A DNA stretch of 64,000 nucleotides from an uncultured Alphaproteobacteria bacterium. GTDB lineage: Bacteria > Pseudomonadota > Alphaproteobacteria > Rhizobiales > Beijerinckiaceae. Below the pieces are notes generated by a model. That model saw nothing but the letters and a program-made list of their open reading frames with translations. It had not been told where the DNA came from and made no database searches. A program made the position numbers and the translations under genes. The first letter of the stretch is position 1, and each line of letters begins with the position of its first letter. Shown here piece after piece: positions 1 to 64,000 of this stretch. The DNA lies in contig CAWGKV010000040.1 of the NCBI GenBank assembly GCA_963823165.1, positions 246,877 through 310,876 of the forward strand. The letters are read 5' to 3'.

Positions 1-492
1 CCGTGGAAGGCTTTCGACCGGCTCATGAGCGTCAATGTCGCCGGGCTCTTTGCGTTGACGCGAGACCTCGCTCCGATGCTCGCGGCTTCGGCGAGCGCGG
101 AGCGGCCCTCGACCGTCGTCAACATCGGCTCGGTGATGGGCAGCGTCACCCAGTCCGAGAACTCTTGGGCCTATTCCGCCTCCAAGGCCGCAGTGCATCA
201 CCTGACGCGGATCCTCGCGGCCGAATTCGCGCCACGGCAGGTGACGGTCAACGCCATCGCGCCCGGACCGTTTCCGACCAACATGACGCGCTTCGCCCTG
301 GGGGAAGAATCCGGAGCGTCGCGTGGGGCGCGCGCGGTCCCGATGGGGCGGCTCGGCCGGCCCGAGGACATCGCCGGGACGCTTTTGTTCCTGGCGGGGC
401 GCGGGGGCGCTTACACGACCGGAGCGATCGTGCCGGTCGACGGCGGGATCAGCATTTCGGCGCCGCCAGCGATGTTCGGGGGAGTGGAATGA
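1..492 (+). CDS. Short-chain dehydrogenase/reductase (SDR), 5' end lies outside the window
   Basis: Frame 1 is open from base 1. It has the catalytic YxxxK (YSASK), VNAIAPGPFPT and the C-terminal TTGAIVPVDGG motif typical of SDRs. Confidence 0.9.
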   Translation, partial: PWKAFDRLMSVNVAGLFALTRDLAPMLAASASAERPSTVVNIGSVMGSVTQSENSWAYSASKAAVHHLTRILAAEFAPRQVTVNAIAPGPFPTNMTRFALGEESGASRGARAVPMGRLGRPEDIAGTLLFLAGRGGAYTTGAIVPVDGGISISAPPAMFGGVE

Positions 493-969
493 GAGCTTCA
501 GCCCGACTCCCGCACTATTCTCGCCAATGACCTTCATCACCAAGTCGGCCAGACTTTTGTTTCGCATTGGTTCGTCGTCGACCAGGACCGCGTCGACGCC
601 TTCGCCAAGGTCACCGAGGATGAGCAGTTCATCCATGTCGACCCAGTTGAGGCGAGCAAGACGCCGTTCGGCGGCACGGTCGCGCACGGGTTTTTGACCT
701 TGTCGCTGCTCTCCCCGATGGCCTACAGCGCGTTGCCGAGGATCAAGGGCATTGCGATGGGCGTCAACTACGGCTTCGACCGGGTGCGCTTCCTCCATCC
801 CGTCCGCGCTGGCAGCCGGGTGCGCGGCCATTTCCTGCTGGCGGCGGTCATCAAGCGGTTGGAGCGCGAGTGGCAGCTGACCTATGACCTGACGGTCGAA
901 ATCGAGGGCGTCCACAAGCCGGCGCTGGCGGCGACCTGGCTGACGCTGCAGGTGACGGAGGCGCCTTGA
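489..969 (+). pseudogene. MaoC-family (R)-enoyl-CoA hydratase with an out-of-frame start (frameshift or sequencing indel)
   Basis: Frame 1 from 493 reads ...SHWFVVDQDRVDAFAKVTEDEQFIHVDP...AHGFLTLSL...VNYGFDRVRFLHPV, the MaoC hydratase motif. The only RBS-backed ATG (489, overlapping the SDR stop) is out of frame. Confidence 0.8.
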
Positions 970-1277
970 CGGCCGCATTCCATTCCCTGGCGTGGCTACG
1001 GCATTCGCATCTCAGGTCGCGGGTAGATGTCGTTCGTCGATGGCTTCGCCGCTTCGCTCAAGCGACAGCGGCCGGAGCCGGGGCCGGTAGCTCCGGCCGC
1101 GTCCTCGCGTCGTATGATTACAAGGAGACTGCAGAGCGGCGAGGCCAGGGTATTGCGCGATGCCGGAAGCCACTTGGCCCTTTGCCTCGCGGCGGAGATC
1201 AGATGAGAGTTGCAGAACGGGGCGCCAATCCGGAGAGGTGAGCCAATTGAAGTCGGTCAGGAATTTCATCGCAAGCC

Positions 1278-2002
1278 GTGTCTGACGCCGCGACCCGGCG
1301 CAGAAGACGGCAATCGGCCTGACGGCGCAATCCTACGATAAGCAGTACTACAAGGAGCATGCAGACGCCGGCTTGGACTACCTGAAGTACGCCCATTGGC
1401 AGAAATCCTACGGGGCGATGGTCAGCGAAGCGACGCTGCAATCGACATATCCGGACCCCTTCGTGGTCGACGCGGGATGCGCCTGCGGGTCGGTCCTGAA
1501 AGGGTTCAAGGACTTGTCGATCTACAAGAAGGCGCTCGGCGTCGATCTCTCGAGTCACATGGTCGGGCTCGGCCGCAGGCATTTCGGTTATTTGGAAAGC
1601 GAGCTCGTCGCGGGTTCAATCGCCAGCATCCCGGTGAAATCGGGAAGCGTCAGCCTGCTGCACTCGGCGCAAGTGCTGGAGCACGTCCCCGACGCGCTGA
1701 TCGATCCGATCCTCGACGAGTTCGCGCGGGTGTTGCGGCCGGGAGGGCGGGCGTTCCTATGCCTCGACGCATTGCGCCACGGCGAGACCAAGGAGATATA
1801 CATGGGCGATCCGACCCATGTGAACATTCAGCCCGTGCTCTATTGGACGCGAAAATTGCAGAGCCGCGGTCTCTACTTCGACATCGAAGCCTACAACCGC
1901 TTCGCGCGCTCACGATGCGGCCCCACCCGGCGCGATCGGCGGTCCTTTTTCGAAACCTATCCCCATTGGAGCGCCTGGACGCTGATCCGGGTGGAGACCT
2001 AG
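1278..2002 (+). pseudogene. Class I SAM-dependent methyltransferase, probable 1-bp deletion near the start
   Basis: Motif I VVDAGCACG, plus SAQVLEHV and RVLRPGG. The coding frame is open from 1286 (AQSYDKQYYKEHADAGLDYL). GTG at 1278 joins it if one C is added to the CCC run at 1294-1296. Confidence 0.75.
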
Positions 2003-2165
2003 CGCAAGCAAGCCGACGACCGGGGCCTGGCGTGAAAGCGGCCCCTAGTTCGGCGCCGAGGAACTCTCCGGCAATCCCATATTTCGATTGAAACGCACAC
2101 TGCGCCATGCTCTCAAAATTCGCCCGGCGCCGCAAAAATAGAGCGACGGGTGGGAGGGCCTTTCA

Positions 2166-2948
2166 ATGGCGGGCGATTTCGATCTCTCGGGGCGTACGGC
2201 GATCGTCACGGGTGGTAACGGTGGGATCGGCCTCGGCATGGCCAAGGCCCTAGCGCGCGCCGGCTGCGCGGTCTCCATCTGGGGCCGCAACGAGGAGAAG
2301 AACCGCGCCGCGCTAGCCGCGCTCGCTGCATGCGGCGCGCCGGTCGAGGCGCAGACCTGCGACGTCACCGACCGCGGGGCAATCGAGGACGCTTTTGCCA
2401 AAACCCTGCGAGCCTTCGGCCGGGTCGACGGTTGTTTCGCCAATGCGGGCATTGGCGGGGAGGGCCGAACAGCCTTCCTCGACCGCAGCGAGGACGATTG
2501 GCGGCGCATGTTCGCGACCAATCTCGACGGCGTCTTCCATGTCTTCCGCGCCGCGCTCCGCCACATGGTCGAGCGAGCCGAAGGCGGCGACCGGTTCGGC
2601 CGCCTGGTCGCGACGTCGAGCATCGCCTCGCGCTACGGCGTGGCGCGCAACGAGCATTACGCCGCGACAAAGGCGGCGCTGAACGCGCTGACGCGCGCCC
2701 TCGCGGTCGAGCATGCCCGCTACAGCGTCACCGCCAACGCGATTCTGCCGGGCTGGATCGAGACCGAGATGACGGAGGGCGCAATGGGCAACGAAAAGTT
2801 CGTCGCCAATATGAAGCCGCGCATTCCGTTGCGGCGCTTCGGCGCCCCTTCGGATTTCGGCGGGATCGCCGTCTATCTGATGAGCGGCCTGTCGTCCTAT
2901 CACACCGCCGACTGCCTGGTGATCGACGGCGGCTTCAGCGCGTTCTGA
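2166..2948 (+). CDS. SDR oxidoreductase
   Basis: TGGNGGIG nucleotide-binding motif, NAG, YAATK, ANAILPGWIET, IDGG. Confidence 0.92.
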   Translation: MAGDFDLSGRTAIVTGGNGGIGLGMAKALARAGCAVSIWGRNEEKNRAALAALAACGAPVEAQTCDVTDRGAIEDAFAKTLRAFGRVDGCFANAGIGGEGRTAFLDRSEDDWRRMFATNLDGVFHVFRAALRHMVERAEGGDRFGRLVATSSIASRYGVARNEHYAATKAALNALTRALAVEHARYSVTANAILPGWIETEMTEGAMGNEKFVANMKPRIPLRRFGAPSDFGGIAVYLMSGLSSYHTADCLVIDGGFSAF

Positions 2949-2951
2949 GCC

Positions 2952-3821
2952 TCAGCGCCCGATCTTCGCCAGGCTGACCGGCGGGACCGAATCGTCCGGC
3001 ACGAAGAAGTCGGGTGCGAGGTCGACCGTCGGATCGACGCGATATCGGTCGAAGTCGCGCAGGCCGTTGTCGAACAAGAACGTGTCGTCGATCAGGAAGT
3101 TGCCGCTGAAGCTCTTGGCGTCCTTGAGGAAGATCATGCGCGCCGCGTCGGCCAGGATGCCGGGCGTGCGCGAGGCGCGCATCAGCGCGTCCCCGCCGAG
3201 CAAGTTCTTGACCGCCGCGGTCGCGATCGTCGTGCGCGGCCAGAGCGCGTTCACGGCGATGCCCCGGCTGCGCAACTCGCCGGCGAGGCCGAGCACGACG
3301 AGGCTCATGCCGTATTTCGCCATCGAATAAGCGGTGTGGCCGGCGAACCACTTCTCCTTCAGCTCGAGCGGCGGCGACAGCGTCAGGATATGCGGGTTGT
3401 CGGATTTCTGGAGCAGCGGCACGGCGAATTTCGACGTCATGAAGGTTCCGCGCGCGTTGATCTGATGCATGAGATCGAAGCGCTTCATGTCGGTCGCCTG
3501 CGAATTCGTCAGCGAAATGGCGCTCGCGTTGTTGACCACGATGTCGAGGCCGCCGAACGTCTCGGCCGTCTTTTCGAGCCCCGCCCGCACCTGCGCTTCG
3601 TCGCGGACGTCGACGACCAGCGGCAGCGCCTTGCCGCCGGACTTCTCGATCTCCTCCGCGGCGGAATAGATCGTGCCGGGCAGCTTCGGATTGGGCTCCG
3701 CCGTTTTGGCGGCGATGGCGACGTTCGCGCCGTCGCGCGCCGCAGCGAGGCCGATCGCCAGCCCGATGCCGCGCGAGGCGCCGGTGATGAACAGGGTCTT
3801 GCCGGAGAGCGTGGGCGCCAT
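2952..3821 (-). CDS. SDR oxidoreductase, HSDL2-like
   Basis: TGASRGIG, NNASA, YSMAK, NALWPRTTIATAA. The start was set at MAPTLSGK. Confidence 0.9.
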   Translation of the reverse strand: MAPTLSGKTLFITGASRGIGLAIGLAAARDGANVAIAAKTAEPNPKLPGTIYSAAEEIEKSGGKALPLVVDVRDEAQVRAGLEKTAETFGGLDIVVNNASAISLTNSQATDMKRFDLMHQINARGTFMTSKFAVPLLQKSDNPHILTLSPPLELKEKWFAGHTAYSMAKYGMSLVVLGLAGELRSRGIAVNALWPRTTIATAAVKNLLGGDALMRASRTPGILADAARMIFLKDAKSFSGNFLIDDTFLFDNGLRDFDRYRVDPTVDLAPDFFVPDDSVPPVSLAKIGR

Positions 3822-4129
3822 GGCAATTTCCAAAGTGGTTGACGTCGCGATCCATGGCGCCGGGAACCTAAGGGCGCAAGTCCCGAAGCCGCCTTCAGCG
3901 CCTCATTCCGTCTTGGCGAGGGGCTGGCGTCGCATCCGCGATGCGACCCGCCCACGACGGCGCCTTGTGGGTCGCAGGTTCAAATCCTCCGCGCGCGACT
4001 GCGTCCCATTGGACCTGTTCGGCTTATGATCTCCTCAATTTTGTCTGTTGGCGGTCCTCCATTCCCTGCGTAGCCTCCTGCTTCGGCTAGCGCCAATAAG
4101 ACAAATGAAAGAATAATGGGACACGCCGC

Positions 4130-4267
4130 ATGACCATTATAGCCATTGCTCTCGGCAGCCTCGGCATCGTCTCCTCCATTATCGTCTGGTCGGCCTGCGC
4201 TTTTGCGCCGCTGCCAGCCGACCCTCCGGAGCCATCGACAGTTCGACCGGCGCCGCCGCCGGCTTGA
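4130..4267 (+). CDS. Putative 45-aa small membrane protein (below the ORF-track cutoff)
   Basis: Hand translation gives MTIIAIALGSLGIVSSIIVWSACAFAPLPADPPEPSTVRPAPPPA: one hydrophobic helix and a Pro-rich tail. A GGGA lies upstream. Confidence 0.4.
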   Translation: MTIIAIALGSLGIVSSIIVWSACAFAPLPADPPEPSTVRPAPPPA

Positions 4268-4345
4268 TCCCTGTCGAGCGGCCCCGAGCGTCTCCTCGGG
4301 CGCCCTCCGCGTGATTGCACGAGGCTGTCGTGCTACCGAACGGCC

Positions 4346-6103
4346 ATGACCGTCCGCCGCCTCGCCGCCATTCTCGCCGCCGACGTCGTCGGCTATTCCC
4401 GCATGATGGGCGAGGACGAGGAGGGCACGGCGAAATCGGTGCGTGAGAGCCGTGAGGCCGCGGCGCCTATCATCGCCGCGCACGGCGGGCGCTTGTTCAA
4501 GACGATGGGGGACGGCTTCCTGGCGGAGTTCGCGTCCGTCGTTTCGGCAGTGGAATGCGCGCTGGCGCTGCAGGCGGAGACGGCGCGGTTGAACCAGGGC
4601 GCGGCGGAGACCAAACGCCTCCGCTACCGGATGGGGATCCATCTCGGCGACGTTCTGGTCGAGGGGGACGACCTCGTCGGCGACGGCGTCAATATCGCGG
4701 CGCGGCTCGAACAGATCGCCGCGCCCGGAGGCCTCTGCATCTCGAGGACGGCTTACGAGAACGTGCAGGGACGGCTCGAGGCGCGGATGACGGACCTCGG
4801 CGAGAAGGCGCTGAAGAACATCGCCCACACCGTCCGCGTCTACGCCGTCGCCGCTGGCCGGGACCTTGAGCAGCATCCGGCCGCTGGGACGAAGAGCGGA
4901 CCGCAGCGGCTTTCGCTGGTGGTGCTTCCGTTCGCCAATCTCGGCGGCGGCGCCGAGCAGGAATATTTCGTCGACGGGATCACCGAAAGCCTGACCACCG
5001 ACCTGTCGCGCATCTCGGGCGCCTTCGTCATCGCCCGCAACACGGCCTTCACCTACCGGGCGAAGCCGGTCGACGTGCGTGAGATCGGCCGCGACCTCAA
5101 CGTGCGCTATGCGCTCGAGGGCAGCGTGCAGCGCAGCGGCGAGCGCATGCGCGTCAACGTGCAGCTGATCGACGCCGAGACCGGCGCGCATCTCTGGGCC
5201 GAGCGTTTCGACAAGCCGGTCGCCGAGCTGTTCGACATGCAGGACGAGATCGTCGCGCGCATCGCCAATGCGTTCAGCGCGCAGATCGTCAGAGTCGAGG
5301 CCCGCCGGGCCGAAAAGGCGTCGGACCCCGACCTCCTCGACTACTGGTTCCGCGGTTTGGACTGGATTGGCAAAGGCATCAACCCGGAGTCGCTGGCGAA
5401 GGCGCATGAATGCTTCGAACAGGCGCACGCGATCGATCCGAACAATGTCAATGCGATCGTCGGCCTCGTCTTCGCCGAGGTGATCGCAATTCCGATGCGG
5501 GTGTTCGAGCGCGCTTCCGAAAGCCTCGCCTCGGCGGAGGCGCTGATATTGCAGGCGCTCGCCGCGGAGCCCGGGAACGCCATGGCGCGCTATTGCCTCG
5601 GACTGATCCTATTGTTCTCCAGACGCCCCGAGCAGGCGATCGCCGAACTGGAGCGAGCGCTGGCGGTCGACCGCAACCTTGCTTTCGCCCACGCCCAGAT
5701 CGGCTTCGCCAAGGCCGTGCTCGGCCGGGCCGAAGAGACGGAGGGGCATGTGATGGAGGCGATGCGGCTGAGCCCGCGCGACAGCGGCGCCTATGTCTGG
5801 TGCGATTTCCTCGCCGTCGCCAAAATCATGCTCGGGCAGGAGGCGGAGGCGCTCGATTGGTGCCGCAGGGCGGTCGATACGAACCGCGGGTATCCGATGG
5901 CGCATTTTCACTATTCGGCGGCTCTCGCACTTTGCGGACGAAAGGAGGACGCCTCGCGCGAAGTCAGGGAAGGGCTCAGGCTCACGCCGGACTTCACCGT
6001 CGACCGCTACCGGAAGGCCGCGCTCAGCGACAATCCGAGCTATCTCGCGCAGCGCGAGCGCATCCTCGAGGGCATGCGGCTTGCGGGCGCGCCGAGCAAG
6101 TGA
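4346..6103 (+). CDS. Class III adenylate/guanylate cyclase with TolB-like linker and TPR repeats
   Basis: AILAADVVGYSR, KTMGDG and GDGVNIAARL cyclase motifs; LSLVVLPFANL...EYFVDGITE TolB-like segment; helical repeat C-terminus. Confidence 0.93.
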   Translation: MTVRRLAAILAADVVGYSRMMGEDEEGTAKSVRESREAAAPIIAAHGGRLFKTMGDGFLAEFASVVSAVECALALQAETARLNQGAAETKRLRYRMGIHLGDVLVEGDDLVGDGVNIAARLEQIAAPGGLCISRTAYENVQGRLEARMTDLGEKALKNIAHTVRVYAVAAGRDLEQHPAAGTKSGPQRLSLVVLPFANLGGGAEQEYFVDGITESLTTDLSRISGAFVIARNTAFTYRAKPVDVREIGRDLNVRYALEGSVQRSGERMRVNVQLIDAETGAHLWAERFDKPVAELFDMQDEIVARIANAFSAQIVRVEARRAEKASDPDLLDYWFRGLDWIGKGINPESLAKAHECFEQAHAIDPNNVNAIVGLVFAEVIAIPMRVFERASESLASAEALILQALAAEPGNAMARYCLGLILLFSRRPEQAIAELERALAVDRNLAFAHAQIGFAKAVLGRAEETEGHVMEAMRLSPRDSGAYVWCDFLAVAKIMLGQEAEALDWCRRAVDTNRGYPMAHFHYSAALALCGRKEDASREVREGLRLTPDFTVDRYRKAALSDNPSYLAQRERILEGMRLAGAPSK

Positions 6104-6128
6104 GCCCCGCCGGCGCGGTCCTGCTCCG

Positions 6129-6359
6129 CTAGCCCGACGGACCGTCGTCCTCGAAGGCGGGCGGATGCGGCGTGTCGTCGGGCTCCAGGCTCTCCACTGA
6201 CTCGTTTTCTTCCGCCGGACTTTCCTTTTCGATGTCGACCGGTTCGTCGCTGATGAGCTTCGCCGGCTCGTCAACGCTCTCATCGTACGAATGACAGCGC
6301 CCTTTCCGGGGCGCTTCGTTTCCCGTTTCGTCGTTCCGGGGCCATGGCTGCGTCGTCAT
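6129..6359 (-). CDS. Hypothetical acidic, probably disordered 76-aa protein
   Basis: The ORF is very D/E-rich and has AAGGTG upstream of the ATG. No recognisable domain. Confidence 0.35.
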   Translation of the reverse strand: MTTQPWPRNDETGNEAPRKGRCHSYDESVDEPAKLISDEPVDIEKESPAEENESVESLEPDDTPHPPAFEDDGPSG

Positions 6360-6771
6360 GCCAAATCACCTTGCGATTGGCCTGCCTCGAGCGTTGCTCG
6401 AGCATAGGCGCTTCGTCGCCGAAAGTCTCGACCGGTACGCCAGCTCCGCCATTGAACTCGCCCTCCAGACGCATGATTTCATGCTGCCTGAGCCGCAGGA
6501 TCACGCTAATAGCCCGCAGCAGCGTCGACGTGGGCGGGAGCATTCGAGACGGTCACGCCAGCGGCGACGCCGCAGCTTATCGTGACGGCCACAAGAAGAA
6601 CCAGAAGTGCACGCAACTTTGCCTCCAACTCGGCCCCCTCGTGCGGCCGATGCGGCGGGTTATGGCACGGTCGCGCGGAACGCGATGTGAGCAGCGTCAC
6701 TTTGCGCCGCCCCCGCCAAAGCGGGGTCAAGCGTCCGCACCGGGAGCGTGCAAAGACACGAAGCAGCGGTT

Positions 6772-6798
6772 CTGGATGCCCGCTTTCGCGGGCATGAC
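6772..6798. repeat. REP-like palindrome CTGGATGCCCGCTTTCGCGGGCATGAC
   Basis: Perfect 8-bp stem ATGCCCGC/GCGGGCAT with a TTTC loop, just downstream of the SDR stop. Confidence 0.65.
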
Positions 6799-6810
6799 AA
6801 TGGTTTCGTG

Positions 6811-7563
6811 CTACCCCCGGCCGACGAACGGCATCTTGGTCGCCATGATCGTCATCGTGAGGATGTTGGTCGAGAGCGGCAGGCTCGCCATGTGGACGAC
6901 CGCGGCTGCGACTTCCTCGACATCCATCATCGGCTCGACTGCGATCCGCCCGTCCGCCTGCGGCACGCCCTTGGTCATCTTGTAGGCCATTTCGGTCAGC
7001 GCATTGCCGATGTCGATCTGGCCGCAGGCTATGTCGTGCGCGCGCCCGTCGAGAGCGATCGACTTCGTGAGCCCGGTGACCGCGTGCTTCGTCGCCGTAT
7101 AGGGGGCGGAGAAGGGGCGCGGCGCATGGGCGGAGATCGAGCCGTTGTTGATGATCCGCCCGCCGCGAGGGTCCTGCCGCTTCATGAGAGCGAATGCGCC
7201 CTGGGCGCAAAGGAACGCGCCGTTGAGATTGGCGTCGACCACCGCCTTCCATTGCGTATAGGTGAGTTCATCGAGCGGCACGGCGGGCGCGTTCTGGCCC
7301 GCGTTGTTGAACAGAAGGTCGAGCCGGCCGAACTCCTGCTCGATCGTCGCGAACAGCCTCTTCACCGCTTCCGGATCGCCGACGTCGCAGGGCGCGGCGA
7401 TCGCCCGCCGGCCGAGGGCCGAGATCTCGCGCGCCGTCTCCTCCAGCTTCTCGCGCCGGCGCGCGGCCAGCGCCACATGCCAGCCGGCGCGCGCCAGCGC
7501 CAACGCCGTCGCCCTGCCGATCCCGGCCCCGGCCCCCGTCACAAGCGCAAAACGATCGCCCAT
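6811..7563 (-). CDS. SDR oxidoreductase
   Basis: [31 protein letters not shown]. Confidence 0.92.
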
Positions 7564-7576
7564 CGGTTCCTCCGCT

Positions 7577-8452
7577 TCAAAAGACCTGCTCGCGCGCAAG
7601 GTCCGGCGCCATGCGCCAGAGCGCAGCGCCGAGGACGACCGCCCCGCCGAAAAGGCTCGCCGCGCCGGGGTTTTCGCCGAAGGCAAGAAACACCCAGACG
7701 GGCGCGAGCACAACGTCGAGCAGGCTGATGAGGCCCGCTTCGGCCGAGGGGATGAGCTTGGCCCCCTCCATGAACAGGACGAACGAGAGGCCGATCGTGG
7801 TCAGGCCGAAGACGAACAGCACGGCGAAGTCGGTGGCGGCGAGCGGCGGGTGGGGCGAGTTGATCAGGCCGAAGAGTCCCGAGCCGAGCGCGCCGATCGC
7901 ATTGACGGCGATCATCGAGGCTTTCGGCTGGCGGCGCTGCAGGACGACCATGCCGGCGAAGGCGAGGGTCATCAGGGCGCTCAGCCCCTGGCCGAGGAGC
8001 CGGCCCGAGCCGAGGCCGTTGGCGAAGATCACGACGATGCCGGCGAGCGCGACGGCCGAGGCGCCGAGCGTTCGCCGCGAGACGCGCTCGCGGTTGACGA
8101 GCCAGCCGATCGCCGCCGCGACGAAGGGCAAGGTCGCGTATATGACCATGACGTCGGCGATGGTCGTCGTCATAACCGAGGCGGTATAGGCGGAGATGGC
8201 GATCATCGCGAGCAGCGCGACCATCGGCGAGAGGGGCCCGAAGCCGAACGGATTGTCGAGCCGGCCGCGCCGCCACTCGATGACGCCGACGACCGAGATC
8301 GAGGCCGAGCCGAGCAGCGCCCGCCAGCCGAGCACCGTCCACACGTCGAGATGCGCGAGCAGCCGGGCGAATACGCCCGCCAGGCTCCACAGCACGGTCG
8401 CTATCAGCACCAGAATGACGCCGCGCCGGCGCGCAGACCTTTCGCCCGGCAC
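7577..8452 (-). CDS. DMT/EamA-family inner-membrane transporter
   Basis: About 10 hydrophobic segments in two repeats, with LVNRERV and FLAFGENPG turns. GGAG RBS before GTG 8452. Confidence 0.88.
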
Positions 8453-8865
8453 AGGGAACTCCGTTTGGCATGGGATTCGTCGGCGATGATAGGGGCTCGT
8501 GGCCGTTATGCCAAACCGGAGAGCGCCGCCAGGTTTCAAGAAATGAGATCCTGTTTCAAATCCGCCTCCATCCTGCTGAGGCGCCCCGAAACGGGCCTCG
8601 ACAGCGGCGGCCAACCCGAGCGTCGCCGTAAGGCGAAGAATCGCGCCGAGGTCGCCATCAAAGCGCAAACGGCGATCGGGCCGGCGCGGAGTGGTCAGAC
8701 GTGAGTTTGCCAAGATACCGGCTCCTCATTGGCCGTCGGGAGGCTGTCAGGCCAGTGCAGCCTGGCGGCCGCGTGCTGCGTTTGTCCGAGCGCGAGCGAA
8801 TCCAGAGGATTGGGCGTGAAAAACTGTCGGCGACGGCTTACCCCTCCCGTTTCTCAAAGGCGCAC

Positions 8866-9093
8866 GAGAGGAGCAAGGGTGTTCGCCGGGCGGAGCGCCG
8901 CGGGCTTTGGCTCCCGCCTGCGAGCCGGCGGAATGTCTTTGAACGCAGCGGGAAGGCGGACGGCCGCCCGGGGAAGGAAACCGCGCGCCCGGGGGAAGCC
9001 AAAGGAACGCCAGGGGAAGCAAAAGGAACGCCAGGGGAAGCCAGATCCGTTCACCATTCTCGCCTTTTCAGTGACTTACACCAGATGTGGAGA
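8866..9093. repeat. Dispersed ~225-bp repeat, copy 1, with internal 21-bp tandem units
   Basis: About 85% identical by manual alignment to 53989-54213. Contains GGGGAAGCMAAAGGAACGCCA twice plus a partial third unit (8992-9042). Confidence 0.9.
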
Positions 9094-9261
9094 TGTGGCT
9101 TCGGCGGTTGCGCGTTTCAAAAATTCTTCATCGACCCCGTGCGGTCGATCAAGGTCAATAATCAACATCTCAGCGCCGTCCTTCCCTTCGTGCGCAATAC
9201 TAAAGGCTGCCACGAAGCCATCGCCGCGCGAGGTCGGGGTGGGCGCCAGGGGAGCGGACAA
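9076..9261 (-). CDS. Putative 61-aa SOS-controlled ORF ending inside the repeat (...SPHLV)
   Basis: GGAG-N7-TTG start, downstream of a TTGACA/LexA-box promoter. No recognisable domain. Confidence 0.3.
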   Translation of the reverse strand: MSAPLAPTPTSRGDGFVAAFSIAHEGKDGAEMLIIDLDRPHGVDEEFLKRATAEATSPHLV

Positions 9262-9287
9262 GGGAGGTCTCCGGAGCGGGTATCTTA

Positions 9288-9323
9288 GAACAAACAATGA
9301 ACATAGCTGGACCTCTTTGTCAA
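9288..9323 (-). promoter_or_regulatory. Sigma70-type promoter overlapped by an alphaproteobacterial LexA box
   Basis: GTTC-ATTGTTT-GTTC on the minus strand (9302-9288), an exact GTTC-N7-GTTC. Perfect -35 TTGACA at 9323-9318, with CATTGT 18 nt downstream. Confidence 0.7.
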
Positions 9324-9492
9324 CAGATTTTCTTCGGCCTTGTGCCCGCGCCTTTCCGCGGGCGGGCCGGGGATACGCTACTCAGCGCCAAAGACTGCCC
9401 TTTTCGCGGACCCCCGCCGCGGCCATTCGGGATGCGATATTATAGTTGACAAACCCAGCGCAAGGTGTATGGTCAAGTGAGGGATTTGGGTT

Positions 9493-10473
9493 ATGGCCAG
9501 CGTTCTCAATGAGGCATACTTTCAGGACGAACGAGTGGCTTTCAACGAGCTAGAGCGTATCGTTTGGCCGAATGATCCCGTTTGCCCATTCTGCGGCAAT
9601 ATGGGGCGCATGTATAAATTGGAGGGTGTCAGGACCAAGCCTAGCAAGAAAAACCCGGAAGGGATCGTCAGGCATGGGTTACGCAAGTGCGGTGAATGCC
9701 GGAAACAATTTACCGTTCGCAAAGGAACAATATTTGAGGACAGCCCAATTCCTTTGCATCTTTGGTTCCAAGCCTTTTACCTAATGTGTTCCAGCAAAAA
9801 GGGTATCAGCGCCAATCAGTTGCATCGCACGCTTGGCGTGACCCTGACGACGGGATGGTTCATAGGACATCGTCTGCGCGAAGCCATGCGCTCCGGCGAT
9901 CTGTCCCCCATGGGCGGGGCTGGGGGCATCGTCGAGATTGACGAGACCTACATCGGCAGGAAGGAAGGGCGCGATGTTGAGCGTGGAACTGGCCACAAAA
10001 ATGCAGTTGTAACGCTTGTCGAGCGCGGTGGCTCCGCGCGCTCTTTCCCTGTTGATCGCGCTACGCGCTCCGCAGTCGTCCCCATCGTCAGCGCGAATAT
10101 TGATTGCAAATCCCCGTGATGACAGATGAGTCCAATGTCTACACGAAGCTTGGAGAGCAGCTCGCGGCGGTTCGCGGCGCATGGTAAGGTCGATCACAGC
10201 CGCGATGAATACGCCTATACTGACCGCGCGACCGGCGTTAGCATTGGCGTTAACACAGTCGAGGGGTACTATTCCATCTTCAAACGCGGTATGAAGGGCG
10301 TTTACCAGCATTGCAAGGAGAAGCACCTTCACCGATATCTGGCTGAGTTCGATTTCCGTTACAGTAACCGGATCAAGTTGGGCGTGGACGATGAAATGCG
10401 GACGGAGCGTGCGCTTGCTGGCGTCGTTGGGAAGAGGTTGACCTATCGGGGCTCGTCAGCGGCGCGTGTGTGA
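9493..10473 (+). pseudogene. IS1595-family DDE transposase, interrupted
   Basis: Zn-ribbon CPFCG...CGECRKQFTVRKGTIFE, VEIDETY, VMTDE (in a shifted frame at 10116-10160), NTVEGYYSIFKRG and YLAEFDFRY. In-frame TGA TGA at 10117-10122. Confidence 0.93.
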
Positions 10474-11216
10474 GCGACATGCGCATCGGTACGAAATTAA
10501 CATGGATACTGGACGGGCGGCGCCCGAACCAAATTCCCTTGGCTCGCCTTGCAGAATATATGCAGAATCTTGCTGTGCTGTTTGGCGAGATAGACAATGT
10601 GCACTTCGAACAGGTTTTTGAAGGCTCTACTTGCCTTGAAGCGAAGATCAGGCCCGGAATTCCATCTCAGAGAGTGCAGGAAAGGGTAGCTGCGGTGCGC
10701 CAAAAGCGCGCGCCTGCGGACGCTATGAGGGCATATCACCGTCTTGATGAGATGGTACATGAAGATAGGGGACCAGCTAGGCTATCTTGCGGGCCGGCTA
10801 TAATACTTAGGTTCCCAGGTAAGGTTATAGAAAAATACAAACCAGCCTCTATCTTAGAGAGAGGAACAGTTGTTGGGCGTCTTTATTTTCTTATGGAGGA
10901 ATCTCCAGGGCAGCTAAGAGTGCGGATTCGGCCTAGAACGGGAAATGCATACGTCCCATGCACGGCGGACGGCAGCATTGGCCGCCATTTGAGAAACTAT
11001 TTCATGGACGCTGTACGTGCATCTGGTCGAGGAATGTGGGAGAGGATGGAAAGCGGAGAATGGTCTTGCCGTTCTCTCCATATTGATGATGTGCAGCCCG
11101 TCAAAGACAGTTCCCTCCGGGAGGCGATAAATGCCTTGAGGAACGTCGAAGCGCATTGGTCCGACGATCCGCTAGCAGAGTGGCTTGAAATTGAAGAAAG
11201 GAGCGGGGCCGCGTGA
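10470..11216 (+). CDS. Hypothetical 248-aa passenger protein, candidate partner or antitoxin of the PIN protein
   Basis: GTGA overlap with the transposase stop. N-terminal IPLARLAEYMQNLAVLFG...VHFEQVFEGS segment and a beta-rich C-terminal half. Confidence 0.85.
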   Translation: MSDMRIGTKLTWILDGRRPNQIPLARLAEYMQNLAVLFGEIDNVHFEQVFEGSTCLEAKIRPGIPSQRVQERVAAVRQKRAPADAMRAYHRLDEMVHEDRGPARLSCGPAIILRFPGKVIEKYKPASILERGTVVGRLYFLMEESPGQLRVRIRPRTGNAYVPCTADGSIGRHLRNYFMDAVRASGRGMWERMESGEWSCRSLHIDDVQPVKDSSLREAINALRNVEAHWSDDPLAEWLEIEERSGAA

Positions 11217-11806
11217 TCGCGGCGATGGATAATACGTTCCTGACTGTGCTGCTAAATCCTAACGCGGCACCGAGACCGAATCCAGCAACGCAGCAGCCGG
11301 TTCCGCATTGTCGCGAGCGCATTGAGGCGCTGATTGACGATCTTTCTCGCACGCAAGCTACTCTGATTGTACCAACTACTGCGCTCGCGGAAGCGCTCTG
11401 TGGTGATCAAGCTATAGAGGAGTACTTTTCCACCTTGCAGCAATTCTCGGCGATAGAGTTGGCTCCGTTTGATGGGAAAGCAGCTTATGAGTTTGCGCGT
11501 ATAATCCGAGAGGCAAAGGCAAAGGGAGACAAGCGTTCTGGACAGATTGGGGACTGGCAGAACGTGAAGATGGATCGAACGATTGTTGCCACCGCCATCT
11601 CTCGCTCAGCTTCCATCCTTTTTTCCGACGACGGCCCTCAGAAGAATTTTGCCATTGCCGCTGGATTGTCTGTTAAATCTACCTGGGACTTGGATTTGCC
11701 ACCAGAATACGCGCAACACCATATGAGCGAGATTGGCGATGCATCATGGCCGACTCAGAAAAAACCCCCCAAGTCGAGCGATTCAGAGCAACCGCTCGCG
11801 CGCTAG
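11213..11806 (+). CDS. PIN-domain (VapC-like) ribonuclease
   Basis: Four acidic positions in PIN order: MDNTFL, PTTALAE, KMDRTIVATA, LFSDD. GTGA overlap with the upstream gene. Confidence 0.8.
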   Translation: MIAAMDNTFLTVLLNPNAAPRPNPATQQPVPHCRERIEALIDDLSRTQATLIVPTTALAEALCGDQAIEEYFSTLQQFSAIELAPFDGKAAYEFARIIREAKAKGDKRSGQIGDWQNVKMDRTIVATAISRSASILFSDDGPQKNFAIAAGLSVKSTWDLDLPPEYAQHHMSEIGDASWPTQKKPPKSSDSEQPLAR

Positions 11807-11961
11807 GCTGCGATGAGGATAAGGAAAAGTTTGAGGCCGCGCTAAAGAAAATCGCAGCAAAAATCGCAGCACATAAACCCCGCAAGGACGGCGCAAATAG
11901 CTCCAAACGGAGAACTACCAAAAAATTGAAGAAAACAACTGAGGCTAGCCAACAGCAATAG
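11746..11961 (+). CDS. Small basic 71-aa protein (QVERF...ARALGCDED motif)
   Basis: Compact helical core QVERFRATARALGCDEDKEKFEAALKKIA followed by a Lys-rich tail. I recall similar ORFs beside IS1595 transposases, but this is unverified. Confidence 0.6.
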   Translation: MADSEKTPQVERFRATARALGCDEDKEKFEAALKKIAAKIAAHKPRKDGANSSKRRTTKKLKKTTEASQQQ

Positions 11962-12570
11962 CTATAGGTCGGGAACAATAACGAGACGCCCAGAAAAACG
12001 ACGCATGTCGTAAGTTCTTTTGACACTATCCTGCTTTAGGCCATGAAGCCAACTATACGTTGTCTCCATTTCAATTCTGGTTGACTCAGTTGCTGGCATA
12101 GACCCTAGTAAAAACCTTAAGCCGCAATCTTGTGTGGCGATGTCTGATGGGCGCAGAATTGATATTATTGGGTTGCCTTGGAGAGGGGCATTACCGCTGT
12201 AGACGTAGTTTCCGCGTGACCTTATCTTTCTACCTTCGTTCCAGATTGTGCAGGTTGTTACCAAATCGGTCAAAGTCCATGAGCCTGAATTACCCAATGT
12301 AAATAATGTTTCGGATAAGTTGTTGGCGCTGAACGCCGCAATCTGTATCGTCAACCGTGGCTGAAAGGTGTGAGAGAAATTGAAGATGAAAAGAAATGCC
12401 GCCACATAAAACCAGACATTGCGGAACGTTCGATCAATCGACAGCGTCGCTCTTAGGAAGCTTGCTAGGAATGCTTGCAGGAAAACTCGTTGGCGTCGTG
12501 GCGGCTCTTGCGACGGTTGTTCTGGCGTTTGCGGTGGTGTGGTTTCTGATTCATCATCTGTAGCAGACAT
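11962..12570 (-). CDS. Hypothetical 202-aa passenger protein with one predicted TM helix
   Basis: Acidic, Pro-rich N-terminus, hydrophobic VWFYVAAFLFIFNF and a beta-rich remainder. AT-rich codons; a promoter lies in the right TIR. Confidence 0.7.
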   Translation of the reverse strand: MSATDDESETTPPQTPEQPSQEPPRRQRVFLQAFLASFLRATLSIDRTFRNVWFYVAAFLFIFNFSHTFQPRLTIQIAAFSANNLSETLFTLGNSGSWTLTDLVTTCTIWNEGRKIRSRGNYVYSGNAPLQGNPIISILRPSDIATQDCGLRFLLGSMPATESTRIEMETTYSWLHGLKQDSVKRTYDMRRFSGRLVIVPDL

Positions 12571-12744
12571 GGCAATCGCACCGGAGTTCCCGCCATGTCA
12601 ACGCACCGCTTTGACGAGACGCCAAAGCGGGCATCAGCCTACCCCCAGATCGTGGTTTGTCAACTAGAATATCGCCATTCGGGATGAAACCGCTTCGCCC
12701 TTGTTGGGCACCAGATCTTGTAGGTGCTACTCGGGAAGGCAAGC

Positions 12745-13428
12745 TCACATGACGCCAAATGTGTCGAACGCCTCGCGCGCGCTCATCCCTCGCCGGATGG
12801 CGTTCGCGACCTCATTTTCCGCCGACGCCTTGGCGAGGGCTGCGGCCACCGCGTCGCCTGCGATTTCGGAGGGAATGACCAACACGCCCTCCCGATCGCC
12901 GAAAATGAGGTCGCCGGGCGCGATGCGCACCCCCTCGATTTCGACCGCTACGCGGAAATCGATCACCTTGCCGCGCGGGCCCTGGTCCTGCGCGTAAAGG
13001 CCGCGGCTGAAAGTCGGAAAAGCCAACGCCTCGATCCCCGCCGCATCGCGGACGAAGCCGTTGAGGACGGCGCCCGCGGCGCCCAGATGGCGCGCCCGGG
13101 TCGACATGAGTTCGCCCCATAGCGCATAGCGAAACGAGCCGCCGGTGGCGACATAGACCTCGTTTGGGCGAAGGTCGTCGAGCGCCTCCAGCATCAGCCC
13201 GAAGGGTTTTGCCAGCGGGCCCGCGGACTTGCCCGGCGCCTCGTCGAAGACGTCCGCCTCGAGGACGGGCAGGGCGCGGCCGACGAGCTTCATGTCTGCG
13301 CTGAGCGGCCCGATCGCCTGCGGCAGGAACTGCCGCCTCCATCCCATCTTGTCGAGCGCGTCGCCGACGACGGCCGTAAACAGCTTGTCGCGCAGACTGG
13401 AAAAAAGCGCGTCGTCGTCCATCTTCAC
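12745..13428 (-). CDS. RraA-like / HMG aldolase family protein
   Basis: TAVVGDALD, ALWGELMSTRA...GFVRD, IAPGDLIFGDREGVLVIP. Confidence 0.9.
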   Translation of the reverse strand: MKMDDDALFSSLRDKLFTAVVGDALDKMGWRRQFLPQAIGPLSADMKLVGRALPVLEADVFDEAPGKSAGPLAKPFGLMLEALDDLRPNEVYVATGGSFRYALWGELMSTRARHLGAAGAVLNGFVRDAAGIEALAFPTFSRGLYAQDQGPRGKVIDFRVAVEIEGVRIAPGDLIFGDREGVLVIPSEIAGDAVAAALAKASAENEVANAIRRGMSAREAFDTFGVM

Positions 13429-13505
13429 GTCCCGCCCTCCGCGGTTGCCCGGTTAACGAGTCGGTATACCAGATCCCTTATTGGCGACTGGCTGCGGGCC
13501 GCGGC

Positions 13506-14664
13506 TTACGGCCGGTCGCCGTGGCCGTTCAGCGCGCCCGGGGCCCAGTTCACCCCATCGCGCATGGCGTAGAAGATGTGGGCGCCGATGCGGTCCACCC
13601 GGCGCAAATAGCCGACCCAGAACGGCGAGACGTAGTTGGCGTGATAGTTGACCGCTTCCACGACCGCGGGATTGTAATTCTTCCCGCTGACGACTTCACC
13701 GGCGATGCGGGTGGCGACGGCCCAGGGCCCCGGCTCCTCGATGCGCAGCGACTTGCCTTCGCAGGCGAAGGAGAACTGGCAGGCGAAGGGCCGGTTGCGA
13801 TCCTGATAGACGACGCCGCAGACGGTGCTCGGATAGATGCCGCTGCGCACCCGGTTCAGCACCACCTGCGCCACCGCCGCCTGGCCGGCCTCGGGCTCGC
13901 TGCGTGATTCGAAGTAGATCGCTTCGGCCAGACAGCGCAACTGTCGGGCGTTGTCCTTCGGGTCGATCAGCGCCGCATAGTTCGGCTGGCCGCCGCCGAG
14001 CAGCGACTGCTGCGCGACGGTCGTGTCCCGGGCGTTGGGGTCGGTCACCACCGCCACCACCACCCCGTCGCTCGAAGTCGGGGAAGACGAGTTGAGGGCG
14101 AACTCCAGGGGCAGCCCCGGAGTGGCGCCGTCGCTGAAGGTCGAGGCGGCGGCTCCGGGCGGGCGCTCCGGGTCGCCGGGGCGTACGGGGCTCATCGTAT
14201 GGCCAGGGTCGAATTCAGCGTCGCGCGGGGGCTCGATGTCGCGCGGCGCCTCCGGCAGGAAACCGGCTCCAACGCGCCCGGGGCCGCTCGCCATCGCCGG
14301 CGCGGCCGCCAGGCTGCGGCTTGATGAGCGGATCGCCCCTGGCGCTCCGGTTGACGTCGGGGAGCGGCTCAGCCGTCGCCTTGAGGGTGGTCTTCGGCTC
14401 GATCTCGTCGGGCGAGGAGGTGTCGCCGGGGGCGCCGACGAGGGGCAACGGCGCGCCGTCGGCGTCCACCGCCTGGCGCCGGCTCGCGAGCGCGATTGCC
14501 TTGCGGACCGGGTCGATCTCATCCTGGAGCCGGCCGCGGTCGTAGACGCCGGACAGCTGGATGGGCTCCTGTTCGGCCTCGGCCGTGATAGAGAGCAGCA
14601 CGCCCGCGGCGAGGCACCACGGAGCGACGACCGAAACAGCCCATCCTATGCGTGACCAACCCAT
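13506..14664 (-). pseudogene. Cell-wall hydrolase (SleB/Hydrolase_2 family) with one frameshift near 14316
   Basis: C-terminal CLAEAIYFESRSEP...VAQVVLNRV...CQFSFAC...GAHIFY. The membrane-anchor N-terminus (MGWSRIGWAVSVVAPWCLAAG) is in another frame; the junction is at AAG CCG C|AGC CTG. Confidence 0.85.
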
Positions 14665-14738
14665 ACGCCTTCCACGCGCCTGTCCCGTCTTCGACGCGCG
14701 GGCCGCATGAGAAAGCGCGCGCAATTCGAACGGTCCTG

Positions 14739-14753
14739 TTTATGTGCGCTTAA
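14739..14753 (-). promoter_or_regulatory. Possible CtrA site upstream of the cell-wall hydrolase
   Basis: TTAA-GCGCACA-TAAA on the minus strand, a 7/8 match to TTAA-N7-TTAA, 75 bp upstream of the start. Confidence 0.35.
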
Positions 14754-14819
14754 GGTTGCGAGCGGGTTACCGCAGCGTCCGGGAGGGCGTCCCGGATTGG
14801 GGCATGGGCGCCGGCGCCC

Positions 14820-15626
14820 TCACCGGAGCCGCTCGATCAGACCCATCGCCGCGGCGGGGTTCAGCGCCTTGAAGCCGCTGATCACGTAAAGGAAAACGTC
14901 GCGTCCGGGCGCCGCGGCGGCGGAAGCGGCGACGGTCGCGAGATCGGACGGCGTATCTCCCTGCGCCCACGCCAGCGCCCGCTCCGCCCAGAGATCCAGC
15001 GCCTCGCCCGAATAGCCGAGCTTTTCCGAATCGGTCGTTCCCATGATGCGCGCATAGACGAAGGGGGCGGTCGAATCCGCGATCAGCGGAAACGCGCTGT
15101 CGCCTGCGACGACGACGGCCACTCCATGGGCGCGGGCGAGCTCGACGAATTCCGCGCTTCCGAAGCTCTCGTTGCGGACTTCGACGGCGTGACGAATGGC
15201 GAGGCCATCGACCGAGGAGGGCAGAAGCTTCAGGAAGGCGCCGAAGTCGTCCGGATCGAATTGCTTGGTCTTGGCGAACTGCCAGTTGACCGGTCCGAGC
15301 TTGTCTTTGAGCTCCGTCACGCCGGTCTTGAAGAACCGCTCGACGGAGGGCCCCGCTTCGCCGAGGACGCGACGGTTGGTGGCGAAGCGCGGCCCCTTGA
15401 CCGCGAAGACGAAATCGTCCGGCGTCTCGTCGCGCCATCGGGCGAAGGTCTCCGGGGTCTTCGAGCCGTAATAGGTGCTGTCGATCTCGATCGAGGTGAG
15501 CTTGCGGCTCGCATATTCGAGCTCGCGGCTGTGCGGCAGGCCCTTCGGATAGAAGGCGCCCCGCCACGGCTCGTAGTTCCAGCCGCCGACGCCGATCCGA
15601 ATCCTTGCCGACCCGCTGGCAGGCAT
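14820..15626 (-). CDS. DUF72 family protein
   Basis: IRIGVGGWNY, IEIDSTYY, FAVKGPRFATN, GPVNWQF, HAVEVRNESF, YARIMG. Confidence 0.92.
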   Translation of the reverse strand: MPASGSARIRIGVGGWNYEPWRGAFYPKGLPHSRELEYASRKLTSIEIDSTYYGSKTPETFARWRDETPDDFVFAVKGPRFATNRRVLGEAGPSVERFFKTGVTELKDKLGPVNWQFAKTKQFDPDDFGAFLKLLPSSVDGLAIRHAVEVRNESFGSAEFVELARAHGVAVVVAGDSAFPLIADSTAPFVYARIMGTTDSEKLGYSGEALDLWAERALAWAQGDTPSDLATVAASAAAAPGRDVFLYVISGFKALNPAAAMGLIERLR

Positions 15627-15643
15627 GCTCGCCTCCGGAATAG

Positions 15644-16135
15644 TCACGTCTTTAAGCCGGACGAACCGCGTCCGACCTCCGCGACTTTGCCGCCAGTCAG
15701 CGCCACGAGATCGGCCGGGGTAAGGCGGAAAACCGCATTCGGGGTTCCGGCCGCCGCCCAGATTTCCGCATGCGTCATGAGCTGCTCGTCGATGAGCGCG
15801 ATCGGCGGCGTCCTGTGGCCGATCGGCGGCACCCCGCCGATGGCGAAACCGGTCGCCTCCCGCACGAAATCGGCGTCGGCCCGCTCGATCGGCTCGCCGA
15901 CGAGCGCCGCGATCTTCCTTTCGTCCACCCGATGGCCGCCGGAGGCGACCACGAGGACGGGGCGGCCGCCCGCGGCGCGGAAGACGAGCGATTTGGCGAT
16001 CTCTTCCACCTTGCAGCCGATCGCGGCCGCCGCGTCCTCGGCGGTGCGGGTGCCGGCGTCGAACTCGAGGACCTCGAAACGCGGGCCGAGGGCGGCCTGG
16101 ACCTTCAGCGCGGAGGGACTCGCAGCGGGTTTCAT
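15644..16135 (-). CDS. YbaK/EbsC aminoacyl-tRNA deacylase family protein
   Basis: IAKSLVF, ATGFAIGGVPPIGH, IWAAAGTP. Confidence 0.92.
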   Translation of the reverse strand: MKPAASPSALKVQAALGPRFEVLEFDAGTRTAEDAAAAIGCKVEEIAKSLVFRAAGGRPVLVVASGGHRVDERKIAALVGEPIERADADFVREATGFAIGGVPPIGHRTPPIALIDEQLMTHAEIWAAAGTPNAVFRLTPADLVALTGGKVAEVGRGSSGLKT

Positions 16136-16509
16136 GAGGATCCTTCCGTCTACAAGGCTGACGACAAGCGTCTGTTTCAGAAGTCATGGACCTCAGCGTC
16201 TGAATTGGCCACCCCGGCGGCGCCGGCGCATTGGGCACGAAAGTTCCAGTGGCAGAGCGTCGGCTGGAACTGCGACTGGCCGAGGCCGTCCTCGAGACGG
16301 CCGCGCTTCGAGCGACCGGATGGAAGTCGGCGCTGCGATGCGTTCGACTGGAAACGGACGATAGCCGTCCGCCCGGACGGCACGGAGCTCGCGCGAGGGC
16401 CGCTCGAAACGCCTCGAGGGGCGGCGGAACGCCATGGAGCCGACGCCACGTTGGACGACGATCCAAGCCAGGGAAACTTCCGCCAAAGGACCGGATAGAC
16501 GGAGCAATG

Positions 16510-16590
16510 CCAGAGAAAGCCGAAGCAAAGCAAAAGTGTTCCATGAACCGAGGCTTTTCAAAGACTTAGGCCGGAATCCAAATTCTTTTG
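16510..16590. repeat. Divergent partial member of the 8.9/54 kb repeat family (core only)
   Basis: CGAGGCTTTTCAAAGACTTAGGCCGGAATCCAAATT aligns with CTCGCCTTTTCAGTGACTTACACCAGA (copy 1) and CTTTCAACGGCTTACACCAGA...TCCAAATT (copy 2), after an A-rich tract. Confidence 0.5.
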
Positions 16591-16610
16591 TAACTCCCAG
16601 GCCGTCGCGT

Positions 16611-16778
16611 ATCCCCTCGCCCGCGAAGCGGGAGAGGACAGGCGCGAAGCGCCACGCGAGGGTTGAGAACGCCGAACGGCGGGCGTTGATGGCGGCCGCA
16701 AGGTTCGTCGGTTGTCCGTCCCCCTCACCTGGCGCGGCTTCGCCGCGCCGTCCTCTCCCGCTTCGCCGGCGAGGGGGT
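16611..16778. repeat. REP/MITE-like composite inverted repeat
   Basis: The arm CCCCTCGCCCGCGAAGCGGGAGAGGAC... (from 16611) pairs with ...GTCCTCTCCCGCTTCGCCGGCGAGGGGG (to 16778). Each arm is internally palindromic. Confidence 0.75.
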
Positions 16779-16920
16779 CGCCGAACTTCACAGCTTGGGA
16801 GAGCGAACCTCTGGTTATTCGTCACACCGACAAAGCGGCGCACAGTTGGCGCCTAAACTCACTTCCGCGTAACGGCGGTTCAAGCTATTTCTGAAGACCC
16901 TCGGGTGGAGAATTTGCAGC

Positions 16921-17466
16921 GTGGCGAAGCTCGTCTTCGGAATGTCGCAGTCCCTGGACGGCTACGTCGATGGCCTAGCGGGCGACCTGGAATTGCCGCC
17001 GCCTGGTCCCGCGCTATTTCGTCACTTCACCGAGTGGGTGCGCGACCTGACCGGCAGTGTGTACGGTCGCCGCGTGTACGAGCTGATGCGTTATTGGGAC
17101 GAGGACCGTCCGGAGTGGGGCGCGGAGCAACATGACTTCGCGGCGGCGTGGCGGAACCAACCGAAGTGGGTGGTGTCGCGCTCGTTGAAGTCGGTCGGGC
17201 CCAACGCCACACTCGTCGAGGATGACATCGAGGCGGTGATACGCGGGCTGAAGGCTCAGCTCGTCGGGGAGATCGAAGTCGCCGGACCAGAATTGGCGCG
17301 AAGCCTGACCGACCTTGGTCTTATCGACGAGTATCAACTCTACTTCCGCCCCTTCGTGCTTGGTCGCGGCAAGCCATTCTTCGCCGGTCCCCGACCGCCG
17401 CTCCGCCTCATGGCGAGCGATCCGATTGGCGAGGACGCGATCAGGTTGACGTACGTTCCTGCTTGA
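16921..17466 (+). CDS. Dihydrofolate reductase / RibD C-terminal family protein
   Basis: MSQSLDGYV, YGRRVYELM, GGP-like AGPELARSL, LIDEYQLYFRPFVLGRGKPFF. Confidence 0.92.
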   Translation: MAKLVFGMSQSLDGYVDGLAGDLELPPPGPALFRHFTEWVRDLTGSVYGRRVYELMRYWDEDRPEWGAEQHDFAAAWRNQPKWVVSRSLKSVGPNATLVEDDIEAVIRGLKAQLVGEIEVAGPELARSLTDLGLIDEYQLYFRPFVLGRGKPFFAGPRPPLRLMASDPIGEDAIRLTYVPA

Positions 17467-17596
17467 CCGCGTAACTTGGTCTACGCCCGCAACCGTGAAG
17501 GGCGCCCCGGACTATCAGCCGACCGCTTCCCCCGTTGCACCCAAAACAAGACCCTTCATGTTCGAACTCGATCTTTCTTGGTGTGAACGTCGCAGT

Positions 17597-18469
17597 TCAC
17601 GCCGTCGCGGCATTCCGGGCCGCCGCGAAGACTTCGCGAGCGGACGTCGTCCCTGCGACGTGCTCCGTGTCCTTGACGCCAAGGTCCATCCAGCCCGCGT
17701 TGACGGCCTCGAACATCGCTTCGGCCGGTCCGGTCTGGCCCTTCGGGATGCCGAACTGCTCGAATGCTGCCGGCCACCCGGCCCGTGGGACGGTAAACGC
17801 CTTGACGTCGCGCTGCATGACTTCGCCCAACTGAGCCGCGACTTCATCCGCGCTGACCATCGAGCCTAGCTCGACAATGCGACGCCCCGACCACGCCGGC
17901 CCGATCAGCAGCGTCGCCGCCTCAGCGCCGATGTCGTTTGCTGCGACCATCGTCGATTTCCGGTTGGTCGGATTGTAGTAGACGGGCAGCGTGCCGCCCT
18001 GGGCGACGTGCAGGCCGTAAAGGAAGTTTTCGAAAAACCCGCCGGCGCGCACGAAGGCGATTGGCGACGCCAGGTCATGAAAGCCTTGCTCCATGAGCGA
18101 CAGCGCCGTGATCATCCCCAGCCCGCTGGTCCTGTTTGCCCCCATCGACGAGAGCGCAACCACCCGCGGCGGCGCTGCCCTGGTGAGCGCCTCGACATAG
18201 TTTGCAATCACACCCTTTGCTTCTTTGAAATCGGGCGAAGGCGCCCAGACAGCCGGCAACATGACGAACGCGCCTTCGACGCCTTCGAGCGCCCGCTCGA
18301 TGGCTGCCGAATCATTCCAATCGCCGTCTACCAGTTCCACGCCCTGGTTCGCCCAATTTGACGCCTTCTCGCGATTGCGGACGAGCGCGCGTACCTCCTT
18401 GCCGTGCGTCAACAGATGTTCTGCCGTCGCGCCGCCCACTTTTCCCGTGATTCCCATGACTAAAAACAT
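17597..18469 (-). CDS. NmrA-like NAD(P)-binding protein
   Basis: MGITGKVG, VRALVRN, LSSMGA, RAGGFFENF. Confidence 0.9.
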   Translation of the reverse strand: MFLVMGITGKVGGATAEHLLTHGKEVRALVRNREKASNWANQGVELVDGDWNDSAAIERALEGVEGAFVMLPAVWAPSPDFKEAKGVIANYVEALTRAAPPRVVALSSMGANRTSGLGMITALSLMEQGFHDLASPIAFVRAGGFFENFLYGLHVAQGGTLPVYYNPTNRKSTMVAANDIGAEAATLLIGPAWSGRRIVELGSMVSADEVAAQLGEVMQRDVKAFTVPRAGWPAAFEQFGIPKGQTGPAEAMFEAVNAGWMDLGVKDTEHVAGTTSAREVFAAARNAATA

Positions 18470-18514
18470 GCGTGTTCTCCTGATCTTTGGGGACAGAGCA
18501 CTGTCCCTGTTGGT

Positions 18515-18937
18515 TCAACGGATGAGCGGTAGAATGGCCCGGATACGGGGATCGCGCGCGTAGAGGCCGGCCCATGTCATCGCGCCCAGAAGCAGGGAAA
18601 CGATTTCCGGCGGCGATCCGAACTCACCGATGCGGACATGGGCGCAGATGGCGCCTCCCAGAAAGCCAGTCACCAGGATCGCGCCAAGGACGGCGGTGGC
18701 CGGGATGGCGTAAAGGATGGCGCAGGCGAGTATGATCGGACCCACGATACGGGTCAGGTCCATCGCGAACCCGGTTTCGTGCAACATGCTGGCGATCTGT
18801 GCCGGCGCGAAAAGCTGAATGGCGCCGTCTGTCACCAGAGCGATAACGACAAATGCGCTCATGATCCGGCCGGCCCACAGGGCGCGATCCAAGTTCACGG
18901 CTTCAGGCGCCGGATGCAGGTTCATAGTTTCAGACAT
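18515..18937 (-). CDS. DoxX-family membrane protein
   Basis: Four hydrophobic segments, GAILVTGFLGGAICAHVR and W.GLY.RDPR. Confidence 0.88.
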   Translation of the reverse strand: MSETMNLHPAPEAVNLDRALWAGRIMSAFVVIALVTDGAIQLFAPAQIASMLHETGFAMDLTRIVGPIILACAILYAIPATAVLGAILVTGFLGGAICAHVRIGEFGSPPEIVSLLLGAMTWAGLYARDPRIRAILPLIR

Positions 18938-19025
18938 TTCGTTCTCCGAGGGGGTTCACCTATCTTCGAGGCTTAGTACCTACTGTGTCTCCTGGGTATG
19001 ATAAATACCGAGGAAATGAACATAC

Positions 19026-19045
19026 TGTTCTCTCCGCGGTGAACA
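19026..19045. promoter_or_regulatory. Probable LTTR recognition dyad between doxX and lysR
   Basis: TGTTC-N10-GAACA inverted repeat in the divergent intergenic region. Confidence 0.4.
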
Positions 19046-19061
19046 ATGCCAAGGCGCGAAA

Positions 19062-19967
19062 ATGCAGAATCTCGAGCCCATCCTCATTTTCATAACGGTA
19101 GCGGAAATGGGGAGCTTCACCCGCGCAGCCGATAGCCTGGGCATTCAAAAGGGAAGGGCCTCATCGGCGGTCCGGAAACTGGAAGACAATGTCGGCGCCA
19201 GGCTTCTGCACCGGACGACGCGCAGCGTGCAGTTAACGGAAGACGGACGGGTATTTCACGCACGCGCCCGCGATCTGCTTGCTGACGTTGATGATCTGCA
19301 CTCGATGTTTGCAGGTGACCGAGTGGCGGTTCGCGGGCGTTTGCGGGTTGATCTGCCGAGCGAGCTGGCGCGCACGACTTTCGTGCCGGCCTTGCCGGCT
19401 TTCATGGCGACTTATCCCGAGTTGGAGCTGGAGGTGTCGAGTACGGATCGGCAAGTTGATCTGGTTCAAGAGGGGTTTGACTGCGTATTGCGACTTGGTC
19501 CCATCGGGGACGAGACGCTGATTGCCCGCCCGCTGGGCAAGTTGCGCATGGTCAACGCCGCCAGTCCCGCCTACCTGGCGCGCTATGGCGTCCCTCGATC
19601 GCTCAAAGATCTGCAGCATCAGGAACATCGGGCAATTCATTTCGCGAGGGCGCTCGGCGCAAAGCCCTATGGATGGGAGTATCGGGACGGCGACAGCTAC
19701 GCGACGCTTCAGTTGCCAGGCGCGCTGCAGGTGAACAGCGTGCAGACTTACGAAGCCGCTGGTGTCGCTGGTCTTGGCCTGATTCAGGCGCCAATGTTGG
19801 CGATTGGCCAATACTTGGAGACTGGAGCGTTGATAGAGCTTCTGCCAGATTTTCAGCACAGGCCGCTCGACGTCTCCCTGGTCGTAGCGCATCGGCGCAA
19901 CCTGTCGCGCCGAGTCCGCGCATTCATGAAATGGATCGAAAATGTGCTCGCGCCCTACATGGAATAG
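19062..19967 (+). CDS. LysR-family transcriptional regulator (CrgA/DmlR-like)
   Basis: GSFTRAADSLG HTH, LLHRTTRSVQLT, VDLVQEGFDCVLR. Divergent from doxX-nmrA. Confidence 0.95.
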   Translation: MQNLEPILIFITVAEMGSFTRAADSLGIQKGRASSAVRKLEDNVGARLLHRTTRSVQLTEDGRVFHARARDLLADVDDLHSMFAGDRVAVRGRLRVDLPSELARTTFVPALPAFMATYPELELEVSSTDRQVDLVQEGFDCVLRLGPIGDETLIARPLGKLRMVNAASPAYLARYGVPRSLKDLQHQEHRAIHFARALGAKPYGWEYRDGDSYATLQLPGALQVNSVQTYEAAGVAGLGLIQAPMLAIGQYLETGALIELLPDFQHRPLDVSLVVAHRRNLSRRVRAFMKWIENVLAPYME

Positions 19968-20100
19968 CGAAACGAACCGCTTCCTCCGGCCGAAAACACC
20001 AAGGCCACAAGGCTGGAACTTTCGTGCGAAGCGGGTCGGCGCCGCCGGTGGCCAACCACAGGACGAGGATGGGTTGGCGCCGGCTTGAAATCCTCGCGCG

Positions 20101-20805
20101 CTAGCGTCCCGGCCCCCGAAAAAAGTCGAGCAGCATCGGCTCCTCGAACATGAAGTCACCTTTGTCCGTGCGGCCGGCCTCGAACAGGGCGCGCACTTCG
20201 TCAGTCTCGACCCGCTCGCGCCGGATGTTGTTGAAGGTCTGGCTGATCGCCTGCGCGACCAGGGCCTCGAAGTTGGCGTAGCGCCGATACTGGACATAAC
20301 GGAAGCGCTCGAATTCCCGAAACAACAGCCTTGCGCTTCCTTCGAGCGCCGCCTGCGCCGCGTTGCGCACTTGCGTCTCGTCGTGGAACGGACGGATGAG
20401 CGGGAAGTGAGCTCCCTCCATTCCCGGCTCGATCACGCAGAGGAAGCCGCTTTCGGGCTTCAGCGCTCGCGCCGCTTCGGCGAGCGCGGCCTCCATCGCG
20501 TCGATCGGCACGTGATGCAGGGAGCGGAAGAAGAACACGCCGTCCGCCGAGCCGGAGGCCACGGGCAGGTTCTCCGCCCGCGCCTCGACGAAGGCGACGC
20601 CTGCCGGCGCTTCGGGCTCGCGGTTCTTCGACGCCTGGATCGGGTCGGGCTCGACGCCGAGGACGCTTGCGCCGAGCGCGGCGAGCTCCCGCGACGTTCG
20701 GCCGGCGCCGCAGCCGACGTCGACGACGGTGAGCCCCGAGAGCGAGGTCAGCGCGGCGACCGCTTCTGCGTCGGCGCGTTCGCCGAGATGCTTGCGTTCG
20801 ATCAT
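20101..20805 (-). CDS. Class I SAM-dependent methyltransferase
   Basis: VVDVGCGAG, FVEARAENLP, FFRSLHHV. Confidence 0.9.
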   Translation of the reverse strand: MIERKHLGERADAEAVAALTSLSGLTVVDVGCGAGRTSRELAALGASVLGVEPDPIQASKNREPEAPAGVAFVEARAENLPVASGSADGVFFFRSLHHVPIDAMEAALAEAARALKPESGFLCVIEPGMEGAHFPLIRPFHDETQVRNAAQAALEGSARLLFREFERFRYVQYRRYANFEALVAQAISQTFNNIRRERVETDEVRALFEAGRTDKGDFMFEEPMLLDFFRGPGR

Positions 20806-20896
20806 TGCGCGCCCTCCTGCGTTCGTCCGCCCCGCATGTAGCCACGCGTCATGCCGCGGGCAATGCCGTGCCGCGGGCGATTGCATGAGGGCGTCT

Positions 20897-21023
20897 CCCC
20901 CTCCACCGGCCTTCGGCCGGTCCTCCCCCATTCCGCTGTCGCTCCATGGGGAGGATGGCGCCCGCGCGCAATCCTCCACCGCGAAGCGGGGGAGGGGGAC
21001 CACGCGCAGCGTGGCGGAGGGGG
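20897..21023. repeat. CIR/REP-like intergenic inverted repeat
   Basis: CCCCCTCCACCGGCCTTCGGCCGGTCCTCCCCC ... GGGGGAGGGGGACCACGCGCAGCGTGGCGGAGGGGG: paired arms, each with an internal hairpin. Confidence 0.7.
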
Positions 21024-21029
21024 CTGACG

Positions 21030-22727
21030 TCAGCCGGTCCGCGCCCGCTCGGAAGCGCGCAAATCCTTCTTGGAAATCTTTCCAACTGCCGTCTTCGGCA
21101 GTTCGTCGCGGATCTCGAGCGCGCCGATCATCTCGTGCTTGCCGAGCCGGTCCTTGAGGAATTCCTTCAGCTCTTCGAGCGTCAGCGGCGCCGCCCCGGC
21201 CTTGAGCTTGACGAAGGCCATCGGCTTCTCGCCGCGATAGGCGTCGGGAACGCCGATCACGCTCGCCTCCTCGACCGACGGGTGCTGGTAGATCGCCTCC
21301 TCGATATTGCGCGGATAGACGTTGAAGCCGCCGACGAGCAGCATGTCCTTGGTGCGGTCGACGATAAAGACGTAGCCGTCCTCGTCCATAGCGCCGACGT
21401 CGCCGGTGCGGAAGAAACCGTCGGAGGTCATCGCCTCGCGGGTCGCATCCGGTTTCTTCCAGTAGCCCTTCATCACGTTCGGGCCCCGGACGCAGATTTC
21501 GCCGCGCTCGCCGAGCGCGACTTCGCGGGAGGGGTCGGCGACGTCGACGAACTTCATTTCGACGCGCGGCATGGGAATGCCGCATGAGCCCGGCTTCACG
21601 GGGCCCCGCCGCGGCGTGAACGTGCCGACGGGCGAGGTTTCCGACATGCCCCATCCTTCGGTCAGCCGGCAGCCGGCGACGGCCTGAAACGTCTCCTGCA
21701 CCGCGACCGGCAGGGGCGCGCCGCCCGAAGCGCAGAACTTGAGCGAGGAGAAGTCATATTTCTCGATGCCGGGGAGGTTGAGGAGGGCGACGTGCATGGT
21801 CGGGACGCCCGGGAAGACCGTGATCTTTTTCAGCGCGATGTCCTTCGCCACCGCCGGCGGATCGAAACGCGGATGGAGGACGAGCTCGGCGCCCATCCGC
21901 AAACCGAGGAGCATGACCGCCGAAAGCCCGTAGATGTGAAAGAGAGGCAGCACACAAAGCGTGCGCTCCTCGCCCTCGATCATGCTGGGAGGATCGGTGC
22001 GCGTCGCGGTCTCCATGTATTGTACGCAGGCGGTCGTCAGATTGGCGTGGGTCAGCATCGCGCCCTTGGGCGAGCCGGTCGTGCCGCCGGTGTATTGGAT
22101 GACCGCGAGCGCCTCGCGCACATCTCCGAGGTCATGGGCCTCGTAGCGCCCGTCATTGTCGAGGAGGTCGCGGAACGCGATGCGGCGCTCGTCGTGTTTG
22201 ACTTCCGACAGCATGCCCTGCGCCGTCATGAACGCCTTCACCGGACCCGGAGCGAGCGCGAATTCGGCAAACTCGCCGACGACGAGCCTCTTCAGCCGCG
22301 TCGAGGCGAGAAGCTTCTCCGCCTGCGGATAGAGCGAAGCGAGGTCGAGGGTGACGAGGATGTCCGTCTCGCTGTCCTCGATCTTGAGTTCAAGCGTCTT
22401 GAGCGCGTCGAGCGGTGAATAATTGACGACCGTCCCGCCGGCCTTGAGCGCGCCGAAAAAGGCGATCGGGTAGTGGGGCGTGTTGGGAAGATAGAGGCCG
22501 ACATGCACGCCCGGCCCGACGCCGAGCTTCTGGAAGCCTGCCGCCGCCCGGTCGGAGAGCGCTTCGAGCTCCGCGTAAGCGATCCGCCTGTCCATGAACT
22601 GCAGAGCGGGACGCGGGCCGAAGCGGCTCGCTGACCGGGCGAGGACATCTTGCACAGGCGACGGCTCGATTGGCAGATCCCAGCGGACGCCCTCGGGATA
22701 GGACTTCAACCACGGATGAGCGTTCAT
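21030..22727 (-). CDS. Long-chain-fatty-acid--CoA ligase (FadD-like)
   Basis: QYTGGTTGSPKG, EGWGMSET, FFRTGDVG, DRTKDMLLVGGFNVYPRNIE. Confidence 0.95.
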   Translation of the reverse strand: MNAHPWLKSYPEGVRWDLPIEPSPVQDVLARSASRFGPRPALQFMDRRIAYAELEALSDRAAAGFQKLGVGPGVHVGLYLPNTPHYPIAFFGALKAGGTVVNYSPLDALKTLELKIEDSETDILVTLDLASLYPQAEKLLASTRLKRLVVGEFAEFALAPGPVKAFMTAQGMLSEVKHDERRIAFRDLLDNDGRYEAHDLGDVREALAVIQYTGGTTGSPKGAMLTHANLTTACVQYMETATRTDPPSMIEGEERTLCVLPLFHIYGLSAVMLLGLRMGAELVLHPRFDPPAVAKDIALKKITVFPGVPTMHVALLNLPGIEKYDFSSLKFCASGGAPLPVAVQETFQAVAGCRLTEGWGMSETSPVGTFTPRRGPVKPGSCGIPMPRVEMKFVDVADPSREVALGERGEICVRGPNVMKGYWKKPDATREAMTSDGFFRTGDVGAMDEDGYVFIVDRTKDMLLVGGFNVYPRNIEEAIYQHPSVEEASVIGVPDAYRGEKPMAFVKLKAGAAPLTLEELKEFLKDRLGKHEMIGALEIRDELPKTAVGKISKKDLRASERARTG

Positions 22728-22920
22728 CGGCTTCCTTCTGTCTCGTCCTGATTGGTGTTTCGTCTCCGGGAGGAACCAGAGCGCCGTTGGGGGCGCCAGA
22801 TGACCCTCCGGCCAGTGGGCCGTCAAGCCTGAGTCAACGTTCGAGCGCGAGACGCGTTGCGCGCTCCGCCGGGCCGTAGCAGGATCGAGAGGTCGTAAAG
22901 GTTTTTTGGAGGATCGAGCA

Positions 22921-23628
22921 ATGGCGGACGAGAATCCCGTTTGCGCCGTGGTCGGCGTCGGCCCCGGCAACGGCGAAGCCTTCGCAAGGCGCTTCTCCGC
23001 CGACGGCTACGCCGTCGCGCTGATGGCGCGGCGGGCGGACCTCACCGCGAAACTCGCCGGGGAGCTCCCGCGCGCCAAAGCCTATTCCTGCGACGTCGCC
23101 GACGCGGCGTCGGTCGCAAGCGCCTTCGAGCGCACGCGAGCCGAGCTCGGCGACGTCGACGTCCTCGTGTTCAATGCGGGCTCCGGCGTCTGGGGCTCGA
23201 TCGAGGACGTGTCGCCGGAAGATTTCGAGCGGGCCTGGCGGGTGAATACGCTCGGGCTGTTCCTCGCGGCGAGGCAGGTCATTCCGGCGATGCGCCGCCG
23301 GGGCAGGGGCGCGATCGTCGTCGTCGGGGCGACCGCCTCCCGGCGCGGCGTCGCGGGCACGGCGGCCTTCGCTCCCGCCAAGATGGCGCAGCGCGGGCTC
23401 GCCGAGTCGATGGCGCGGCATCTCTGGCCGGCGGGCATCCATGTCGGGCTCATCGTCGTCGACGGGGTCGTCGGCGGCCCGGTGACGCGGTCGCGGTTCG
23501 CCGACCGGGCGGAGGACACGTTCATCGCCCCTGCCGGCGTGGCCGACATCGCCGCGAGCCTCGTCAGGCAGGACCGCTCGGCCTGGAGCTTCGAGGTCGA
23601 GGCGCGGCCCTATGCGGAGAAGTGGTAG
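22921..23628 (+). CDS. SDR oxidoreductase
   Basis: VGVGPGNG, VFNAG, GATASRRG, FAPAK. Confidence 0.9.
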   Translation: MADENPVCAVVGVGPGNGEAFARRFSADGYAVALMARRADLTAKLAGELPRAKAYSCDVADAASVASAFERTRAELGDVDVLVFNAGSGVWGSIEDVSPEDFERAWRVNTLGLFLAARQVIPAMRRRGRGAIVVVGATASRRGVAGTAAFAPAKMAQRGLAESMARHLWPAGIHVGLIVVDGVVGGPVTRSRFADRAEDTFIAPAGVADIAASLVRQDRSAWSFEVEARPYAEKW

Positions 23629-23986
23629 GATCGAGGCGGCCGAGCATATGCCGGGGCCCGTGCGCCGGTTGGCTGTGCGCGAACGGTTTCAACGTCTTAG
23701 GTGTGAAAATCTGTCGCTGCTTTGGGGTTGCCGGTTGCTCTGGACTTATCGACGTCGAGGAGGCGCCAAGCCGGAAACTTCTGAATAGCAGAATACGTTT
23801 TGGCGTTCAGACGGAAAATCCATATTCGGATTTCGAGCGCGAGCCTCGATCCGTTCCTCCTCTGCCTGACAGCCGCCAAATAATCCGCATGCGGTATTGA
23901 CCACGCCGCCCGGTCTGAACGCCGCGCTTATCCCCGCCTCGTTGGCGGCGGTCATTTCCTACGGCTCCTTGGCTGCGCGGCGCGTC

Positions 23987-24688
23987 TCAATCGGGACCAG
24001 CCAGCAGCCGCGGCAGCTCCGCCAGCGTGCGGACCTCGGCGTCCGGCGCGCCCGGCAGACGCTCGCGGGGCTGGCCCTTGCGGTTGCACCACACGGCGCG
24101 CATGCCGAAGTCCGAGGCGCCGAAGGCGTCCCAGCCGTTGGACGACTGGAAGGCGATCGCCTGCGCCGGCAGACCGAGCGCATCGAGCGCGAGCTGGTAG
24201 ACCTTCGGATGGGTCTTGAATGCGCCGACCGCGTCGGCCGACAGGACAGCGTCGAACATGTCGGCGAGCCCCGCGCGCTGAACGAGCGCCTCCAGCATCG
24301 CCGGCGACCCGTTGGACAGGATCGCCGTCTTAAGTCCGCGCGCCCGCAGCGCTCGCAAAACCTCGGGGACCTCGGGGAACGGCTCGAGGCCGAGATAAAG
24401 CTCCATCAGGCGGGCGTGCAGGCCCGGCGCTTCGAGGCCAAGGCTCTCGAGCGCGAAGTCGAGCGCGTCGCCGGTGACCTGCCAGAAGTCGGCGTAGCGG
24501 TTCTGCAAAGTTCTAAGCCAAGTGTATTGCAGCTGCCTGTCGCGCCACAGCGCGGTGAGCGCCTCGCGCTTCTCCGCCGGCGCCTCCTCGCAGCGCTGGG
24601 CGGCGGAGGCGAAGTCGAACAAAGTGCCATAGGCGTCGAAAACGCAGGCGCGCACGCCTTCAAAACGGCTAACGGAAGGGATCGTCAT
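23987..24688 (-). CDS. Haloacid dehalogenase type II (L-2-haloacid dehalogenase-like HAD)
   Basis: FDAYGTL, WRDRQLQYTW, ILSNG, FKTHPKVY, SSNGWD. Confidence 0.92.
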   Translation of the reverse strand: MTIPSVSRFEGVRACVFDAYGTLFDFASAAQRCEEAPAEKREALTALWRDRQLQYTWLRTLQNRYADFWQVTGDALDFALESLGLEAPGLHARLMELYLGLEPFPEVPEVLRALRARGLKTAILSNGSPAMLEALVQRAGLADMFDAVLSADAVGAFKTHPKVYQLALDALGLPAQAIAFQSSNGWDAFGASDFGMRAVWCNRKGQPRERLPGAPDAEVRTLAELPRLLAGPD

Positions 24689-26541
24689 GATGGTCTCCCG
24701 ATGGGCGCAGGGCTTCCTCGACCGGCGGAGACGCGGGCAAGCTCGCTTTGCAGGACGTCGATCCGCTCGCGCAGCATCATGCTTTCGACCTCCCCATAGG
24801 AGACTTCCGCGTCGCGAGCCAGGCGGCCCAAAAGCTCCTGCTCGGCCTCGTCGAGATCGGTCCCCTCCTCGTGTCCGCCGTACAGCAGCAGCGCGTAGCA
24901 TCGCCGCGGGTTTCCGACAGGCACGCCAAGCACCGGCCGCGCCAGATCAGCGGGAAGCCGGGCGTCCGGCGGATCGGCGCCGCGCCCGAGAAGCCGAAAC
25001 GGCCCGTCGTCGAGCCGTCCGGTGAGCGGCGGCTCCGCCGGGGCAAGCCGGTCGGCGTCCGCGGCTCCCCATCCCACGCTCGCGCGGCGGCGGAGGCCTC
25101 CGTCCTCCTCGCGGAACAGCGCCGCCGAAGCCAGGCGTAGCGACCGCGAAGGTTCATCCACCAGCAGGCGATCGACTTCTTCGAGGCTGTCGGCCCACTG
25201 GATCCTTCGGCCGATCTCGGCGAGATGATGCTCCGCACGACGGAAATTCCGGTCGAACAGCCGGTCCGCGAGCTCCGTCAGCCATTCGTGCGCGCGGGAG
25301 ATCAGGAAGATCAGCGCAGAGGCGGCCAACACCCAGGCCCATTCCGGCAGGTTCGTCCATTCGTTGATCGTGTTCAGCTCTTCATGAACGAAGAACGCTG
25401 GCACGCTGAGCAGGAGACCGAGCGCGGTCGCCCGCCGCAGCGGAACCCATACGCTGACGACGGTCGGCCGGCGCACCGCCTCCACCGCGAAAAGGCACAA
25501 GATCCCGTTGACGAGGTAGAAGAGTCCGGTCACGTCTTCCGTCACCGGGCCCTCGCCGAACAGAGTCGCGGGCAGTGAAGTCTCCATCGAGACCTCGGCG
25601 ATGAGATAAGCCGGCAGCCCGATGAGGCAGCCCCAGATCACCCAGCGGATCCGCTGGTAATCCCGTGGCGCCAGATCCCTGCGGCGACCGAGCAGAATTC
25701 CGACCGCCGCGATACTGACCGCGAAGCCGGTCAGGATCGACGCCTGCATGGCGAACTCGGTCCGGTAGCCGAAGGCGCTTCCGAGGCTGATAAGCGCGAC
25801 CGCGAGGAACAAGACCGCGAGCGCGGGGAGGGCCCGCTCGATCATGCGCCACCGACCTTCGCACCGGTCGACGGGCGCCCGCAACGCGAAGAGCAACAGT
25901 CCGGTGTAGCCGGCCGCCTGCAGGACGCAGGACGCGACGTCCTGCGCGAGCAGCGCCCGCGGCCATTGCTGGAGCCAAGCGTAGAACTGGAACCACTGGC
26001 CGGGATTGAAATAAATCGTATAGGCGAAGAAGCCCCAGGTCATCGGCCCGGGCCTGATCCATACGAGATAGGCGGCGCCGAGTACGACGAGAACGCCGGC
26101 GGCCTGCTGGATGAGCAGAACAGCGTCGAGCGCCAACGAGCGCGGCCGGGGAGTGGCGGCGAGACTGACTTTGCGAGCCGGGCGGCCGTCACTCGGGGCA
26201 ATGATGAGGCTCGCTCCGCGGCCGGGCACGACGTAGGTGACGCCGCCCCACAAGGTGAGGGTGCTCGCGCAGATATCGGTGTCGACGGGGACGCAGCGCA
26301 TGGCGGCCAGGTCGATACGGTCTCCGACGCGCAGTCCCGCCCGCCAGGCCGGCGAGTCCTCTTCGGTCGCGAACGGGCCCTTGACGTCGTAGATCAACCC
26401 GTCGGCGTTGGTCGCGAAGCCGAAGGATCCGAGAGGCCGCGCGAGCCGGGCGAAATCGGGTGCGATGATCGCCAGGGCGTAGAGGGTCAAGAGCGCCAGC
26501 AGGGCGCGCCCGAGGAGTTTGGAGCCGTTCCGTTCGCTCAT
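24685..26541 (-). CDS. Multi-pass membrane protein: PDZ-like domain, ~8 TM helices, GAF-like domain, no output domain
   Basis: N-terminal TM, SPAWRAGLRVGDRI (PDZ-like), a run of hydrophobic helices, a GAF-like C-terminus (ASAALFREE...VLGVPVG...LLGRLA) and a short coiled coil. The stop overlaps the HAD ATG. Confidence 0.75.
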   Translation of the reverse strand: MSERNGSKLLGRALLALLTLYALAIIAPDFARLARPLGSFGFATNADGLIYDVKGPFATEEDSPAWRAGLRVGDRIDLAAMRCVPVDTDICASTLTLWGGVTYVVPGRGASLIIAPSDGRPARKVSLAATPRPRSLALDAVLLIQQAAGVLVVLGAAYLVWIRPGPMTWGFFAYTIYFNPGQWFQFYAWLQQWPRALLAQDVASCVLQAAGYTGLLLFALRAPVDRCEGRWRMIERALPALAVLFLAVALISLGSAFGYRTEFAMQASILTGFAVSIAAVGILLGRRRDLAPRDYQRIRWVIWGCLIGLPAYLIAEVSMETSLPATLFGEGPVTEDVTGLFYLVNGILCLFAVEAVRRPTVVSVWVPLRRATALGLLLSVPAFFVHEELNTINEWTNLPEWAWVLAASALIFLISRAHEWLTELADRLFDRNFRRAEHHLAEIGRRIQWADSLEEVDRLLVDEPSRSLRLASAALFREEDGGLRRRASVGWGAADADRLAPAEPPLTGRLDDGPFRLLGRGADPPDARLPADLARPVLGVPVGNPRRCYALLLYGGHEEGTDLDEAEQELLGRLARDAEVSYGEVESMMLRERIDVLQSELARVSAGRGSPAPIGRPS

Positions 26542-26585
26542 CCCGGCGTCCGCATCCGCCGCCCCCGCCGTCCGTCGACCTGAAG

Positions 26586-27134
26586 CTACCCGCCCCGCAG
26601 GTCCTTGTACATGATCCGCGTGGCGTCGTACCGCTCCTCGAAGGCGTTGCGGGCGTAGAACGGGATGGCTCCGGCGAGCTGATAGCCGAGCGAACGGTAG
26701 AGCGCTTCGGCCGCGTCGCCTGCGGTGTCGAGGGTCAGGAGCCAGCGGCCGTCCTCGGCAGCGCGCCGCTCGATCTCCGCCATGAGCGAACGGGCGACGC
26801 CGGCGCGGCGGAAATTCGGATCGACCAGAACCTTGGAGATTTCGGCGTGATGGCGCTTGCTCGGCATAGAGTCGAGATCGAGTTGTGCGGTTCCGACGAC
26901 GTCGCCGCCGAGAGCGGCGACGAGAACGAGCTTGCCCCCCGCGGCGTGCGCCGGGGCGACCTTGTCGCGCCAGTAGGCGCTGGCCTCGTCCATCTCGAAC
27001 GGCGGGACGAAGCCGACGCTCGCGCCCTCCAGCACGCAAGCGCGCAGGATCTCGGCGAGGCGGTCGAGGTTTCGTGCAAAGGCGTCGGGGCCGAGGGCGG
27101 CGACGGCGATTGGGGTGGCGGGGTAGTGGTCCAG
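26586..27134 (-). CDS. GNAT acetyltransferase (TabR/YjgM-like), start codon uncertain
   Basis: ISKVLVDPNFRRAGVA (motif A), LTLDT, LYRSLGY. Homology-like sequence runs upstream of the GTG at 27035 with no ATG; CTG 27134 is the first possible start. Confidence 0.8.
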   Translation of the reverse strand: MDHYPATPIAVAALGPDAFARNLDRLAEILRACVLEGASVGFVPPFEMDEASAYWRDKVAPAHAAGGKLVLVAALGGDVVGTAQLDLDSMPSKRHHAEISKVLVDPNFRRAGVARSLMAEIERRAAEDGRWLLTLDTAGDAAEALYRSLGYQLAGAIPFYARNAFEERYDATRIMYKDLRGG

Positions 27135-27158
27135 TTTGAAAATCCGGCCGAGACCTTT

Positions 27159-27602
27159 CTAGTTGTCCTCTTGCGTTTCTTGGTCTCGCCTTGAGTGACC
27201 TCGGAAAAAATCCACGGTCCACGCGAGAGACTCGGATCTTCCCGTGAATACGATGCTAAAGATAGTTGCAACCGCAGCGCAAACCAGGAAGAACACCAAC
27301 CCAGGCCCGACCCCAGAGTATGCCGTTATGAACGCAAAACAAATGAGCATTGTGCAACAAACAATTCCAGCAAGCACGGCTCCAGCGACGTATCTAGTCG
27401 TGTCGTGCCCGACAGAGTTCTGAGCGGCATCAACCAGCTTCTCCGCAAGGGCGGGGTTCTGCTCCGCTAGACGCTGCAATGCGGAAATGTTCGAAGAGTG
27501 AATGTTCAACGTGTCGGTTTGTAAAGATACGTGAATCGACTGGTGTGAAAGACCGTCACCAGTATCCTGTCCCGGAGGGACCCGCCCGTTCTCATTTTTC
27601 AT
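27159..27602 (-). CDS. Hypothetical 147-aa protein with two C-terminal TM helices
   Basis: Helical soluble N-terminus (ALQRLAEQNPALAEKLV) followed by two hydrophobic segments. Low-GC codons; overlaps the upstream ORF. Confidence 0.7.
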   Translation of the reverse strand: MKNENGRVPPGQDTGDGLSHQSIHVSLQTDTLNIHSSNISALQRLAEQNPALAEKLVDAAQNSVGHDTTRYVAGAVLAGIVCCTMLICFAFITAYSGVGPGLVFFLVCAAVATIFSIVFTGRSESLAWTVDFFRGHSRRDQETQEDN

Positions 27603-27972
27603 CGATTATTTTGTGTGCAAGAAGCGCTTTGGCGATTGCATCGTTAACAGAAAGCGTTTTCCCGAGCGCCTGATCGAATGCACTATCTCGTTCGCCTTTC
27701 TGGCGGTGGATAACCGATGTTACCGCTCGCACGAATGCCCTCAGCGTTACCACGTCGATAGCACCTTGCAGCGCCGAGTCGGGAGCGCGCACGACAACTT
27801 CCTCGCTAGAGGCGTCAAGCGATCTAGTCTCCGAATCCTCATGGCGGGCTCGATCAGGGACTGAGAGCATTTCGGCCTTCTTATCAGCGTGAACTGATGG
27901 ATAAAGACTCCCTCTGGAGCGCTTTGTTCCGAGGTATCCAAGCCAGCTTGCTACAAGTGACACAATCGCCAC
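27592..27972 (-). CDS. Hypothetical ~125-aa protein (start may be GTG 27963)
   Basis: GGGAGG RBS and TTGACA promoter immediately upstream. Low GC; 11-bp overlap with the next ORF. Confidence 0.6.
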   Translation of the reverse strand: MAIVSLVASWLGYLGTKRSRGSLYPSVHADKKAEMLSVPDRARHEDSETRSLDASSEEVVVRAPDSALQGAIDVVTLRAFVRAVTSVIHRQKGERDSAFDQALGKTLSVNDAIAKALLAHKIIDEK

Positions 27973-27979
27973 CTCCCGT

Positions 27980-28092
27980 AGATTGAGAGTGGCCGGAAAA
28001 TTGTCAAGGAAAAGTTAGGTGACTCTTAAAAGCTTGAAATATCTAACAAATTATTGCGGCATACCAGAGTTGTCCGGTTAACGATTGCTTAA
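27980..28092 (-). promoter_or_regulatory. Sigma70-type promoter with two upstream CtrA boxes
   Basis: Minus strand: TTAA-GCAATCG-TTAAC (28092-28077, perfect), TTAA-GAGTCAC-CTAAC (28029-28014, one mismatch), and TTGACA (28007-28002)-N16-CAATCT. Confidence 0.65.
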
Positions 28093-28279
28093 ACTGTGCA
28101 TTGTGACACTGCTTCGCTGCCAATAGCCCTTCCACTGGCGGCTCGCCGGATGCGCCAGCGCAGCGGTGGCCATACATGACTTGACGAATATCCACAAGGA
28201 GACGCTTGGGGGCTAGGGGTCAAATGCCTGCTTCGGTGCGGTCGCCTCGGAAACGACTCCGAAAGTCCCCGCTTCTGCA

Positions 28280-28786
28280 TCAGACAGGCGATGCGCGATG
28301 AACCCGGGCCATCGCGATTGCGTCTCGAAACCTCCCATCGACAAAGACAGCATCCTTCAGCACGCCTTCCCTGACAAAACCGACCTTGTCGTAAAGGGCG
28401 ATCGCCCGAGCGTTGTCGGCGTGCACGCTGAACTCGACGCGAACAAAGCCTAACTGGTCCGCCCTTTTCAGGGTCGTTTCAAGCAGCCGCAACCCCAGGC
28501 CATAGCCTCGATAGGCAGGGACGAGGCCCATGCCGAGGCTCCCTCGATGAGCGTGCGCCGGAAAGCAGTGCCGACGAACGTCACACCAGCCGACGACTTC
28601 ATCATTGGCCAGCGCCGCGAATTGCGGATCGCCGCGCTTCATGCCGCTCAGCACGAAATCGCGGGTCTCGGCCAAAGGGGGAGCTTCAAGAAGAGTGAGA
28701 TATTTGCGCTCGCGGGCAACCGCGTCGAGCGCGCGGTGAAAGCTCTCAATGTCCTCCGGCCGGATTGGCTCAATCTTTGCGTTCAT
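28280..28786 (-). CDS. GNAT acetyltransferase (RimJ/YhhY-like)
   Basis: VVGWCDV, GSLGMGLVPAYRGYGLG, VHADNARAIALYDKVGF. Confidence 0.92.
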   Translation of the reverse strand: MNAKIEPIRPEDIESFHRALDAVARERKYLTLLEAPPLAETRDFVLSGMKRGDPQFAALANDEVVGWCDVRRHCFPAHAHRGSLGMGLVPAYRGYGLGLRLLETTLKRADQLGFVRVEFSVHADNARAIALYDKVGFVREGVLKDAVFVDGRFRDAIAMARVHRASPV

Positions 28787-28916
28787 GCTGCGGGCGCTCG
28801 GGGGTGTTTCTGGTGGGAGTTACGGCGGCGCCCAAAATGCCTCTTGGGGCAGCCGGCCGCAAACTGTGAGCGGAGCCGGAACCTTCGCCGACCGGCGGAG
28901 TTCCAAACTCGGTCCG

Positions 28917-28941
28917 GCGCGCCTTTCGGGGCGCGCTTTTT
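28917..28941 (+). terminator. Intrinsic terminator-like hairpin upstream of the hydrolase gene
   Basis: GCGCGCC-TTTCGG-GGCGCGC stem-loop followed by TTTTT. Confidence 0.55.
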
Positions 28942-28992
28942 CATGTCAGGCGACGCGAGCTTGCGGGCGGCCGTCGCTCGCAGGAGAGGTTA

Positions 28993-30042
28993 GTGACGGA
29001 ACTCCGACCCGAAGATGACTTGATTTGCGACGCGCGAGCGATTCGAGCCGGGCGCGACGACGCGGCGCAGGACGACGTTCGGCAATTGTGGAAACCCGTG
29101 GCCGTGCTCGCCTCACTGGCCGCCGCCGACGCGCTTTATGAAAGCAACCGGGCGCGGAAAGCGGAGCGTGAAAACCCGCCAGTCGGCCATTTCATCGAGG
29201 TCGACGGGGTGCGGCTGCATTACCTGGACCGAGGCGGGGACAGCTGGGGCCGCGCCGCCGCCGTGCTGCTGCACGGCAACGGCGCCATGGCGGAGGATTT
29301 CGTGATCAGCGGCGTCGTCGACCACGCGGCCCGCCGGCGCAGGGTCGTCAGCTTCGACCGCCCGGGATTCGGCCACAGCGAAAGGACGCGCGACAGGCTC
29401 TGGACCCCGCAGGCGCAGGCTGATCTTTTACGCCGGGCGCTCGCCCGGCTGGGCGTCGAACGGCCGGTCGTGGTCGGCCATAGCTGGGGAACGCTGGTCG
29501 CCCTGGCGCTGGCTCTGGAACAGCCCCAATTGGTCGCGGGCCTGGTGCTTATTTCCGGCTATTATTACCCGTCGGCGCGCGTCGACGCGGCGCTCTTCGC
29601 GGCGCCGGCGATCCCGGTGGTCGGCGACATCCTCCGCTACACCGTTTCGCCCGCCATCGCGCGGATGATGACTCCCGCCATCGTCCGAGAGGCGTTCTCG
29701 CCGCGTCCGACGCCGGAGCGGTTCAAGGCGGAGTTCCCCTTCGCGTTGACGGTGCGTCCCTCGCAAATACGCGCCGCCGCCGAAGACTCCGGCTTCATGG
29801 CGCCCGCGGCGGCGGAGCTCCAGCCCCGCTACCCCAGCCTGCAGACGCCGGTGGTCATCCTGGCCGGGACCGATGACGCCATCGTCGACATGCGAGACCA
29901 CGCGGCGCGTCTGCGCCGCGACATTCCGCGCAGCCAGTTGTGGGTCGAGCCGGGCGTCGGGCACATGCTGCATTACGCCGTCCCGGACCTGGTGGCGGAG
30001 GCGATCGACAGCGTCGCCGCCCGGTACGAGCGCGTTGTCTGA
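28993..30042 (+). CDS. Alpha/beta-fold hydrolase
   Basis: LLHGNG, FDRPGFGHS, nucleophile elbow GHSWG, GVGHMLH. AGGAG RBS. Confidence 0.92.
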   Translation: MTELRPEDDLICDARAIRAGRDDAAQDDVRQLWKPVAVLASLAAADALYESNRARKAERENPPVGHFIEVDGVRLHYLDRGGDSWGRAAAVLLHGNGAMAEDFVISGVVDHAARRRRVVSFDRPGFGHSERTRDRLWTPQAQADLLRRALARLGVERPVVVGHSWGTLVALALALEQPQLVAGLVLISGYYYPSARVDAALFAAPAIPVVGDILRYTVSPAIARMMTPAIVREAFSPRPTPERFKAEFPFALTVRPSQIRAAAEDSGFMAPAAAELQPRYPSLQTPVVILAGTDDAIVDMRDHAARLRRDIPRSQLWVEPGVGHMLHYAVPDLVAEAIDSVAARYERVV

Positions 30043-30081
30043 GCTCGCAATCTCGCCGCGCGCCGCAGGTCGTCAGCAGGC

Positions 30082-32037
30082 TCACCTCAACCTGACCGGG
30101 ATGATTTCGACCGTCAGCCGCACCTCGTCGCCGAGGCCGTAGTACGAATAGGCGGGACGCGACGCCTGGCGCAGGAAGAGGAACAGTTTCAGCCGCATGC
30201 GCTTGAAAAGGTTGCTCCTGCGGGCCGGCAGCAGGTTCTCCTGCATGACGTGGACGATCCATTGATGGGGGTCGCTCGGCAGGTCGATCTCATGATGCCG
30301 GGCGAGGTCTTCCAGCGCCCGCTCGACGTTCGGCTCCTCGAGGAAGCCGAAGGAGAGCTCGACGCCGATGATGTTGCCCTTCTCGGCGTTGCGGTCGAAC
30401 ACCGTCACCTGATAGCGGCTGCCGTGGATGTAGGGCGTCTTCTTGTGGGAGACCTCGACAAAGACGAGGTTGCGCGGCAGGACGCCGGTGCGCTCGGCGA
30501 TGAGCCGGATCAGCGACGGCGCGCGGTCGCCAAGCGATCTTAAGGGCCGCGGCGACATGATGAGCGCATTGCGCTCGAGGTAGTGCCGGCTCGATCGGTG
30601 CAGCTCGACGACTTCGGCCATGGTCAGCGTCGCCTTGGCGTCGTGGGCGGCGGTGGTCGCCTTCCGGCCCCAGCGCCAAGTCGCCATGGCGGCGAAGGCG
30701 ATCGCGCCGACGGCGATCGGCACGTAGCCGCCCTCGAACAGCTTCAGCGAGCTCGCCAACAGGAAGGCGCCGTTCAGCGCCGTCAGCGGCCCCCAGACGA
30801 GCGCCGTCGTCGCCGGCGCCCAGCCCCACTGGCGCAGCGCGACCGGGATCATGGCGACCGACGTGATCACCATCACCCCCGACACCGCGAGGCCGTAGGC
30901 CGCCGCCAACGACGCGCTCGAGCCGAAGAACCATACCAGCGCCGCGCAGCCGACGAGCAGCATCCAGTTGATGACCGGAATATAGATCTGCCCCTCGTGG
31001 AAGTGGTGGGTGTGGCGGATTTCGAGCCGCGGGAAGAGGCCGAGCCGGATCGCCTGCGAGACGAGGGAGAAGGCGCCGGAAATGAGCGCCTGCGAGGCGA
31101 TGACGGTCGCCGCCGTCGCAAGCGCGACCATCGGCATGACGAGCCATTGCGGCGCGAGGGCGAAGAACAGCTTGGCGTCGGCGACCGGCGCGCCGCTGAT
31201 CAGATAGGCGCCCTGGCCGAGATAGTTGAGGAGGAGCGCCGGATAGACGATTGCGTACCAGGAGAGGCGGATCGGCAGGGCGCCGAAATGGCCGACGTCG
31301 GCGTACATCGCTTCTCCGCCGGCGACGACCAGCATCACGGCGCCGAGGATGAAGAGCGCCTCGACGAAACGCGCATGCGCCAGAAACGCGACGCCATAGG
31401 CCGGATTGAAGGCGGCGAGGATCTGCGGATGGGCCAGGATCGCGGCGCCGCCGAGCGCGGCGATGGCGAGGAACCAGACGAGCACGACCGGCCCGAACAC
31501 CGAACCGACGCCGGAGGCGCCCTTGAACTGGACGGCGAACAGCGCGACGAGCAGCCCGAGCGTGACCGGAACGACCGCGCCGGAAAATGCCGGCGCGGCG
31601 ACCGCGAGGCCCTCGACGGCGGAGAGCACGCTGATCGCCGGCGTGATCATGCCGTCGCCGATGAGCAGGCCCGCGCCGGCCATCAGGGCCCAGAGCAGCA
31701 TGCGGGCGCGGCGGTCCGCGCGGTCGTGCAGCAGGCCGTAGAGGGCGAACACGCCGCCCTCGCCGTCGTTCTGCGCCTTGAGCACGAACATCGGATACTG
31801 GACCGCGACAACGGCGGTCAGCGACCAGATCGCGAGCGAGACCGCCCCTAGCGCGTCGCCCGGCGCAGCGCGGACGATCTGGTCCATGGCGTAGAGCGGG
31901 GAGGTGCCGACCGAGCCGAACACGACGCCGAGCGCGCCAAGGGCCAGCGGGACCACGCCGCCGCGCGGCAGGTGATCATGCGCCAGCCTGGCGGCCCCGG
32001 CGCGATGCGGACGATCGACGAGGAGCGACATCGGCAT
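30082..32037 (-). CDS. kup: KUP/HAK/KT family transporter with atypical motifs
   Basis: GTSPLY, NDGEGG, GDGMITPAISVLSAVEG, YADVGHFG, GQIYIP.INW, AAAYGLAV. The start is uncertain (32037 or 32031). Confidence 0.93.
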   Translation of the reverse strand: MPMSLLVDRPHRAGAARLAHDHLPRGGVVPLALGALGVVFGSVGTSPLYAMDQIVRAAPGDALGAVSLAIWSLTAVVAVQYPMFVLKAQNDGEGGVFALYGLLHDRADRRARMLLWALMAGAGLLIGDGMITPAISVLSAVEGLAVAAPAFSGAVVPVTLGLLVALFAVQFKGASGVGSVFGPVVLVWFLAIAALGGAAILAHPQILAAFNPAYGVAFLAHARFVEALFILGAVMLVVAGGEAMYADVGHFGALPIRLSWYAIVYPALLLNYLGQGAYLISGAPVADAKLFFALAPQWLVMPMVALATAATVIASQALISGAFSLVSQAIRLGLFPRLEIRHTHHFHEGQIYIPVINWMLLVGCAALVWFFGSSASLAAAYGLAVSGVMVITSVAMIPVALRQWGWAPATTALVWGPLTALNGAFLLASSLKLFEGGYVPIAVGAIAFAAMATWRWGRKATTAAHDAKATLTMAEVVELHRSSRHYLERNALIMSPRPLRSLGDRAPSLIRLIAERTGVLPRNLVFVEVSHKKTPYIHGSRYQVTVFDRNAEKGNIIGVELSFGFLEEPNVERALEDLARHHEIDLPSDPHQWIVHVMQENLLPARRSNLFKRMRLKLFLFLRQASRPAYSYYGLGDEVRLTVEIIPVRLR

Positions 32038-32176
32038 TGAAGCGTGTATTTTAGCTATTTTGCAATGGGATTGCCCGAGGAACAACGCTTTCCGCCTGCG
32101 ACACTTGCGCCCAGGGGCGGATTGGTTTACGGGCCGCGTTTCCTACATATCGGATATCTATTGAGGAGACCGGGTT

Positions 32177-32422
32177 TTGGCCCAGGCTGCGGCGATGAAG
32201 CCGATCAACTGGAGGAATGCGTTGACGCTGCTCAGCGTCGCCATTCTGGTCGGCACCGAGCTCGTCGGCGCGGGGACCGCCGCCGGCTGGGCGATCGGCG
32301 GCCTGTTCGGCCTCGGCGAGCCGACCACGCATATCCTCGAAGGCCTGCTCGTTATCTCCGCGCTGACCGGGCTCTACTATTTCCTGCGCGCCGCGCTTGC
32401 CCACGAGCCGATCCGGGGGTAG
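32177..32422 (+). CDS. Small two-TM hypothetical protein
   Basis: Two hydrophobic helices (LTLLSVAILVGTEL...; LLVISALTGLYYFL) and high-GC3 codon usage. Confidence 0.7.
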   Translation: MAQAAAMKPINWRNALTLLSVAILVGTELVGAGTAAGWAIGGLFGLGEPTTHILEGLLVISALTGLYYFLRAALAHEPIRG

Positions 32423-32456
32423 GGCGACCTCCGCCAAATTCGGCGCTCTCCGACTC

Positions 32457-32903
32457 CTACCGGCCGATCCGCGCGCTTTCGAGCGCCGCCGCGAGCCGCT
32501 CGGCTTTCGCGCCCTCGTTCAGCCCCTTCTCGTCGAACAGCAGGTGCATGATCTCGACCCCTGCCTGGCGCTGCCCGATCGTCAGGCGGAAGAAGGCGGA
32601 GACCATCGCGTATCGGAACTCCATGTCGAGGGCGACGACCGGCGTTCCGTCCCATGGCGCCTTGACGCTCGCCGACAGCGCATAGCGCAGCGTGCCGCTC
32701 TTGAAGAAGAGTTCTGTCGAGGAATTGATCAGATCGGCGATGTTCGCGGCATGGTCGTTGCGGATCATGGCGACGAGTTCGGCGGCGTCGGTCAGCCGCA
32801 ATTCGCTCGCCACGTCGACGAGCGCGTTGGCGATGATGCGCTCCCGGTCGAGCGATCGGCTCGGGCCGCGCCACCGGCGGGCTATTGCCTTCGGTAAGCC
32901 CAT
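32457..32903 (-). CDS. Conserved hypothetical protein downstream of flhB
   Basis: Globular ORF (DVASELRLTD...IADLINSSTELFFKSGTLRY) overlapping the flhB stop, the position of the accessory ORF in rhizobial flagellar clusters. Confidence 0.7.
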   Translation of the reverse strand: MGLPKAIARRWRGPSRSLDRERIIANALVDVASELRLTDAAELVAMIRNDHAANIADLINSSTELFFKSGTLRYALSASVKAPWDGTPVVALDMEFRYAMVSAFFRLTIGQRQAGVEIMHLLFDEKGLNEGAKAERLAAALESARIGR

Positions 32904-33967
32904 CCCGCCTTCCTCTGCTGGATGAGGTGCACGATCTCGGCCACCGCGCGATAGAATTCCGCGGGGATTGGACGCTCGACCTCCGCCCCCGCATAGAGCG
33001 AACGGGCAAGCGGCTTGTCCTCGACCACTGGGATATCGTGCGCCTCGGCGATTGCCCAAATCTTGAGCGCGACGAGGTCCGCTCCCTTGGCCAGAACGAC
33101 GGGAGCGCCGCCCTCACTGCGGACATATCGCATCGCCACCGCATAATGGGTTGGATTGGCGACCACCATGGTCGCACGCGGCACCGCCGACAGCATGCGG
33201 CGGCGCGAGCGGTCGAGGCGCAGCGATCGCAGGCGGGCCTTGACCAGACGGTCGCCCTCAGCCTGCCGTAGCTCCTCCTTGATCTCCTGCTTGCTCATGC
33301 GATTGTCGCGCCGCCACAATATCCGCGACCAGACGAGGTCGGCGCTCGCGACCGCGAGCGTAGCCGCCAGAACGGCGCCGATCGTCTTGATCGTGAGCGC
33401 GTGAATGCGCTCCGGCAGGGCGCCGGGATCGTCCTCCATCGCCGTCAGCAAAACGGCCTTCTGGCCCAAGAGAACAATGCCCGCGACAGCTGTGACCGCG
33501 CCGAGCTTGATCAGGTTCTTTGCGAGCTCGACCGCCCCGCGCGCCCCGAACATGCGCCGGAATCCGGCGCGCGGCGAGATGCGCGCAAGGTCCGGCATGA
33601 TGCGATCGGGCACGACGCGCGGGACTCCTTGCGCGATCGACGCGACGACGCCGGCCCCCATCAAGAGGGCTACCACAGGCAAGAGAAATTCGACGGCCGC
33701 GCCGACGAGCGGGCCGGCCAGCGCGAGCGCGTCGGCGCCGCGCTCGATCCGCCAGCCGGCCGGGTCGTCGATCACGCCGATCAGTCCGGCGATCAGGCCG
33801 GCGGCGCGCCCGGGGATGACGAAGACGAATGCGACGAGCGCCGCCGAGAGTGAGGCGAACAGGGGCGCCTCGCGCGAGAATGCGGTCCGTCCGCGCTCGA
33901 TTGCGTCGCTGAGCCGCTTCTCGGTCGGCTCCTCGGTCTTGTCCTCGTGATCGACGTCGCCGCTCAT
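32882..33967 (-). CDS. flhB: Flagellar export apparatus protein FlhB
   Basis: KTEEPTEKRL N-terminus, MSKQEIKEELRQAEGD, NPTH autocleavage motif, PVVEDKPLARSLY. Confidence 0.96.
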   Translation of the reverse strand: MSGDVDHEDKTEEPTEKRLSDAIERGRTAFSREAPLFASLSAALVAFVFVIPGRAAGLIAGLIGVIDDPAGWRIERGADALALAGPLVGAAVEFLLPVVALLMGAGVVASIAQGVPRVVPDRIMPDLARISPRAGFRRMFGARGAVELAKNLIKLGAVTAVAGIVLLGQKAVLLTAMEDDPGALPERIHALTIKTIGAVLAATLAVASADLVWSRILWRRDNRMSKQEIKEELRQAEGDRLVKARLRSLRLDRSRRRMLSAVPRATMVVANPTHYAVAMRYVRSEGGAPVVLAKGADLVALKIWAIAEAHDIPVVEDKPLARSLYAGAEVERPIPAEFYRAVAEIVHLIQQRKAGWAYRRQ

Positions 33968-33983
33968 CCCCGCGTTCGATTCC

Positions 33984-34994
33984 TTACGCCGCTTGGTCCG
34001 CGGCCGCGCCGATCTCGATCTCGTTGCGGGCGGCCATGCCAAGCACAATCTCGGCGATGGCCTTGCGCGCCTTGGCGACGTCCCGCGGCGGCGCAGGGGC
34101 GCCGGATGCGAGCTCTCCTTCGACCAGACGTCGCCCGCGCGATGGCATTGACGAGAGAATGGAGTTGCGGAAATCCGGGTCGGTCCCGCGCAGCGCCATC
34201 ACGACGATGTCGATCGAGGCGCGATCGAACAGAAGCGCCCGCGCGCGTTCGCTCAGTCTGGGCAGGTCGTTGAAGGAGAAGAGCATGGTCTTGATGACGG
34301 CGGCGTCCTTCGGCCGCGCCTCTCCAATGGCGCGCATGACGTCCGCGGCCTCGTCGGGGTCGAGATTGTTGATGATGCCGGCGATGCGCTGGCGTCCGTC
34401 GTCGGCGGCGGCCGGCGTCTTGGCCGTATCCAGAAGACCGCGCATTGCGCTTTCAACCAGTTGCGCGGCCAGCGGCGTGATCTCGTGCGGCGCAACCAGG
34501 CCGCACAGCGCTGCGTTGCGTCGCGCGCGCGGAAGGGCGCTGACGATCTTGGCTGCGAGCGGCGGGTCGAGCCTGGAAAGGAGATAGGTCGCGGTCGCAG
34601 GCTTCTCTGTCATCAAGAACGCGACAATGGAGCCTTCGGGAAGATTGGCGAGCGCCCGCCACACGTCGAACCCGTCGTCGGCCGCCGCGCCGAGCAGATC
34701 ATCGACCTCGCGCGGCGGCATTGCGTCCGCCAGAAGGGTGCGCGCCTGGCTGGCGTCGCCGAGGAGATTGACGCCAGCGGAAAAGTCGGTTGCGAATTCC
34801 TGCGTCAGCCGGTCGAGCATGGCCGGCGACACCACGCCGAGCCCGGCAGCCGCCCGGGCGACGACCTTGAGATCGGGCTGATCGAAATGTTTCAGAAGGC
34901 GGCCGGCGGTCGGAGGCCCGAGCATGAGCAGAACCGCGGCTGCCTTTTCCGGCCCGCTGAGAACACGCTCGCCGTTAATCGCGGCCTCGAGCAT
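33984..34994 (-). CDS. fliG: Flagellar motor switch protein FliG
   Basis: LSGPEKAAAVLLMLG, IKTMLFSFNDL, VMALRG, ILSSMPSRGRRLVE. Confidence 0.93.
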   Translation of the reverse strand: MLEAAINGERVLSGPEKAAAVLLMLGPPTAGRLLKHFDQPDLKVVARAAAGLGVVSPAMLDRLTQEFATDFSAGVNLLGDASQARTLLADAMPPREVDDLLGAAADDGFDVWRALANLPEGSIVAFLMTEKPATATYLLSRLDPPLAAKIVSALPRARRNAALCGLVAPHEITPLAAQLVESAMRGLLDTAKTPAAADDGRQRIAGIINNLDPDEAADVMRAIGEARPKDAAVIKTMLFSFNDLPRLSERARALLFDRASIDIVVMALRGTDPDFRNSILSSMPSRGRRLVEGELASGAPAPPRDVAKARKAIAEIVLGMAARNEIEIGAAADQAA

Positions 34995-35010
34995 CGACCC
35001 GCTCCCCTCC

Positions 35011-35361
35011 TCACGCCGCCTGCTCGAGGCTGGGGCTGGCGACGATCTCCAGCAGCGACACGCCGAACCGCTGGCTGGATTCGTCGACGACCACAATCTC
35101 GCCTCGCGCCACCACCTTGCCGTTCACCACAATGTCGACAGGGTCTCCCACGCGCTGGTCGAGGGAGATCACGGCGCCTCGCGCGAGCTTCATCAGGTTT
35201 GCGACCGGCAATGACGTCGAGCCGAGCACGACCTGAACGGTGACCGGGATGGATAGGATCGCATTCAGGTTCGGGGCGATCGGGTTCGGCGGCCCGGGAC
35301 GCGCAACGTCCGCCTCGTCGCATGAGGCTGGCGGATCAGGGAAGGCAGCGGCTTCGACCAT
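35011..35361 (-). CDS. fliN: Flagellar motor switch protein FliN
   Basis: ILSIPVTVQVVLGST, LDQRVGDPVDIVVNGKVVARGEIVVV (SpoA domain). Confidence 0.93.
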   Translation of the reverse strand: MVEAAAFPDPPASCDEADVARPGPPNPIAPNLNAILSIPVTVQVVLGSTSLPVANLMKLARGAVISLDQRVGDPVDIVVNGKVVARGEIVVVDESSQRFGVSLLEIVASPSLEQAA

Positions 35362-35407
35362 GAGTGTTTCTCTCTAAAGGCATTGAACCGGGAGGCGACG
35401 CGCTCGC

Positions 35408-36343
35408 CTACCGGACGGCGAACTCGACGTCCTGCGCGATCGGAACCTCGATCTCGAGACGGTACCTTCCGTCGCCCTGGCCGAGCTTGCAGAAAAACAT
35501 GCCGCGTCCGGCGCATTCCAGCCGCACCGCGTCGAACCCGCGGGTTTTGAGGGCGAGCACTTCGCCCACGCGAAATTGGGCGACTTCGCCAAGGGTCATC
35601 GGAAATTCCTCCAGGATTGCGGTTACCGGCAGTCGCGTCTGTTTGACCCCCGTCTCCATGGAGAGCGACCAACGCCGGTCGGCGCGGGCCGGCTCGGCGG
35701 CGTCCCGCTCGAGCTCCTTTCGGAAGGGAAGCAAAAGCGACTGCGGCATCAGGATGAGGCATTCGCAGGCGCCCCCGTTCATCGGCAGCGAAAAACGCGC
35801 CGCGGCGCCCGGCATGTCGCGCTGTCCAAGCGCGTAGGCGTCGCTCAGCGTGACGAGGCGATCGAAGCCGATCGACAGCGGCGCGATCGGAGCGAAGGCC
35901 GATTCGAGCGCGCGTCCAAGCGCGCGGGCGAACTCCTCGACGAGTGCGTTCTCAATCGCGGTGCGAGACCGAGGCTCGGCGACCGTCAACTCGTCCTCCA
36001 ATTCCGGCGCGATGCTTTCGCCGAAGACGGACATGACGATCAGATCGTCTATTCGCTCGTCGAGCGCGATGAGAAGGCGCGCTTCGGGCTCGGCGCTCGC
36101 ATAGATCGCCGCGGTGAGACCGCTGCAGTCGCCGATCGCCCGGAAAAGGGTCGTGCGCTGCGCCGGCTCGACGGATCCGGCCCCGGACAGGCGAATGAGC
36201 GGAGCCAGATTCCGCTGCGCTTCCGCGACGAACTGATCGAGCCCTCGGGCAAGCCCCCGCATTCGCTCGACAGCGAAGCCGGCATGGTCGCGCAAGGCCT
36301 CCTTGAGCTTTCCAGGGCCTAGGGAATCGCGGTCCCCGGTCAT
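35408..36343 (-). CDS. fliM: Flagellar motor switch protein FliM (rhizobial type)
   Basis: Lies between motA and fliN. Has RTAIENAL and a C-terminal SpoA-like TLGEVAQFRVGEVLAL...FFCKLGQ. Confidence 0.8.
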   Translation of the reverse strand: MTGDRDSLGPGKLKEALRDHAGFAVERMRGLARGLDQFVAEAQRNLAPLIRLSGAGSVEPAQRTTLFRAIGDCSGLTAAIYASAEPEARLLIALDERIDDLIVMSVFGESIAPELEDELTVAEPRSRTAIENALVEEFARALGRALESAFAPIAPLSIGFDRLVTLSDAYALGQRDMPGAAARFSLPMNGGACECLILMPQSLLLPFRKELERDAAEPARADRRWSLSMETGVKQTRLPVTAILEEFPMTLGEVAQFRVGEVLALKTRGFDAVRLECAGRGMFFCKLGQGDGRYRLEIEVPIAQDVEFAVR

Positions 36344-37221
36344 GCCGCTTCCTTGACCACATTGTCGGCGCCGCCGGATATCGTTTCGTTCTCGACCACG
36401 TCGATGGTCGGCCGCTCCTCGGAGGGAATGGTCTTGCGCCCGAACTCGACGGCGACCTGCGGCATCGCCCCGTTCATGAAGGCGAGCAGGCTCTGCTTGA
36501 CCAGCGTGAACAGACGCAACTGCTTCTGGCGCACCGCCTTGATCTTCTGCGCAATCGGGCCGACGAGCGCGTAGGAGAGAAAGATCCCCCCGAAAGTCCC
36601 GACCAGCGCCGCGCCGATGAGCCCGCCGAGCGCCTCCGGCGACTGGTCGAGCGCGCTCATCGCATGGATGATGCCGAGCACCGCGGCGACGATGCCGAGC
36701 GCCGGCAGTCCGTCGGCCGCGGCCTGATAGGCGTGGGCCGGCTTGTAGCGGTCGTGCGCCAGGGTCTCGATCTCCTCGTCCATCAGCGCCTCGATTTCGT
36801 GGGTGCGGGCGTTGCCGATGATGACGAGACGGCCGTAGTCGCAGATGAACGTGACCAGGGTCTTGTTGGCGAGGAGGTTGGGGAACGCTTTGAAGATCTC
36901 GGATTCGCCCGGGTTGTCGAAATGGGCCTCGACTTCGCCGCGCGACTTCGCCCGAAGCTCGCGCATCAGCGCATGCAACGCGCTCAGCACGTCGAGGTAG
37001 TCGCGCGGCTTCGGAACCTTGTCGAGCACCGCCTCGAGAAAGGCTTTGCCGCAGTCCTTGATCGTCGACGTCGTGTTGGAGACGATGAAGATGCCGAGCG
37101 CCGCGCCGCCGATGATGACGAATTCGTAGGGTTGCACCAGCACTTCGAGATGCCCGCCGAGCGCCGCGTAGCCGCCCAGAATGCAGCCGACGGCGATCAC
37201 AAGGCCAATGGCAAAGTTCAA
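36340..37221 (-). CDS. motA: Flagellar stator protein MotA
   Basis: GGHLEVLVQPYEFVIIGGAA, DGLPALGIVAAVLG, ALVGTFGGIFLSY, VEFGRK. GGGGAG RBS before TTG 37221. Confidence 0.96.
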   Translation of the reverse strand: MNFAIGLVIAVGCILGGYAALGGHLEVLVQPYEFVIIGGAALGIFIVSNTTSTIKDCGKAFLEAVLDKVPKPRDYLDVLSALHALMRELRAKSRGEVEAHFDNPGESEIFKAFPNLLANKTLVTFICDYGRLVIIGNARTHEIEALMDEEIETLAHDRYKPAHAYQAAADGLPALGIVAAVLGIIHAMSALDQSPEALGGLIGAALVGTFGGIFLSYALVGPIAQKIKAVRQKQLRLFTLVKQSLLAFMNGAMPQVAVEFGRKTIPSEERPTIDVVENETISGGADNVVKEAA

Positions 37222-37372
37222 GGCGCGCTCCCCGTCGGAACCCCGGCTCGAATGTGCGGTCCGAGACTTACGCCAGGCTGTCAGAAGCAAGGTCAGCCTC
37301 GGACAAGGCGGGGACGCCACGATACCGTTGCAATCGCGACCCGCCCCGGGCGGTTCGTTCCGGGAACGCCTC

Positions 37373-38098
37373 ATGCAGAACGGACTTTATGTCGCCGTGT
37401 CGGCGCAGGTGGCGCTTGAACGGCGGCTCGAGACGATCGCCGACAATATCGCCAACATGAATACAGTCGGTTACCGCGCGACCGGCGTTTCGTTCGAAAC
37501 GGAAATGGTCAGGGCGGGCGACACGGCCATGAACTACGTTTCGTCCGGCGCCGATTACCTGTCGCTGCGAATCGGCGGCCTGGTGAAGACCGACAATTCT
37601 CTCGACTTCGCCATCCAGGGCGACGGCTGGTTCGGCATAAAGACGCCATCCGGCGTGGCCTATACGCGCGATGGGCGGACGCGCATCGACGAATCCGGAA
37701 CCTTGCGCACGCTGAACGGCGACCCGATCCTCGACGCCGGCGGCGCCCCGATCCTGGTTGACGTCGGGGGCGGACCGCTCGTCGTGTCCGCGGACGGCAT
37801 GATCACCCAGAACGGCCGGCATGTCGGCGCGATCGGGCTCTTCGCCATCGATCCCAACGCGAAACTCAGGCGGGCGCAGAACTCGGGGGTGATTCCCGAC
37901 AAGCCAGCAAAAGCCATTCTCGATTTCACCCGCGCCGGGGTCGTTCAGGGCGCGGTGGAGAGCTCGAACGTCGATCCGGTGAAGGAAATGACCAGACTGA
38001 TCGAGATCACCCGCGTCTTCGACGGAATCGCAGCGGAGTCTTCCCAGTCGGAGGGCTCGGTGCAGGACGCCATCAAGACGCTCGGCTCCGCGTCGTGA
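37373..38098 (+). CDS. flgF: Flagellar basal-body rod protein FlgF
   Basis: MQNGLYVAVS, IADNIANMNTVGY, LDFAIQGDGWF, YTRDG, ESSNVDPVKEM. Confidence 0.93.
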   Translation: MQNGLYVAVSAQVALERRLETIADNIANMNTVGYRATGVSFETEMVRAGDTAMNYVSSGADYLSLRIGGLVKTDNSLDFAIQGDGWFGIKTPSGVAYTRDGRTRIDESGTLRTLNGDPILDAGGAPILVDVGGGPLVVSADGMITQNGRHVGAIGLFAIDPNAKLRRAQNSGVIPDKPAKAILDFTRAGVVQGAVESSNVDPVKEMTRLIEITRVFDGIAAESSQSEGSVQDAIKTLGSAS

Positions 38099-39468
38099 CG
38101 GCCCGGCCCGTCGAACCCGCCGTTATGCCCGCCCTCGAGCGCCTCGAGCGGCGCGTCGTCTGGGGCCGGCGCAATCTGCCCGCCGTCCGGGTGAGTGGCG
38201 TGGTCACGGAAGTGTCGATGTCGCACTACAAGGTCGCAGGCCTGTCGCGATTTCTGAAACTCGGCGAGTGCGTCGAAGTCGACATCGGCGATCGCGTCCA
38301 GATCGGCGAAGTGGTCAGGATCGACGACGCCGTCGCGACGCTCAAGCCGTTCGACGCGCGATGCGACGCCGCCATCGGGGCGCGCGCCTATCGGACCGAC
38401 AACCTGACGCTGTCGCCGCATCCGTCCTGGAAAGGCCGGGTGATCGACGCGCTCGGGCGTCCGCTCGACGGAGCCGGCCCGCTCGCCTGCGGGGATATCC
38501 TCGCGCCTCTCGACGCGGATCCGCCGCCGCCTCTCACGCGGGCGCGCGTGACCAACCCCATCCGGACGGGGGTGCGGGTGGTCGACCTCTTCACGCCGCT
38601 CTGCCTGGGACAGCGCGTCGGCGTGTTCGCCGGTTCGGGCGTCGGCAAGTCGTCGCTGCTCGCGATGCTCGCCCGCGCGCCCCAGTTCGACACGGTGGTG
38701 ATCGGGCTGGTCGGCGAACGCGGCCGGGAAGTGCGCGAATTCCTCGACGGCGCGCTCGGCGAGAGCCGCGCCTCGACCGTCGCTGTCGTATCGACCGGCG
38801 ACGAGAGTCCGATGATGCGCCGCGTGGCCCCGAAGACCGCTATGGCGGTCGCCGAGTACTTCCGCGACCGCGGCGAACTGGTCTTGCTGATTCTCGATTC
38901 CGTCACGAGGTTCGCTCATGCGGCGCGCGACGTCGCGCTCGCGGCCGGCGAGCCGGCGGTGGCGCGCGGCTATGCGCCGAGCGTGTTCAGCGATCTTCCG
39001 CGGCTCCTCGAGCGCGCCGGACCGGGCGCCGAGGGGTCGGGGTCGATCACCGGGATTTTCTCGGTCCTGGTCGACGGGGACGATCACAACGACCCCGTCG
39101 CCGACGCGGTTCGCGGGGCGCTCGACGGGCACATCGTGCTCGACCGCGCCATCGCCGACGAAGGACGCTATCCGGCGGTCAACGTGCTCGCCTCCGTGTC
39201 GCGCCTCGCCCAGACGGTCTGGACGCCGGAGCAGCGCAAACTGGTCACCCACCTGCGCTCGCTGATCGCGCGCTACGAGGAGACGCGCGAACTGCGCCTG
39301 ATGGGGGGCTACACGCCGGGGTCCGATCCGATGCTCGACAAGGCGATCCGGTGCGCGCCCCGGATCTACGAAGCGATGCAGCAGTCGCCGGACGCGCCGC
39401 GGTGCGAGGATCCGTTCATCGAACTCGCGGCCGCGTTGCGCAGCGACGCGAGACCTTCGGAGGCATGA
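38095..39468 (+). CDS. fliI: Flagellum-specific ATPase FliI
   Basis: Walker A GVFAGSGVGKS, LVGERGREV, LILDSVTRFA, LDGHIVLDR. Confidence 0.95.
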   Translation: MTARPVEPAVMPALERLERRVVWGRRNLPAVRVSGVVTEVSMSHYKVAGLSRFLKLGECVEVDIGDRVQIGEVVRIDDAVATLKPFDARCDAAIGARAYRTDNLTLSPHPSWKGRVIDALGRPLDGAGPLACGDILAPLDADPPPPLTRARVTNPIRTGVRVVDLFTPLCLGQRVGVFAGSGVGKSSLLAMLARAPQFDTVVIGLVGERGREVREFLDGALGESRASTVAVVSTGDESPMMRRVAPKTAMAVAEYFRDRGELVLLILDSVTRFAHAARDVALAAGEPAVARGYAPSVFSDLPRLLERAGPGAEGSGSITGIFSVLVDGDDHNDPVADAVRGALDGHIVLDRAIADEGRYPAVNVLASVSRLAQTVWTPEQRKLVTHLRSLIARYEETRELRLMGGYTPGSDPMLDKAIRCAPRIYEAMQQSPDAPRCEDPFIELAAALRSDARPSEA

Positions 39469-39475
39469 GCGAACG

Positions 39476-39970
39476 ATGACCACGACCGGACCGGAACTTT
39501 GGCTGCGCGCCCTCGGAACGGGGCTAGCCGGCGCCTCCGTCGTCTTCGCCGGCTACATGCTCGCCTACGGCGGCGGCAAGGTTCGCGTCAACGGCATGGA
39601 GCATCTGGCGATCTTCGCCCAGCCGCGCGGGGCGGCGGCCGGCGGAACGACCGACATTGTTCCTTCCGCCGCGAGCGTGCCCTCAGATATGCCGACGGGT
39701 TCGATCGCGCGCCGGGAGGCCGATGCGCCACCCGCCGCGCGGCCGGCGAAGATCGTCGCTGCGCGTCCCGGCCGGGTCTGGCTCATGGTCGGCGGCGTGC
39801 TCCGTTCGGCCGGCCCCAGCGACGACGTGCCCGGCGTCGGCCGCATCGGCGCGATCGTCCAGCGCGCCGGCGGTTGGGCCCTGGTCGACGACAAGGGCGC
39901 GACCCTCCTCACCCTCGCCAAAGAGGCGAACAGCGCCCCGCTCTTCTCCCGCGACCGGATCTTCGAATAG
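39476..39970 (+). CDS. Hypothetical flagellar-cluster membrane-anchored protein
   Basis: N-terminal TM helix, VNGMEHLAIFAQP, and a C-terminal VPGVGRIGAI domain. Follows fliI as in rhizobial clusters. Confidence 0.7.
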   Translation: MTTTGPELWLRALGTGLAGASVVFAGYMLAYGGGKVRVNGMEHLAIFAQPRGAAAGGTTDIVPSAASVPSDMPTGSIARREADAPPAARPAKIVAARPGRVWLMVGGVLRSAGPSDDVPGVGRIGAIVQRAGGWALVDDKGATLLTLAKEANSAPLFSRDRIFE

Positions 39971-40100
39971 CGGATTCAGGGCCGACCCGCCTCCGCGTGC
40001 GGAATCATTTATTTCAAGCCCTGCGGCGCCATTTCCGCAATTTCGCTCTGTCGCGTCCATCCCCGATTCGTGATAGATAGAGGCTCCGATAAACCTTGCC

Positions 40101-40688
40101 GTGCGCAAACCCATGACACTCGCCGAATTCCTCGAGTGGGAGAAACGGCAGGCTCTGCGCTACGAATTCGATGGCGTCGGCCCCGTCGCGATGACCGGCG
40201 GGACATTTGGCCACGCCGCCATCCAGCGAAATCTCGCCTTCGCCCTGACGGGCCGTCTGCGTGGCAAGCCTTGCCAATTCCTCGGCAGCGACCTCAAATT
40301 TCAGGTCGCGGAGGGCCACGTCCGCTATCCGGACGGCATGGTCGTCTGCTCCCCGGTCGACCGAAACGCCACTGTCGTTCATGACCCGGTCGTCGTCTTC
40401 GAAGTGCTCAGCCCGAGCACTGCGGGCAACGACAGGATCGCCAAAGCCCGCGAGTATGAGGCCACTCCGTCCGTCCAGCGTTACGTCATGCTCGAACAGG
40501 ACGCCGTCGGCGCCACGGTCTACGCGCGCTCCGGCGACGCGTGGACGCACGAAATCCTGGTCGCCGACTCCCTTCTCGCCCTGCCTGAGATCGGAGTCAC
40601 GCTGCCGCTCGCCGAGCTTTACGAGGGCCTCGTCTTCGAGGCGGAGCAGGAGGGCGACCAGCGTCCTGAGAGCGATCCCGGCCGCTGA
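40101..40688 (+). CDS. Uma2-family (PD-(D/E)xK) endonuclease-like protein
   Basis: RYEFDG, MTGGTFGHA, RYPDGMV, FEVLSPST, YVMLEQD. Confidence 0.92.
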   Translation: MRKPMTLAEFLEWEKRQALRYEFDGVGPVAMTGGTFGHAAIQRNLAFALTGRLRGKPCQFLGSDLKFQVAEGHVRYPDGMVVCSPVDRNATVVHDPVVVFEVLSPSTAGNDRIAKAREYEATPSVQRYVMLEQDAVGATVYARSGDAWTHEILVADSLLALPEIGVTLPLAELYEGLVFEAEQEGDQRPESDPGR

Positions 40689-40805
40689 GCGGGACGATTT
40701 CAAGTGGCTCACGTCCGTCATTTCGAGCAGAGCTCGCGCTGAGGCGGAGCCGGCGACGTTCCGCCTCCTTCGCCCAAAGTTCAGTCCGGCCTCCCGCCCG
40801 ACCAG

Positions 40806-41897
40806 TCAGCCGATGCGGTGACGCTGCAGGCGGTCCCAGTCGAAGTCGACGCCGTGCCCCGGACGCTCCGGCGCGATCGCGCAGCCGTCGACGAACTTCA
40901 ACGTTTCAACGAGATAATCATCGAGCGGAAAGCCGTGCACTTCGAGGTAGCTTCGGTTGGGCGCGGCGGCGAGCAACTGGACCGTGACGTCATGCGCGCC
41001 ATGCGACGTGAGCGGCAGATTGTGCGCCTCCGCCAGCGCGCCGATCTTGCGAAAGATCGTCACTCCGCCGCAGTTGGTCACGTCCGGCTCGGGGTAGGTG
41101 ACCCCGCCGGCGCAGATCATCTGGCGAAATTCATAGAGCGTGTGCATGTTTTCGCCGGTCGCGATCGGCATCCCTCCTTCGCGAACGATCCGCGCATGGC
41201 CCTCGATGTCGTCGGGAATGGTTGGCTCCTCGAGCCATACGAGATTGAAAGGCTGCAGGGCGCGGGCCGCGCGGATCGCCTGATCCGCCGTCCAGCGCAT
41301 GTTCGCGTCGGCCATCAGTGGAAAGTCGTCGCCCAGATGCTCGCGCATGCGCCGCACGCGTTCGACGTCCTCGCGCAATTGCGGTCGCCCGGCTTTCATC
41401 TTGATGGCGCGAAAACCGTTGGCGCGAAACCGATCGGCCTGCGCCAGCAACGCGTCGACGGTAAAGTCGAGATCGATGCCGCCGGCGTAGGCCGGGACTT
41501 TCGGGTCATGCCCCCCCAATAGCCGCCACAGGGGCAGATTCGCCCGGCGCGCCTTGAGGTCCCAGAGGGCGATATCGATGGCTGAAATGGCCGAAGTGGC
41601 ATGCCCGCCGCGGCCCGCGTAATGCACCTTCCACCACATTTGCTGCCAGATGCGTTCGGTTAGATCGGCGTCCTGGCCGATCGCGGTCGGCGCGAGATAC
41701 CCGTCTATCAGCGCTTGGAACGCGGCCGCGCCCGAGTTCACAGCGTAGGTGTAGCCCATGCCCTCCGCCCCGTCGGCGTCGCGCACGCGGACCGCGACCA
41801 GCTCGAAGTGAGGGATCGATCCGTGGGTGCTGTCGCTGAGAACCGCATCGAGCGGCACGCGATAAAGGCTTGACGAAAGAGACTCGATCCTGGCCAC
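40806..41897 (-). CDS. Mandelate racemase/muconate lactonizing enzyme (enolase superfamily)
   Basis: SAIDIALWDLKA, KMKAG, DAN, WLEEP, TGEN, EPD, SHG. GGAGG RBS before GTG 41897. Confidence 0.92.
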   Translation of the reverse strand: MARIESLSSSLYRVPLDAVLSDSTHGSIPHFELVAVRVRDADGAEGMGYTYAVNSGAAAFQALIDGYLAPTAIGQDADLTERIWQQMWWKVHYAGRGGHATSAISAIDIALWDLKARRANLPLWRLLGGHDPKVPAYAGGIDLDFTVDALLAQADRFRANGFRAIKMKAGRPQLREDVERVRRMREHLGDDFPLMADANMRWTADQAIRAARALQPFNLVWLEEPTIPDDIEGHARIVREGGMPIATGENMHTLYEFRQMICAGGVTYPEPDVTNCGGVTIFRKIGALAEAHNLPLTSHGAHDVTVQLLAAAPNRSYLEVHGFPLDDYLVETLKFVDGCAIAPERPGHGVDFDWDRLQRHRIG

Positions 41898-42176
41898 GAT
41901 TTTTGTCCTCCCTGCAGACGCTGCGCGGACGGCAATGTCGGCGGAGCGTCGCCGGCAGCCGACCGGGCAATTGTGGAAATATAACTCGCCTCGAGTAACG
42001 AGCGCTTGCTCGCTTAGCAAACTGGGTTGGGTTGCGCTTTCATCGCCACGACCCAAAGCGCGACCTGAGCGGCAACCGCAGTCCCGCCCTTGCATTGTTT
42101 CATCGCTGCGCTTTTCGCAATCACGGGCGAGGAGCCCGGGTGATCGCCAGTGACCGAACTGCTCGGGATTAACTTC

Positions 42177-42629
42177 TCACCGCCGCTTCCGCAGCTCCCG
42201 CCGGGCCTCGTCGTAGAGCGCGTTGGCGATCGCGACGCGCGCGCCGGCGCGGGCCCGCTCGTGCGCCGGCATGCGGTCCGGGTGGTTGCGCCAGACGAAG
42301 GCGCGCCAACGGGAGGCGAGCTGCCGTGGGGTCAAGGCGGCCCCGATGCCGAGTTCCTGCGCGATCGCCGCCGAGGCGTCGCGCGAATCGGCGGTTTCGT
42401 CGACCGCGTCCGGCGCCGGCGGCCCGGGCGGCGGCGCCCGCTCGTCGGTCCATTGCAAAGCGAGATCCCAGCGCGCTTCGCCGCCGCAGCCGGGGTCGGG
42501 GCCGAGGTCGAGGGAAGCCGGGGGCTCCGGCCTCGGCGCCGGCCGGTCCTCGCTCTTCATCGGCGAGCTCCGATCGGCTTCGTCGAGCGCCCGCAGGAAC
42601 GCCTCGCCTGAGCGGTCGAAGCTCGCCAT
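42177..42629 (-). CDS. Small protein with a C-terminal J-domain (HPD motif)
   Basis: ...ELGI...LASRWRAFVWRNHPDR...NALYDEA. Confidence 0.75.
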   Translation of the reverse strand: MASFDRSGEAFLRALDEADRSSPMKSEDRPAPRPEPPASLDLGPDPGCGGEARWDLALQWTDERAPPPGPPAPDAVDETADSRDASAAIAQELGIGAALTPRQLASRWRAFVWRNHPDRMPAHERARAGARVAIANALYDEARRELRKRR

Positions 42630-42649
42630 TTCGCCGGCTCTCGAAGGGC

Positions 42650-43702
42650 TCAGCCGTTTGCCGCGCGAGGCGCATGCAGCTGCCCGTCGGACGGCGATGC
42701 CTCGGGGACGATGTCCGCCACCAGGCAATTCCTTCCCTTGGCCTTGGCGTCGTACAGACGCTGGTCGGCCCGTTTCAGAAGGTCCGCGCCCGTCTCGCCA
42801 GGCCGCAGTTTGGCGACGCCGAACGAAGCGGTGATTTTTCCCACGCGTTCGCCGTCCGGCTCGATCGTCCAATGTTTGGATTCGAGAATCCTGCGGATTC
42901 GGTCGGCGGCCTTGACGGCGTTTTCGAGGCTCGCGCCGGGAAGCAGGATCGCGAACTCCTCGCCGCCGAACCGCGCCACCCGATCCTCGCTCCGCACGTT
43001 CTTGGTCAGGATTTCCGCGAACAGGCGCAACAGCCGATCGCCGACGAGATGGCCGAAACGGTCGTTGACCAGCTTAAACCGGTCGAGATCGGCGAGCGCA
43101 AGACAGAAATCGGCGCCGGCGCTCCTCGCCTTGTTCAGTTCCTCGGCCAGCGCGGCGTCGAAAAAGCGGCGGTTGCCGATCAGCGTGACCGGGTCGCGCA
43201 TTCCGGCTTCCTCCGAGCGCTGAAGCTCGTTTTGCAGCTGCAGCGCCTTGAGCCGCGACTCCTCGAGCTGGTCGCGCAGCGTCGCGAGCTTGTCGCGCAT
43301 GTCGCGATTGTCCGCGAGCAGCGCGAGCACGATGTCGTTCACGGGGCCGGCCTGGGGGTGCTTCGACAGGCGTTCGGTCGCGCTGTGCAGCCGCTCCGAA
43401 AAGGCGTCACTGTCGGTCAGGTGCGTCTGGATAAGCCTGGCGATCGAGCGCAGCAGCCGGTCGATCGCCTCCGCCTTCTGGGCCGGATGTTTGGGCTCGC
43501 CGACAGCGGCTTGGCGCGGTTCGACCCCGATCGCGAGGCCCCCGGCGGCGGCGCCGATCGCACCCGCCAGGAGTAGCTCGAACCAGGGCGTTGCACCGGG
43601 GAAGTCGAAGCGTTGAGCGATCAGCGCCAGCGCGGCAAAGAGGACCAGGCCGAGGGCGCCGACCGCGGCGCGGCGCGAGCGAAGCAGCAAGAGCGCGTTC
43701 AT
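42650..43702 (-). CDS. Membrane-anchored diguanylate cyclase (GGDEF)
   Basis: Two N-terminal TMs, a coiled coil, DPVTLIGNRR, DLDRFKLVNDRFGHLVGD, I-site RSED and GGEEF. Confidence 0.93.
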   Translation of the reverse strand: MNALLLLRSRRAAVGALGLVLFAALALIAQRFDFPGATPWFELLLAGAIGAAAGGLAIGVEPRQAAVGEPKHPAQKAEAIDRLLRSIARLIQTHLTDSDAFSERLHSATERLSKHPQAGPVNDIVLALLADNRDMRDKLATLRDQLEESRLKALQLQNELQRSEEAGMRDPVTLIGNRRFFDAALAEELNKARSAGADFCLALADLDRFKLVNDRFGHLVGDRLLRLFAEILTKNVRSEDRVARFGGEEFAILLPGASLENAVKAADRIRRILESKHWTIEPDGERVGKITASFGVAKLRPGETGADLLKRADQRLYDAKAKGRNCLVADIVPEASPSDGQLHAPRAANG

Positions 43703-43988
43703 GGGAGCCCCATGTTCCCCAAACCGACGCGGTTTGGCCGGGGAGCGCCGCCACGACGGCAAAGCCGCGAGACGCATCCGGCCACCGTACAATTCGCGCC
43801 GGCGCCTATCGTGGCGGCTCGGCTGACCGTCATGGCCGTCTGCGCAGTGAAAAGGACCGATTGATTCGGACAGTGGCAATTTAGCACGCCAGAGTTGCTG
43901 CTTCGTAACCGGACCCGGCTGCTCGGGCGCGTTTACAGCGGAGCGCGGCCTGGATTAAGAGCGTAAGTCCCATGCCGCAGGTTCGCTG

Positions 43989-44303
43989 ATGCCGGTCCTC
44001 ACGCTCGCCGAGACGCTCGCCATCGCCGCTCCCGAGAGGGGTCGCCTGGTCGAAGCCGACGAAACAATCCGCGATCTGGCTGCCGCGGTCGAGGAATCCG
44101 CCCGGCAGGACGGGCTCGACGGAGGGCTCGTGTCGCGCGCCCTCGTCGGCGTCATGATCGCGGCGGCCGTCCGTCAGGCGTTCGCCGCCTACCCGTCGAT
44201 CCCGCGCGAAGAGCTCGCCGATGCGTTCGGCGCTCTGGTTGCGGAAGCCTTCGAACGGGGGTCGCGGCGCGGAGCCGCGCCGGCGGCGCGCAAGCGCGGT
44301 TGA
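43989..44303 (+). CDS. Hypothetical 104-aa helical protein
   Basis: High-GC3 ORF filling the gap before the nitronate monooxygenase. Confidence 0.55.
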   Translation: MPVLTLAETLAIAAPERGRLVEADETIRDLAAAVEESARQDGLDGGLVSRALVGVMIAAAVRQAFAAYPSIPREELADAFGALVAEAFERGSRRGAAPAARKRG

Positions 44304-44353
44304 GCGGCAGGGGTCGATCGGCCATCGCCGCGGACGAGAGGGAGACGCGCTTC

Positions 44354-45421
44354 ATGACGGATGGATTCCTTCCTTCGCGGCTGCCGATCATCCAGGCGCC
44401 GATGGCTGGTTCGCAAGGCGTCGATCTTTGTGTCGCCGTCTGCGAAGCCGGGGGCCTCGGGTCGCTGCCGAGCGCCATGCTGACTCCGGCTGCGCTTCGC
44501 GATCAGATCGCTGCGGTCCGCAGCCGAACCAGCGCTCCCTTCAACGTCAACTTCTTTTGCCATGTTTCGCCGGAGACGGACGCGGGGACAATGGCGGGTT
44601 GGGTTCAGGAGTTCGCGCCGGACTACGCCGAGGCCGGACTCGACCCGCCCGCGGCGGCGACCGGCCCTGGCCGGACGCCGTTCGACCAGGCGATGGCTGA
44701 GGTCGTCGAGGAAACGAGGCCTTCTGTCGTCAGCTTCCATTTTGGCCTGCCGGACGAGGCGCTGCTCGAGCGGGTGAAGCGCATCGGCGCGAAAATCTAT
44801 TCTTCCGCCACCAGCGTTGACGAGGCGCGATGGCTCGACGCGCGCGGGATCGACGCCGTCGTCGCCCAGGGCGCAGAAGCCGGCGGCCATCGCGGAATGT
44901 TTCTGACCGACGACGTGGACGCCCAGCCGGGTCTTTTCGCCCTGCTCCCGCAGGTCGTCGACGCGGTCAAAGTCCCCGTTATCGCGGCGGGCGGAATTGG
45001 CGACGGCCGCGGGATCGCGGCGGCCTTCGTCCTCGGCGCTCGCGCGGCGCAGATCGGCACCGCCTATCTGCTCACGCCGCAGGCGACCACGTCGGCCGTT
45101 CATCGCGCCGCGCTCGCTCACGCGCGCGACGACAGCTCCCGGATCACCAATATCTTCACGGGCAGGCCAGCCCGCGGACTTCTGAACCGGTTCATCCGAG
45201 AACACGGCCCGATGAATCGGCGGGCGCCGCCTTTCCCGCTTGCGGCCGGCGCCGTCGCCCCGTTGCGCGCCCACCACGAAAGGCTGGCGTCAGGCGATTA
45301 TTCGCCGCTGTGGGCGGGGCAGGCTGCGGCTCTGGCGCGAGCCGAAGACGCCGGCAGCTTGACCCAGCGTTGGTGGAGCGAGGCGGCGGCGATCCTAAAG
45401 GATATCAAACTGGCGCCCTAG
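44354..45421 (+). CDS. Nitronate monooxygenase (2-nitropropane dioxygenase) family
   Basis: IIQAPMAG, VSFHFG, QGAEAGGHRG, IAAGGIGDGRG, LWAGQ. Confidence 0.93.
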   Translation: MTDGFLPSRLPIIQAPMAGSQGVDLCVAVCEAGGLGSLPSAMLTPAALRDQIAAVRSRTSAPFNVNFFCHVSPETDAGTMAGWVQEFAPDYAEAGLDPPAAATGPGRTPFDQAMAEVVEETRPSVVSFHFGLPDEALLERVKRIGAKIYSSATSVDEARWLDARGIDAVVAQGAEAGGHRGMFLTDDVDAQPGLFALLPQVVDAVKVPVIAAGGIGDGRGIAAAFVLGARAAQIGTAYLLTPQATTSAVHRAALAHARDDSSRITNIFTGRPARGLLNRFIREHGPMNRRAPPFPLAAGAVAPLRAHHERLASGDYSPLWAGQAAALARAEDAGSLTQRWWSEAAAILKDIKLAP

Positions 45422-45498
45422 CTTCGCTCGCGCCGCCGAAGGAACTATTGCCCCTCGGGCGTCGACCGTGTCAGAATTCGGCCGGGTCGGGGTCTTCG

Positions 45499-46257
45499 AT
45501 GTCTTATGCTCGGTACGCGCTTTATTTCACGCCGCCGCAGGACAGCGATCTTTGGCGCTTCGGTTGCGACGTCATCGGACGGGACGCCTGGACCGGCAAA
45601 TCCGTCGAGACGTTCTCGCCCCAGGACCAAACGCTCCAGGCTTGGCGGGAACTGACGAGCGAGCCGCGCCGCTACGGCTTTCACGCGACGCTGAAAGCGC
45701 CTTTCCGCCTTCGGGCGGACCTCGATTTCTTCGACTTGACGGATGCGGCGGCCGGCCTCGCCCGCAAGCTCAGGCCGTTCGACGCTGGGCGTCTGCAGGT
45801 CGGCTGCATGCCTGCGGCGGAGGGGAAGGCGTTTGTCGTATTGAAGCCCGAAGGCAGCGCGACAGAGCTTCATTCGATGGCGGAGAGGGTGGTGCGCGAT
45901 CTCGATCCAATGCGCGCGCCGCTCACGGACGCCGAACGCGGCCGGCGGGTCGTGGGCCGCCTTACGCCGCGCCAGCGCTACTACCTCGACGCCTGGGGCT
46001 ACCCTTACGTGATCGACGAGTTCCAGCCCCATTTCACCCTGACGGATCCGATCGAAGATGCAGGCCGCGTGGCGAAGGCGCTCGCGGGGGAGTTCCGTTT
46101 GCGGGTCGCGTCGCCCGTGTTGCGGGTCGACTCGGTGGCGCTGTTCGGGGAGCGGCAATCGGACGGCGTATTCGAGGCGCTGCGCGCCTTTCCGCTCGGC
46201 CAGGCGAAACGCGCCAAGCGGAGCTCGCGGGCCGCGTCGGGCGCCTTCATCGACTGA
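45499..46257 (+). CDS. DUF1045 family protein (2H phosphoesterase-like)
   Basis: RYALYFTP, PRRYGFHATLKAPF, WGYPYVIDEFQPHFTLT. Confidence 0.88.
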   Translation: MSYARYALYFTPPQDSDLWRFGCDVIGRDAWTGKSVETFSPQDQTLQAWRELTSEPRRYGFHATLKAPFRLRADLDFFDLTDAAAGLARKLRPFDAGRLQVGCMPAAEGKAFVVLKPEGSATELHSMAERVVRDLDPMRAPLTDAERGRRVVGRLTPRQRYYLDAWGYPYVIDEFQPHFTLTDPIEDAGRVAKALAGEFRLRVASPVLRVDSVALFGERQSDGVFEALRAFPLGQAKRAKRSSRAASGAFID

Positions 46258-47762
46258 CGCTCCGATCGAGCGATGCGGCGGCCGACCAGGTCTCGAATTC
46301 GTCGACCGCCCGTCGCGCGCCCCGGAGATAAAGCGCGGTGAGCGCCTGCGTGACGGGGCGAACGAAGCGCTCGTCGGCGGCGAGATCGGCGCCGAAAATC
46401 TCCCGAACCGAGAGCAGCGCCGACGCGAGCCGCGTCGCATCGGGCCCGGCGGCGTCGGCGATCGCCTTCAGCCGTGCGGCGAAAGGGTCACGCACGTCGA
46501 TCGCATGGCCCTGTTCGTCGACGGCCGTCACGTAGCGCATCCATGCGGCGACGGCGAGCGTGAGCCGCGGAATCGGAGCCCCCGCCGCCAGCCGTTCGCG
46601 CGCTGTCGCCAACAGGCGCTGCGGCAGCTTCTGCGAGCCGTCCATCGCGATCTGCCACGCGCGGTGACGCAGCGCCGGGTTCTCGAAACGCTCGAGGAGT
46701 CGCCGCTTGTATTCGGAGAGATCGCCGAGCCCGTGCGAAGCGAGCGTCGGCTCCGCCTCTTCGTCCATCAGTCCGCGCGCGAAACGCGCGAAAGCTCGGT
46801 CGGCCATGGCGTCTGCGATCGTTTCGTAGCCCGCCAGATAGCCGAGGTAGGCGAGCGCCGAGTGGGCGCCGTTCAAGAGTTTGAGCTTCGCCAGCTCGTA
46901 GGGCGCGACGTCCGCGACCATCGTCGCGCCGCTGTCTTCGAGGCGCGGCCGACCGGCGCCGAAGCGGTCTTCGATCACCCACTGACTGAACGGCTCCGTC
47001 ACGACAGGCCAGGCGTCGAATGAGCCGAGCCGTTCCGCGACGCGGCGCCGGTCGTCGTCGGTCGTCGCGGGAACGATGCGGTCGACCATGGTCGAAGGGC
47101 AGGACACCGCGTCGGCGAACCATCGGCCGAGGTCGGGCGCGCGCAGTTCGGCCATCCGCTGCAGCACCCGGCGAACGGTCGCGCCGTTGCTCGGCAGGTT
47201 GTCGCAGCTCAAAACCGTGAAGGGCGCGACGCCGGCAGCGCGCCTGCGCCGCAACGCCTCGACGATGAATCCGGGAGCGCTCCTCGGCGCTTCCGGATGC
47301 GCGAGATCGTGCATGACGTCGGGGTGCGTTTCGATGAGCTCGCAGCGCGCCGGGTCATGACAATAGCCCTTCTCGGTGACGGTCAGGCTGACGATCTTCA
47401 CGCCGGCGCGGCTCATGGCGCCGAGCAGCCGTTCCGGATCGGGACGCGCCACGACGAGCTCGCGGAGCGAACCGACGACGGCGAGATCCTCTCGGCCGGG
47501 CCCCCGGACAGCGACGGAATAGAGCCCGTCCTGCGGCTGCAGCGCGTCCCGGGTGTCGGCGGACCGCAGGCTCGCCCCGCAGATCGCCCAGTCCGTTTCC
47601 CCCGCGGAGAGCCGGTGGTCGAAAAGCACCGCTTGGTGCGCGCGATGAAAGGCGCCGACTCCGAGGTGGACCACGCCGACGCGGACCGCGTCGAGATCGT
47701 AGAGGGGGCGCCCGACGTCGCGCGGCAGCGAGTTCGAGGCGCGTTGTTGATAGCCGGTTCAC
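46247..47762 (-). pseudogene. Mannitol dehydrogenase family (mannitol 2-dehydrogenase / mannonate oxidoreductase), frameshift near the start
   Basis: VHLGVGAFHRAHQA, SLTVTEKGY, LSCDNL, MVDRIVP, KLKLLNGAHS, DGSQKLPQR. The coding frame extends upstream (SLPRDVGRPLYD) to a stop, while the likely start GTG AAC CGG CTA (47762) is in another frame. Confidence 0.85.
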
Positions 47763-47962
47763 GCTGATCACCAATTCGATGCAGGACGCCGAGCTTGGCT
47801 GCTGGTCCGAAATCGCGCAATCCCCATTCGCCGATGCGGCGGTAAGCCGCAATGCCGGCGCTTTACGGATCGGTCTTCCCGGGGTAAGCGTGAAACTAAC
47901 ATGCTACCGTCGGCGTGACGGCGGCGGCGATGTCGCCGGCCCGCGGCCGACGAGGGGGAGGT

Positions 47963-49540
47963 ATGACGCCACAACCCGACGCGGATCGTCCGCAGTCCGT
48001 CGCCGAAGAACTCAAGAACATCCCACTTTCATCCCGGCCCGTTCTCGAGGCGGTGGGGCTGTCGCGCTCGTTCGGCCCGATCGAGGTCCTGAGCGACGTG
48101 TCGATCGGCGTGCGGGCCGGCGAGGTCCATGCGATCATCGGCGAAAACGGGGCCGGCAAGTCGACGCTGATGAAGATCCTCAGCGGCCACCTTTCGCCGA
48201 GCCGCGGCGCGATCAAGCTCGACGGTTCGCCGGTCGAGCTGAAGGGGCCGGTCGACGCCGAGCGGCGCGGCATCGTTCTGGTCCACCAGGAGATCATGCT
48301 GGCGGCGGACCTGTCGATTGCCGAGAACATGTTTCTCGGGCGCGAGCTGCGGCGCGGGCTCGCCGTCGACGACCGGGAGATGAACCGTCGCGCGGCCGAA
48401 GCGATGCGCGTGTTCGGGGTCGAGGCGACAGTGACCGCGCCGGTTCAACAATTGTCCATCGCGCAGCGCCAGCTGGCGCAGATCGCGCGGGCGCTCACCG
48501 TTCCTCACCGGATCGCGATCTTCGACGAGCCGACCGCGTCACTGACCCCGGTCGAGACGACCGCGCTCCTCGACCTTATCCGGGAGCTCAAGGCGAAGGG
48601 CGTCGCCATTCTCTACATTTCCCACCGGCTCGAAGAGGTGAAGGCCGTCGCCGACACGGTGACTGTGCTGCGCGACGGCAAAAGGGTGGCGACGAAGCCG
48701 GCGGCCGAGCTCGAACCTCTCGACATGGCGCGCCTCATGGTCGGACGCGACCTTCTCGCCCTCTATCCCCCGCGCCCGACGGTCCCGGCCGGAGAACTTG
48801 CTTTCGAGGTCGGCCATTTCTGCGCGGCCGGCTTTGCCGAGGACGCGAGCTTCGGCGTGCGGCCGGGCGAAATCCTCGGCTTCTCGGGACTGGTCGGGGC
48901 GGGGCGGACCGAGCTCTTCGAGGCGCTGTTCGGCCTTCGCAAGGGCGGCGGGGAAATCCGTCTCGACGGCAGGGAGCAACAATGGCGCGACGCACGCGCC
49001 GGCATGCGCGCCGGCGCCGTCTATCTGACCGAGGACCGCAAAAGCAAAGGCCTGCTGCTCGAGGAGACCATCGCGACCAACCTGACGCTCGCTGCGCTCG
49101 ACAAGTTCCAGCGCGGGCCGCTGGTCGACCGGACCAAGGAGAGCCGCGCCCTCGACGAGGCGATTCAGCGCTTCGACATCAGGGTCGGCGACAAGAACCT
49201 CCTCGCCGGACAGATGTCGGGCGGCAACCAGCAGAAACTTCTTCTGGCGAAAATGATGCAGCTCAATCCGCGGGTCGTCGTGATCGACGAGCCTACGCGC
49301 GGAATCGACATCGGCGCCAAGCAGCAGATCTATCGATTCATCGCCGCGCTCGCGGCGGAGGGCCGATCGGTGATCGTGATCTCGTCGGAAATGGCCGAGC
49401 TGATCGGGATCTGCCACCGGATCATCGTTATGCGCAACGGCCGCATTGTCGGCGAAGTGTCGGGAGAAGCGATGAACGAGCATGCGATCGTCGTCCTCGC
49501 GACGGGGGTGAGCGCCAGCGGGGAGGAAAGCCGGGCATGA
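47963..49540 (+). CDS. Sugar ABC transporter ATP-binding protein (RbsA-like, two NBDs)
   Basis: GENGAGKS, DEPT, YISHRL, SGGNQQK. GGGGGAGG RBS. Confidence 0.95.
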   Translation: MTPQPDADRPQSVAEELKNIPLSSRPVLEAVGLSRSFGPIEVLSDVSIGVRAGEVHAIIGENGAGKSTLMKILSGHLSPSRGAIKLDGSPVELKGPVDAERRGIVLVHQEIMLAADLSIAENMFLGRELRRGLAVDDREMNRRAAEAMRVFGVEATVTAPVQQLSIAQRQLAQIARALTVPHRIAIFDEPTASLTPVETTALLDLIRELKAKGVAILYISHRLEEVKAVADTVTVLRDGKRVATKPAAELEPLDMARLMVGRDLLALYPPRPTVPAGELAFEVGHFCAAGFAEDASFGVRPGEILGFSGLVGAGRTELFEALFGLRKGGGEIRLDGREQQWRDARAGMRAGAVYLTEDRKSKGLLLEETIATNLTLAALDKFQRGPLVDRTKESRALDEAIQRFDIRVGDKNLLAGQMSGGNQQKLLLAKMMQLNPRVVVIDEPTRGIDIGAKQQIYRFIAALAAEGRSVIVISSEMAELIGICHRIIVMRNGRIVGEVSGEAMNEHAIVVLATGVSASGEESRA

Positions 49541-50538
49541 CGCAGGCGGTGCACGAGGCGCCGGTCGCGGCGCCGCGCAGGCGCATGAGCGTGAGTGCGG
49601 TCGCGCCGTTCGCCGCGCTCGCGCTGATCTGCGCGCTCGGCGCTCTCGCCAATCCCCGTTTCCTGAGCTTCGACAACCTCACCAATGTGCTGGCGCGCAG
49701 CACCTTCATCGCCACGATCGCGGTCGGGCAGACGCTCGTCATCACCGGCGGCGGGCTCGACCTTTCCGTCGGCGCGATGGCGGCTTTCATTTCCGGCCTG
49801 ACCATCCTGTTCCTCAACTCGGGGCTCATCGACAGCATGCCGCTGCTGATCGTCTCGGCGATGGTCCTGACCCTCGCCGTCGGCGCGCTGTGCGGCCTGT
49901 TCAACGGCCTGACCACGACGGTCGGCAAGATCGAGCCGTTCATCGTGACGCTCGGCACGATGGGCATCTTCCGCTCGCTGCTCACCTGGCTGGCGCAGGG
50001 CGGATCGATCACGATCAGCAACAGCGATGTCCGGGCGGCCTATCGCCAGGTCTATTTCGGCGACGTGTTCGGCGTGCCCTATCCGGTGCTGGCCATTGTC
50101 GGCGTGGCGGTTGCGGGCGCTTTCATTCTTTACGCCACCGCTTATGGGCGGCACCTGCGCGCGGTCGGCTCGAACGAGGACGTCGCACGCTATTCGGGCA
50201 TCAACGTCGCGCGCGTGCGCACCCTCACCTACGTGCTTCAGGGCCTCTGCGTCGCGATTGCCGTCATCGTCTACGTGCCGCGGCTGAGCTCTGCGAGCGC
50301 GGCGACCGGGCTCGGCTGGGAGCTGACGGCCATCACCGCCGTCGTCGTCGGCGGCACGCGGCTCAAGGGCGGCGTCGGCCATGTCTGGGGGACGATCGCC
50401 GGCGCCCTCATCCTCGAAGTCATCGGCAACATCATGCTGTTGTCGAACGTGGTCAGCGAATACCTCATCGGCGCGGTTCAGGGCGCGATCATCATCGTCG
50501 CGATGCTGGCGCAACGCGGCTTGTCGCGCAGCCGATGA
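49537..50538 (+). CDS. Sugar ABC transporter permease (RbsC-like)
   Basis: GGLDLSVG, EPFIVTLG, AVGSNEDVARYSGINV, AVVVGGT. Confidence 0.95.
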   Translation: MTQAVHEAPVAAPRRRMSVSAVAPFAALALICALGALANPRFLSFDNLTNVLARSTFIATIAVGQTLVITGGGLDLSVGAMAAFISGLTILFLNSGLIDSMPLLIVSAMVLTLAVGALCGLFNGLTTTVGKIEPFIVTLGTMGIFRSLLTWLAQGGSITISNSDVRAAYRQVYFGDVFGVPYPVLAIVGVAVAGAFILYATAYGRHLRAVGSNEDVARYSGINVARVRTLTYVLQGLCVAIAVIVYVPRLSSASAATGLGWELTAITAVVVGGTRLKGGVGHVWGTIAGALILEVIGNIMLLSNVVSEYLIGAVQGAIIIVAMLAQRGLSRSR

Positions 50539-50596
50539 GGAAAGTCGGAGGCCGGGCCTGTGGCGCGGCCTCCCAGGTGGAGTGGGAGAGAAAAAG

Positions 50597-51535
50597 ATGA
50601 AGCGGTTTTTGGTCAGCCTCGCGGTTGTCGGCCTCCTGGCCGGCGCCGCCCAGGCGCAACAGGCAAAGACGATCGCGGTCTCCGTCCCGACGGCCGACCA
50701 CGGCTGGACCGGCGGCGTGGTGTTCCACGCGATGGAGGAAGCGAAAGCCCTGGAAAAGAAATATCCGGGACTGAAGGTGATCGTTAAGACGTCGCCGGAT
50801 CCGGCCGCCCAGGCGAACGCGCTCGAGGACCTGTCGACTCAGGGCATCGACGCTCTGGTCGTTCTGCCGCACGACCCGAACGTGCTGACCGACCCGATCC
50901 GCAAGGTGAAGAACAAGGGGACGTTCGTGACCGTCGTCGATCGCATCGCGGACGACCGCTCGATCTACGACCTTTACGTCGGCGGCGACAATCCGGGGCT
51001 CGGCGCGTCGGCGGCGGAATTCTTCAAGAAGGCGATGCCGAACGGCGGCGACATCGTCGTCATCCGCGGCCTGCCGATCCCGATCGACAAGATGCGCGTC
51101 GACGCCTTCAACGCGGGCATCAAGGGCACGAAGATCAACGTGCTCGACAGCCAGTTCGGCAACTGGAGCCGCGACGACGCCTTCAAGGTGATGCAGGACT
51201 TCTTGACCAAGCATCCGAAGATCGACGCCGTCTGGTGCCAGGACGACGACATGGCGGTCGGCGTATTCGAGGCGATCGCCCAGGCCAAGCGCACCGACAT
51301 CAAGTTCGTGGTGGCGGGCGCGGGCGCCAAGGACATGGTGAAGCGGGTGATGGACGGCGACCCGATGATGCCGGTCGACGTGCTCTATTCGCCGACCATG
51401 GTCGCCGTGGCGATGGACGTCACCGCGCTCGGCCTCGAGGACAAGATCCCGGTGCGCGGCGACTACATCCTCAAGGCCTCGCTGATCACCAAGGACAACG
51501 CGAAGGACTTCTATTTCAAGGATTCGCCGTTCTAA
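50597..51535 (+). CDS. Sugar ABC transporter substrate-binding protein (RbsB-like)
   Basis: Signal peptide MKRFLVSLAVVGLLAGAAQA, plus DHGW and VWCQDDDMA. Confidence 0.93.
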   Translation: MKRFLVSLAVVGLLAGAAQAQQAKTIAVSVPTADHGWTGGVVFHAMEEAKALEKKYPGLKVIVKTSPDPAAQANALEDLSTQGIDALVVLPHDPNVLTDPIRKVKNKGTFVTVVDRIADDRSIYDLYVGGDNPGLGASAAEFFKKAMPNGGDIVVIRGLPIPIDKMRVDAFNAGIKGTKINVLDSQFGNWSRDDAFKVMQDFLTKHPKIDAVWCQDDDMAVGVFEAIAQAKRTDIKFVVAGAGAKDMVKRVMDGDPMMPVDVLYSPTMVAVAMDVTALGLEDKIPVRGDYILKASLITKDNAKDFYFKDSPF

Positions 51536-51639
51536 AGGCGGCGCCAACGTGAAACCGGGAGGCGCGCGTCGCACGCGCCTCCCTTGTTCTGGCTCGAGTC
51601 GAAACGCGCGCAAAAAGGCGCGCATGCAAGGAGGGGATC

Positions 51640-52698
51640 ATGGCTGGCATGATCAAGGGTCCGGCAATCTTCCTGGCGCAGTTCGCTGGCGACGCGCCGC
51701 CGTTCAACTCGCTCGACGGCATGTGCGGGTGGGCCGCCTCGCTGGGCTACAAGGGGGTTCAGGTTCCCACCTGGGTCGAGACCCTAATCGACATCGGCAA
51801 GGCCGCGGAGTCGCAAACGTATTGCGATGAACTGACAGGAACCGCGAAGGCCCACGGCGTGGCGATCACTGAGCTTGCGAGTCACGTCCCGGCCCAGCTC
51901 GTCGCCGTGAACCCCGTTTATGACGAAGCCTTCGACGGCTTTGCGCCGAAGGAGGTTCGAGGCAAGCCGGCCGAGCGGCAGAGGTGGGCGGTCGAGCACA
52001 TGATGAAGTGCGCGAAAGCCTCGAAGCGTCTCGGACTGACGGCTCACCCGACCTTCTCCGGCGCGCTTGCCTGGCCGTTCGTCTATCCCTGGCCGCAGCG
52101 AGCGCCGGGCCTGATCGAGGCGGCCTTCGAGGAGCTCGCAAACCGCTGGAAGCCGATCCTCGACGCGTTCGACGACGCGGGTTGCGACGTCTGCTACGAG
52201 ATCCATCCGGGCGAGGACCTGTTCGACGGGACGACGTTCGAGCGTTTTCTCGACGCGGTCGAGGGCCACAAGCGCTGCGCGATCAACTACGACCCGTCGC
52301 ATTTCGTGCTGCAGCAGCTCGACTATCTCGACTTCATCGACATCTACCACCAGCGGATCAAGGCGTTCCACGTCAAGGACGCCGAGTTCAATCCGACCGG
52401 CAAGCAGGGCGTCTATTCGGGCTATGCGCCCTGGGTCGAGCGGGCGGGACGGTTCCGGTCGCTCGGCGACGGGCAGGTCGACTTCGGCGGAATCTTCTCA
52501 AAGATGGCGCAGTACGGCTATTCCTCGTGGGCGGTGCTCGAGTGGGAGTGCTGCCTCAAGCACCCGGAGGACGGCGCGCGCGAGGGGGCCGAGTTCATCA
52601 GCCAGCACATCATCCGCGTGACCGAGAAGGCGTTCGACGATTTCGCGGCCGGCGCGATCGACGAGAAGCAGATCAAGCGCGCGCTCGGACTGAAGTGA
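51640..52698 (+). CDS. Sugar phosphate isomerase/epimerase (xylose-isomerase-like TIM barrel)
   Basis: CYEIHPGED, NYDPSH, FHVKDAEF, FRSLGDG, VLEWEC. Confidence 0.92.
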   Translation: MAGMIKGPAIFLAQFAGDAPPFNSLDGMCGWAASLGYKGVQVPTWVETLIDIGKAAESQTYCDELTGTAKAHGVAITELASHVPAQLVAVNPVYDEAFDGFAPKEVRGKPAERQRWAVEHMMKCAKASKRLGLTAHPTFSGALAWPFVYPWPQRAPGLIEAAFEELANRWKPILDAFDDAGCDVCYEIHPGEDLFDGTTFERFLDAVEGHKRCAINYDPSHFVLQQLDYLDFIDIYHQRIKAFHVKDAEFNPTGKQGVYSGYAPWVERAGRFRSLGDGQVDFGGIFSKMAQYGYSSWAVLEWECCLKHPEDGAREGAEFISQHIIRVTEKAFDDFAAGAIDEKQIKRALGLK

Positions 52699-52711
52699 GG
52701 GGGAAGAAAAG

Positions 52712-53886
52712 ATGGCCATCGAGGGACGCAGCGACGCCAGGAAGGGCGGCAGGATCAGGCTCGGCATGGTCGGCGGCGGGGAGGGCGCATTCATCGGCGC
52801 GGTCCACCGCATCGCCTCGCGCATCGACGACCAGTACGAGCTCGTGGCCGGGGCCCTGTCGTCGACGCCGGAGAAGGCGCGCCGCTCGGGCGAGGCGCTC
52901 GGCCTCGCCGAGGACCGGATCTACGACGACTACGACAGCATGGCGAAGGCCGAGGCCAAGCGTCCGGACGGGATCGAGGCGGTGGCCATCGTCACGCCGA
53001 ACAACGTCCACGCCGGCCCGACCTACGCCTTCCTCAAGGCCGGGATCCACGTCATCTGCGACAAGCCGCTGACCGTGTCGCTCGCCGAAGCCAAAAAGAT
53101 GAAGGCGGCGGTCGACAAGTCGGGGCGGATTTTCGCCCTCACCCACAACTACACCGGCTACCCGCTGGTGCGCCGCATGCGCGAGATGGTCCGCGACGGC
53201 GACCTCGGCGAGATCCGCCTCGTCCAGGTCGAATATCCGCAGGACTGGCTGACCGGCCCGACCGAGACGACCGGCAACAAGCAGGCCGCGTGGCGGGTCG
53301 ATCCGAAGCAGTCGGGCGCGGGCGGGGCGCTCGGCGACATCGGCACCCACGCCTTCAACCTCGCCGACTACGTGAGCGGGCTCGAGCTCGCGGAGCTTTC
53401 CGCCGACCTCACCTCGTTCGGCGCAGGGCGCGCGCTCGACGACAACGTCCAGATCATGCTGCGCTACGCCAACGGCGCGCGCGGCGCGCTTTGGGCGAGC
53501 CAGGTCGCGCCAGGAAACGAGAACGGCCTCATGCTGAGGGTCTACGGGACGAAGGGCGGCGTCCACTGGCGCCAGGACAATCCCAATTCCCTGTTCTGGA
53601 CGCCGTACGAGAAGTCGACCCGCATCGTGACCCGCGGCGGCCCGGATTCCGGCGAGGCGGCGGGGCGGGTGACGCGCGTGCCGCCGGGGCATCCGGAGGG
53701 CTACCTCGAAGGCTTCGCCAACATCTACACAGAGGTCGCGGCGGCGATCAAGTCGCGGCGCGGACGGGCAAGAAGCCGCCGAAGGGGGTGAATTTCCCGA
53801 CCATCGACGACGGGGTGAAAGGCCTCGCCTTCATCGAGGCGGCGGTGAAATCGTCAAAAGCCAATGGCAAGTGGGTGAAGCCGTAG
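52712..53886 (+). pseudogene. Gfo/Idh/MocA oxidoreductase with a -1 frameshift near 53755
   Basis: LGMVGGG, IVTPNNVH, ICDKPL, GDIGTHA. The natural C-terminus (FPTIDDGVKGLAFIEAAVKSS) is in the next frame. Confidence 0.88.
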
Positions 53887-53988
53887 GCGGTCGGACGGCG
53901 CTCTTCCCCTCTCGGGGCCCGTCAGACGGAGCGGTCCGGGCCGGCCGCGGACGACTAGCGAGAGCGATCAACTCGAACGTCCGCCAAC

Positions 53989-54213
53989 GAGAGGGCAAGG
54001 GCGTTCGCCAGGCGGAGCGCCGTGGGCTTTTGCGCCGTCCGCGAGCCGGCGGAACGTCCTGGAACGCAGCGGGAAGGCGGCTGGCCCCTCGGGGAATGAA
54101 GCCTCACGCCCGGGGAAGCCAAAGGAACGCCGGGGGAAGCAAAAGGAACGCCAGGGGAAACCGAATCCGTTCACGATTCTCGTCCTTTCAACGGCTTACA
54201 CCAGATGCGGAGA
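53989..54213. repeat. Dispersed ~225-bp repeat, copy 2
   Basis: About 85% identical to 8866-9093, same orientation, same 21-bp tandem units. Confidence 0.9.
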
Positions 54214-54423
54214 GTCCAAATTGTTTTCCGTCCGCCGGCCTGCTGCCGGCGCCGTCCAACGCCAAGCAGCCGGCCCGCGTCCATCCTCGTTCCCATGGAG
54301 GCTTCGCGCGATATCGTCATAGGCGCATCGCTCGCGGCGCAGGGCGAGGAATGCGCCCTCGGCGCACGATCCTGCCAGAGGCATCGAGCCGGCGATTGAT
54401 GGCCGGCGCGGTAATTCGTCCAT
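54196..54423 (-). CDS. Putative 75-aa SOS-controlled ORF ending inside the repeat (...SPHLV)
   Basis: GGAGAG upstream of the ATG, downstream of a LexA-boxed promoter. No recognisable domain. Confidence 0.3.
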   Translation of the reverse strand: MDELPRRPSIAGSMPLAGSCAEGAFLALRRERCAYDDIARSLHGNEDGRGPAAWRWTAPAAGRRTENNLDSPHLV

Positions 54424-54495
54424 GCTTGCCTCGCTCTCCCGGCGGGTTCGGCGGGGTTGGCGCCAAAGAATGTCCCCGTCCGGATGTCTGCCACT

Positions 54496-54524
54496 ATAAT
54501 GTTCCCTATTTGTTCGTTTGGCAA
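54496..54524 (-). promoter_or_regulatory. Sigma70-type promoter with a LexA box between -35 and -10
   Basis: GTTC-CCTATTT-GTTC at 54501-54515 (exact GTTC-N7-GTTC). Minus-strand TTGCCA (54524-54519)-N17-CATTAT. Confidence 0.7.
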
Positions 54525-54623
54525 GCAATTTTCGCTTCGCCGCCGAATATGGCGCTCATTTTGAGTAAAGCGCCGAAATGCCCCTGTCCGGTTTCGACTT
54601 GAAAACGTTGCGCTCCTGGCCGT

Positions 54624-55727
<1,104 letters not shown>

Positions 55728-55741
55728 GGAGCGTGTCTGTC

Positions 55742-56563
55742 CTACTTGACGGCGCCGAAGGTGAGACCGCGCACCAGCTGCCGCTGGGTGAGGAAGCCGA
55801 AGATCACGATCGGCGCGATGGCGAGAAGGGACGCGGCGGAAAGCTTCGCCCAGAACAGCCCTTCGGGGCTCGAGAAGGAGGCGATGAACGCGGTCAGCGG
55901 GCGAGCCTGCGTCGCGGTGAGATTGATGCTCCAGAAGGCCTCGTTCCAGCACAGGATGATCGACAGAAGCGCAGTCGATGCGATGCCCGGCAGCGCGAGC
56001 GGCACGAGAAGCATCACCACCTGCTGCAACGGCCTCGCCCCGTCCATCCGGGCCGCTTCCAGGATTTCCTTCGGCACGTCCTTGAAGAACGAATAGATCA
56101 TCCAGGCGACGATCGGCAGGTTCATCAGCACATAGATGATGATCAGGCCGTAGATGGTGTCGAGCAGGTGCAGGTTCTTGTAGATCAGGTAGATCGGGAT
56201 CAGCACCCCGACGGCCGGCATCATTTTCGTCGACAGCATCCAGAGGAGAAGATCCTTGGTCCTTTTCGACGGGTGGAACGCCATCGCATAGGCCGCCGGA
56301 AGGGCGATCAGAATGGCGATGAGGGTCGCGCTGAGCGAGATGGCGATGCTGTTGCCGGCGAAGACGAGATAGTCCGCCCGGCTCCGGACCTCGGCGAAAT
56401 TCTGCAGGGTCGGGGAGAAGAACAATTGCGGCGGCGTCGCGATCGCGTCGATCTCGGTCTTGAAGGCGGCGAGCGTCATCCAGAAGATCGGGAAGGCCAT
56501 GACGAGCGCCGCCACCCATCCGAGGAAGGTCATGCGGATCTTGCGTTTGGTCCTGGGACGCAT
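55742..56563 (-). CDS. Polyol ABC transporter permease (SmoG/MtlG-like)
   Basis: LWMLSTKMMPAVG, EAARMDGA, WNEAFW, EGLFWAKLSAAS. Confidence 0.93.
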   Translation of the reverse strand: MRPRTKRKIRMTFLGWVAALVMAFPIFWMTLAAFKTEIDAIATPPQLFFSPTLQNFAEVRSRADYLVFAGNSIAISLSATLIAILIALPAAYAMAFHPSKRTKDLLLWMLSTKMMPAVGVLIPIYLIYKNLHLLDTIYGLIIIYVLMNLPIVAWMIYSFFKDVPKEILEAARMDGARPLQQVVMLLVPLALPGIASTALLSIILCWNEAFWSINLTATQARPLTAFIASFSSPEGLFWAKLSAASLLAIAPIVIFGFLTQRQLVRGLTFGAVK

Positions 56564-56573
56564 GGGCTCGCTG

Positions 56574-57470
56574 CTAGTCGAGACTGCGCGCGACGGTGCG
56601 CAGGAGGAAGATGGCGACGACATTGGCGAGCACGACTGCGACGATGCCGCCGGCCGAGCCGCCGCCGACATCGAAATCGAGCAGCGCCGTCTTGTAAACG
56701 AGATAGGTCAAATTGGTCGAGGCGTCGCCCGGGCCGCCATTGGTCGTGACCAGGATTTCGGCGAAGACCGAGAGCAGGAAGATGGTCTCGATCATGATGA
56801 TGACGGTGATCGGCCGGGCGAGATGGGGCAGCACGATGAAGTAGAACATCGTGGCCCGCTTGGCCCCGTCCATGCGCGCCGCCTCGACCTGCTCCCGGTC
56901 GAGCGACTGAATGGCGGTGAGCAGAATGAGCGTGGCGAAGGGAACCCATTGCCAGGCGACGATGATGCCGATCGACGTGAGCGGCCACCTGCCGAACCAG
57001 TCGATGACGCCGAGATGGGCCGATCGCGTGATGTAGGCGAAGAGCCCGTTGACCGGGTGCATCAGGAGGTTCTTCCAGATCAGCGCGCTCACCGTCGGCA
57101 TCACGAAAAACGGCATGATGATGAGAAGCCGCGCGATCGAGCGCCCGTAGAACTCCTGGTCGAACAGAACCGCGAACAGGCAGCCGAAGACGATCGAGGC
57201 GGCAAGAACGCCGACGACCAGCGCCAGGGTGTTCCAGAGCGCGTCGAGAAGCGACGGGTCCGTCAGCAGAAAGGAATAATTGTCGAAGCCGACGAAGCGG
57301 GTGACCGGATCGAGCAGATTGTAATGGAGGAGGGAGAACCAGAGCGTGACCGCGAGCGGCACGAAGGCCCAGAAGACCAGGGGCAGCACCGCCGGCGCGA
57401 TCAGGGGGGCCGTGTCGACCTGCCGACCGCGACGTCTCCTGAGAAAGCCGGATTGCGCGACGTTGGCCAT
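56574..57470 (-). CDS. Polyol ABC transporter permease (SmoF/MtlF-like)
   Basis: PFFVMPTVSALIWKN, WQWVPFATLILLTA, EAARMDGA. Confidence 0.93.
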   Translation of the reverse strand: MANVAQSGFLRRRRGRQVDTAPLIAPAVLPLVFWAFVPLAVTLWFSLLHYNLLDPVTRFVGFDNYSFLLTDPSLLDALWNTLALVVGVLAASIVFGCLFAVLFDQEFYGRSIARLLIIMPFFVMPTVSALIWKNLLMHPVNGLFAYITRSAHLGVIDWFGRWPLTSIGIIVAWQWVPFATLILLTAIQSLDREQVEAARMDGAKRATMFYFIVLPHLARPITVIIMIETIFLLSVFAEILVTTNGGPGDASTNLTYLVYKTALLDFDVGGGSAGGIVAVVLANVVAIFLLRTVARSLD

Positions 57471-57737
57471 GGCCGTCAGGCGTCCTCCTCGGTGCGGCGG
57501 GTCGTTCTTGCGCGATGCGAAGCGTCTCGTGGCCGCCTGACCCGTCCGGCGACAAACCCGGTCCCGCAACGCCAGGGCGACAGACTAGGCCGGGATCGGC
57601 CTCGACCTCAACCCGTGGGACACGGTCCGAGGTTTTTCGGGGCTTCGACCCGAACGAGAGTCTCGTCGAAAGACGGCGCGGCGAACGCCCGGCGGCGCAG
57701 CGAGCGCGAGGCGGCGCGCCGCCGCCTCGCCCGTCCG

Positions 57738-59066
57738 TCACTTCGGATAGCCGGCGGCCTTCATCGCCCGCTCGGTCGCGGCCTGCGCCTTCTCGAGCGC
57801 CTGGTCGCCGGTCTGCGACCCGGCGAGAGCCGCCGCCACTTCCTGTCCGACCTGCGTCCCGATCGCCTGGAATTCGGGGATCGCGACGAACTGCACGCCC
57901 GTGTAGGGCACCGGATTGACGGTCGGATGGGCCGTATCGGTGACCTCGATCGCCTTCAGCACGGTCTCCGCGAACGGGGCCGCCTTGATGTAATCAGGGT
58001 TGGCGTAGGTCGACAGCCGCGTTCCGGGAGGCGCCGAAACCCAGCCCTCGGTCTCGCCGACCATTTTCACGTAGTCCTTCGAGGTCGCCCAGGCGAGGAA
58101 CTTCTTCGCCGCATCTGCTTTCTGCGTCGAGGACGGAATGGCCAGCGCCCAGGACCACGACCAGCCCGACGCCTTCGGATTCTTGTCGGTGATGGGCGAG
58201 GCGGTGAAAGCGGTCTTGTCGGCCACCTGCGAATCCTTCGGATTGTAGATGTAGCCGGCGGCCGAGGTCGCGTCGATCCAGATGGCGCATTTGCCGGTCG
58301 CGAACAGCGCGCGGTTCTCGTTATGACCGTTGGCCGTCGCCCCTGGAGGTCCCGATTTCGCCATCACGTCGAGGTACCAGTTCATTGCGGACTTCCAGGC
58401 GTCGGAGGTCAGCTGCGGCTTCCATTGCATGTCGAACCACTGTCCGCCGTAGGCGTTGACCAGCGTGTCGAAGAACGCCATGTTCTCGCCCCAGCCCGGC
58501 TTTCCGCGCAGGCATATCCCGTATTGCTCCTTGCCCTTGTCGGTCAGCTTCCCCGCAAACCCGGCGATCTGATCGTAGGTCGGCTTGTCCGGCATCGTGA
58601 TGCCGGCCTTGTCGAACAGGTCCTTGCGATAGAAGGTGAAGGAGCTCTCGGCGTAGAACGGCACGGCGTACATTTTGCCGTTCGCGCTGAGGGCGTCTTT
58701 CACCTGCGGAATGAGGTCCTTGTAATCGTACGCGTCGCCGAGATCGTCGACCGTATCGAGCCAGCCGAGCTTGCCCCAGATCGGGGCCTCGTAGGAGCCG
58801 ATGGTCATGATGTCGAACTGTCCGCCCTTGGTGGCGATGTCGGTCGTCACGCGCTGGCGCAGGACGTTCTCCTCGAGGACCACCCAGTTGAGCTTGATGC
58901 CGGTCGCCGCCTCGAACTTCGGCGACAGCTTCTGCATGATGATCATGTCCGAGTTGTTGACCGTGGCGATGTTCAATGTGGTCTGAGCCAGGGCCGGGCT
59001 GACGGACAGCACGCCGAAGGCGGCCAGAGCCGCACCGGCTCCCGCCAGCAATTTCGCATTATTCAT
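57738..59066 (-). CDS. Sorbitol/mannitol ABC substrate-binding protein (SmoE/MtlE-like)
   Basis: Signal peptide, IATVNNSDM, WVVLEENVLRQ, GKPGWGENM, PPGTR. Confidence 0.93.
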   Translation of the reverse strand: MNNAKLLAGAGAALAAFGVLSVSPALAQTTLNIATVNNSDMIIMQKLSPKFEAATGIKLNWVVLEENVLRQRVTTDIATKGGQFDIMTIGSYEAPIWGKLGWLDTVDDLGDAYDYKDLIPQVKDALSANGKMYAVPFYAESSFTFYRKDLFDKAGITMPDKPTYDQIAGFAGKLTDKGKEQYGICLRGKPGWGENMAFFDTLVNAYGGQWFDMQWKPQLTSDAWKSAMNWYLDVMAKSGPPGATANGHNENRALFATGKCAIWIDATSAAGYIYNPKDSQVADKTAFTASPITDKNPKASGWSWSWALAIPSSTQKADAAKKFLAWATSKDYVKMVGETEGWVSAPPGTRLSTYANPDYIKAAPFAETVLKAIEVTDTAHPTVNPVPYTGVQFVAIPEFQAIGTQVGQEVAAALAGSQTGDQALEKAQAATERAMKAAGYPK

Positions 59067-59351
59067 ATTGATCCTCCTCCCTAGGGCGCTGACATTCTGA
59101 TTATTGGCGCCCGGGCCAGTCCGAGACTGGCCGCGCGTCGAGTATCGGCTTCAATCAGAGCAACGTCAATGCCGCCCGGACCCGCTGAGTGGCCGGCATA
59201 TCCTTGTTTTGTATGGGGTTCCCGGGATATAACGGCGCCCGCGCCGTCACTGCGACCAACCGTCGCGCCGGCGGACCTCGAGAGCGTCGTCCTTGCGGGC
59301 GCCGGCTCCCGCGCTTGCCCGGGCGCTATTCTTACGACGGGGCTTGGACGA

Positions 59352-60347
59352 CTATTCAGGCAGGTTCAGAAGGCCGGCCTCGCCGGATTCGAGGCCGATC
59401 AGAAGACGGGCGCCGCTCCCGTTCCAGGCGAGCGCGCTGACCGGTCCGCCGCCCGGTGGGCGAACGAGGATTTCGGCGGCGTCGCCGAGCCGGCAGAGCA
59501 GCGCTAGCCCGTCGGCGTAGCCGATGGCGATGACCGGCGCGCGGGGGTGGAACGCGACCTTCGTCACCCGGGCCTCGCGCACCCCGCATTCGCGCGGCGC
59601 CTTGCCCATCGGCCCGTCCTTGTCCTTGAACGGCCAGACGACGGCCGCGTCCGCCCCCGAAGTCGCTAGCCAGGCCCCGTCGTGCGACCACGACATCGAC
59701 CGGGTTTTGCCCGGGTATCCCGTCATCCGCATGTCGCGGGCGTCGGCGAGCCGCCAGCCGTGCAACGCGTTTTCCTGCATCGAGGTGACGAGGAAGCGCC
59801 CGTCGGGCGAGAACGTCGCGTCGAGATGCGCGCCTTTCCATTCGAGCGTCTGCGGCGGCCCTTCGACATTGGGAAACCAGAGAGCCACCCCATTGTAGTG
59901 CGTCGCCGCGAGCCGATACCCTTTCGGCTGGAAGGCGAGGCCGCGCACGCTCGACGGCGCGCCCCAGGTCCGAACGGCGCCGGCTTCGTCGCGCGCGCTG
60001 ACCTGCTTTCCCGCGCTCCACGCAAAGGCGGCGCCGCGCATCGCGAGCGCGTCGATCCAGCGCCCCTTTTCGTTGGCGATCTCGCGACTCCCAGCGTCGG
60101 CGCCGATCGCGACCACACGCCCGTCGTCGCCGCCGGTGAGAAGAGCCTTGCCGTCGCAAACGGCGGCGAGGATCGCCGCATCCGGATGGGCCTCGATCCG
60201 CTTCTGTTCGTCCGGCTCGCCGATCAGCACGGCGCCGTCGGCGAGCGCGAGGGTCGGCGCCTCGTCGAGGAACGCGGCCGCCACGACATGCGCGCCCGCT
60301 TCGAACCGGCGCAGGCGCCCTGCGAGGGAGGCCCCGGCTTCGGTCAT
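59352..60347 (-). CDS. WD40-repeat beta-propeller protein
   Basis: LLTGGDDG, LVTSMQENALHGW, MTGYPGKTRSMSWS, WPF. Confidence 0.88.
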   Translation of the reverse strand: MTEAGASLAGRLRRFEAGAHVVAAAFLDEAPTLALADGAVLIGEPDEQKRIEAHPDAAILAAVCDGKALLTGGDDGRVVAIGADAGSREIANEKGRWIDALAMRGAAFAWSAGKQVSARDEAGAVRTWGAPSSVRGLAFQPKGYRLAATHYNGVALWFPNVEGPPQTLEWKGAHLDATFSPDGRFLVTSMQENALHGWRLADARDMRMTGYPGKTRSMSWSHDGAWLATSGADAAVVWPFKDKDGPMGKAPRECGVREARVTKVAFHPRAPVIAIGYADGLALLCRLGDAAEILVRPPGGGPVSALAWNGSGARLLIGLESGEAGLLNLPE

Positions 60348-60363
60348 CCGACTGGCCCCGCTC

Positions 60364-61395
60364 TCAGGCTGCGCAGGCCAGGAATCCGTGGCGGATGTCC
60401 TCCTCCTCGAGGTTGCGGCCGATGAACACGACTTTCGATTCCCGCTTCTCTTCCGGCTTCCACTCGCGCTGCGAGTCGCCGTCGAGCATCATGTGCACGC
60501 CCTGGAACACGAAGCGCTTCGGGTCGTCCTTCATCGCCACGATGCCCTTGCAGCGTAAAATGTTCGGCCCCTGCTCCTGCGTGACCCGGTTGATCCAGGG
60601 CATGAACTTGGCCGGATCGACGTCGCCGTCGAGCACCACCGACACCGACTGCATGTCCTCGTCGTGATAGTGCTTGAGGCCGTGATGTTCGTGGCTGTGA
60701 GCATGGCCGTGATCGTGATCGTGGTCATGCTCCTCGGCGACGAGGAAATCGGGCTCGATGTCGAGGATGCGGTCGAGGTCGAACGCCCGCCGCTCGAGCA
60801 CGTCGGCGATCGCGACGTCGCATTTCGTCGCCCTGTGGAGGGAGGCGTAGGGATTGATGGCGCGGATGCGCGCCTCGACCTCGCGCAGCTCGGCCGGCGT
60901 CACCAGATCGGTCTTGTTGATGATGATGACGTCGGCGAAGGCGATCTGGTTCTTCGCCTCGGGGGCGTCGCGCAGCCGCGCGGCCAGCCACTTGGCGTCG
61001 GCCACCGTCACCACCGCGTCGAGCCGCGCCGCCTTCTGCACGTCCTCGTCGACGAAGAAGGTCTGCGCCACCGGCGCCGGATCGGCGAGGCCGGTCGTCT
61101 CGACGATGATCGCGTCGAACCGCCCCTTCCGCTTCATCAGCCCCTCGATGATGCGGATGAGGTCGCCGCGCACGGTGCAGCAGATGCAGCCGTTGTTCAT
61201 CTCGAACACTTCCTCGTCGGCCCCGACGACGAGTTCGTTGTCGATGCCGATTTCGCCGAACTCGTTGACGACGACCGCGTAGCGCTTGCCGTGCGGCTCG
61301 CTGAGGATGCGGTTCAAGAGCGTGGTCTTGCCGGCGCCGAGGTAGCCGGTGAGGACCGTCACGGGAATTTTCTCGGGCTCGCGAACTTCCGTCAC
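60364..61395 (-). CDS. COG0523/CobW-family metal-binding GTPase
   Basis: [22 protein letters not shown] (CxCC), ETTGLADP, a His-rich insert and a CobW C-terminal domain. Confidence 0.95.
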
Positions 61396-61470
61396 GCGCT
61401 TCGTCTCCTGAAACGATTGGGATCGGCTGTATATAGGGCCGGACGCACGGCTATGGCAGGGGCGCCGCCT

Positions 61471-61884
61471 TCACCAGCGGCGCCAGCCGCCGCCCCAGCC
61501 GAATCCGACATAAGGTCCGCCCCATCCGAAGGCAGGGCCGACCACGACCGGCGGCGCCGCGACGACGACCGGCGGCCCGCCGGCGAACACCGGCGGCGCA
61601 ACGGCCACGTCGCCGGGCGCCGGACCCGCCTCGGCGACGGCGAACGAAGGAATGAAGCCGGAGCGGTTGCGCCAGGAGGCGTGGCACCAGTCGCCGGCGC
61701 AGGTCTGCAGATCGATCTGCGCGTCCGCCGGAACGCTCTGAACGATACGCGAATGCGCGTTCGGCGCGCTGCGCATGTCGGACCAGGCCGTGGTGATCGC
61801 CGGGTCGGCGAAGGACGGCGCGGCGAGGCCGACGATCAGGCCGGCGGCGAGAAGCAATCGTCGCAAGATCAAGAATCTCTCCAC
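61471..61884 (-). CDS. Secreted SH3b-domain protein with a Pro/Gly/Trp-rich tail
   Basis: Signal peptide, MRSAP, WCHASWRNRSGFI. Confidence 0.8.
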   Translation of the reverse strand: MERFLILRRLLLAAGLIVGLAAPSFADPAITTAWSDMRSAPNAHSRIVQSVPADAQIDLQTCAGDWCHASWRNRSGFIPSFAVAEAGPAPGDVAVAPPVFAGGPPVVVAAPPVVVGPAFGWGGPYVGFGWGGGWRRW

Positions 61885-61941
61885 GAGTTGATGAGTCGGC
61901 CGGCAAAATACAGTCTCGCGAAATTTGCGTCCAGAGTCCGG

Positions 61942-62637
61942 TCAGCCGTCCGCGCGCCAGCGCCGGTAGCCTTCGGCGCGCAGCTGGCAGGCGGGGCACG
62001 CGCCGCAGCCGTAACCCCATTCGTGAAACCGCTGTCGCTCGCCGTGATAGCAGGAATGGGTCTCGCAGCGGACGATTTCGACCAGCGCCGAGCCGCCGAG
62101 CCGTTCTGCGAGGCGCCAGGTTTCCGCCTTGTCGATCCACATGAGCGGCGTCTCGACCACGAAGCGGCTCGCCATGCCGAGGTTCAGCGCGACCTGCATC
62201 GCCTTCATCGCATCGTCGCGGCAGTCCGGATAGCCGGAATAGTCCGTCTCGCAGACGCCGAGGACGAGCCGTCTCGAACCCCGCCGGTAGGCGGTCGCGG
62301 CGGCGAACGCAAGAAAGACGAGATTGCGCCCCGGGACAAAGGTGTTCGGCAGGCCGTTCGCCTCCAACCGGATGGCGACGTCGCGGGTGAGCGCCGTGTC
62401 GCTCATGCGTCCCAGCGCCTCGATCTCGACCATGTGGTCCTCGCCGAGCTTCTCCGCCCAGGCGGGGAAGGAGCGCCGCAGGCTCGCAAGCACGTTCGGC
62501 CGCACGTCGAGCTCGACCCGGTGCTTCTGTCCGTAGTGAAAGCCGATGGTCTCGACATGTCCGAAGCGGTCGAGCGCCCAGGCGAGGCTGACGCTCGAAT
62601 CCTGCCCGCCCGAGAAAAGGACGAGCGCTTTCTCCAT
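61942..62637 (-). CDS. queC: 7-cyano-7-deazaguanine synthase QueC
   Basis: [28 protein letters not shown], Zn ligands SCY...GCGACPAC. Confidence 0.96.
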
Positions 62638-63167
62638 CAGATCCTGGTCGCCCGCCACGTCGGCCCCCCGGGTCCGAACGCCTGCTCGATGCGGAACTGG
62701 TCGTCCGCCGTCATCCTGCCGAGGGGCAGCGCCTCGTCCGGCATCACCAGCGTCGCCTCGTCGCCCACGAACATGATCACGTGCCGGCGCTCTCCGATGA
62801 GCGTCCTCGCCATGCGCTTGAGGCCGTCGTAATAGGGCTGGCGCCGCCAGGCGGCGGGCGAACCGGGGTCGACCTGCCCGTATATGAAGCCGTTCGCCGG
62901 GAAGATCGAGAGCACGAAGCGCGCATGGTCCGGCCGCCATTCGTCCGGCATCCCCCCGTCGGTCATCCACAGGCAATTGAACAGCCGGCACTGATCAGGC
63001 AGAGCGTCATGGATCTTGCAGCCCTTGCCCGGGGAGCAATGCCTGCACCAGGCGCCCGGCGGCTTTGCGAGCTCCGGCAGCGCATAGACCTTGCAGCACA
63101 GGGTGCACGCGCCGCAGGCGCGGCCCGGCGCGGCCCCATAGGGCGTGACGGCCATGGTCGAGGACAT
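62637..63167 (-). CDS. Cys-cluster protein, YkgJ-like (CxxCxxCC); start 63167 or 63155
   Basis: [12 protein letters not shown]...WCRHC...GCKIH...[13 protein letters not shown] overlap with queC. Confidence 0.8.
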
Positions 63168-63315
63168 GCGCGCTTTTTTCATCCTGTCGCGTTGCGCGGG
63201 GACCGCTATCCCGGCTGAGCCCCGCTGGCAAGGCGGCCCACCCCACCGCCTCGGGCGGAAGAGAAGGCCGAAAGCGCCTCGCCGCGGCTCCGCCTTTGTG
63301 CTAGGCGTCCCGGCC

Positions 63316-63888
63316 ATGAAATCCTTCGCCTTCTCAGCGCTGACCGTTTGCGGTCTGGACGAACTCGACGGCCACGCCGCCCGGGGCGTCACCCATGTTC
63401 TCTCGATTCTGGATCCCGATTGGCCCGACCCCGAGGCTTTCCAAAACTTCGATCCGCACTTCCGCGCCACCTTCCGCTTTCACGACGCGATCGAGCCGAG
63501 CCCGGGCGTCGTCTTGCCGGAGCGGGCCGACGTCGAGGCGATGCTGGCCTTCGGCCGCGATGCGGGCGACGTCAGCCACCTCCTGATCCACTGCCACGCC
63601 GGGATCTCGCGCTCGACCGCCGCGATGCTGATGATTTTGGCGCAGGCCCATCCGCACGAAACCGAGGTCGCCGTCGTTGACAAGCTGCTTGCGATCCGGC
63701 CGCAGGCGTGGCCGAATTCCCGCATGATCGCCTTCGCCGACGCGCTTCTCGGCCGCAACGGCCGCCTCACGGCCGCCCTCGGCCGCATCTACGCCCGCCG
63801 CCTCGTGGCCCAGCCCGAATACGCACAATTGATGCGCATGGGACGCCGCGGCAGAGAGGTGGAGCTGGGGCTCGGCGTCAAAGTTTGA
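63316..63888 (+). CDS. Protein-tyrosine/dual-specificity phosphatase-like protein
   Basis: HVLSILDP, FHD, P-loop HCHAGISRS (CX5R), PNSRMI. Confidence 0.88.
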   Translation: MKSFAFSALTVCGLDELDGHAARGVTHVLSILDPDWPDPEAFQNFDPHFRATFRFHDAIEPSPGVVLPERADVEAMLAFGRDAGDVSHLLIHCHAGISRSTAAMLMILAQAHPHETEVAVVDKLLAIRPQAWPNSRMIAFADALLGRNGRLTAALGRIYARRLVAQPEYAQLMRMGRRGREVELGLGVKV

Positions 63889-64000
63889 GAGCGCCCGCGC
63901 CGCGGCGCGGTTCTCCTTCGTCGGCGCTTCGGGCCGAGGCAGTCACCGACCGCGGCTACGGCGCCCTACGCCTCGTACCAAAGAATGCCCTTCGAGCCGG

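What the first reader, a model, noticed from the sequence alone, without database searches (positions are those of the whole stretch)
8866..9323. SOS promoter, short ORF and shared repeat: locus 1 of a repeated LexA-controlled unit
Seen: minus-strand TTGACA plus an exact GTTC-N7-GTTC box over the -10 region, then GGAG-TTG and a 61-aa ORF whose last codons and stop (SPHLV*) are supplied by the ~225-bp repeat. The same layout recurs 45 kb away (53989-54524) with unrelated sequence between promoter and repeat. Known: GTTC-N7-GTTC is the alphaproteobacterial LexA operator. Inference: a dispersed family of DNA-damage-inducible transcripts with a variable 5' part and a conserved 3' module. These could be structured RNAs, microprotein cassettes or degenerate mobile units. 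I know of no named system with this layout.
Basis: partly seen in the sequence, partly recalled or inferred. Interest (0 to 1): 0.72.

Follow-up and report, generated by a model that had tools for sequence, protein, structure and literature searches.

The report
SOS-controlled non-coding units sharing a repeat
Uncultured soil alphaproteobacteria carry a small family of non-coding units in which a promoter with a DNA-damage (LexA) operator points into a conserved, unstructured, pyrimidine-rich 21-base repeat; the layout is far beyond chance and undescribed, but its function is unknown.

Summary
Both window loci have a promoter carrying an exact GTTC-N7-GTTC box, then an unrelated spacer, then a ~220-nt shared module (~88% identical). 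I recovered ten further independent units from soil assemblies. Ten of the 12 units have an exact box 150-560 nt 5' of the module. The other two have a one-mismatch box with the same T-rich spacer. No unit has a box on the 3' side. Of 11 exact boxes in 117 kb of held sequence, 10 lie in these zones (P about 1e-18 to 1e-21).

The "61-aa ORF" is not a gene: GC3 is 0.53, against 0.84-0.93 for real genes. The module is non-coding and has no conserved RNA structure; most copies fold no better than their shuffles. It consists of a ~50-nt A/T-richer head followed by five phased 21-nt units that begin YTTCCC. It is multicopy in soil metagenomes, varies in unit number and is absent in one allele.

Best reading: LexA-repressed non-coding transcripts whose single-stranded, C-rich periodic tail recruits a factor, most plausibly Rho, which would end the transcript. 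This mechanism is inferred, not shown. No RNA data exist.

The parts
9318..9323 (-). Unit 1: -35 hexamer TTGACA
   Evidence: Read. TTGACA-N18-CATTGT scores 9 of 12 and points toward the module.
9288..9302 (-). Unit 1: LexA operator GTTCATTGTTTGTTC, overlapping the -10 (CATTGT, 9299-9294)
   Evidence: Exact match. Same type as the Caulobacter consensus GTTCN7GTTC (PMC12700426).
9094..9287 (-). Unit 1: unique spacer. It contains the literal 61/73-aa ORF (9297-9076), which is judged non-coding.
   Evidence: GC3 is 0.53, against 0.84-0.93 for real genes. Not alignable to any other unit. No Pfam hit.
9041..9093 (-). Unit 1: module head (A/T-richer, ~50% GC). It has stops in all three frames: TAA 9078-9076, TGA 9070-9068, TGA 9053-9051. 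It also holds the near-invariant GAACGGAT at 9052-9045.
   Evidence: Alignments. Sharp 5' boundary at 9093/9098 in metagenome contigs. Three-frame stops occur in 7 of 12 copies.
8935..9040 (-). Unit 1: five phased 21/22-nt units, each starting CTTCCC (starts at 9040, 9019, 8998, 8976, 8955). The first two are the full form CTTCCCCTGGCGTTCCTTTKG.
   Evidence: Deepest part of the metagenome depth peak.
8873..8934 (-). Unit 1: module tail, less conserved
8837..8872 (-). Unit 1: 3' extension TCTCGTGCGCCTTTGAGAAACGGGAGGGGTAAG. With the last module bases CTCC (8876-8873) it forms a CTCCTCTC/GGGAGGGG hairpin. The extension is shared with L009, L015, L016 and L019 but not with unit 2.
   Evidence: The nhmmer match runs to 8817.
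54519..54524 (-). Unit 2: -35 hexamer TTGCCA
   Evidence: Promoter scan found TTGCCA-N17-CATTAT, 9 of 12.
54501..54515 (+). Unit 2: LexA operator GTTCCCTATTTGTTC. It reads GAAC..GAAC on the transcribed strand and fills the promoter spacer; the -10 CATTAT lies at 54501-54496.
54211..54500 (-). Unit 2: unique spacer. It contains a literal 75-aa ORF (54423-54196), which is judged non-coding.
   Evidence: GC3 is 0.63. Unrelated to unit 1. No Pfam hit.
54161..54210 (-). Unit 2: module head (TAA at 54198-54196; GAACGGAT at 54172-54165)
54056..54160 (-). Unit 2: five phased 21-nt units (starts at 54160, 54139, 54118, 54097, 54076)
53989..54055 (-). Unit 2: module tail. One metagenome contig lacks 53989-54228, which is the whole module plus 18 nt of spacer.
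   Evidence: joint 53988 to 54229, skipping 240 nt.

Best explanation
Each locus is a small non-coding transcription unit under SOS control.

From sequence and comparison:
- A sigma-70-type promoter overlapped or abutted by an alphaproteobacterial LexA operator points into 150-560 nt of unconstrained spacer.
- The spacer is followed, always in the same orientation, by a conserved ~220-nt module.
- The module has a ~50-nt A/T-richer head, usually with stop codons in all three frames. It then has five phased 21-nt units beginning YTTCCC. Between one and five of these are the full form CTTCCCCNGGCGTTCC.
- The module is pyrimidine-rich (69-74%), has more C than G, is almost free of A, is non-coding, and has no conserved secondary structure.

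Inferred:
- LexA keeps the units silent, and DNA damage releases transcription into the module.
- The module acts as single-stranded RNA. Any ribosome that started in the spacer is released at the head. The naked, periodic C-rich tract that follows is a loading platform for a factor that reads phased YC-rich motifs.
- The most likely factor is the termination factor Rho. On this reading the module is a portable Rho-dependent terminator or insulator that ends the SOS transcript before it enters neighbouring genes, which are convergent in at least 4 of 12 units.
- If roughly ten units per genome fire together, they might also titrate that factor.

The units spread by whole-unit duplication and are reshuffled by recombination within the invariant repeat core.
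For: LexA linkage:
- 10 of 12 units have an exact box and 2 have a one-mismatch box, all 5' of the module and none within 650 nt 3' of it. The probability is about 1e-18 to 1e-21.
- Box orientation varies (7 forward, 5 reverse), but the best promoter matches point toward the module. Examples: L018 TTGACA-N17-AATAAT with the box filling the spacer, and win2 TTGCCA-N17-CATTAT.
- Fixed polarity combined with variable distance points to transcription as the link.

Non-coding:
- GC3 is 0.54-0.72 in all six frames of the module and 0.48-0.66 in the spacer ORFs, against 0.84-0.93 in real genes.
- Indels shift the frames between copies.

No excess RNA structure:
- Z-scores are +2.03 and +1.42 for the two whole modules.
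- Z-scores range from -0.47 to +2.28 (mean about +1) for eight 150-nt cores.
- The consensus structure energy is -5.9 kcal/mol over 220 nt.

Periodicity and composition:
- TTCC motifs fall at +13, 24, 34, 45, 55, 76, 97, 108 and 118.
- YTTCCC falls at +12, 33, 54, 75/76 and 96/97 in the copies that carry the standard array, even where the sequence between them varies.
- The C/G ratio is 1.55-1.68, in the 96th-98th percentile of the window.

Other:
- No intrinsic terminator lies on the transcript strand.
- Head stops are present in all three frames in 7 of 12 copies, against ~0.17 expected from composition.
- L014 carries a tandem duplication of a whole unit.
Against: - There is no transcript, LexA-binding or Rho data of any kind. 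No RNA runs could be found.
- Rho has little sequence specificity, so it does not explain why a 26-nt core (TTCCCCTGGCGTTCCTTTTGCTT) is almost invariant across copies. Gene conversion could explain this, but so could a sequence-specific binder.
- G content is still 26-30%, and the C/G ratio is high but not extreme.
- The model does not explain why a terminator module would be tied to SOS promoters that make nothing recognisable.
- A 21-bp period equals two turns of B-DNA and fits a DNA-binding array equally well.
- The win1 promoter needs an 18-nt spacer and a weak -10. The L009 and L016 promoters are weak.
Confidence: 0.35

Rival explanations
1. The module is a trans-acting regulatory RNA or sponge. 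On this view the SOS-induced transcripts are the product. Their repeated single-stranded CUUCCCC / GUUCCUUUU motifs resemble the anti-Shine-Dalgarno sequence. They would bind and titrate a specific RNA-binding protein, or pair with purine-rich (SD-like) regions of mRNAs or sRNAs, and so reprogramme translation after DNA damage.
For: - The RNA-level evidence is the same as for the best explanation: fixed polarity, no excess structure, and periodic motifs.
- Near-invariance of the 26-nt core across lineages fits recognition by a specific partner better than Rho does.
- Roughly ten copies per genome equivalent would give a dosage effect.
Against: - No partner is known.
- Known alphaproteobacterial anti-SD sRNAs present their motifs in hairpin loops and end in intrinsic terminators; neither is seen here.
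- There is no Rfam match.
- A 150-560 nt unconstrained leader is unusual for an sRNA.
Confidence: 0.2
2. The module works as double-stranded DNA. It would be an iteron-like array: five 21-bp units, so that the YTTCCC motifs lie on one face of the helix. An unknown sequence-specific protein (recombinase, initiator, partition-type or LexA-related) would bind it. SOS-controlled transcription through the array would switch its activity, for example transcription-activated recombination or replication.
For: - The units keep a strict 21-bp spacing over ~105 bp even where the sequence between motifs varies.
- Each full unit is CTTC-N7-GTTC, which matches 7 of 8 positions of a LexA box.
- The central base of CCNGG is free (T, C, G or A) while its flanks are fixed.
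- The number of 21-nt units varies between copies, from 1 to 5.
- L017 and L021 are ~99% identical from the first unit onward but unrelated upstream, so a recombination breakpoint lies at the start of the array.
Against: - Fixed orientation relative to the promoter, combined with variable distance, is not required for a DNA site.
- No rep, par, integrase or transposase gene is consistently nearby.
- No plasmid or phage carries the array.
- In units 3-5 only ~7 bp are conserved, which is short for an iteron.
- The L017/L021 breakpoint is also where ordinary homologous recombination would cross over, because it is the longest identical tract.
Confidence: 0.2
3. The module is a selfish, non-autonomous mobile repeat with no host function. 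It would either insert preferentially downstream of LexA-regulated promoters or propagate only from such sites. The SOS link would then time its own mobilisation.
For: - The module is multicopy in soil metagenomes. Head and tail depth is ~8-15 times the flank depth, and the core is 50-100 times, partly because the 21-nt unit is repeated within each copy.
- Its 5' boundary is sharp, and contigs diverge into many different upstream sequences there.
- One allele lacks exactly the module while keeping the spacer.
- Units sit in unrelated genomic contexts, including inside a hut operon.
Against: - There are no terminal inverted repeats and no hairpins, and no target duplication could be established.
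- No cognate transposase or reverse transcriptase was found.
- Only 2 copies were found in the one GTDB species genome that carries the module.
- In L014 the whole unit, promoter included, duplicated together.
- Targeting to LexA promoters has no precedent that I know of.
Confidence: 0.15
4. The units are SOS-inducible microprotein or type I toxin cassettes. The short ORF after each promoter would be the product and the module its shared 3' UTR.
For: - Every unit has an SD-like motif and a start codon within ~20-110 nt of the box.
- The ORFs often end at the module's TAA.
- LexA-controlled type I toxins exist in E. coli: tisB and dinQ (PMC2577331, PMC3567139).
Against: - GC3 is 0.48-0.66, against 0.84-0.93 for real genes.
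- The peptides are unrelated to one another, are not hydrophobic, and have no Pfam hit.
- The tandem copies in L014 differ by a frameshift within the ORF.
- In GC-rich DNA an ORF is expected to run to the first A/T-rich stretch by chance.
Confidence: 0.04
5. The module carries its own alternative-sigma promoter. Candidates are a sigma-54-like TGGC-N7-TTGC or an ECF-like GAAC-N18-CGTT. On this view the module is a mobile promoter for downstream genes.
For: - TGGCGTTCCTTTTGC is present at +19 in all four copies scanned for it and is conserved in the rest (TGGG in L017, L018 and L021; TTTCC in L020). Only 6 such matches occur in 64 kb on both strands, and 2 of them are the modules.
- GAAC and CGTT are conserved in most copies.
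Against: - The motif was found post hoc among many tried.
- The -22 to -20 positions mismatch the sigma-54 consensus.
- No conserved enhancer site or activator gene is present.
- The ECF-like spacing is one base too long.
- In at least 4 of 12 units the downstream gene is convergent.
- It does not explain the obligatory LexA promoter upstream.
Confidence: 0.04

Closest known systems
LexA-regulated non-coding RNA loci (E. coli istR-2/tisAB, PMC2577331; Klebsiella DinR from the dinI 3' UTR, PMC10907235; LexA-bound sRNA genes in M. tuberculosis, PMC3381160)
   Same: A LexA operator on a promoter whose product is not a conventional protein. The SOS regulon reaches into non-coding RNA.
   Different: - Those are single loci with defined, structured RNAs and intrinsic terminators.
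- Here a multicopy family shares only the operator type and a conserved, apparently unstructured repeat module.
- Each copy has an unrelated 150-560 nt leader.
Dispersed intergenic repeats (REP/BIME, ERIC, rhizobial RIME, Correia/MITEs); from my own knowledge of these families
   Same: A short non-coding element dispersed in intergenic regions. It is polymorphic for presence, is multicopy, and serves as a substrate for recombination.
   Different: - Those elements are palindromic or have terminal inverted repeats, and they fold stably. This module folds no better than its shuffles and has no inverted repeats.
- None of them is known to be systematically coupled to a LexA operator.
Rho-dependent terminators / rut sites (e.g. 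lambda tR1, and artificial polypyrimidine repeats that terminate in a Rho-dependent way); from my own knowledge
   Same: A C-rich, A-poor, apparently unstructured tract of more than 80 nt with regularly spaced YC motifs. It follows stop codons and has no hairpin-U terminator.
   Different: - rut sites are degenerate and are not conserved as dispersed repeats.
- G content here is higher than in classic rut sites.
- Rho dependence has not been tested.
Iteron arrays of plasmid and phage origins and partition sites (P1, RK2, F, R1 parC); from my own knowledge
   Same: Three to seven direct repeats with a period of about 21-22 bp, helically phased, next to an A/T-richer segment. Copy number is variable.
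   Different: - No initiator or partition gene is nearby.
- The array is absent from the plasmid and phage collections.
- The copies are chromosomal and dispersed.
- Only ~7 bp per unit are conserved in units 3-5.
LDR and QUAD/SIB repeats of E. coli (type I toxin-antitoxin loci first noticed as repeats) and SOS toxins tisB and dinQ (PMC3567139)
   Same: Repeated intergenic units a few hundred bp long, some under LexA control, with a short ORF after the promoter.
   Different: In those loci the toxin ORF is the conserved part. Here the ORF region is the unconserved, non-coding-looking part, and the conserved part has no ORF.

Membership tests
Alphaproteobacterial LexA (SOS) regulon member | Operator GTTC-N7-GTTC (direct repeat) in the promoter region | tested here: met
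   Exact boxes at 9288-9302 and 54501-54515 and in 8 of 10 further units. T-rich spacers resemble the Caulobacter example GTTCttgttatGTTC (PMC12700426).
Alphaproteobacterial LexA (SOS) regulon member | Operator overlaps or abuts a functional promoter | tested here: inconclusive
   Consensus matches point toward the module in most units. They are good for win2, L018 and L021, and weak for win1 (18-nt spacer), L009 and L016. These are consensus scans only.
Alphaproteobacterial LexA (SOS) regulon member | LexA binding, and induction by DNA damage | not testable with these tools
   No RNA runs contain the loci. The organism is an uncultured soil bacterium.
REP/MITE-type dispersed repeat | Multicopy, dispersed, presence/absence polymorphism | tested here: met
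   12 loci in unrelated contexts. Metagenome depth over the module is 8-100 times the flank depth. One allele lacks 53989-54228.
REP/MITE-type dispersed repeat | Terminal inverted repeats or a palindromic hairpin; target-site duplication | tested here: not met
   No inverted repeat links the module ends. The module folds no better than its shuffles. The empty-site joint shares no letters between its two sides. Only one such joint was seen, on a contig ~90% identical to the window.
Rho-dependent terminator (rut site) | A C>G tract of at least ~80 nt without stable structure, with regularly spaced C-rich motifs, downstream of translation stops | tested here: met
   C/G ratio 1.55-1.68, in the 96th-98th percentile; pyrimidines 69-74%. 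Z-scores average about +1. Motifs recur every 10-11 and every 21 nt. Stops in 2-3 frames in 11 of 12 heads.
Rho-dependent terminator (rut site) | Rho-dependent 3' ends in vivo or in vitro | not testable with these tools
   No transcript data are available.
Iteron array (origin or partition site) | Phased direct repeats of ~17-22 bp | tested here: met
   Five units at 21/22-bp spacing in the copies with the standard array.
Iteron array (origin or partition site) | Cognate initiator or partition gene adjacent; occurrence on plasmids or phages | tested here: not met
   The neighbours are unrelated housekeeping or IS genes. No match in the plasmid, phage or viral collections.
Type I toxin-antitoxin / SOS microprotein cassette | A conserved short ORF, usually hydrophobic, with coding signature | tested here: not met
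   GC3 is 0.48-0.66 against 0.84-0.93 for real genes. The peptides are unrelated and not hydrophobic, and have no Pfam hit.
Integron gene cassette (ORF + attC) | An attC-type imperfect inverted repeat at the 3' end; intI/attI nearby | tested here: not met
   No inverted repeat or folded structure in the module. No integrase next to any unit.
Any described RNA family (Rfam 15) | Covariance-model match | tested here: not met
   No hit at gathering thresholds over the whole window. At E<=10 over 8700-9500 there was only noise.

The most novel reading that the evidence does not exclude
The units are SOS-switched recombination or rearrangement sites. LexA-controlled transcription would run into a phased 21-bp protein-binding array that is dispersed around the chromosome. 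DNA damage would then license exchange between copies, giving programmed, damage-inducible genome reshuffling or cassette exchange of the promoter-proximal parts. The L017/L021 pair would be a caught example: they are ~99% identical from the first repeat unit onward and unrelated upstream, and each has its own LexA box.
Probability: 0.08. Interest if true: 0.9.

Novelty: new variant of a known kind. Interest (0 to 1): 0.66.

Why it matters
If the units are damage-inducible as the sequence implies, a substantial share of the LexA regulon in an abundant, uncultured soil alphaproteobacterial lineage consists of non-coding units built on one shared repeat. That would be roughly ten units per genome equivalent, against a few dozen LexA targets in model alphaproteobacteria. 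No such SOS output is described.

The finding is directly testable. Does the SOS response use dedicated RNAs, terminators or DNA arrays to change termination, translation or recombination globally? It also gives a clean natural case of selection holding an operator and a distal module together while everything between them turns over.

Tried and rejected
**Searches that found nothing**
- Rfam, at gathering thresholds and in E-value mode: no family.
- tRNA/tmRNA scan: none.
- blastn of the module against plasmids and phages: none.
- Two exact-pattern scans of JGI metagenomes and one of viral contigs: none. The only JGI copy has CCCCTGGGG and was reached through a protein search instead.
- RNA run searches: none.
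- Literature searches for LexA-linked repeats, MITEs or sRNAs in Alphaproteobacteria: nothing matching.

**Searches of limited yield**
- The GTDB genome scan found the module in a single species-level MAG; the other 11 hits were chance 20-mers.
- A six-frame concatenated protein query was swamped by low-complexity candidates. Shorter queries and the exhaustive representative search worked.
- The DNA for P0001, P0006 and P0007 could not be retrieved.

**Ideas considered and dropped**
- Coding in any frame. Frame 1 (SPGVPFA) shows some synonymous-looking changes, but it has GC3 of ~0.3, no start codon and an upstream stop.
- A short hydrophobic peptide in frame 0: no start codon.
- The low-GC island beside unit 1 being bounded by the module. 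It is an independent IS1595-type transposon with its own TIRs and TSD.
- A shared motif other than the box in the promoter and spacer regions: none above shuffles.
- A conserved hairpin between units 3 and 4: no support in the consensus fold.
- DnaA boxes, EcfG and RpoH promoters, T-DNA-border or oriT nic similarity, CcrM sites, and Chi-like arrays. These were resemblances only, with wrong spacing or no conservation.
- A correlation between box orientation and the 3' extension: broken by L019.
Full report
**1. What is in the window**

On the minus strand, locus 1 reads as follows:
- TTGACA at 9323-9318.
- After 18 nt, CATTGT at 9299-9294, lying inside an exact GTTCATTGTTTGTTC at 9302-9288.
- GGAG-N7-TTG, then an open frame ending at TAA 9078-9076.

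Locus 2 reads TTGCCA (54524-54519), a 17-nt spacer, then CATTAT (54501-54496). An exact box at 54501-54515 fills the spacer but is inverted relative to locus 1.

Both loci then run into a shared sequence, 9093-8873 and 54210-53989. It is ~88% identical with two 1-nt indels. The 190-290 nt between box and repeat do not align. The box alone is not enriched in the window: 3 found, 2.2 expected. The third copy lies inside a GNAT acetyltransferase gene.

**2. The family outside the window**

A scan of 185,579 species genomes with a 20-mer from the repeat found it in one uncultured alphaproteobacterial MAG, at two loci (L003, L009). Both have an exact box ~200 nt upstream.

The window itself comes from soil metagenomes. 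Gene callers sometimes call spurious ORFs across the repeat, so I searched protein collections with translations of it. This recovered eight more loci from ENA, JGI and Logan soil assemblies: L014-L021.

That makes 12 independent units; L014 carries two tandem copies of its unit.
- Ten units have an exact GTTC-N7-GTTC 150-560 nt 5' of the module.
- L014 (GTCCATTGTTTGTTC, with a spacer identical to win1's) and L019 (GTTCACTGTTTGTCC) have one mismatch.
- No unit has a box within 650 nt on the 3' side.
- Of 11 exact boxes in the 117,352 bp I hold, 10 are in these zones.

With a per-zone chance of 0.005-0.012, ten of twelve has a probability of about 1e-18 to 1e-21. The consensus GTTCN7GTTC is the established LexA operator of Caulobacter and other Alphaproteobacteria (PMC12700426).

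Box orientation is forward in 7 units and reverse in 5. The best -35/-10 matches nevertheless point toward the module. The clearest case is L018: TTGACA, a 17-nt spacer filled almost entirely by the box, then AATAAT.

**3. What the spacer is**

The spacers are mutually unalignable apart from the tandem pair in L014. They share no motif above shuffles other than the box.

The ORFs that end at the module's TAA have GC3 of 0.48-0.66. Five real genes in the window have 0.84-0.93. The ORFs have no Pfam match, and the two L014 copies differ by a frameshift.

**4. What the module is**

All six frames have non-coding GC3 of 0.54-0.72. The anatomy from 12 copies is:
- A ~50-nt head, GGTGTAAGCC.TTGAAAAGGCGAGAAT.GTGAACGGAT, at ~50% GC. 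It has stops in three frames in 7 copies and in two frames in 4.
- Five units starting YTTCCC at +12, +33, +54, +75/76 and +96/97 from GAACGGAT. Between one and five of them are the full CTTCCCCNGGCGTTCCTTTKG form. The 26-nt stretch TTCCCCTGGCGTTCCTTTTGCTT is almost invariant.
- A looser tail.
- In five units, a 3' extension that forms a CCTCTC/GGGAGGGG hairpin.

TTCC motifs recur every 10-11 nt. The RNA sense strand is 69-74% pyrimidine and ~5% A, with a C/G ratio of 1.55-1.68.

The module has no excess RNA structure:
- Whole modules give z = +2.03 and +1.42.
- Eight 150-nt cores give z from -0.47 to +2.28.
- The 12-sequence consensus fold is worth only -5.9 kcal/mol.
- There is no Rfam family and no intrinsic terminator on that strand.

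**5. Population behaviour**

I laid soil-metagenome contigs on both loci.
- Depth over the head and tail is ~8-15 times the flank depth. Over the repeat core it is 50-100 times; part of that excess arises because the unit repeats within each copy.
- The 5' boundary is sharp, at 9093/9098 and 54207-54215. Beyond it, contigs diverge into many different sequences.
- This indicates about ten copies per genome equivalent in the community, each with its own upstream DNA.
- One contig joins 53988 to 54229. That allele keeps the spacer but lacks the module.
- Other contigs carry an extra 39-42 nt, which is two units.

In L014 the whole unit, including box and spacer, is tandemly duplicated at 94% identity.

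L017 and L021 sit upstream of the same ABC-transporter gene. They are ~99% identical from the first repeat unit onward but unrelated upstream, and each has its own exact box. This looks like a recent exchange with its breakpoint at the longest identical tract.

**6. Interpretation**

The polarity is fixed, the distance is variable, and the spacer is unconstrained. Together these argue that transcription is what links the operator to the module. The units are therefore best read as LexA-repressed non-coding transcription units.

For the module I commit to an RNA-level role as a single-stranded, periodic, C-rich platform. The features are those of a Rho loading site placed after translation stops, with no intrinsic terminator. 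That would make it a portable terminator or insulator for SOS transcripts. It might also act as a sink for the factor when all units fire.

I hold this at about 0.35, for three reasons:
- Nothing has been measured.
- Rho does not explain the near-invariant core.
- A 21-bp period fits a DNA-binding array equally well.

The rivals are a specific RNA sponge (0.2), a DNA iteron-like array switched by transcription (0.2) and a selfish mobile repeat with a preference for SOS promoters (0.15). Microprotein or toxin cassettes and an internal sigma-54/ECF promoter are unlikely (about 0.04 each).

**7. Comparison and novelty**

LexA-controlled non-coding RNAs and dispersed intergenic repeats are each known. 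I found no description of a multicopy family in which an unstructured phased-repeat module is obligatorily coupled to a LexA operator. It fails the defining tests for REP/MITE elements, iteron origins, integron cassettes and type I toxin loci.

I file it as a new variant of known kinds: SOS-regulated non-coding loci and dispersed repeats. There is a small chance that it is something categorically new, such as SOS-licensed recombination sites.

**Caveats**
- All carriers are uncultured soil bacteria.
- Several assemblies are long-read, so single-base indels may be sequencing errors.
- The copy-number estimate mixes strains.

Noticed in passing
window 9434-12675: A low-GC (52-55%) IS1595-family transposon sits 110 nt upstream of the unit-1 promoter. 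It has 22-nt terminal inverted repeats (9434-9455 and 12654-12675) and a 10-bp target duplication, CATTCGGGAT (9424-9433 and 12676-12685). Its transposase is split into two ORFs (9493-10119 and 10126-10473). Its cargo includes an unknown 248-aa ORF (10470-11216) overlapping a weak PIN-domain ORF (11213-11806). It is independent of the SOS unit.
   Followed up: yes
window 53989-54228 (metagenome run X5): One contig (depth ~10, ~90% identical to the window) joins 53988 directly to 54229. This allele keeps the spacer but lacks the whole module. GGCGGAC occurs just outside both ends, but both copies appear to be retained in the empty allele.
   Followed up: partly
window 8991-9032 and 54112-54150: Metagenome contigs carry an extra 42 or 39(+3) nt here, which equals two more 21-nt units. 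Across loci the number of full units ranges from 1 (L009, L014b) to 5 (L017, L020, L021). The array behaves like a variable-number tandem repeat.
   Followed up: partly
L017 3700-4604 vs L021 130-960: Two soil contigs are ~99% identical from the first repeat unit through the downstream SbmA/BacA-like ABC gene. Upstream they are completely unrelated, and each has its own exact LexA box. About 10 differences are packed into the 27 nt of head just before the switch point.
   Followed up: partly
L014 4128-5900: Tandem duplication of a whole unit (box, ~520-nt spacer and module) at 94% identity. The second module is truncated to one full unit. The spacer contains hairpin repeats of the GTGGATGGCCGGGACAAGCCCGGCCATGAC type, which from memory are typical of Bradyrhizobium-like genomes.
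   Followed up: partly
window 9020-9034 and 54140-54154 (minus strand): TGGCGTTCCTTTTGC matches the sigma-54 -24/-12 core TGGC-N7-TTGC. It is conserved in nearly all module copies (TGGG in L017, L018 and L021; TTTCC in L020). Only 6 such matches occur in the window on both strands.
   Followed up: partly
window 54496-54498: Contigs from runs X1 and X2 that are otherwise identical to the window lack 3 nt inside the predicted -10 of unit 2. This is either strain variation in the promoter or an indel error in the long-read assembly behind the window.
   Followed up: no
L003 3652-4280: In the MAG the unit sits inside a histidine-utilisation cluster, between a GFA-family gene and hutU. Next to it is a low-GC 160-aa ORF with no Pfam match, transcribed divergently from the LexA box. 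That ORF could also be under the box's control.
   Followed up: partly
L017 ~4400-4420 (minus strand): The spacer of L017 contains a second, partial copy of the head motif (TAAGCCATTGTAAAAGC), ~190 nt upstream of the real head.
   Followed up: no
window 28430-28444: The third exact GTTC-N7-GTTC in the window has a GC-rich spacer and lies inside a GNAT acetyltransferase gene (28280-28786, minus strand). It is most likely a chance match.
   Followed up: yes
L018 4070-6095: About 0.5-2.5 kb from the L018 unit lie a split IS transposase (DUF4096 and DDE_Tnp_1), a TacA-type antitoxin with a GNAT toxin-like acetyltransferase, and a weak SRAP (SOS-response-associated peptidase) hit.
   Followed up: no

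What the first reader, a model, noticed from the sequence alone, without database searches (positions are those of the whole stretch)
10470..11806. Coupled unknown protein plus PIN nuclease: candidate toxin-antitoxin or anti-phage system on the IS
Seen: transposase, 248-aa ORF and 197-aa PIN ORF are chained by two GTGA start/stop overlaps, and the PIN protein retains all four acidic catalytic-type positions. The partner is far larger than VapB antitoxins and shows no RHH/AbrB/Phd signature; it has a helical N-terminus (IPLARLAEYM...VHF...EGS) and a beta-rich C-terminal half. Known: PIN RNases act as TA toxins and abortive-infection effectors, and defence genes accumulate in IS/transposon cargo. 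Inference: a non-canonical sensor/antitoxin plus RNase pair that either addicts the host to the element or defends against phage. This is the best candidate here for an undescribed system.
Basis: partly seen in the sequence, partly recalled or inferred. Interest (0 to 1): 0.85.

Follow-up and report, generated by a model that had tools for sequence, protein, structure and literature searches.

The report
Mobile PIN nuclease pair on IS
A conserved, uncharacterised two-gene unit (an OB-fold protein plus a VapC-like PIN nuclease) rides here inside a 3.2-kb IS1595-family insertion sequence and elsewhere sits next to phage repressor genes, so it is most likely a toxin-antitoxin-like or anti-phage module that no experiment has yet tested.

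Summary
A (10479-11216, 245 aa from its ATG) and B (11213-11806, 197 aa) overlap by GTGA. B is a VapC-fold PIN nuclease; its acidic residues D6, E60, D121 and D140 are kept in 96-100% of 114 relatives. The claimed overlap between transposase and A is probably not real, because homologues start at the ATG six bases after the transposase stop. The transposase in this copy carries two frameshifts.

The pair lies inside a transporter IS of the IS1595 family: 22-bp inverted repeats, an 8-bp target duplication, and an empty site in soil metagenomes.

A and B are almost always adjacent: 83 of 86 loci found through A, and 119 of 119 found through B. About half of the loci that could be assessed have the IS1595 transposase directly upstream. 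Related elements have perfect repeats and 8-bp duplications.

In phage contigs the pair usually follows a CI or Mnt repressor. This includes P22-like prophages in 33 of 5,426 complete E. coli genomes.

A is a new family with an α/β domain and an OB fold. It matches nothing in Pfam, NCBIfam or PADLOC. DefensePredictor lists the E. coli B orthologue as a predicted defence gene, not validated.

Best reading: a non-canonical toxin-antitoxin or abortive-infection module. I rate it a new variant of a known kind.

The parts
9425..9432 (.). Left copy of the 8-bp target-site duplication ATTCGGGA. The boundary is ambiguous by +/-2 nt, because CATTCGGGAT(G) is repeated on both sides.
   Evidence: Sequence read. 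The same 8-bp pattern is seen in relatives L001, L007, L010, L012, L013, L033 and L078. Empty-site contigs in soil metagenomes join position 9434 directly to AAACCGCTTCGC (= 12687 onward).
9434..9455 (+). Left terminal inverted repeat (IRL), GCGATATTATAGTTGACAAACC.
   Evidence: 21/22 complementary to 12654-12675, with 0 matches expected by chance. It has the same consensus (GGCGATATTATACTTGACAAACC) as the ends of related elements.
9446..9473 (+). Promoter-like site inside and just after IRL (TTGACA, 16 nt, TATGGT), 20 nt upstream of the transposase ATG. It is the likely promoter of a tnp-A-B-C operon.
   Evidence: 10/12 consensus match. This is a consensus match only. Operon status is inferred from the 5-nt gap and the 4-nt and 61-nt overlaps between the genes.
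9493..10473 (+). IS1595-family transposase (Zn-ribbon plus DDE_Tnp_IS1595). It is disrupted by two compensating frameshifts near 10113 and 10170. This is either a pseudogene or an assembly error.
   Evidence: Pfam and NCBIfam matches. tblastn to the intact 318-aa L007 transposase gives 63% identity with in-frame stops at 10117-10122. Three-frame reading. Public reads do not cover 10066-10176.
10479..11216 (+). Gene A: 245-aa partner protein of a new family. Predicted layout: N-terminal alpha/beta domain (about 1-112), OB-fold barrel (about 124-207), C-terminal helices (213-241).
   Evidence: Homologues (1,422 representatives at 50% identity, all about 245 aa, no fusions). AF2 pLDDT 82.8. Foldseek finds SSB, PriB and LysRS-N OB folds and viral SSBs plus a DUF6575 protein. 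No Pfam, NCBIfam or PADLOC match. PHROG 19868, E=4e-38.
11213..11806 (+). Gene B: 197-aa VapC-like PIN nuclease. Its start overlaps the stop of A (GTGA).
   Evidence: PHROG 21691, E=5e-23.
11746..11961 (+). Gene C: 71-aa charged small ORF (motif ERFxxxARxLGxDED) that overlaps the 3' end of B. It is conserved only in the IS-borne copies of the module.
   Evidence: Present in 13 of 18 loci with an intact transposase against 0 of 19 without one in metagenomes (Fisher 5.5e-6).
11962..12570 (-). Gene D: 202-aa orphan ORF inside the IS, in the variable cargo position. L001 carries a DUF4145 gene there.
   Evidence: no family. No relative in any fetched locus. Local GC about 46%. L001 layout.
12654..12675 (-). 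Right terminal inverted repeat (IRR).
12677..12684 (.). Right copy of the 8-bp target-site duplication ATTCGGGA.

Best explanation
A and B form a self-contained two-gene module of the toxin-antitoxin or abortive-infection kind, and it hitch-hikes on mobile elements. B is an active PIN endonuclease and acts as the effector. By analogy with VapC it most likely cuts tRNA or rRNA. A is its obligatory partner, made first from the same transcript and translationally coupled to B. A most likely keeps B inactive. Its OB fold binds single-stranded nucleic acid and may sense a disturbance such as phage replication or loss of the element. The module has no promoter or operator region of its own and uses the promoter of its carrier: the IRL promoter of the IS here, and the repressor operon in prophages. 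For the carrier, the module either makes loss costly (addiction) or pays its way by excluding other phages. In this window it arrived as cargo of a 3.24-kb IS1595-family transporter IS (tnp-A-B-C plus D). The IS transposase has since been damaged, while A and B remain intact.

Shown: gene anatomy; the PIN fold and conserved catalytic residues; the OB fold (predicted model); strict A-B linkage; IS boundaries and insertion polymorphism; location next to phage repressors.

Inferred: RNase activity, toxicity, inhibition by A, the trigger, and any defence phenotype.
For: PIN identity and conserved active site.

New partner with an OB fold.

Strict linkage: B follows A in 83 of 86 loci found through A. 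A precedes B in 52 of 52 viral loci and 67 of 67 assessable metagenome loci. The A and B identity matrices co-vary (r=0.71).

Independence from any one carrier. The IS1595 transposase is the only recurrent neighbour in genomes but is absent in about half the loci. It is present in only 2 of 52 viral loci.

Phage context. In phages and prophages the pair lies directly downstream of CI-like, short-CI or Mnt repressors, on the same strand. Examples are phage Ostro, Pacha_bin_1 and E. coli P22-like prophages.

Decay pattern fits toxin-antitoxin logic. B is broken or absent beside an intact A in 10 of 86 loci. A is frameshifted beside an intact B in only 2-3 of about 116 and is never absent (Fisher p=0.005-0.017).

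The module outlives the transposase. In the genome set, 12 loci, this window among them, have only transposase remnants, and B is intact in 10 of them. The NJ tree shows such losses scattered over the family.

The E. coli orthologue of B (WP_001263856.1) is listed as 'Predicted novel defense gene' in the DefensePredictor supplement.

Precedents: toxin-antitoxin pairs as integral cargo of Tn3 transposons (PMC7157771), and PIN toxins paired with many unrelated antitoxin folds (PMC10440598).
Against: There is no experimental evidence of toxicity, neutralisation or protection for any member.

A is three times the size of a usual antitoxin. It has no recognisable DNA-binding antitoxin domain.

The C-terminal helices of A, which might plug the PIN site, are only moderately conserved across the wider family (L213 87%, the others lower).

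A validated two-gene PIN defence system, DS-5, is explicitly not a toxin-antitoxin pair. An obligate partner therefore need not be an inhibitor.

The decay asymmetry compares samples from different collections and is only moderately significant.

No loci were scored for enrichment in defence islands.
Confidence: 0.55

Rival explanations
1. A and B are two subunits of one nuclease or defence effector, not a toxin-antitoxin pair. A is a positive factor: its OB fold recruits or recognises the RNA or single-stranded DNA target (for example a tRNA anticodon arm, or phage ssDNA) and licenses the PIN active site. B alone would be inactive and harmless.
For: The OB-fold matches include the anticodon-binding domains of LysRS and AsnRS as well as SSBs. 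The most conserved residues of A lie in the N-terminal domain and on OB strands 4-5 (Y27, H42, D96, R180, W187, W195) rather than in a tail that could block B. DS-5 is a validated two-gene PIN defence system in which deleting the partner abolishes defence without releasing toxicity. PIN nucleases often carry RNA-binding domains in cis (a PIN-KH protein, 3i8o, appears). Strict co-occurrence fits this reading equally well.
Against: Under simple co-dependence both genes should decay at similar rates once selection is lost. In fact B is lost about 5 times more often than A although A is longer. The order partner-first with a 4-nt overlap is the classic antitoxin-toxin arrangement.
Confidence: 0.27
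2. A and B are accessory transposition proteins of this IS1595 lineage. A would be a single-strand-binding protein and B a flap- or end-processing nuclease, and together they would help or regulate transposition.
For: The IS1595 transposase is the only recurrent neighbour in genomes (38 loci). tnp-A-B(-C) is bounded by perfect IRs and 8-bp duplications in many phyla. Transposase-linked loci are spread over the whole A tree. The OB fold resembles SSBs.
Against: About half of all loci have no transposase. In viral contigs 50 of 52 loci lack it and instead sit next to phage repressors. A-to-transposase co-divergence is weak (r=0.15 against 0.71 for A-B). B resembles VapC RNases, not FEN or flap nucleases. 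Ordinary IS1595 elements transpose with the transposase alone (established knowledge; IS1595 passenger genes are treated as cargo in the literature cited). A and B remain intact where the transposase is dead.
Confidence: 0.05
3. The pair serves the carrier's own gene regulation. It would be an RNA-binding protein plus RNase that tunes phage or IS transcripts (lysogeny maintenance, transposase mRNA turnover), with no role in addiction or defence.
For: It is co-transcribed with repressors or the transposase. RNA-binding-type OB fold.
Against: The same module works with unrelated carriers: CI, Mnt and DinI contexts, an IS, plasmids, and bare chromosome. A regulator of specific transcripts would be unlikely to transfer so freely. 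Many chromosomal copies have no carrier at all.
Confidence: 0.08

Closest known systems
VapBC type II toxin-antitoxin systems (e.g. Rickettsia felis VapBC2, Shigella VapBC/MvpAT)
   Same: The downstream gene is a VapC-fold PIN protein with the conserved acidic residues. The partner gene lies upstream and overlaps it by 4 nt. It is carried on mobile elements.
   Different: The partner is 245 aa, with a new alpha/beta domain plus an OB fold instead of an RHH, AbrB, Phd or HTH domain of 70-90 aa. The module has no promoter or operator region of its own. B has a conserved insert (GDKRSG...W.VK.DR) and matches the NCBIfam VapC models only at E=0.017-0.19. Toxicity has not been tested.
Transporter IS (tIS) of the IS1595 family (Siguier, Gagnevin and Chandler 2009, as cited in PMC4611040; TnCentral preprint 10.1101/2021.05.26.445724)
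   Same: An IS1595-type transposase with passenger genes between the terminal IRs, and an 8-bp target duplication. This is what the literature calls a tIS.
   Different: I could not consult ISfinder. I therefore cannot say whether this particular element, or its A-B-C cargo, is registered or has been discussed. From memory only, the 'ISNwi1 with passenger genes' subgroup (1.75-4.75 kb, 8-bp repeats) is the likely home. This was not tested.
Toxin-antitoxin pairs embedded in Tn3-family transposons (Lima-Mendez et al. 2020, PMC7157771)
   Same: A toxin-type module sits next to the transposition gene as regular cargo of a transposon family.
   Different: Different transposon family. The Tn3 pairs are canonical type II families, whereas here the partner is new. 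Here the module also lives independently in phages.
DS-5 of DefensePredictor (PMC13092281): a PIN protein plus a DUF5830/AcrIF4-like partner
   Same: A two-gene E. coli system with a PIN nuclease whose catalytic residues are needed for defence and whose partner is also required.
   Different: Different proteins: the partner is 166 aa and the PIN protein 376 aa (WP_021513008.1 / WP_021513009.1). The E. coli pair related to A-B has 239 and 182 aa. No DUF5830 match was found for A or its E. coli and Pseudomonas relatives. DS-5 is reported not to behave as a toxin-antitoxin pair.
Lysogen-expressed exclusion genes next to phage repressors (lambda cI-rexAB; P22 sieA beside mnt) - comparison from my own knowledge
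   Same: Same genomic position and orientation relative to the CI or Mnt repressor.
   Different: No sequence or fold relationship. RexAB and SieA are membrane-associated systems, whereas A and B are soluble nucleic-acid-binding and nuclease proteins.

Membership tests
PIN-domain nuclease superfamily (VapC-like) | Rossmann-like alpha/beta/alpha PIN fold | tested here: met
   AF2 model of B has pLDDT 80.5 and pTM 0.73. Foldseek top hits are VapC structures: 3zvk_B E=3.9e-7, TM 0.73 on the target; Shigella, Salmonella and M. tuberculosis VapCs follow.
PIN-domain nuclease superfamily (VapC-like) | Four conserved acidic active-site residues | tested here: met
   D6 96%, E60 100%, D121 100%, D140 100% in 114 unique sequences. 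Also seen in alignment A2.
PIN-domain nuclease superfamily (VapC-like) | Significant match to the Pfam PIN model | tested here: inconclusive
   The window protein scores E=1.1e-3, 19.9 bits, below the 23.6-bit cutoff. The E. coli relative passes (E=4.1e-10, 40.8 bits). Six of the 83 relatives listed carry a precomputed PF01850 hit.
VapBC type II toxin-antitoxin system | Small upstream antitoxin with an RHH, AbrB, Phd/YefM or HTH DNA-binding domain | tested here: not met
   A is 245 aa with no Pfam or NCBIfam match. Its predicted fold is an alpha/beta domain plus an OB barrel.
VapBC type II toxin-antitoxin system | Bicistronic, partner first, translationally coupled | tested here: met
   GTGA overlap at 11213-11216. 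Gaps from -1 to a few tens of nt in relatives.
VapBC type II toxin-antitoxin system | Own autoregulated promoter and operator upstream of the antitoxin | tested here: inconclusive
   Only 5 nt separate the transposase stop from the start of A here. The gap is about 20 nt in L001, 49 nt after mnt in E. coli and 103 nt after cI in phage Ostro. The only good promoter-like site lies in IRL. No experiment is available.
VapBC type II toxin-antitoxin system | Toxin arrests growth and the antitoxin neutralises it by direct binding | not testable with these tools
   Indirect support only: B is never found without A, and decay is asymmetric.
IS1595-family transporter IS (tIS) | Transposase with an N-terminal Zn-ribbon and a DDE_Tnp_IS1595 domain | tested here: met
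   PF12760 E=1.3e-10; PF12762 E=2.4e-6 and 1.6e-12; NF033547 E=5e-28.
IS1595-family transporter IS (tIS) | Terminal inverted repeats enclosing the transposase and the passenger genes | tested here: met
   9434-9455 and 12654-12675, 21/22 complementary, with none expected by chance. Relatives have perfect IRs of 23-28 bp.
IS1595-family transporter IS (tIS) | 8-bp target-site duplication and evidence of insertion | tested here: met
   ATTCGGGA on both sides. 8-bp duplications in at least 7 related elements. Empty-site contigs in two soil metagenomes.
IS1595-family transporter IS (tIS) | Intact transposase (autonomous element) | tested here: not met
   Two frameshifts and two in-frame stops in this copy. 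Relatives such as L001, L007 and L010 have an intact transposase. A sequencing error cannot be excluded, because no reads cover the site.
Named anti-phage defence systems (PADLOC-DB v2.0.0) | Match of either protein to a model of a known or candidate system | tested here: not met
   No family at E<=1 for A, B, C or D. None for the E. coli and Pseudomonas-phage relatives. Among 30 B relatives there were only two isolated weak hits (E=0.0035 and 0.03).
DS-5 (DefensePredictor) | PIN protein of about 376 aa plus a 166-aa partner with DUF5830/AcrIF4-like regions | tested here: not met
   Sizes and accessions differ. No DUF5830 match for A or its relatives. A direct sequence comparison was not possible, because the full DS-5 sequences were not retrieved.

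The most novel reading that the evidence does not exclude
A-B is a new family of abortive-infection immunity. The OB-fold protein A senses a single-stranded nucleic acid signal of infection, such as phage ssDNA or SSB-coated replication intermediates, or a tRNA state. It then releases or licenses the PIN RNase B. An entire lineage of IS1595 insertion sequences has adopted this immune module as standard cargo, together with the small protein C. That would make these IS 'paying passengers', retained because they immunise their host even after the transposase dies.
Probability: 0.3. Interest if true: 0.75.

Novelty: new variant of a known kind. Interest (0 to 1): 0.6.

Why it matters
If the reading is right, three things follow.

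- It adds a new partner fold (an α/β domain plus an OB barrel) to the set of proteins that control PIN toxins.
- It is a clear case of an insertion-sequence lineage that carries a toxin or immunity module across several phyla. So far this is documented mainly for Tn3 transposons, plasmids and prophages. It could explain why such IS copies persist after their transposase decays.
- It can be tested directly. A near-identical pair sits in P22-like prophages of 33 complete E. coli genomes, and intact elements with perfect ends exist in cultured bacteria (Labrenzia, Palleronia, Acidocella).

If the pair proves to be an ordinary addiction module, the finding is still a useful annotation. It covers about 1,400 clusters at 50% identity of 'hypothetical proteins', plus PHROGs 19868 and 21691.

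Tried and rejected
- **Canonical VapBC.** Rejected because the partner lacks every antitoxin-type domain.
- **Sequence search of A against PDB.** Neither the single sequence nor the profile gave a hit. B gave only noise for the single sequence and E of about 0.4 to VapC for the profile.
- **Identity with DefensePredictor DS-5.** Rejected on protein sizes and accession numbers.
- **Link of A to DUF6575.** DUF6575 is a domain found in one PD system of Vassallo et al. 2022. The only evidence is a low-TM Foldseek hit to a viral DUF6575 protein (E=5.5e-8, TM 0.34). There is no Pfam or PADLOC support. I could not find which PD system carries the domain. It remains a weak lead.
- **Other conserved neighbours.** None found apart from the IS1595 transposase in genomes and phage repressors in viral contigs.
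- **Inverted repeats around transposase-less copies.** None convincing. Those copies are not obviously non-autonomous IS derivatives.
- **Checking the transposase frameshifts in public reads.** No coverage of 10066-10176.
- **Siguier et al. 2009 (IS1595 family paper).** Not held in the library. ISfinder is not available.
- **A-to-transposase co-divergence.** Weak (r=0.15, Mantel p about 0.05). I do not claim strict co-evolution of cargo and transposase.
Full report
**1. What is at the coordinates**

The + strand carries four genes in a row.
- A split IS1595-family transposase at 9493-10119 and 10126-10473. It matches PF12760, PF12762 and NF033547.
- ORF A at 10470/10479-11216.
- ORF B at 11213-11806.
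- A small ORF C at 11746-11961.

A 202-aa ORF D lies on the minus strand at 11962-12570. The stop of A and the start of B overlap as GTGA at 11213-11216.

All 31 first-round homologues begin at the 'MR' that corresponds to the ATG at 10479. The collection's own gene call for this protein is 245 aa.

The transposase matches an intact 318-aa relative at 63% identity. It carries two compensating frameshifts near 10113 and 10170. These put the conserved MTDE segment out of frame and leave TGA TGA in frame. Public reads do not cover that stretch, so I cannot say whether the lesion is real or an assembly error.

**2. The pair is cargo of a transporter IS**

The region 9000-12700 has about 50% GC, against about 67% in the flanks. 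A 22-nt inverted repeat, GCGATATT[A/C]TAGTTGACAAACC, lies at 9434-9455 and 12654-12675. It occurs nowhere else in the window, and none is expected by chance. ATTCGGGA directly abuts both ends.

Contigs from two soil metagenomes match the left flank up to 9434. They then continue with AAACCGCTTCGC, the sequence that follows the right repeat at 12687. That is the empty site, so the whole unit of about 3.24 kb (tnp, A, B, C, D) inserted as one piece.

IRL contains a good promoter-like site: TTGACA, 16 nt, TATGGT, ending 20 nt before the transposase ATG. With gaps of 5 nt or less and overlapping genes, a tnp-A-B-C operon is the simplest reading. This is an inference.

Elements with an IS1595 transposase and passenger genes between the IRs are what the literature calls tIS (TnCentral preprint; Siguier et al. 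2009 as cited in PMC4611040).

**3. The same element and the same pair elsewhere**

*Contexts of close and distant homologues.* Homologues of A and B on longer contigs show the same order, IS1595 tnp then A then B, often followed by a small ORF. This holds in soil metagenomes, a Beijerinckiaceae MAG, Labrenzia, Palleronia and Acidobacteriota, down to 33% identity.

*Loci found through A.* A scan of one genome per species found 153 loci encoding an A relative. They come from Alpha-, Beta- and Gammaproteobacteria, Acidobacteriota, Gemmatimonadota, Latescibacterota and Binatia. I scanned all fetched loci with HMMs built from the A, B and transposase alignments.
- B follows A in 83 of 86 assessable loci: 76 intact and 7 broken.
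- The transposase directly precedes A in 25 loci, is reduced to remnants in 12, and is absent in 40.
- The IS1595 transposase is the only recurrent neighbour.

*Ends of related elements.* Where the transposase is present, the unit is bounded by perfect or near-perfect IRs of 23-28 bp with the same consensus (GGCGATATTATACTTGACAAACC). Clean 8-bp duplications flank it: TTTTTCAA, CAAACGCT, CTTAAATT, AAAAGAAA, AATGTTTG, CTTGTTTT and TTTTCTTT. Element sizes are 2.5-3.5 kb. These are recently mobile elements.

*Loci found through B.* A is directly upstream in 52 of 52 viral contigs and in 67 of 67 assessable metagenome contigs. In the metagenome set A is intact in 64, and three loci (two unique elements) carry a single frameshift.

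*Co-variation and family size.* Pairwise identities of A and B co-vary (r=0.71). A and the transposase barely do (r=0.15). Transposase-linked loci are scattered over the whole A tree, next to transposase-free clades such as Oxalobacteraceae, Bryobacteraceae and Kaistia. A profile search of 1.84 billion representatives found 1,422 A-family clusters at 50% identity. All are about 245 aa, and none is fused to another domain.

**4. A second habitat: phage immunity regions**

Only 2 of the 52 viral loci carry the transposase. In about 30 of them the gene just upstream, on the same strand, is a phage regulatory or moron-region gene:
- a CI-like repressor (HTH plus peptidase S24),
- a short CI-type HTH protein,
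- an Mnt repressor (Arc plus Repressor_Mnt), or
- a DinI-like gene.

A divergent Cro- or Arc-like gene often lies beyond.

In the deposited genomes of Pseudomonas phages Ostro and Pacha_bin_1, the pair follows the CI repressor. In Ostro it is annotated 'hypothetical protein' plus 'nuclease'; in Pacha_bin_1 both genes are 'hypothetical protein'.

A near-identical copy (99.6-99.8% in the rows listed) of one such locus is present in 33 of 5,426 complete E. coli genomes. There it sits in a P22-like prophage between mnt and the DNA-transfer genes. Its annotation is hypothetical protein WP_000749484.1 plus PIN domain-containing protein WP_001263856.1.

From general knowledge, the position after the repressor is where lambda rexAB and P22 sieA lie. 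It is a typical site of lysogen-expressed exclusion genes. Plasmid copies also exist, all annotated hypothetical: Methylobacterium, Cupriavidus, Sinorhizobium and Pleomorphomonas.

**5. What the proteins are**

*B.*
- The AF2 model has pLDDT 80.5.
- The best PDB matches are VapC toxins from Rickettsia, Shigella, Salmonella, the F plasmid and M. tuberculosis. HARP RNase P and Nmd4 follow at weaker scores.
- Over 114 unique sequences, D6, E60, D121 and D140 are kept in 96-100%.
- Sequence-level matches to Pfam PIN and to the NCBIfam VapC models are weak for the window protein. The E. coli relative passes the Pfam cutoff.

*A.*
- It matches nothing in Pfam, NCBIfam, PADLOC or PDB by sequence. Its only hit is PHROG 19868, of unknown function.
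- The AF2 model has pLDDT 82.8 but pTM 0.49, so the domain arrangement is uncertain. It shows an N-terminal α/β domain (about 1-112), a five-stranded barrel with the helix between strands 3 and 4 that marks an OB fold (about 124-207), and two C-terminal helices.
- Foldseek against PDB finds bacterial SSBs, PriB, RPA-type OB folds and the anticodon-binding OB of LysRS and AsnRS (E about 1e-4, TM about 0.5-0.6 on the target).
- Foldseek against viral models finds phage SSBs. It also finds a longer but low-TM match to a DUF6575 protein.
- The most conserved residues over 126 unique sequences are Y27, D96, G133 and W195 (100%) and L24, G36, H42, F112, G183 and W187 (at least 97%).

**6. Is it already named?**

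PADLOC-DB v2 has no model that matches A, B, C or D. The same is true for the E. coli and Pseudomonas-phage relatives.

The DefensePredictor study (PMC13092281) validated DS-5, a two-gene PIN system. Its proteins are a 166-aa partner and a 376-aa PIN protein (WP_021513008.1 / WP_021513009.1), so it is not this pair.

The same study's supplementary prediction table lists WP_001263856.1, the E. coli orthologue of B, as 'Predicted novel defense gene', with mean log-odds 6.8. It does not appear among the cloned or validated systems in the text held. No paper in the library mentions either accession.

The module has therefore been flagged computationally but remains uncharacterised.

**7. Mechanism**

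The most economical reading is a toxin-antitoxin-like or abortive-infection module. B is the PIN endonuclease effector and A is its obligatory, co-translated partner. Four points support this beyond the anatomy.
- B is never found without A.
- B is lost beside an intact A in 10 of 86 loci. The reverse is seen in 2-3 of about 116, and then only as single frameshifts, although A is the longer gene (Fisher p=0.005-0.017). The caveat is that the two samples come from different collections.
- A and B stay intact where the transposase has decayed, as in this window and ten other loci.
- The carriers and positions are those typical of addiction and exclusion genes (section 4).

Two precedents exist. 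Toxin-antitoxin pairs are integral cargo of Tn3 transposons (PMC7157771). PIN toxins are paired with many unrelated antitoxin folds (PMC10440598).

Whether A inhibits B (antitoxin) or licenses it (sensor or specificity subunit, as in DS-5) is open. The OB fold, the conserved residues in the body of A rather than in its tail, and the tRNA-synthetase-type OB matches keep the second reading alive.

A role as transposition accessory proteins is unlikely. Half of the loci, and nearly all phage loci, lack the transposase.

**8. Verdict**

- The thing is a new partner family for a PIN toxin or effector, carried by an IS1595 tIS lineage and by temperate phages. I rate it a new variant of a known kind.
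- It is of moderate to good interest, mainly because it can be tested directly in E. coli and because an IS lineage carries it as standard cargo.

Noticed in passing
window 11746-11961 (+); also L001 9268-9459, L007 9211-9432, L012 6522-6668, L013 6528-6665, L102 2636-2803: Small ORF C (45-76 aa) has the motif ERFxxxARxLGxDEDxxxFE followed by a Lys/Pro-rich tail. It starts at or inside the 3' end of B. It is found only in IS-borne copies: 13 of 18 transposase-intact metagenome loci against 0 of 19 transposase-free loci, and none of the 50 transposase-free phage copies. It may be a third component specific to the IS form, or an IS function. All 41 database relatives are annotated hypothetical or unnamed.
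   Followed up: partly
window 11962-12570 (-): ORF D (202 aa, local GC about 46%, with a hydrophobic stretch FYVAAFLFIFNF) lies inside the IS between C and IRR. It matches no family and has no relative in any fetched locus. Related elements carry other genes in this slot: a DUF4145 protein in L001 and an unknown 217-aa protein in L102. L007 has nothing there. This looks like a variable cargo position.
   Followed up: partly
window 10100-10180: The transposase has a -1 and a +1 frameshift about 55 nt apart. The first is next to a CCCC run. Together they take the conserved MTDE (DDE) segment out of frame. This could be a real pseudogene or a long-read assembly error. Public reads do not cover the spot.
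   Followed up: partly
window 9400-9434 joined to 12687 onward (runs X1, X2): Soil-metagenome contigs carry the uninterrupted target site. One matches the right flank at 12/12 bases and the other at 27/30. The IS insertion is therefore polymorphic among related soil bacteria.
   Followed up: yes
L155 (E. coli NZ_CP195804.1 3196401-3197963) and L145-L152: E. coli P22-like prophages carry mnt followed by an A homologue (WP_000749484.1) and a B homologue (WP_001263856.1). The locus is found in 33 of 5,426 complete genomes at 99% identity or more. This is a convenient native system for experiments.
   Followed up: yes
L079 5686-7348: In a Longimicrobiales MAG, gene B is split (profile positions 2-65 and 68-176) by an inserted IS1595-type transposase gene on the opposite strand. 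The effector gene appears to have been knocked out by another IS of the same family.
   Followed up: no
L007 9750-10688 and 11755-11883: Directly downstream of the tIS in the Beijerinckiaceae MAG lie a second IS1595 transposase without A-B cargo, a DUF3800 gene and a second C-like ORF. This looks like a local pile-up of related elements.
   Followed up: no
window 8975-9045 and 9046-9433: Just outside IRL there is a short tandem repeat (GGGGAAGC[C/A]AAAGGAACGCCAG, two to three copies). A stretch of intermediate GC (57-59%) follows, with no recognised gene. It may be the remnant of an older insertion at the same intergenic site.
   Followed up: no
L032 4820-7484: In a Binataceae MAG, a 31/33 inverted repeat encloses A-B followed by an IS1595 transposase on the opposite strand. 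This is a different internal arrangement of the same kind of element.
   Followed up: no

Follow-up and report, generated by a model that had tools for sequence, protein, structure and literature searches.

Organisation of locus 2 and its surroundings

The window, by which we mean the whole stretch of 64,000 nucleotides analysed here, comes from an uncultured soil alphaproteobacterium of the Hyphomicrobiales, as judged from its orthologous oxidoreductase gene. The nearest oxidoreductases are those of the Microflora Danica MAG MFD04463.bin.1.222 (95% amino acid identity) and of Roseiarcus MAGs (80-88%). Locus 2 lies between two convergent operons for sugar uptake and catabolism, a setting proposed in an initial annotation of this DNA and borne out by Pfam. 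On the left flank are genes for a periplasmic binding protein, a xylose-isomerase-like TIM barrel protein and a Gfo/Idh/MocA oxidoreductase, and on the right flank those for a MalK-type ATPase, two permeases and a solute-binding protein. Locus 2 itself (about 53960-54540) is in our view one copy of a previously undescribed module of ~0.5 kb. A second copy in the window, locus 1, lies beside an IS1595-family transposase gene and DNA of lower GC content. The features of both are collected in Table 1.

Table 1. Features of the module at loci 1 and 2 and related sequence in the window
Feature	Coordinates	Strand	Basis or remark
-35 hexamer TTGCCA (predicted)	54519..54524	-	promoter scan; TTGACA-type hexamers equivalently placed in other copies
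Putative LexA-type operator GTTCCCTATTTGTTC in the promoter spacer	54501..54515	.	pattern search; box in 14/14 copies
-10 hexamer CATTAT (predicted)	54496..54501	-	promoter scan
Variable leader or spacer from promoter to repeat, containing the 75-aa and 117-aa ORFs	54215..54495	-	spacer similarity at shuffled level
Promoter-proximal conserved repeat end, plus strand ATCCGTTCACGATTCTCGTCCTTTCAACGGCTTACACCAGATGCGGAGA	54166..54214	-	alignment of copies
Array of five 21-nt units	54069..54165	-	tandem-repeat search (TRF) and GGGAA positions
Promoter-distal repeat part	53992..54068	-	common to locus 1 and about 9/14 copies; no intrinsic terminator recognised
Locus 1 repeat core	8870..9094	-	repeat comparison
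Locus 1 LexA-type box, minus strand GTTCATTGTTTGTTC	9288..9302	.	downstream of minus-strand TTGACA at 9323-9318
Degenerate third fragment of the repeat end	16506..16576	+	nhmmer E about 0.1-0.3, weak; no box nearby

On the minus strand of locus 2 the hexamers TTGCCA and CATTAT are separated by 17 nt and make 9 of 12 matches to the consensus in the promoter scan. This was the sole sigma-70-like site found by consensus scanning of 53800-54700, where shuffled sequences average 0.1. Within the 17-nt spacer lies the box, a perfect GTTC-N7-GTTC direct repeat that we read as a LexA-type operator; GTTC-N7-GTTC is the published alphaproteobacterial LexA motif, described in Caulobacter (PMC12700426). 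The placement of the box between -35 and -10, a repressing position according to the initial annotation, was found exactly as described. From the position of the promoter, transcription would start near 54487-54490. A strain variant from soil has a -10 region shorter by 3 nt, with a CATAGT hexamer at unchanged spacing. These features suggest that the locus 2 promoter would be repressed by LexA and induced by DNA damage, and the promoter and operator, taken alone, are the part of our explanation that we consider quite probable.

The promoter points toward a repeat of ~222 nt, reported earlier as shared by the two loci and recovered here at 53992-54214 and 8870-9094, in the same orientation and with ~86% identity. 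The homology between the two copies ends abruptly at GGAGA (54213 / 9093), and soil contigs carrying the repeat also diverge just past GGAGA. The promoter-proximal end contains the TAA common to the ORFs (54196-54198) and a GUG (54172-54174), and a short version of this motif stands alone in related genomes. Next to it lies the array, in which plus-strand GGGAA occurs at 54071, 54092, 54113, 54134 and 54155, an exact 21-nt period in locus 2. Read as minus-strand RNA, the array would present CUUCCC(C) five times and GUUCCUUU two to three times, with motifs every 21-22 nt, a C/G ratio of 1.2-1.56 and 5-9% A. The consensus core RNA (...CUCUCCACAUCUGGUGUAAGCCAUUGAAAAGGCGAGAAUCGUGAACGGAUnUGGCUUCCCCUGGCGUUCCUUUUGCUUCCCCnGGCGUUCCUUUGGCUUCCCCGGGGCGnGCGGUUUCCUUCCCCGGGGGACCGGCnGCCUUCCCGCUGCGUUCCAGGACGUUCC...) has five CUUCCC and three UUCCUU motifs. 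Beyond the array the sequence is less GC-rich.

The repeat family and its LexA-type boxes

Searches with exact and degenerate repeat patterns found the repeat in one of 185,579 species-level genomes (GTDB), where it occurs twice (L001 and L002). BLAST and pattern scans of plasmids, phages, viral contigs and JGI metagenomes gave nothing beyond chance matches. In soil runs that contain the window, the repeat core reached ~70-80 times the depth of the flanks and was distributed over 60-90 distinct contigs per run, and in those same runs the box and leader of locus 2 were single-copy. None of the runs that contain the sequence is an RNA run. The core was also present on short soil contigs assembled independently of this MAG. 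Given this excess of depth spread over many contigs, the repeat is a real multi-copy family in the soil community. In our best explanation, the module occurs only within one small, uncultured clade of Roseiarcus-like soil bacteria (Hyphomicrobiales).

The initial annotation had argued that two LexA boxes on the same side of two long repeats are unlikely to have arisen by chance. Counted within the window this does not hold, for the three occurrences of GTTC-N7-GTTC compare with an expectation of 2.18, and 33 shuffled sequences in 100 contain as many. The argument is a different one over the family. Twelve further repeat copies were retrieved from soil assemblies by the repeat sequence alone, the box being ignored. 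A six-frame pseudo-protein of the core was used as query, which led to spurious ORFs of 170-338 aa lying over other copies and through these to their contigs (L094, L095, L096 with two tandem units, L097, L098, L099, L100, L101 and L102). Together with L001, L002 and window loci 1 and 2, the copies on these contigs make up 14 full copies; cores of the family are ~80% identical (mean 0.80).

A LexA-type box was present beside all 14, 150-500 nt away and always to the right of the core in the orientation of the window. It is perfect in 11 copies and has one mismatch in the other three (GTCC...GTTC in L096a and L096b, GAAC...GAAT in L097). In related loci totalling 946 kb we counted 16 boxes, a background of 0.017 per kb, and at this rate the probability that at least 11 of 14 copies have a box within 600 nt is ~4e-20. 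That the box accompanies every copy, when all were retrieved through the repeat alone, argues that the association of box and repeat is not due to chance, and over the family the original argument holds strongly.

In most copies, as at locus 2, consensus matching places a -35/-10 pair that is overlapped or abutted by the box and reads toward the core. The box lies exactly between the hexamers in L098 (TTGACA-N17-AATAAT), over the -10 in L097 (TTGACA-N17-TATATG), L099 (TTGACA-N17-CACTAT) and L094 (TTGCGC-N17-ATATAT), directly after the -10 in L095 (TTGCCG-N17-CATTGT), and 6 nt upstream of the -35 in L001 (TTGTCA-N17-CATTGT); the promoters of L096 and of L100/L102 are weak by consensus. These arrangements are non-homologous between copies, and the polarity of the box is GTTC in nine of them and GAAC in five. 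The pairs loc1/L099 and L100/L102 retain the half-sites while the 7-nt spacer of the box differs at 4-5 positions. Upstream of the array on the plus strand, inspection by eye showed no promoter. We conclude that the selected feature is probably SOS-type control of leftward transcription into the core, with LexA binding as the prediction, and that regulation appears to be retained while the promoter sequence turns over.

The spacers between box and core of different copies have a similarity of 0.575, against 0.570 when shuffled. The distance from the box to an anchor in the core is 224-256 nt in 6 of the 11 copies measured, and longer in locus 2 (343 nt), L094 (410 nt), L095 (545 nt) and the two L096 units (546 and 559 nt). 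In L100, L101 and L102 the boxes lie 153-160 nt past the end of the profile. Within the long spacer of L096 lies a GC-rich hairpin (GGCCGGGACAAGCCCGGCC), apparently an unrelated repeat of palindromic type.

The neighbours of the copies are unrelated housekeeping or metabolic genes, different in every copy. On the core side, the adjacent gene converges on the unit in five copies and runs in the same direction in another five, so that the unit is not simply a promoter for one downstream gene. A unit of ~460 bp comprising core, spacer and promoter (window 8889-9348) recurs in L099 with 73.5% identity between other flanking genes, and L096 has two units in tandem; this recurrence and this tandem arrangement suggest that the module duplicates or moves as a whole. 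At the site orthologous to locus 2, neither repeat nor box follows the oxidoreductase gene in any of the 24 closest related loci. The earlier proposal of an autonomous inserted module is upheld in substance by these observations. A clean empty site, however, is not demonstrable because synteny breaks right after the oxidoreductase gene: the relatives' homology to the window stops at its stop codon, or at 53947 in L016, and the right-hand operon was adjacent to the oxidoreductase in none of 80 orthologous loci.

Coding potential and RNA structure

Both short ORFs of the initial annotation exist as quoted. The first is a 75-aa ATG ORF (54423-54196, minus strand) with GAGG upstream and the C-terminus SPHLV*, and the second a 117-aa TTG frame (54524-54171, minus strand) ending in ...WCKPLKGRES*. 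Their interpretation as genes did not survive comparison between copies. Since the homology ends at GGAGA, only the last five codons of the ORF are inside the repeat. The SPHLV* frame is open for 101, 119, 102, 22, 116, 33, 80, 227, 44, 32 and 60 codons across 11 copies, has no start in L002 and has its stop replaced by CAA in L098, and its products are unrelated between copies except for the terminal residues. No reading frame across the repeat is kept between copies, and neither a recurring ORF with a ribosome-binding site nor a hydrophobic toxin-like ORF was found (maximum 15-residue hydropathy at most 1.3).

Within the core, 9 of 11 aligned copies have a GUG or AUG in one common column, with AAAGG(C)GAG before it; L001 has GCG at that column and an in-frame AUG one codon upstream, and L002 is without a start. 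The first 21 codons of this frame appear conserved (MNGxGFPWRSFCFPxRSFGFP). Past residue 21 the frame differs between copies, and the same conserved DNA yields LPAAFQDVP in some and FPLRSRTF in others. Variation in the core has no third-position bias, and the 68-aa ORF in the repeat has no homologue among 5.8 billion proteins; the protein matches of the six-frame query are spurious ORFs lying over the repeat in several frames. Frames in the core are open because the strand is very A-poor. With no conserved frame, no codon bias and no homologue of the 68-aa ORF, we regard the 75-aa and 117-aa ORFs as not being genes and the unit as, by all appearances, non-coding. The anatomy of the module, the linkage of box, promoter and repeat throughout the family and the absence of coding constraint are all shown by the present analysis.

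The array is the most conserved part of the family and has the deepest coverage in soil metagenomes, and its number of units varies from 3 (L002) up to 6-7 (L101). It folds no better than shuffled sequences (z +1.76 to -0.81), nor does the full predicted transcript, and neither strand has a stable fold. A search against Rfam 15 gave no match in the repeat, and only noise with E>1 outside it. In the covariation analysis the best helix includes some G-U-compatible change; its score was reached by 63 of 500 shuffles and is not significant, and a conserved RNA helix was dropped as evidence. Pairing between leader and array, another candidate, was no better than in shuffles. No intrinsic terminator or defined 3' end was recognised after the array. 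As there is no significant covariation and no stable fold, the case for a putative RNA is built on the promoter and the missing coding signal.

A predicted SOS-controlled transcription unit and its alternatives

From this organisation we infer LexA control, a transcript and an action of that transcript, as we do everything beyond the anatomy. The reading that we prefer, and to which we give about even chances, is that of a multi-copy, LexA-repressed non-coding transcription unit in which the conserved C/U-rich domain would be functional. In the undamaged cell, LexA would occupy the operator overlapping the sigma-70-type core promoter and keep the unit off. Upon DNA damage, self-cleavage of LexA would free the promoter, and RNA polymerase would proceed leftward, on the minus strand, via a variable leader of ~200-550 nt into the conserved domain. 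This domain of 160-220 nt, poorly structured and C/U-rich, with 3-7 phased CUUCCC(C) and GUUCCUUU motifs, would be the selected part, and the product would be a non-coding RNA and no protein. Many copies would fire together in the SOS response. As the likeliest action, the exposed pyrimidine motifs would pair with purine-rich Shine-Dalgarno-like sites (GGGGAAG, AAAGGAAC) or bind a protein, and we rate either role of the motifs, as anti-Shine-Dalgarno or as protein-binding sites, as rather doubtful. Rho loads on C-rich, G-poor, unstructured RNA, and the array would be a natural loading site of this type; loading there would explain how the transcript ends without an intrinsic terminator, even when facing a convergent gene.

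Several features speak against a non-coding RNA. A variable leader of ~250 nt before the functional domain would be unusual for a small RNA, the L100/L102 and L096 promoters are weak and there is no intrinsic terminator or defined 3' end, and a phasing of exactly 21 bp would be just as fitting for an array that binds protein as DNA. The core might act as DNA: an iteron-like array of 3-7 direct repeats with a 21-22-bp period that binds a protein, for instance a replication, partition, recombination or nucleoid factor, and whose binding or activity is switched by SOS transcription. A GGGAA period of exactly 21 nt (two helical turns at 21-22 bp), the change from three to seven units between copies, the conservation of primary sequence without RNA structure and the less GC-rich stretch past the array are all as expected of such an array. 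Nevertheless, no gene for a cognate binding protein lies beside any copy, many dispersed chromosomal copies are unlike an origin or centromere, neither inverted ends nor attachment-site structure were found, and outside the core only the promoter aimed at the core is conserved. We consider this explanation unlikely. Iteron arrays of plasmid and phage origins and type III ToxI arrays resemble the module in their ~21-nt tandem direct repeats of variable number. At least three direct repeats at ~21-22 bp are indeed present here, whereas a cognate Rep/Par gene in cis is absent, no Rep or toxin gene is adjacent in the 14 contexts and the copies are dispersed on chromosomal contigs. As for a type III toxin-antitoxin system, no gene follows the locus 2 array and the neighbours differ from copy to copy.

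Equally improbable in our estimate is a selfish, non-autonomous mobile or duplicative repeat of no benefit to the host, whose LexA promoter would serve its own damage-induced mobilisation by an enzyme encoded elsewhere. The occurrence of a multi-copy family in a narrow clade, the ~460-bp unit between different flanking genes, the tandem units of L096, the absence of the module at the orthologous site in 24 relatives and the IS1595-family transposase gene and lower-GC DNA beside locus 1 would all fit. A MITE or transposon is likewise expected as a multi-copy unit in unrelated contexts, as found here, but consistent terminal inverted repeats were not found, and no target-site duplication is evident at the loc1/L099 unit boundaries, where the boundaries are comparable. 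Furthermore, the promoters are non-homologous between copies. Change in the spacers has reached saturation, with cores and operators preserved, and this indicates long residence under selection and not recent spread.

The plus strand offers a further possibility, that an ECF-type promoter in the core (GGAAC-N19-GTT, in 13 of 14 copies) fires rightward and gives a convergent sense/antisense pair. The block concerned, AAAAGGAAC(G/C)CCAGGGGAA-N5-ATCCGTTC, is the most invariant of the core and resembles the published EcfG motif, GGAAC-N17-20-GTT (PMC6599016). With 19 nt, however, the spacing falls near the upper limit of that motif, where scores are low, L101 has CCGTAC and not CCGTTC, a plus-strand ATG follows the core in only 7 of 14 copies with unconserved sequence beyond, and the stand-alone copies of the short motif are without GGAAC, all of which makes this promoter a poor prospect. 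Weakest of all is a small protein or peptide, whether the 75-aa or 117-aa ORF, an SOS-induced type I toxin encoded by the leader or a heptad peptide rich in Phe, Pro and Arg (MNGxGFPWRSFCFPxRSFGFP...): SOS-induced small toxins are a known class, the ORFs are open in most copies and the start column with AAAGG(C)GAG before it recurs, but the ORFs of the leader share neither sequence nor length, are missing from L002 and have lost their stop in L098, none is hydrophobic and toxin-like, the core is read in two frames past residue 21 without third-position bias, the 68-aa ORF has no homologue, and open frames are expected from A-poor sequence, so that we give it hardly any credence. Inspection by eye also did not consistently show the defining features of an integron attC, an IS200/IS605 (TTAC) target, a Tn7-like end, a sigma-32 or sigma-54 promoter or a tRNA-like end.

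The non-coding transcription unit that we prefer has partial counterparts among known RNAs. E. coli IstR-2 is a LexA-regulated small RNA. Others are an SOS-linked sRNA of Klebsiella (PMC10907235) and sRNA genes with LexA sites in M. tuberculosis (PMC3381160). Like these, the module has a putative LexA operator over the promoter of a unit without coding constraint. These sRNAs are single-copy and short with defined terminators. The module, by comparison, is dispersed in numerous copies, each with a long leader that varies, a body of tandem repeats and no recognisable terminator, and shares no sequence similarity with them.

Alphaproteobacterial sRNAs with repeated anti-Shine-Dalgarno motifs include alpha-r14/NfeR1 of Sinorhizobium and CcsR1-4 of Rhodobacter, whose motifs (CCUCCUCCC) are in the hairpin loops of compact, structured and terminated RNAs driven by stress sigma factors and not by LexA. 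The likeness consists in several C/U-rich motifs per RNA, a multi-copy family and an alphaproteobacterial host; the module differs in its unstructured array, its LexA-type box and the lack of an Rfam match. Of the properties expected of an anti-Shine-Dalgarno sRNA, a promoter of its own and repeated unpaired C/U-rich motifs are predicted for the module, and a compact conserved structure and an intrinsic terminator were not found. The 6C RNA of Actinobacteria is a single-copy RNA of ~90 nt with two hairpins and a SigA/SigB-dependent promoter (PMC5014011). It is comparable as an RNA that has a C-rich motif and is linked with the DNA-damage response, yet it is not homologous and has no tandem array. 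With no Rfam match, compact structure or terminator, the module belongs to none of the LexA-sRNA, anti-Shine-Dalgarno sRNA or 6C families.

The SOS-induced type I toxin-antitoxin loci tisB/istR, dinQ/agrB and symE/symR are also small intergenic modules that combine a LexA box with short ORFs, and many of them are multi-copy and confined to particular lineages. In the module, by contrast, the conserved part is a non-coding repeat, no conserved or hydrophobic toxin ORF was found, and the search for an antisense sRNA gave only the weak ECF-like promoter candidate on the plus strand. By the features that define them, the module does not qualify as a type I or type III toxin-antitoxin locus, as a MITE, as an integron cassette or as an iteron origin.

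SOS regulons are usually catalogued gene by gene, and here it is a family of dispersed non-coding repeats, rather than a gene, that a putative LexA operator accompanies. That the linkage is kept in 14 of 14 copies despite complete turnover of promoter architecture and spacer is a strong comparative sign of selected regulation. Should the transcript prove real, the DNA-damage response of Alphaproteobacteria would gain an RNA output encoded in many copies, and this would be a rare case of an entire repeat family wired to one stress regulator. More speculatively, and with no great likelihood in our opinion, the family may be a battery of SOS-inducible anti-Shine-Dalgarno RNAs, in which at least a dozen copies per genome are derepressed jointly and their phased CUUCCCC and GUUCCUUU motifs capture ribosome-binding sites rich in purines, or else an RNA chaperone that binds purines. 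Translation or division would then be throttled genome-wide, and the SOS response would gain a post-transcriptional arm carried by dispersed repeats. A practical consequence concerns annotation, where caution is advisable because spurious ORFs of 170-338 aa, placed on these repeats by gene callers in several different frames, are already among the deposited sequences.

Relatives of the promoter-proximal repeat end

A relative of about 45 nt of the promoter-proximal end of the repeat (..GATTC..TTTCAAnGGnTTAGGCG) was found as a stand-alone motif, both on further repeat-bearing contigs and in related genomes. Four relatives have it immediately behind the stop codon of the orthologous oxidoreductase gene, and in three of these four 3-4 tandem 8-mers (CAACTTCA, TCGCTTCG, GTCACTTT) come next. 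The motif appears to represent an intergenic family that is older or more widespread. Near-palindromic AT-rich patches (TATAACAGT... / ...ACTGTTATATA), perhaps operator sites for some unrelated regulator, also occur downstream of this gene, within otherwise GC-rich intergenic DNA.

Positions of the features discussed, in the window or on the contig named
Feature	Location	Positions
Stand-alone motif (~45 nt)	L018	7175-7290
	L020	7240-7300
	L021	7185-7270
	L015	7455-7500
	L096	2766-2807, 3760-3790
	L094	2945-2975
AT-rich patch, just 3' of orthologous oxidoreductase gene	L016	7375-7400
	L018	7285-7325
	L022	7215-7250
GC-rich hairpin	L096	3015-3050, 3160-3195, 4045-4075, 4195-4225
Opposite-strand TTGACA locus	L001 (minus strand)	3652-4290
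Oxidoreductase gene	window	52712-53886
Its two frames	window	52712-53791, 53290-53886
Transposase gene	window	9493-10473
Its two ORFs	window	9493-10119, 10126-10473
Lower-GC ORFs	window	10470-12570
36-nt inverted repeats	window	16214-16249, 20013-20048

Promoter variation and insertions

Three nucleotides (window 54496-54498) are missing from the -10 region of the locus 2 promoter in a soil strain variant (1021-nt contig, run X1). The hexamer there reads CATAGT and the spacing is as before, so the promoter is kept. The neighbouring gene, for a Gfo/Idh/MocA oxidoreductase, is divided between two overlapping frames, with a switch near 53750 that is either a frameshift or an assembly indel, and single-base indels in this assembly should therefore be treated with caution.

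Both tandem units of L096 carry a GC-rich hairpin (GGCCGGGACAAGCCCGGCC) within their long spacers. This looks like an unrelated palindromic repeat, and its presence shows that the spacer tolerates insertions. At the L001 copy, the other strand also has a TTGACA ahead of the box, pointing towards a low-GC ORF of ~160 aa, and this operator might control divergent transcription too.

Gene calls and surroundings in the window

Public gene calls of 170-338 aa (P0001-P0011) overlie the repeat copies in several different frames (for example at window 8701-9288), and are almost certainly spurious ORFs arising from the A-poor repeat. Locus 1 is directly adjoined on its right by an IS1595/ISXO2-family transposase gene broken into two ORFs, followed by lower-GC ORFs of no obvious function. 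The degenerate repeat fragment lies, together with several small genes, in the ~3.8 kb between two 36-nt inverted repeats (83% complementary), a segment that may be a transposon-like unit.
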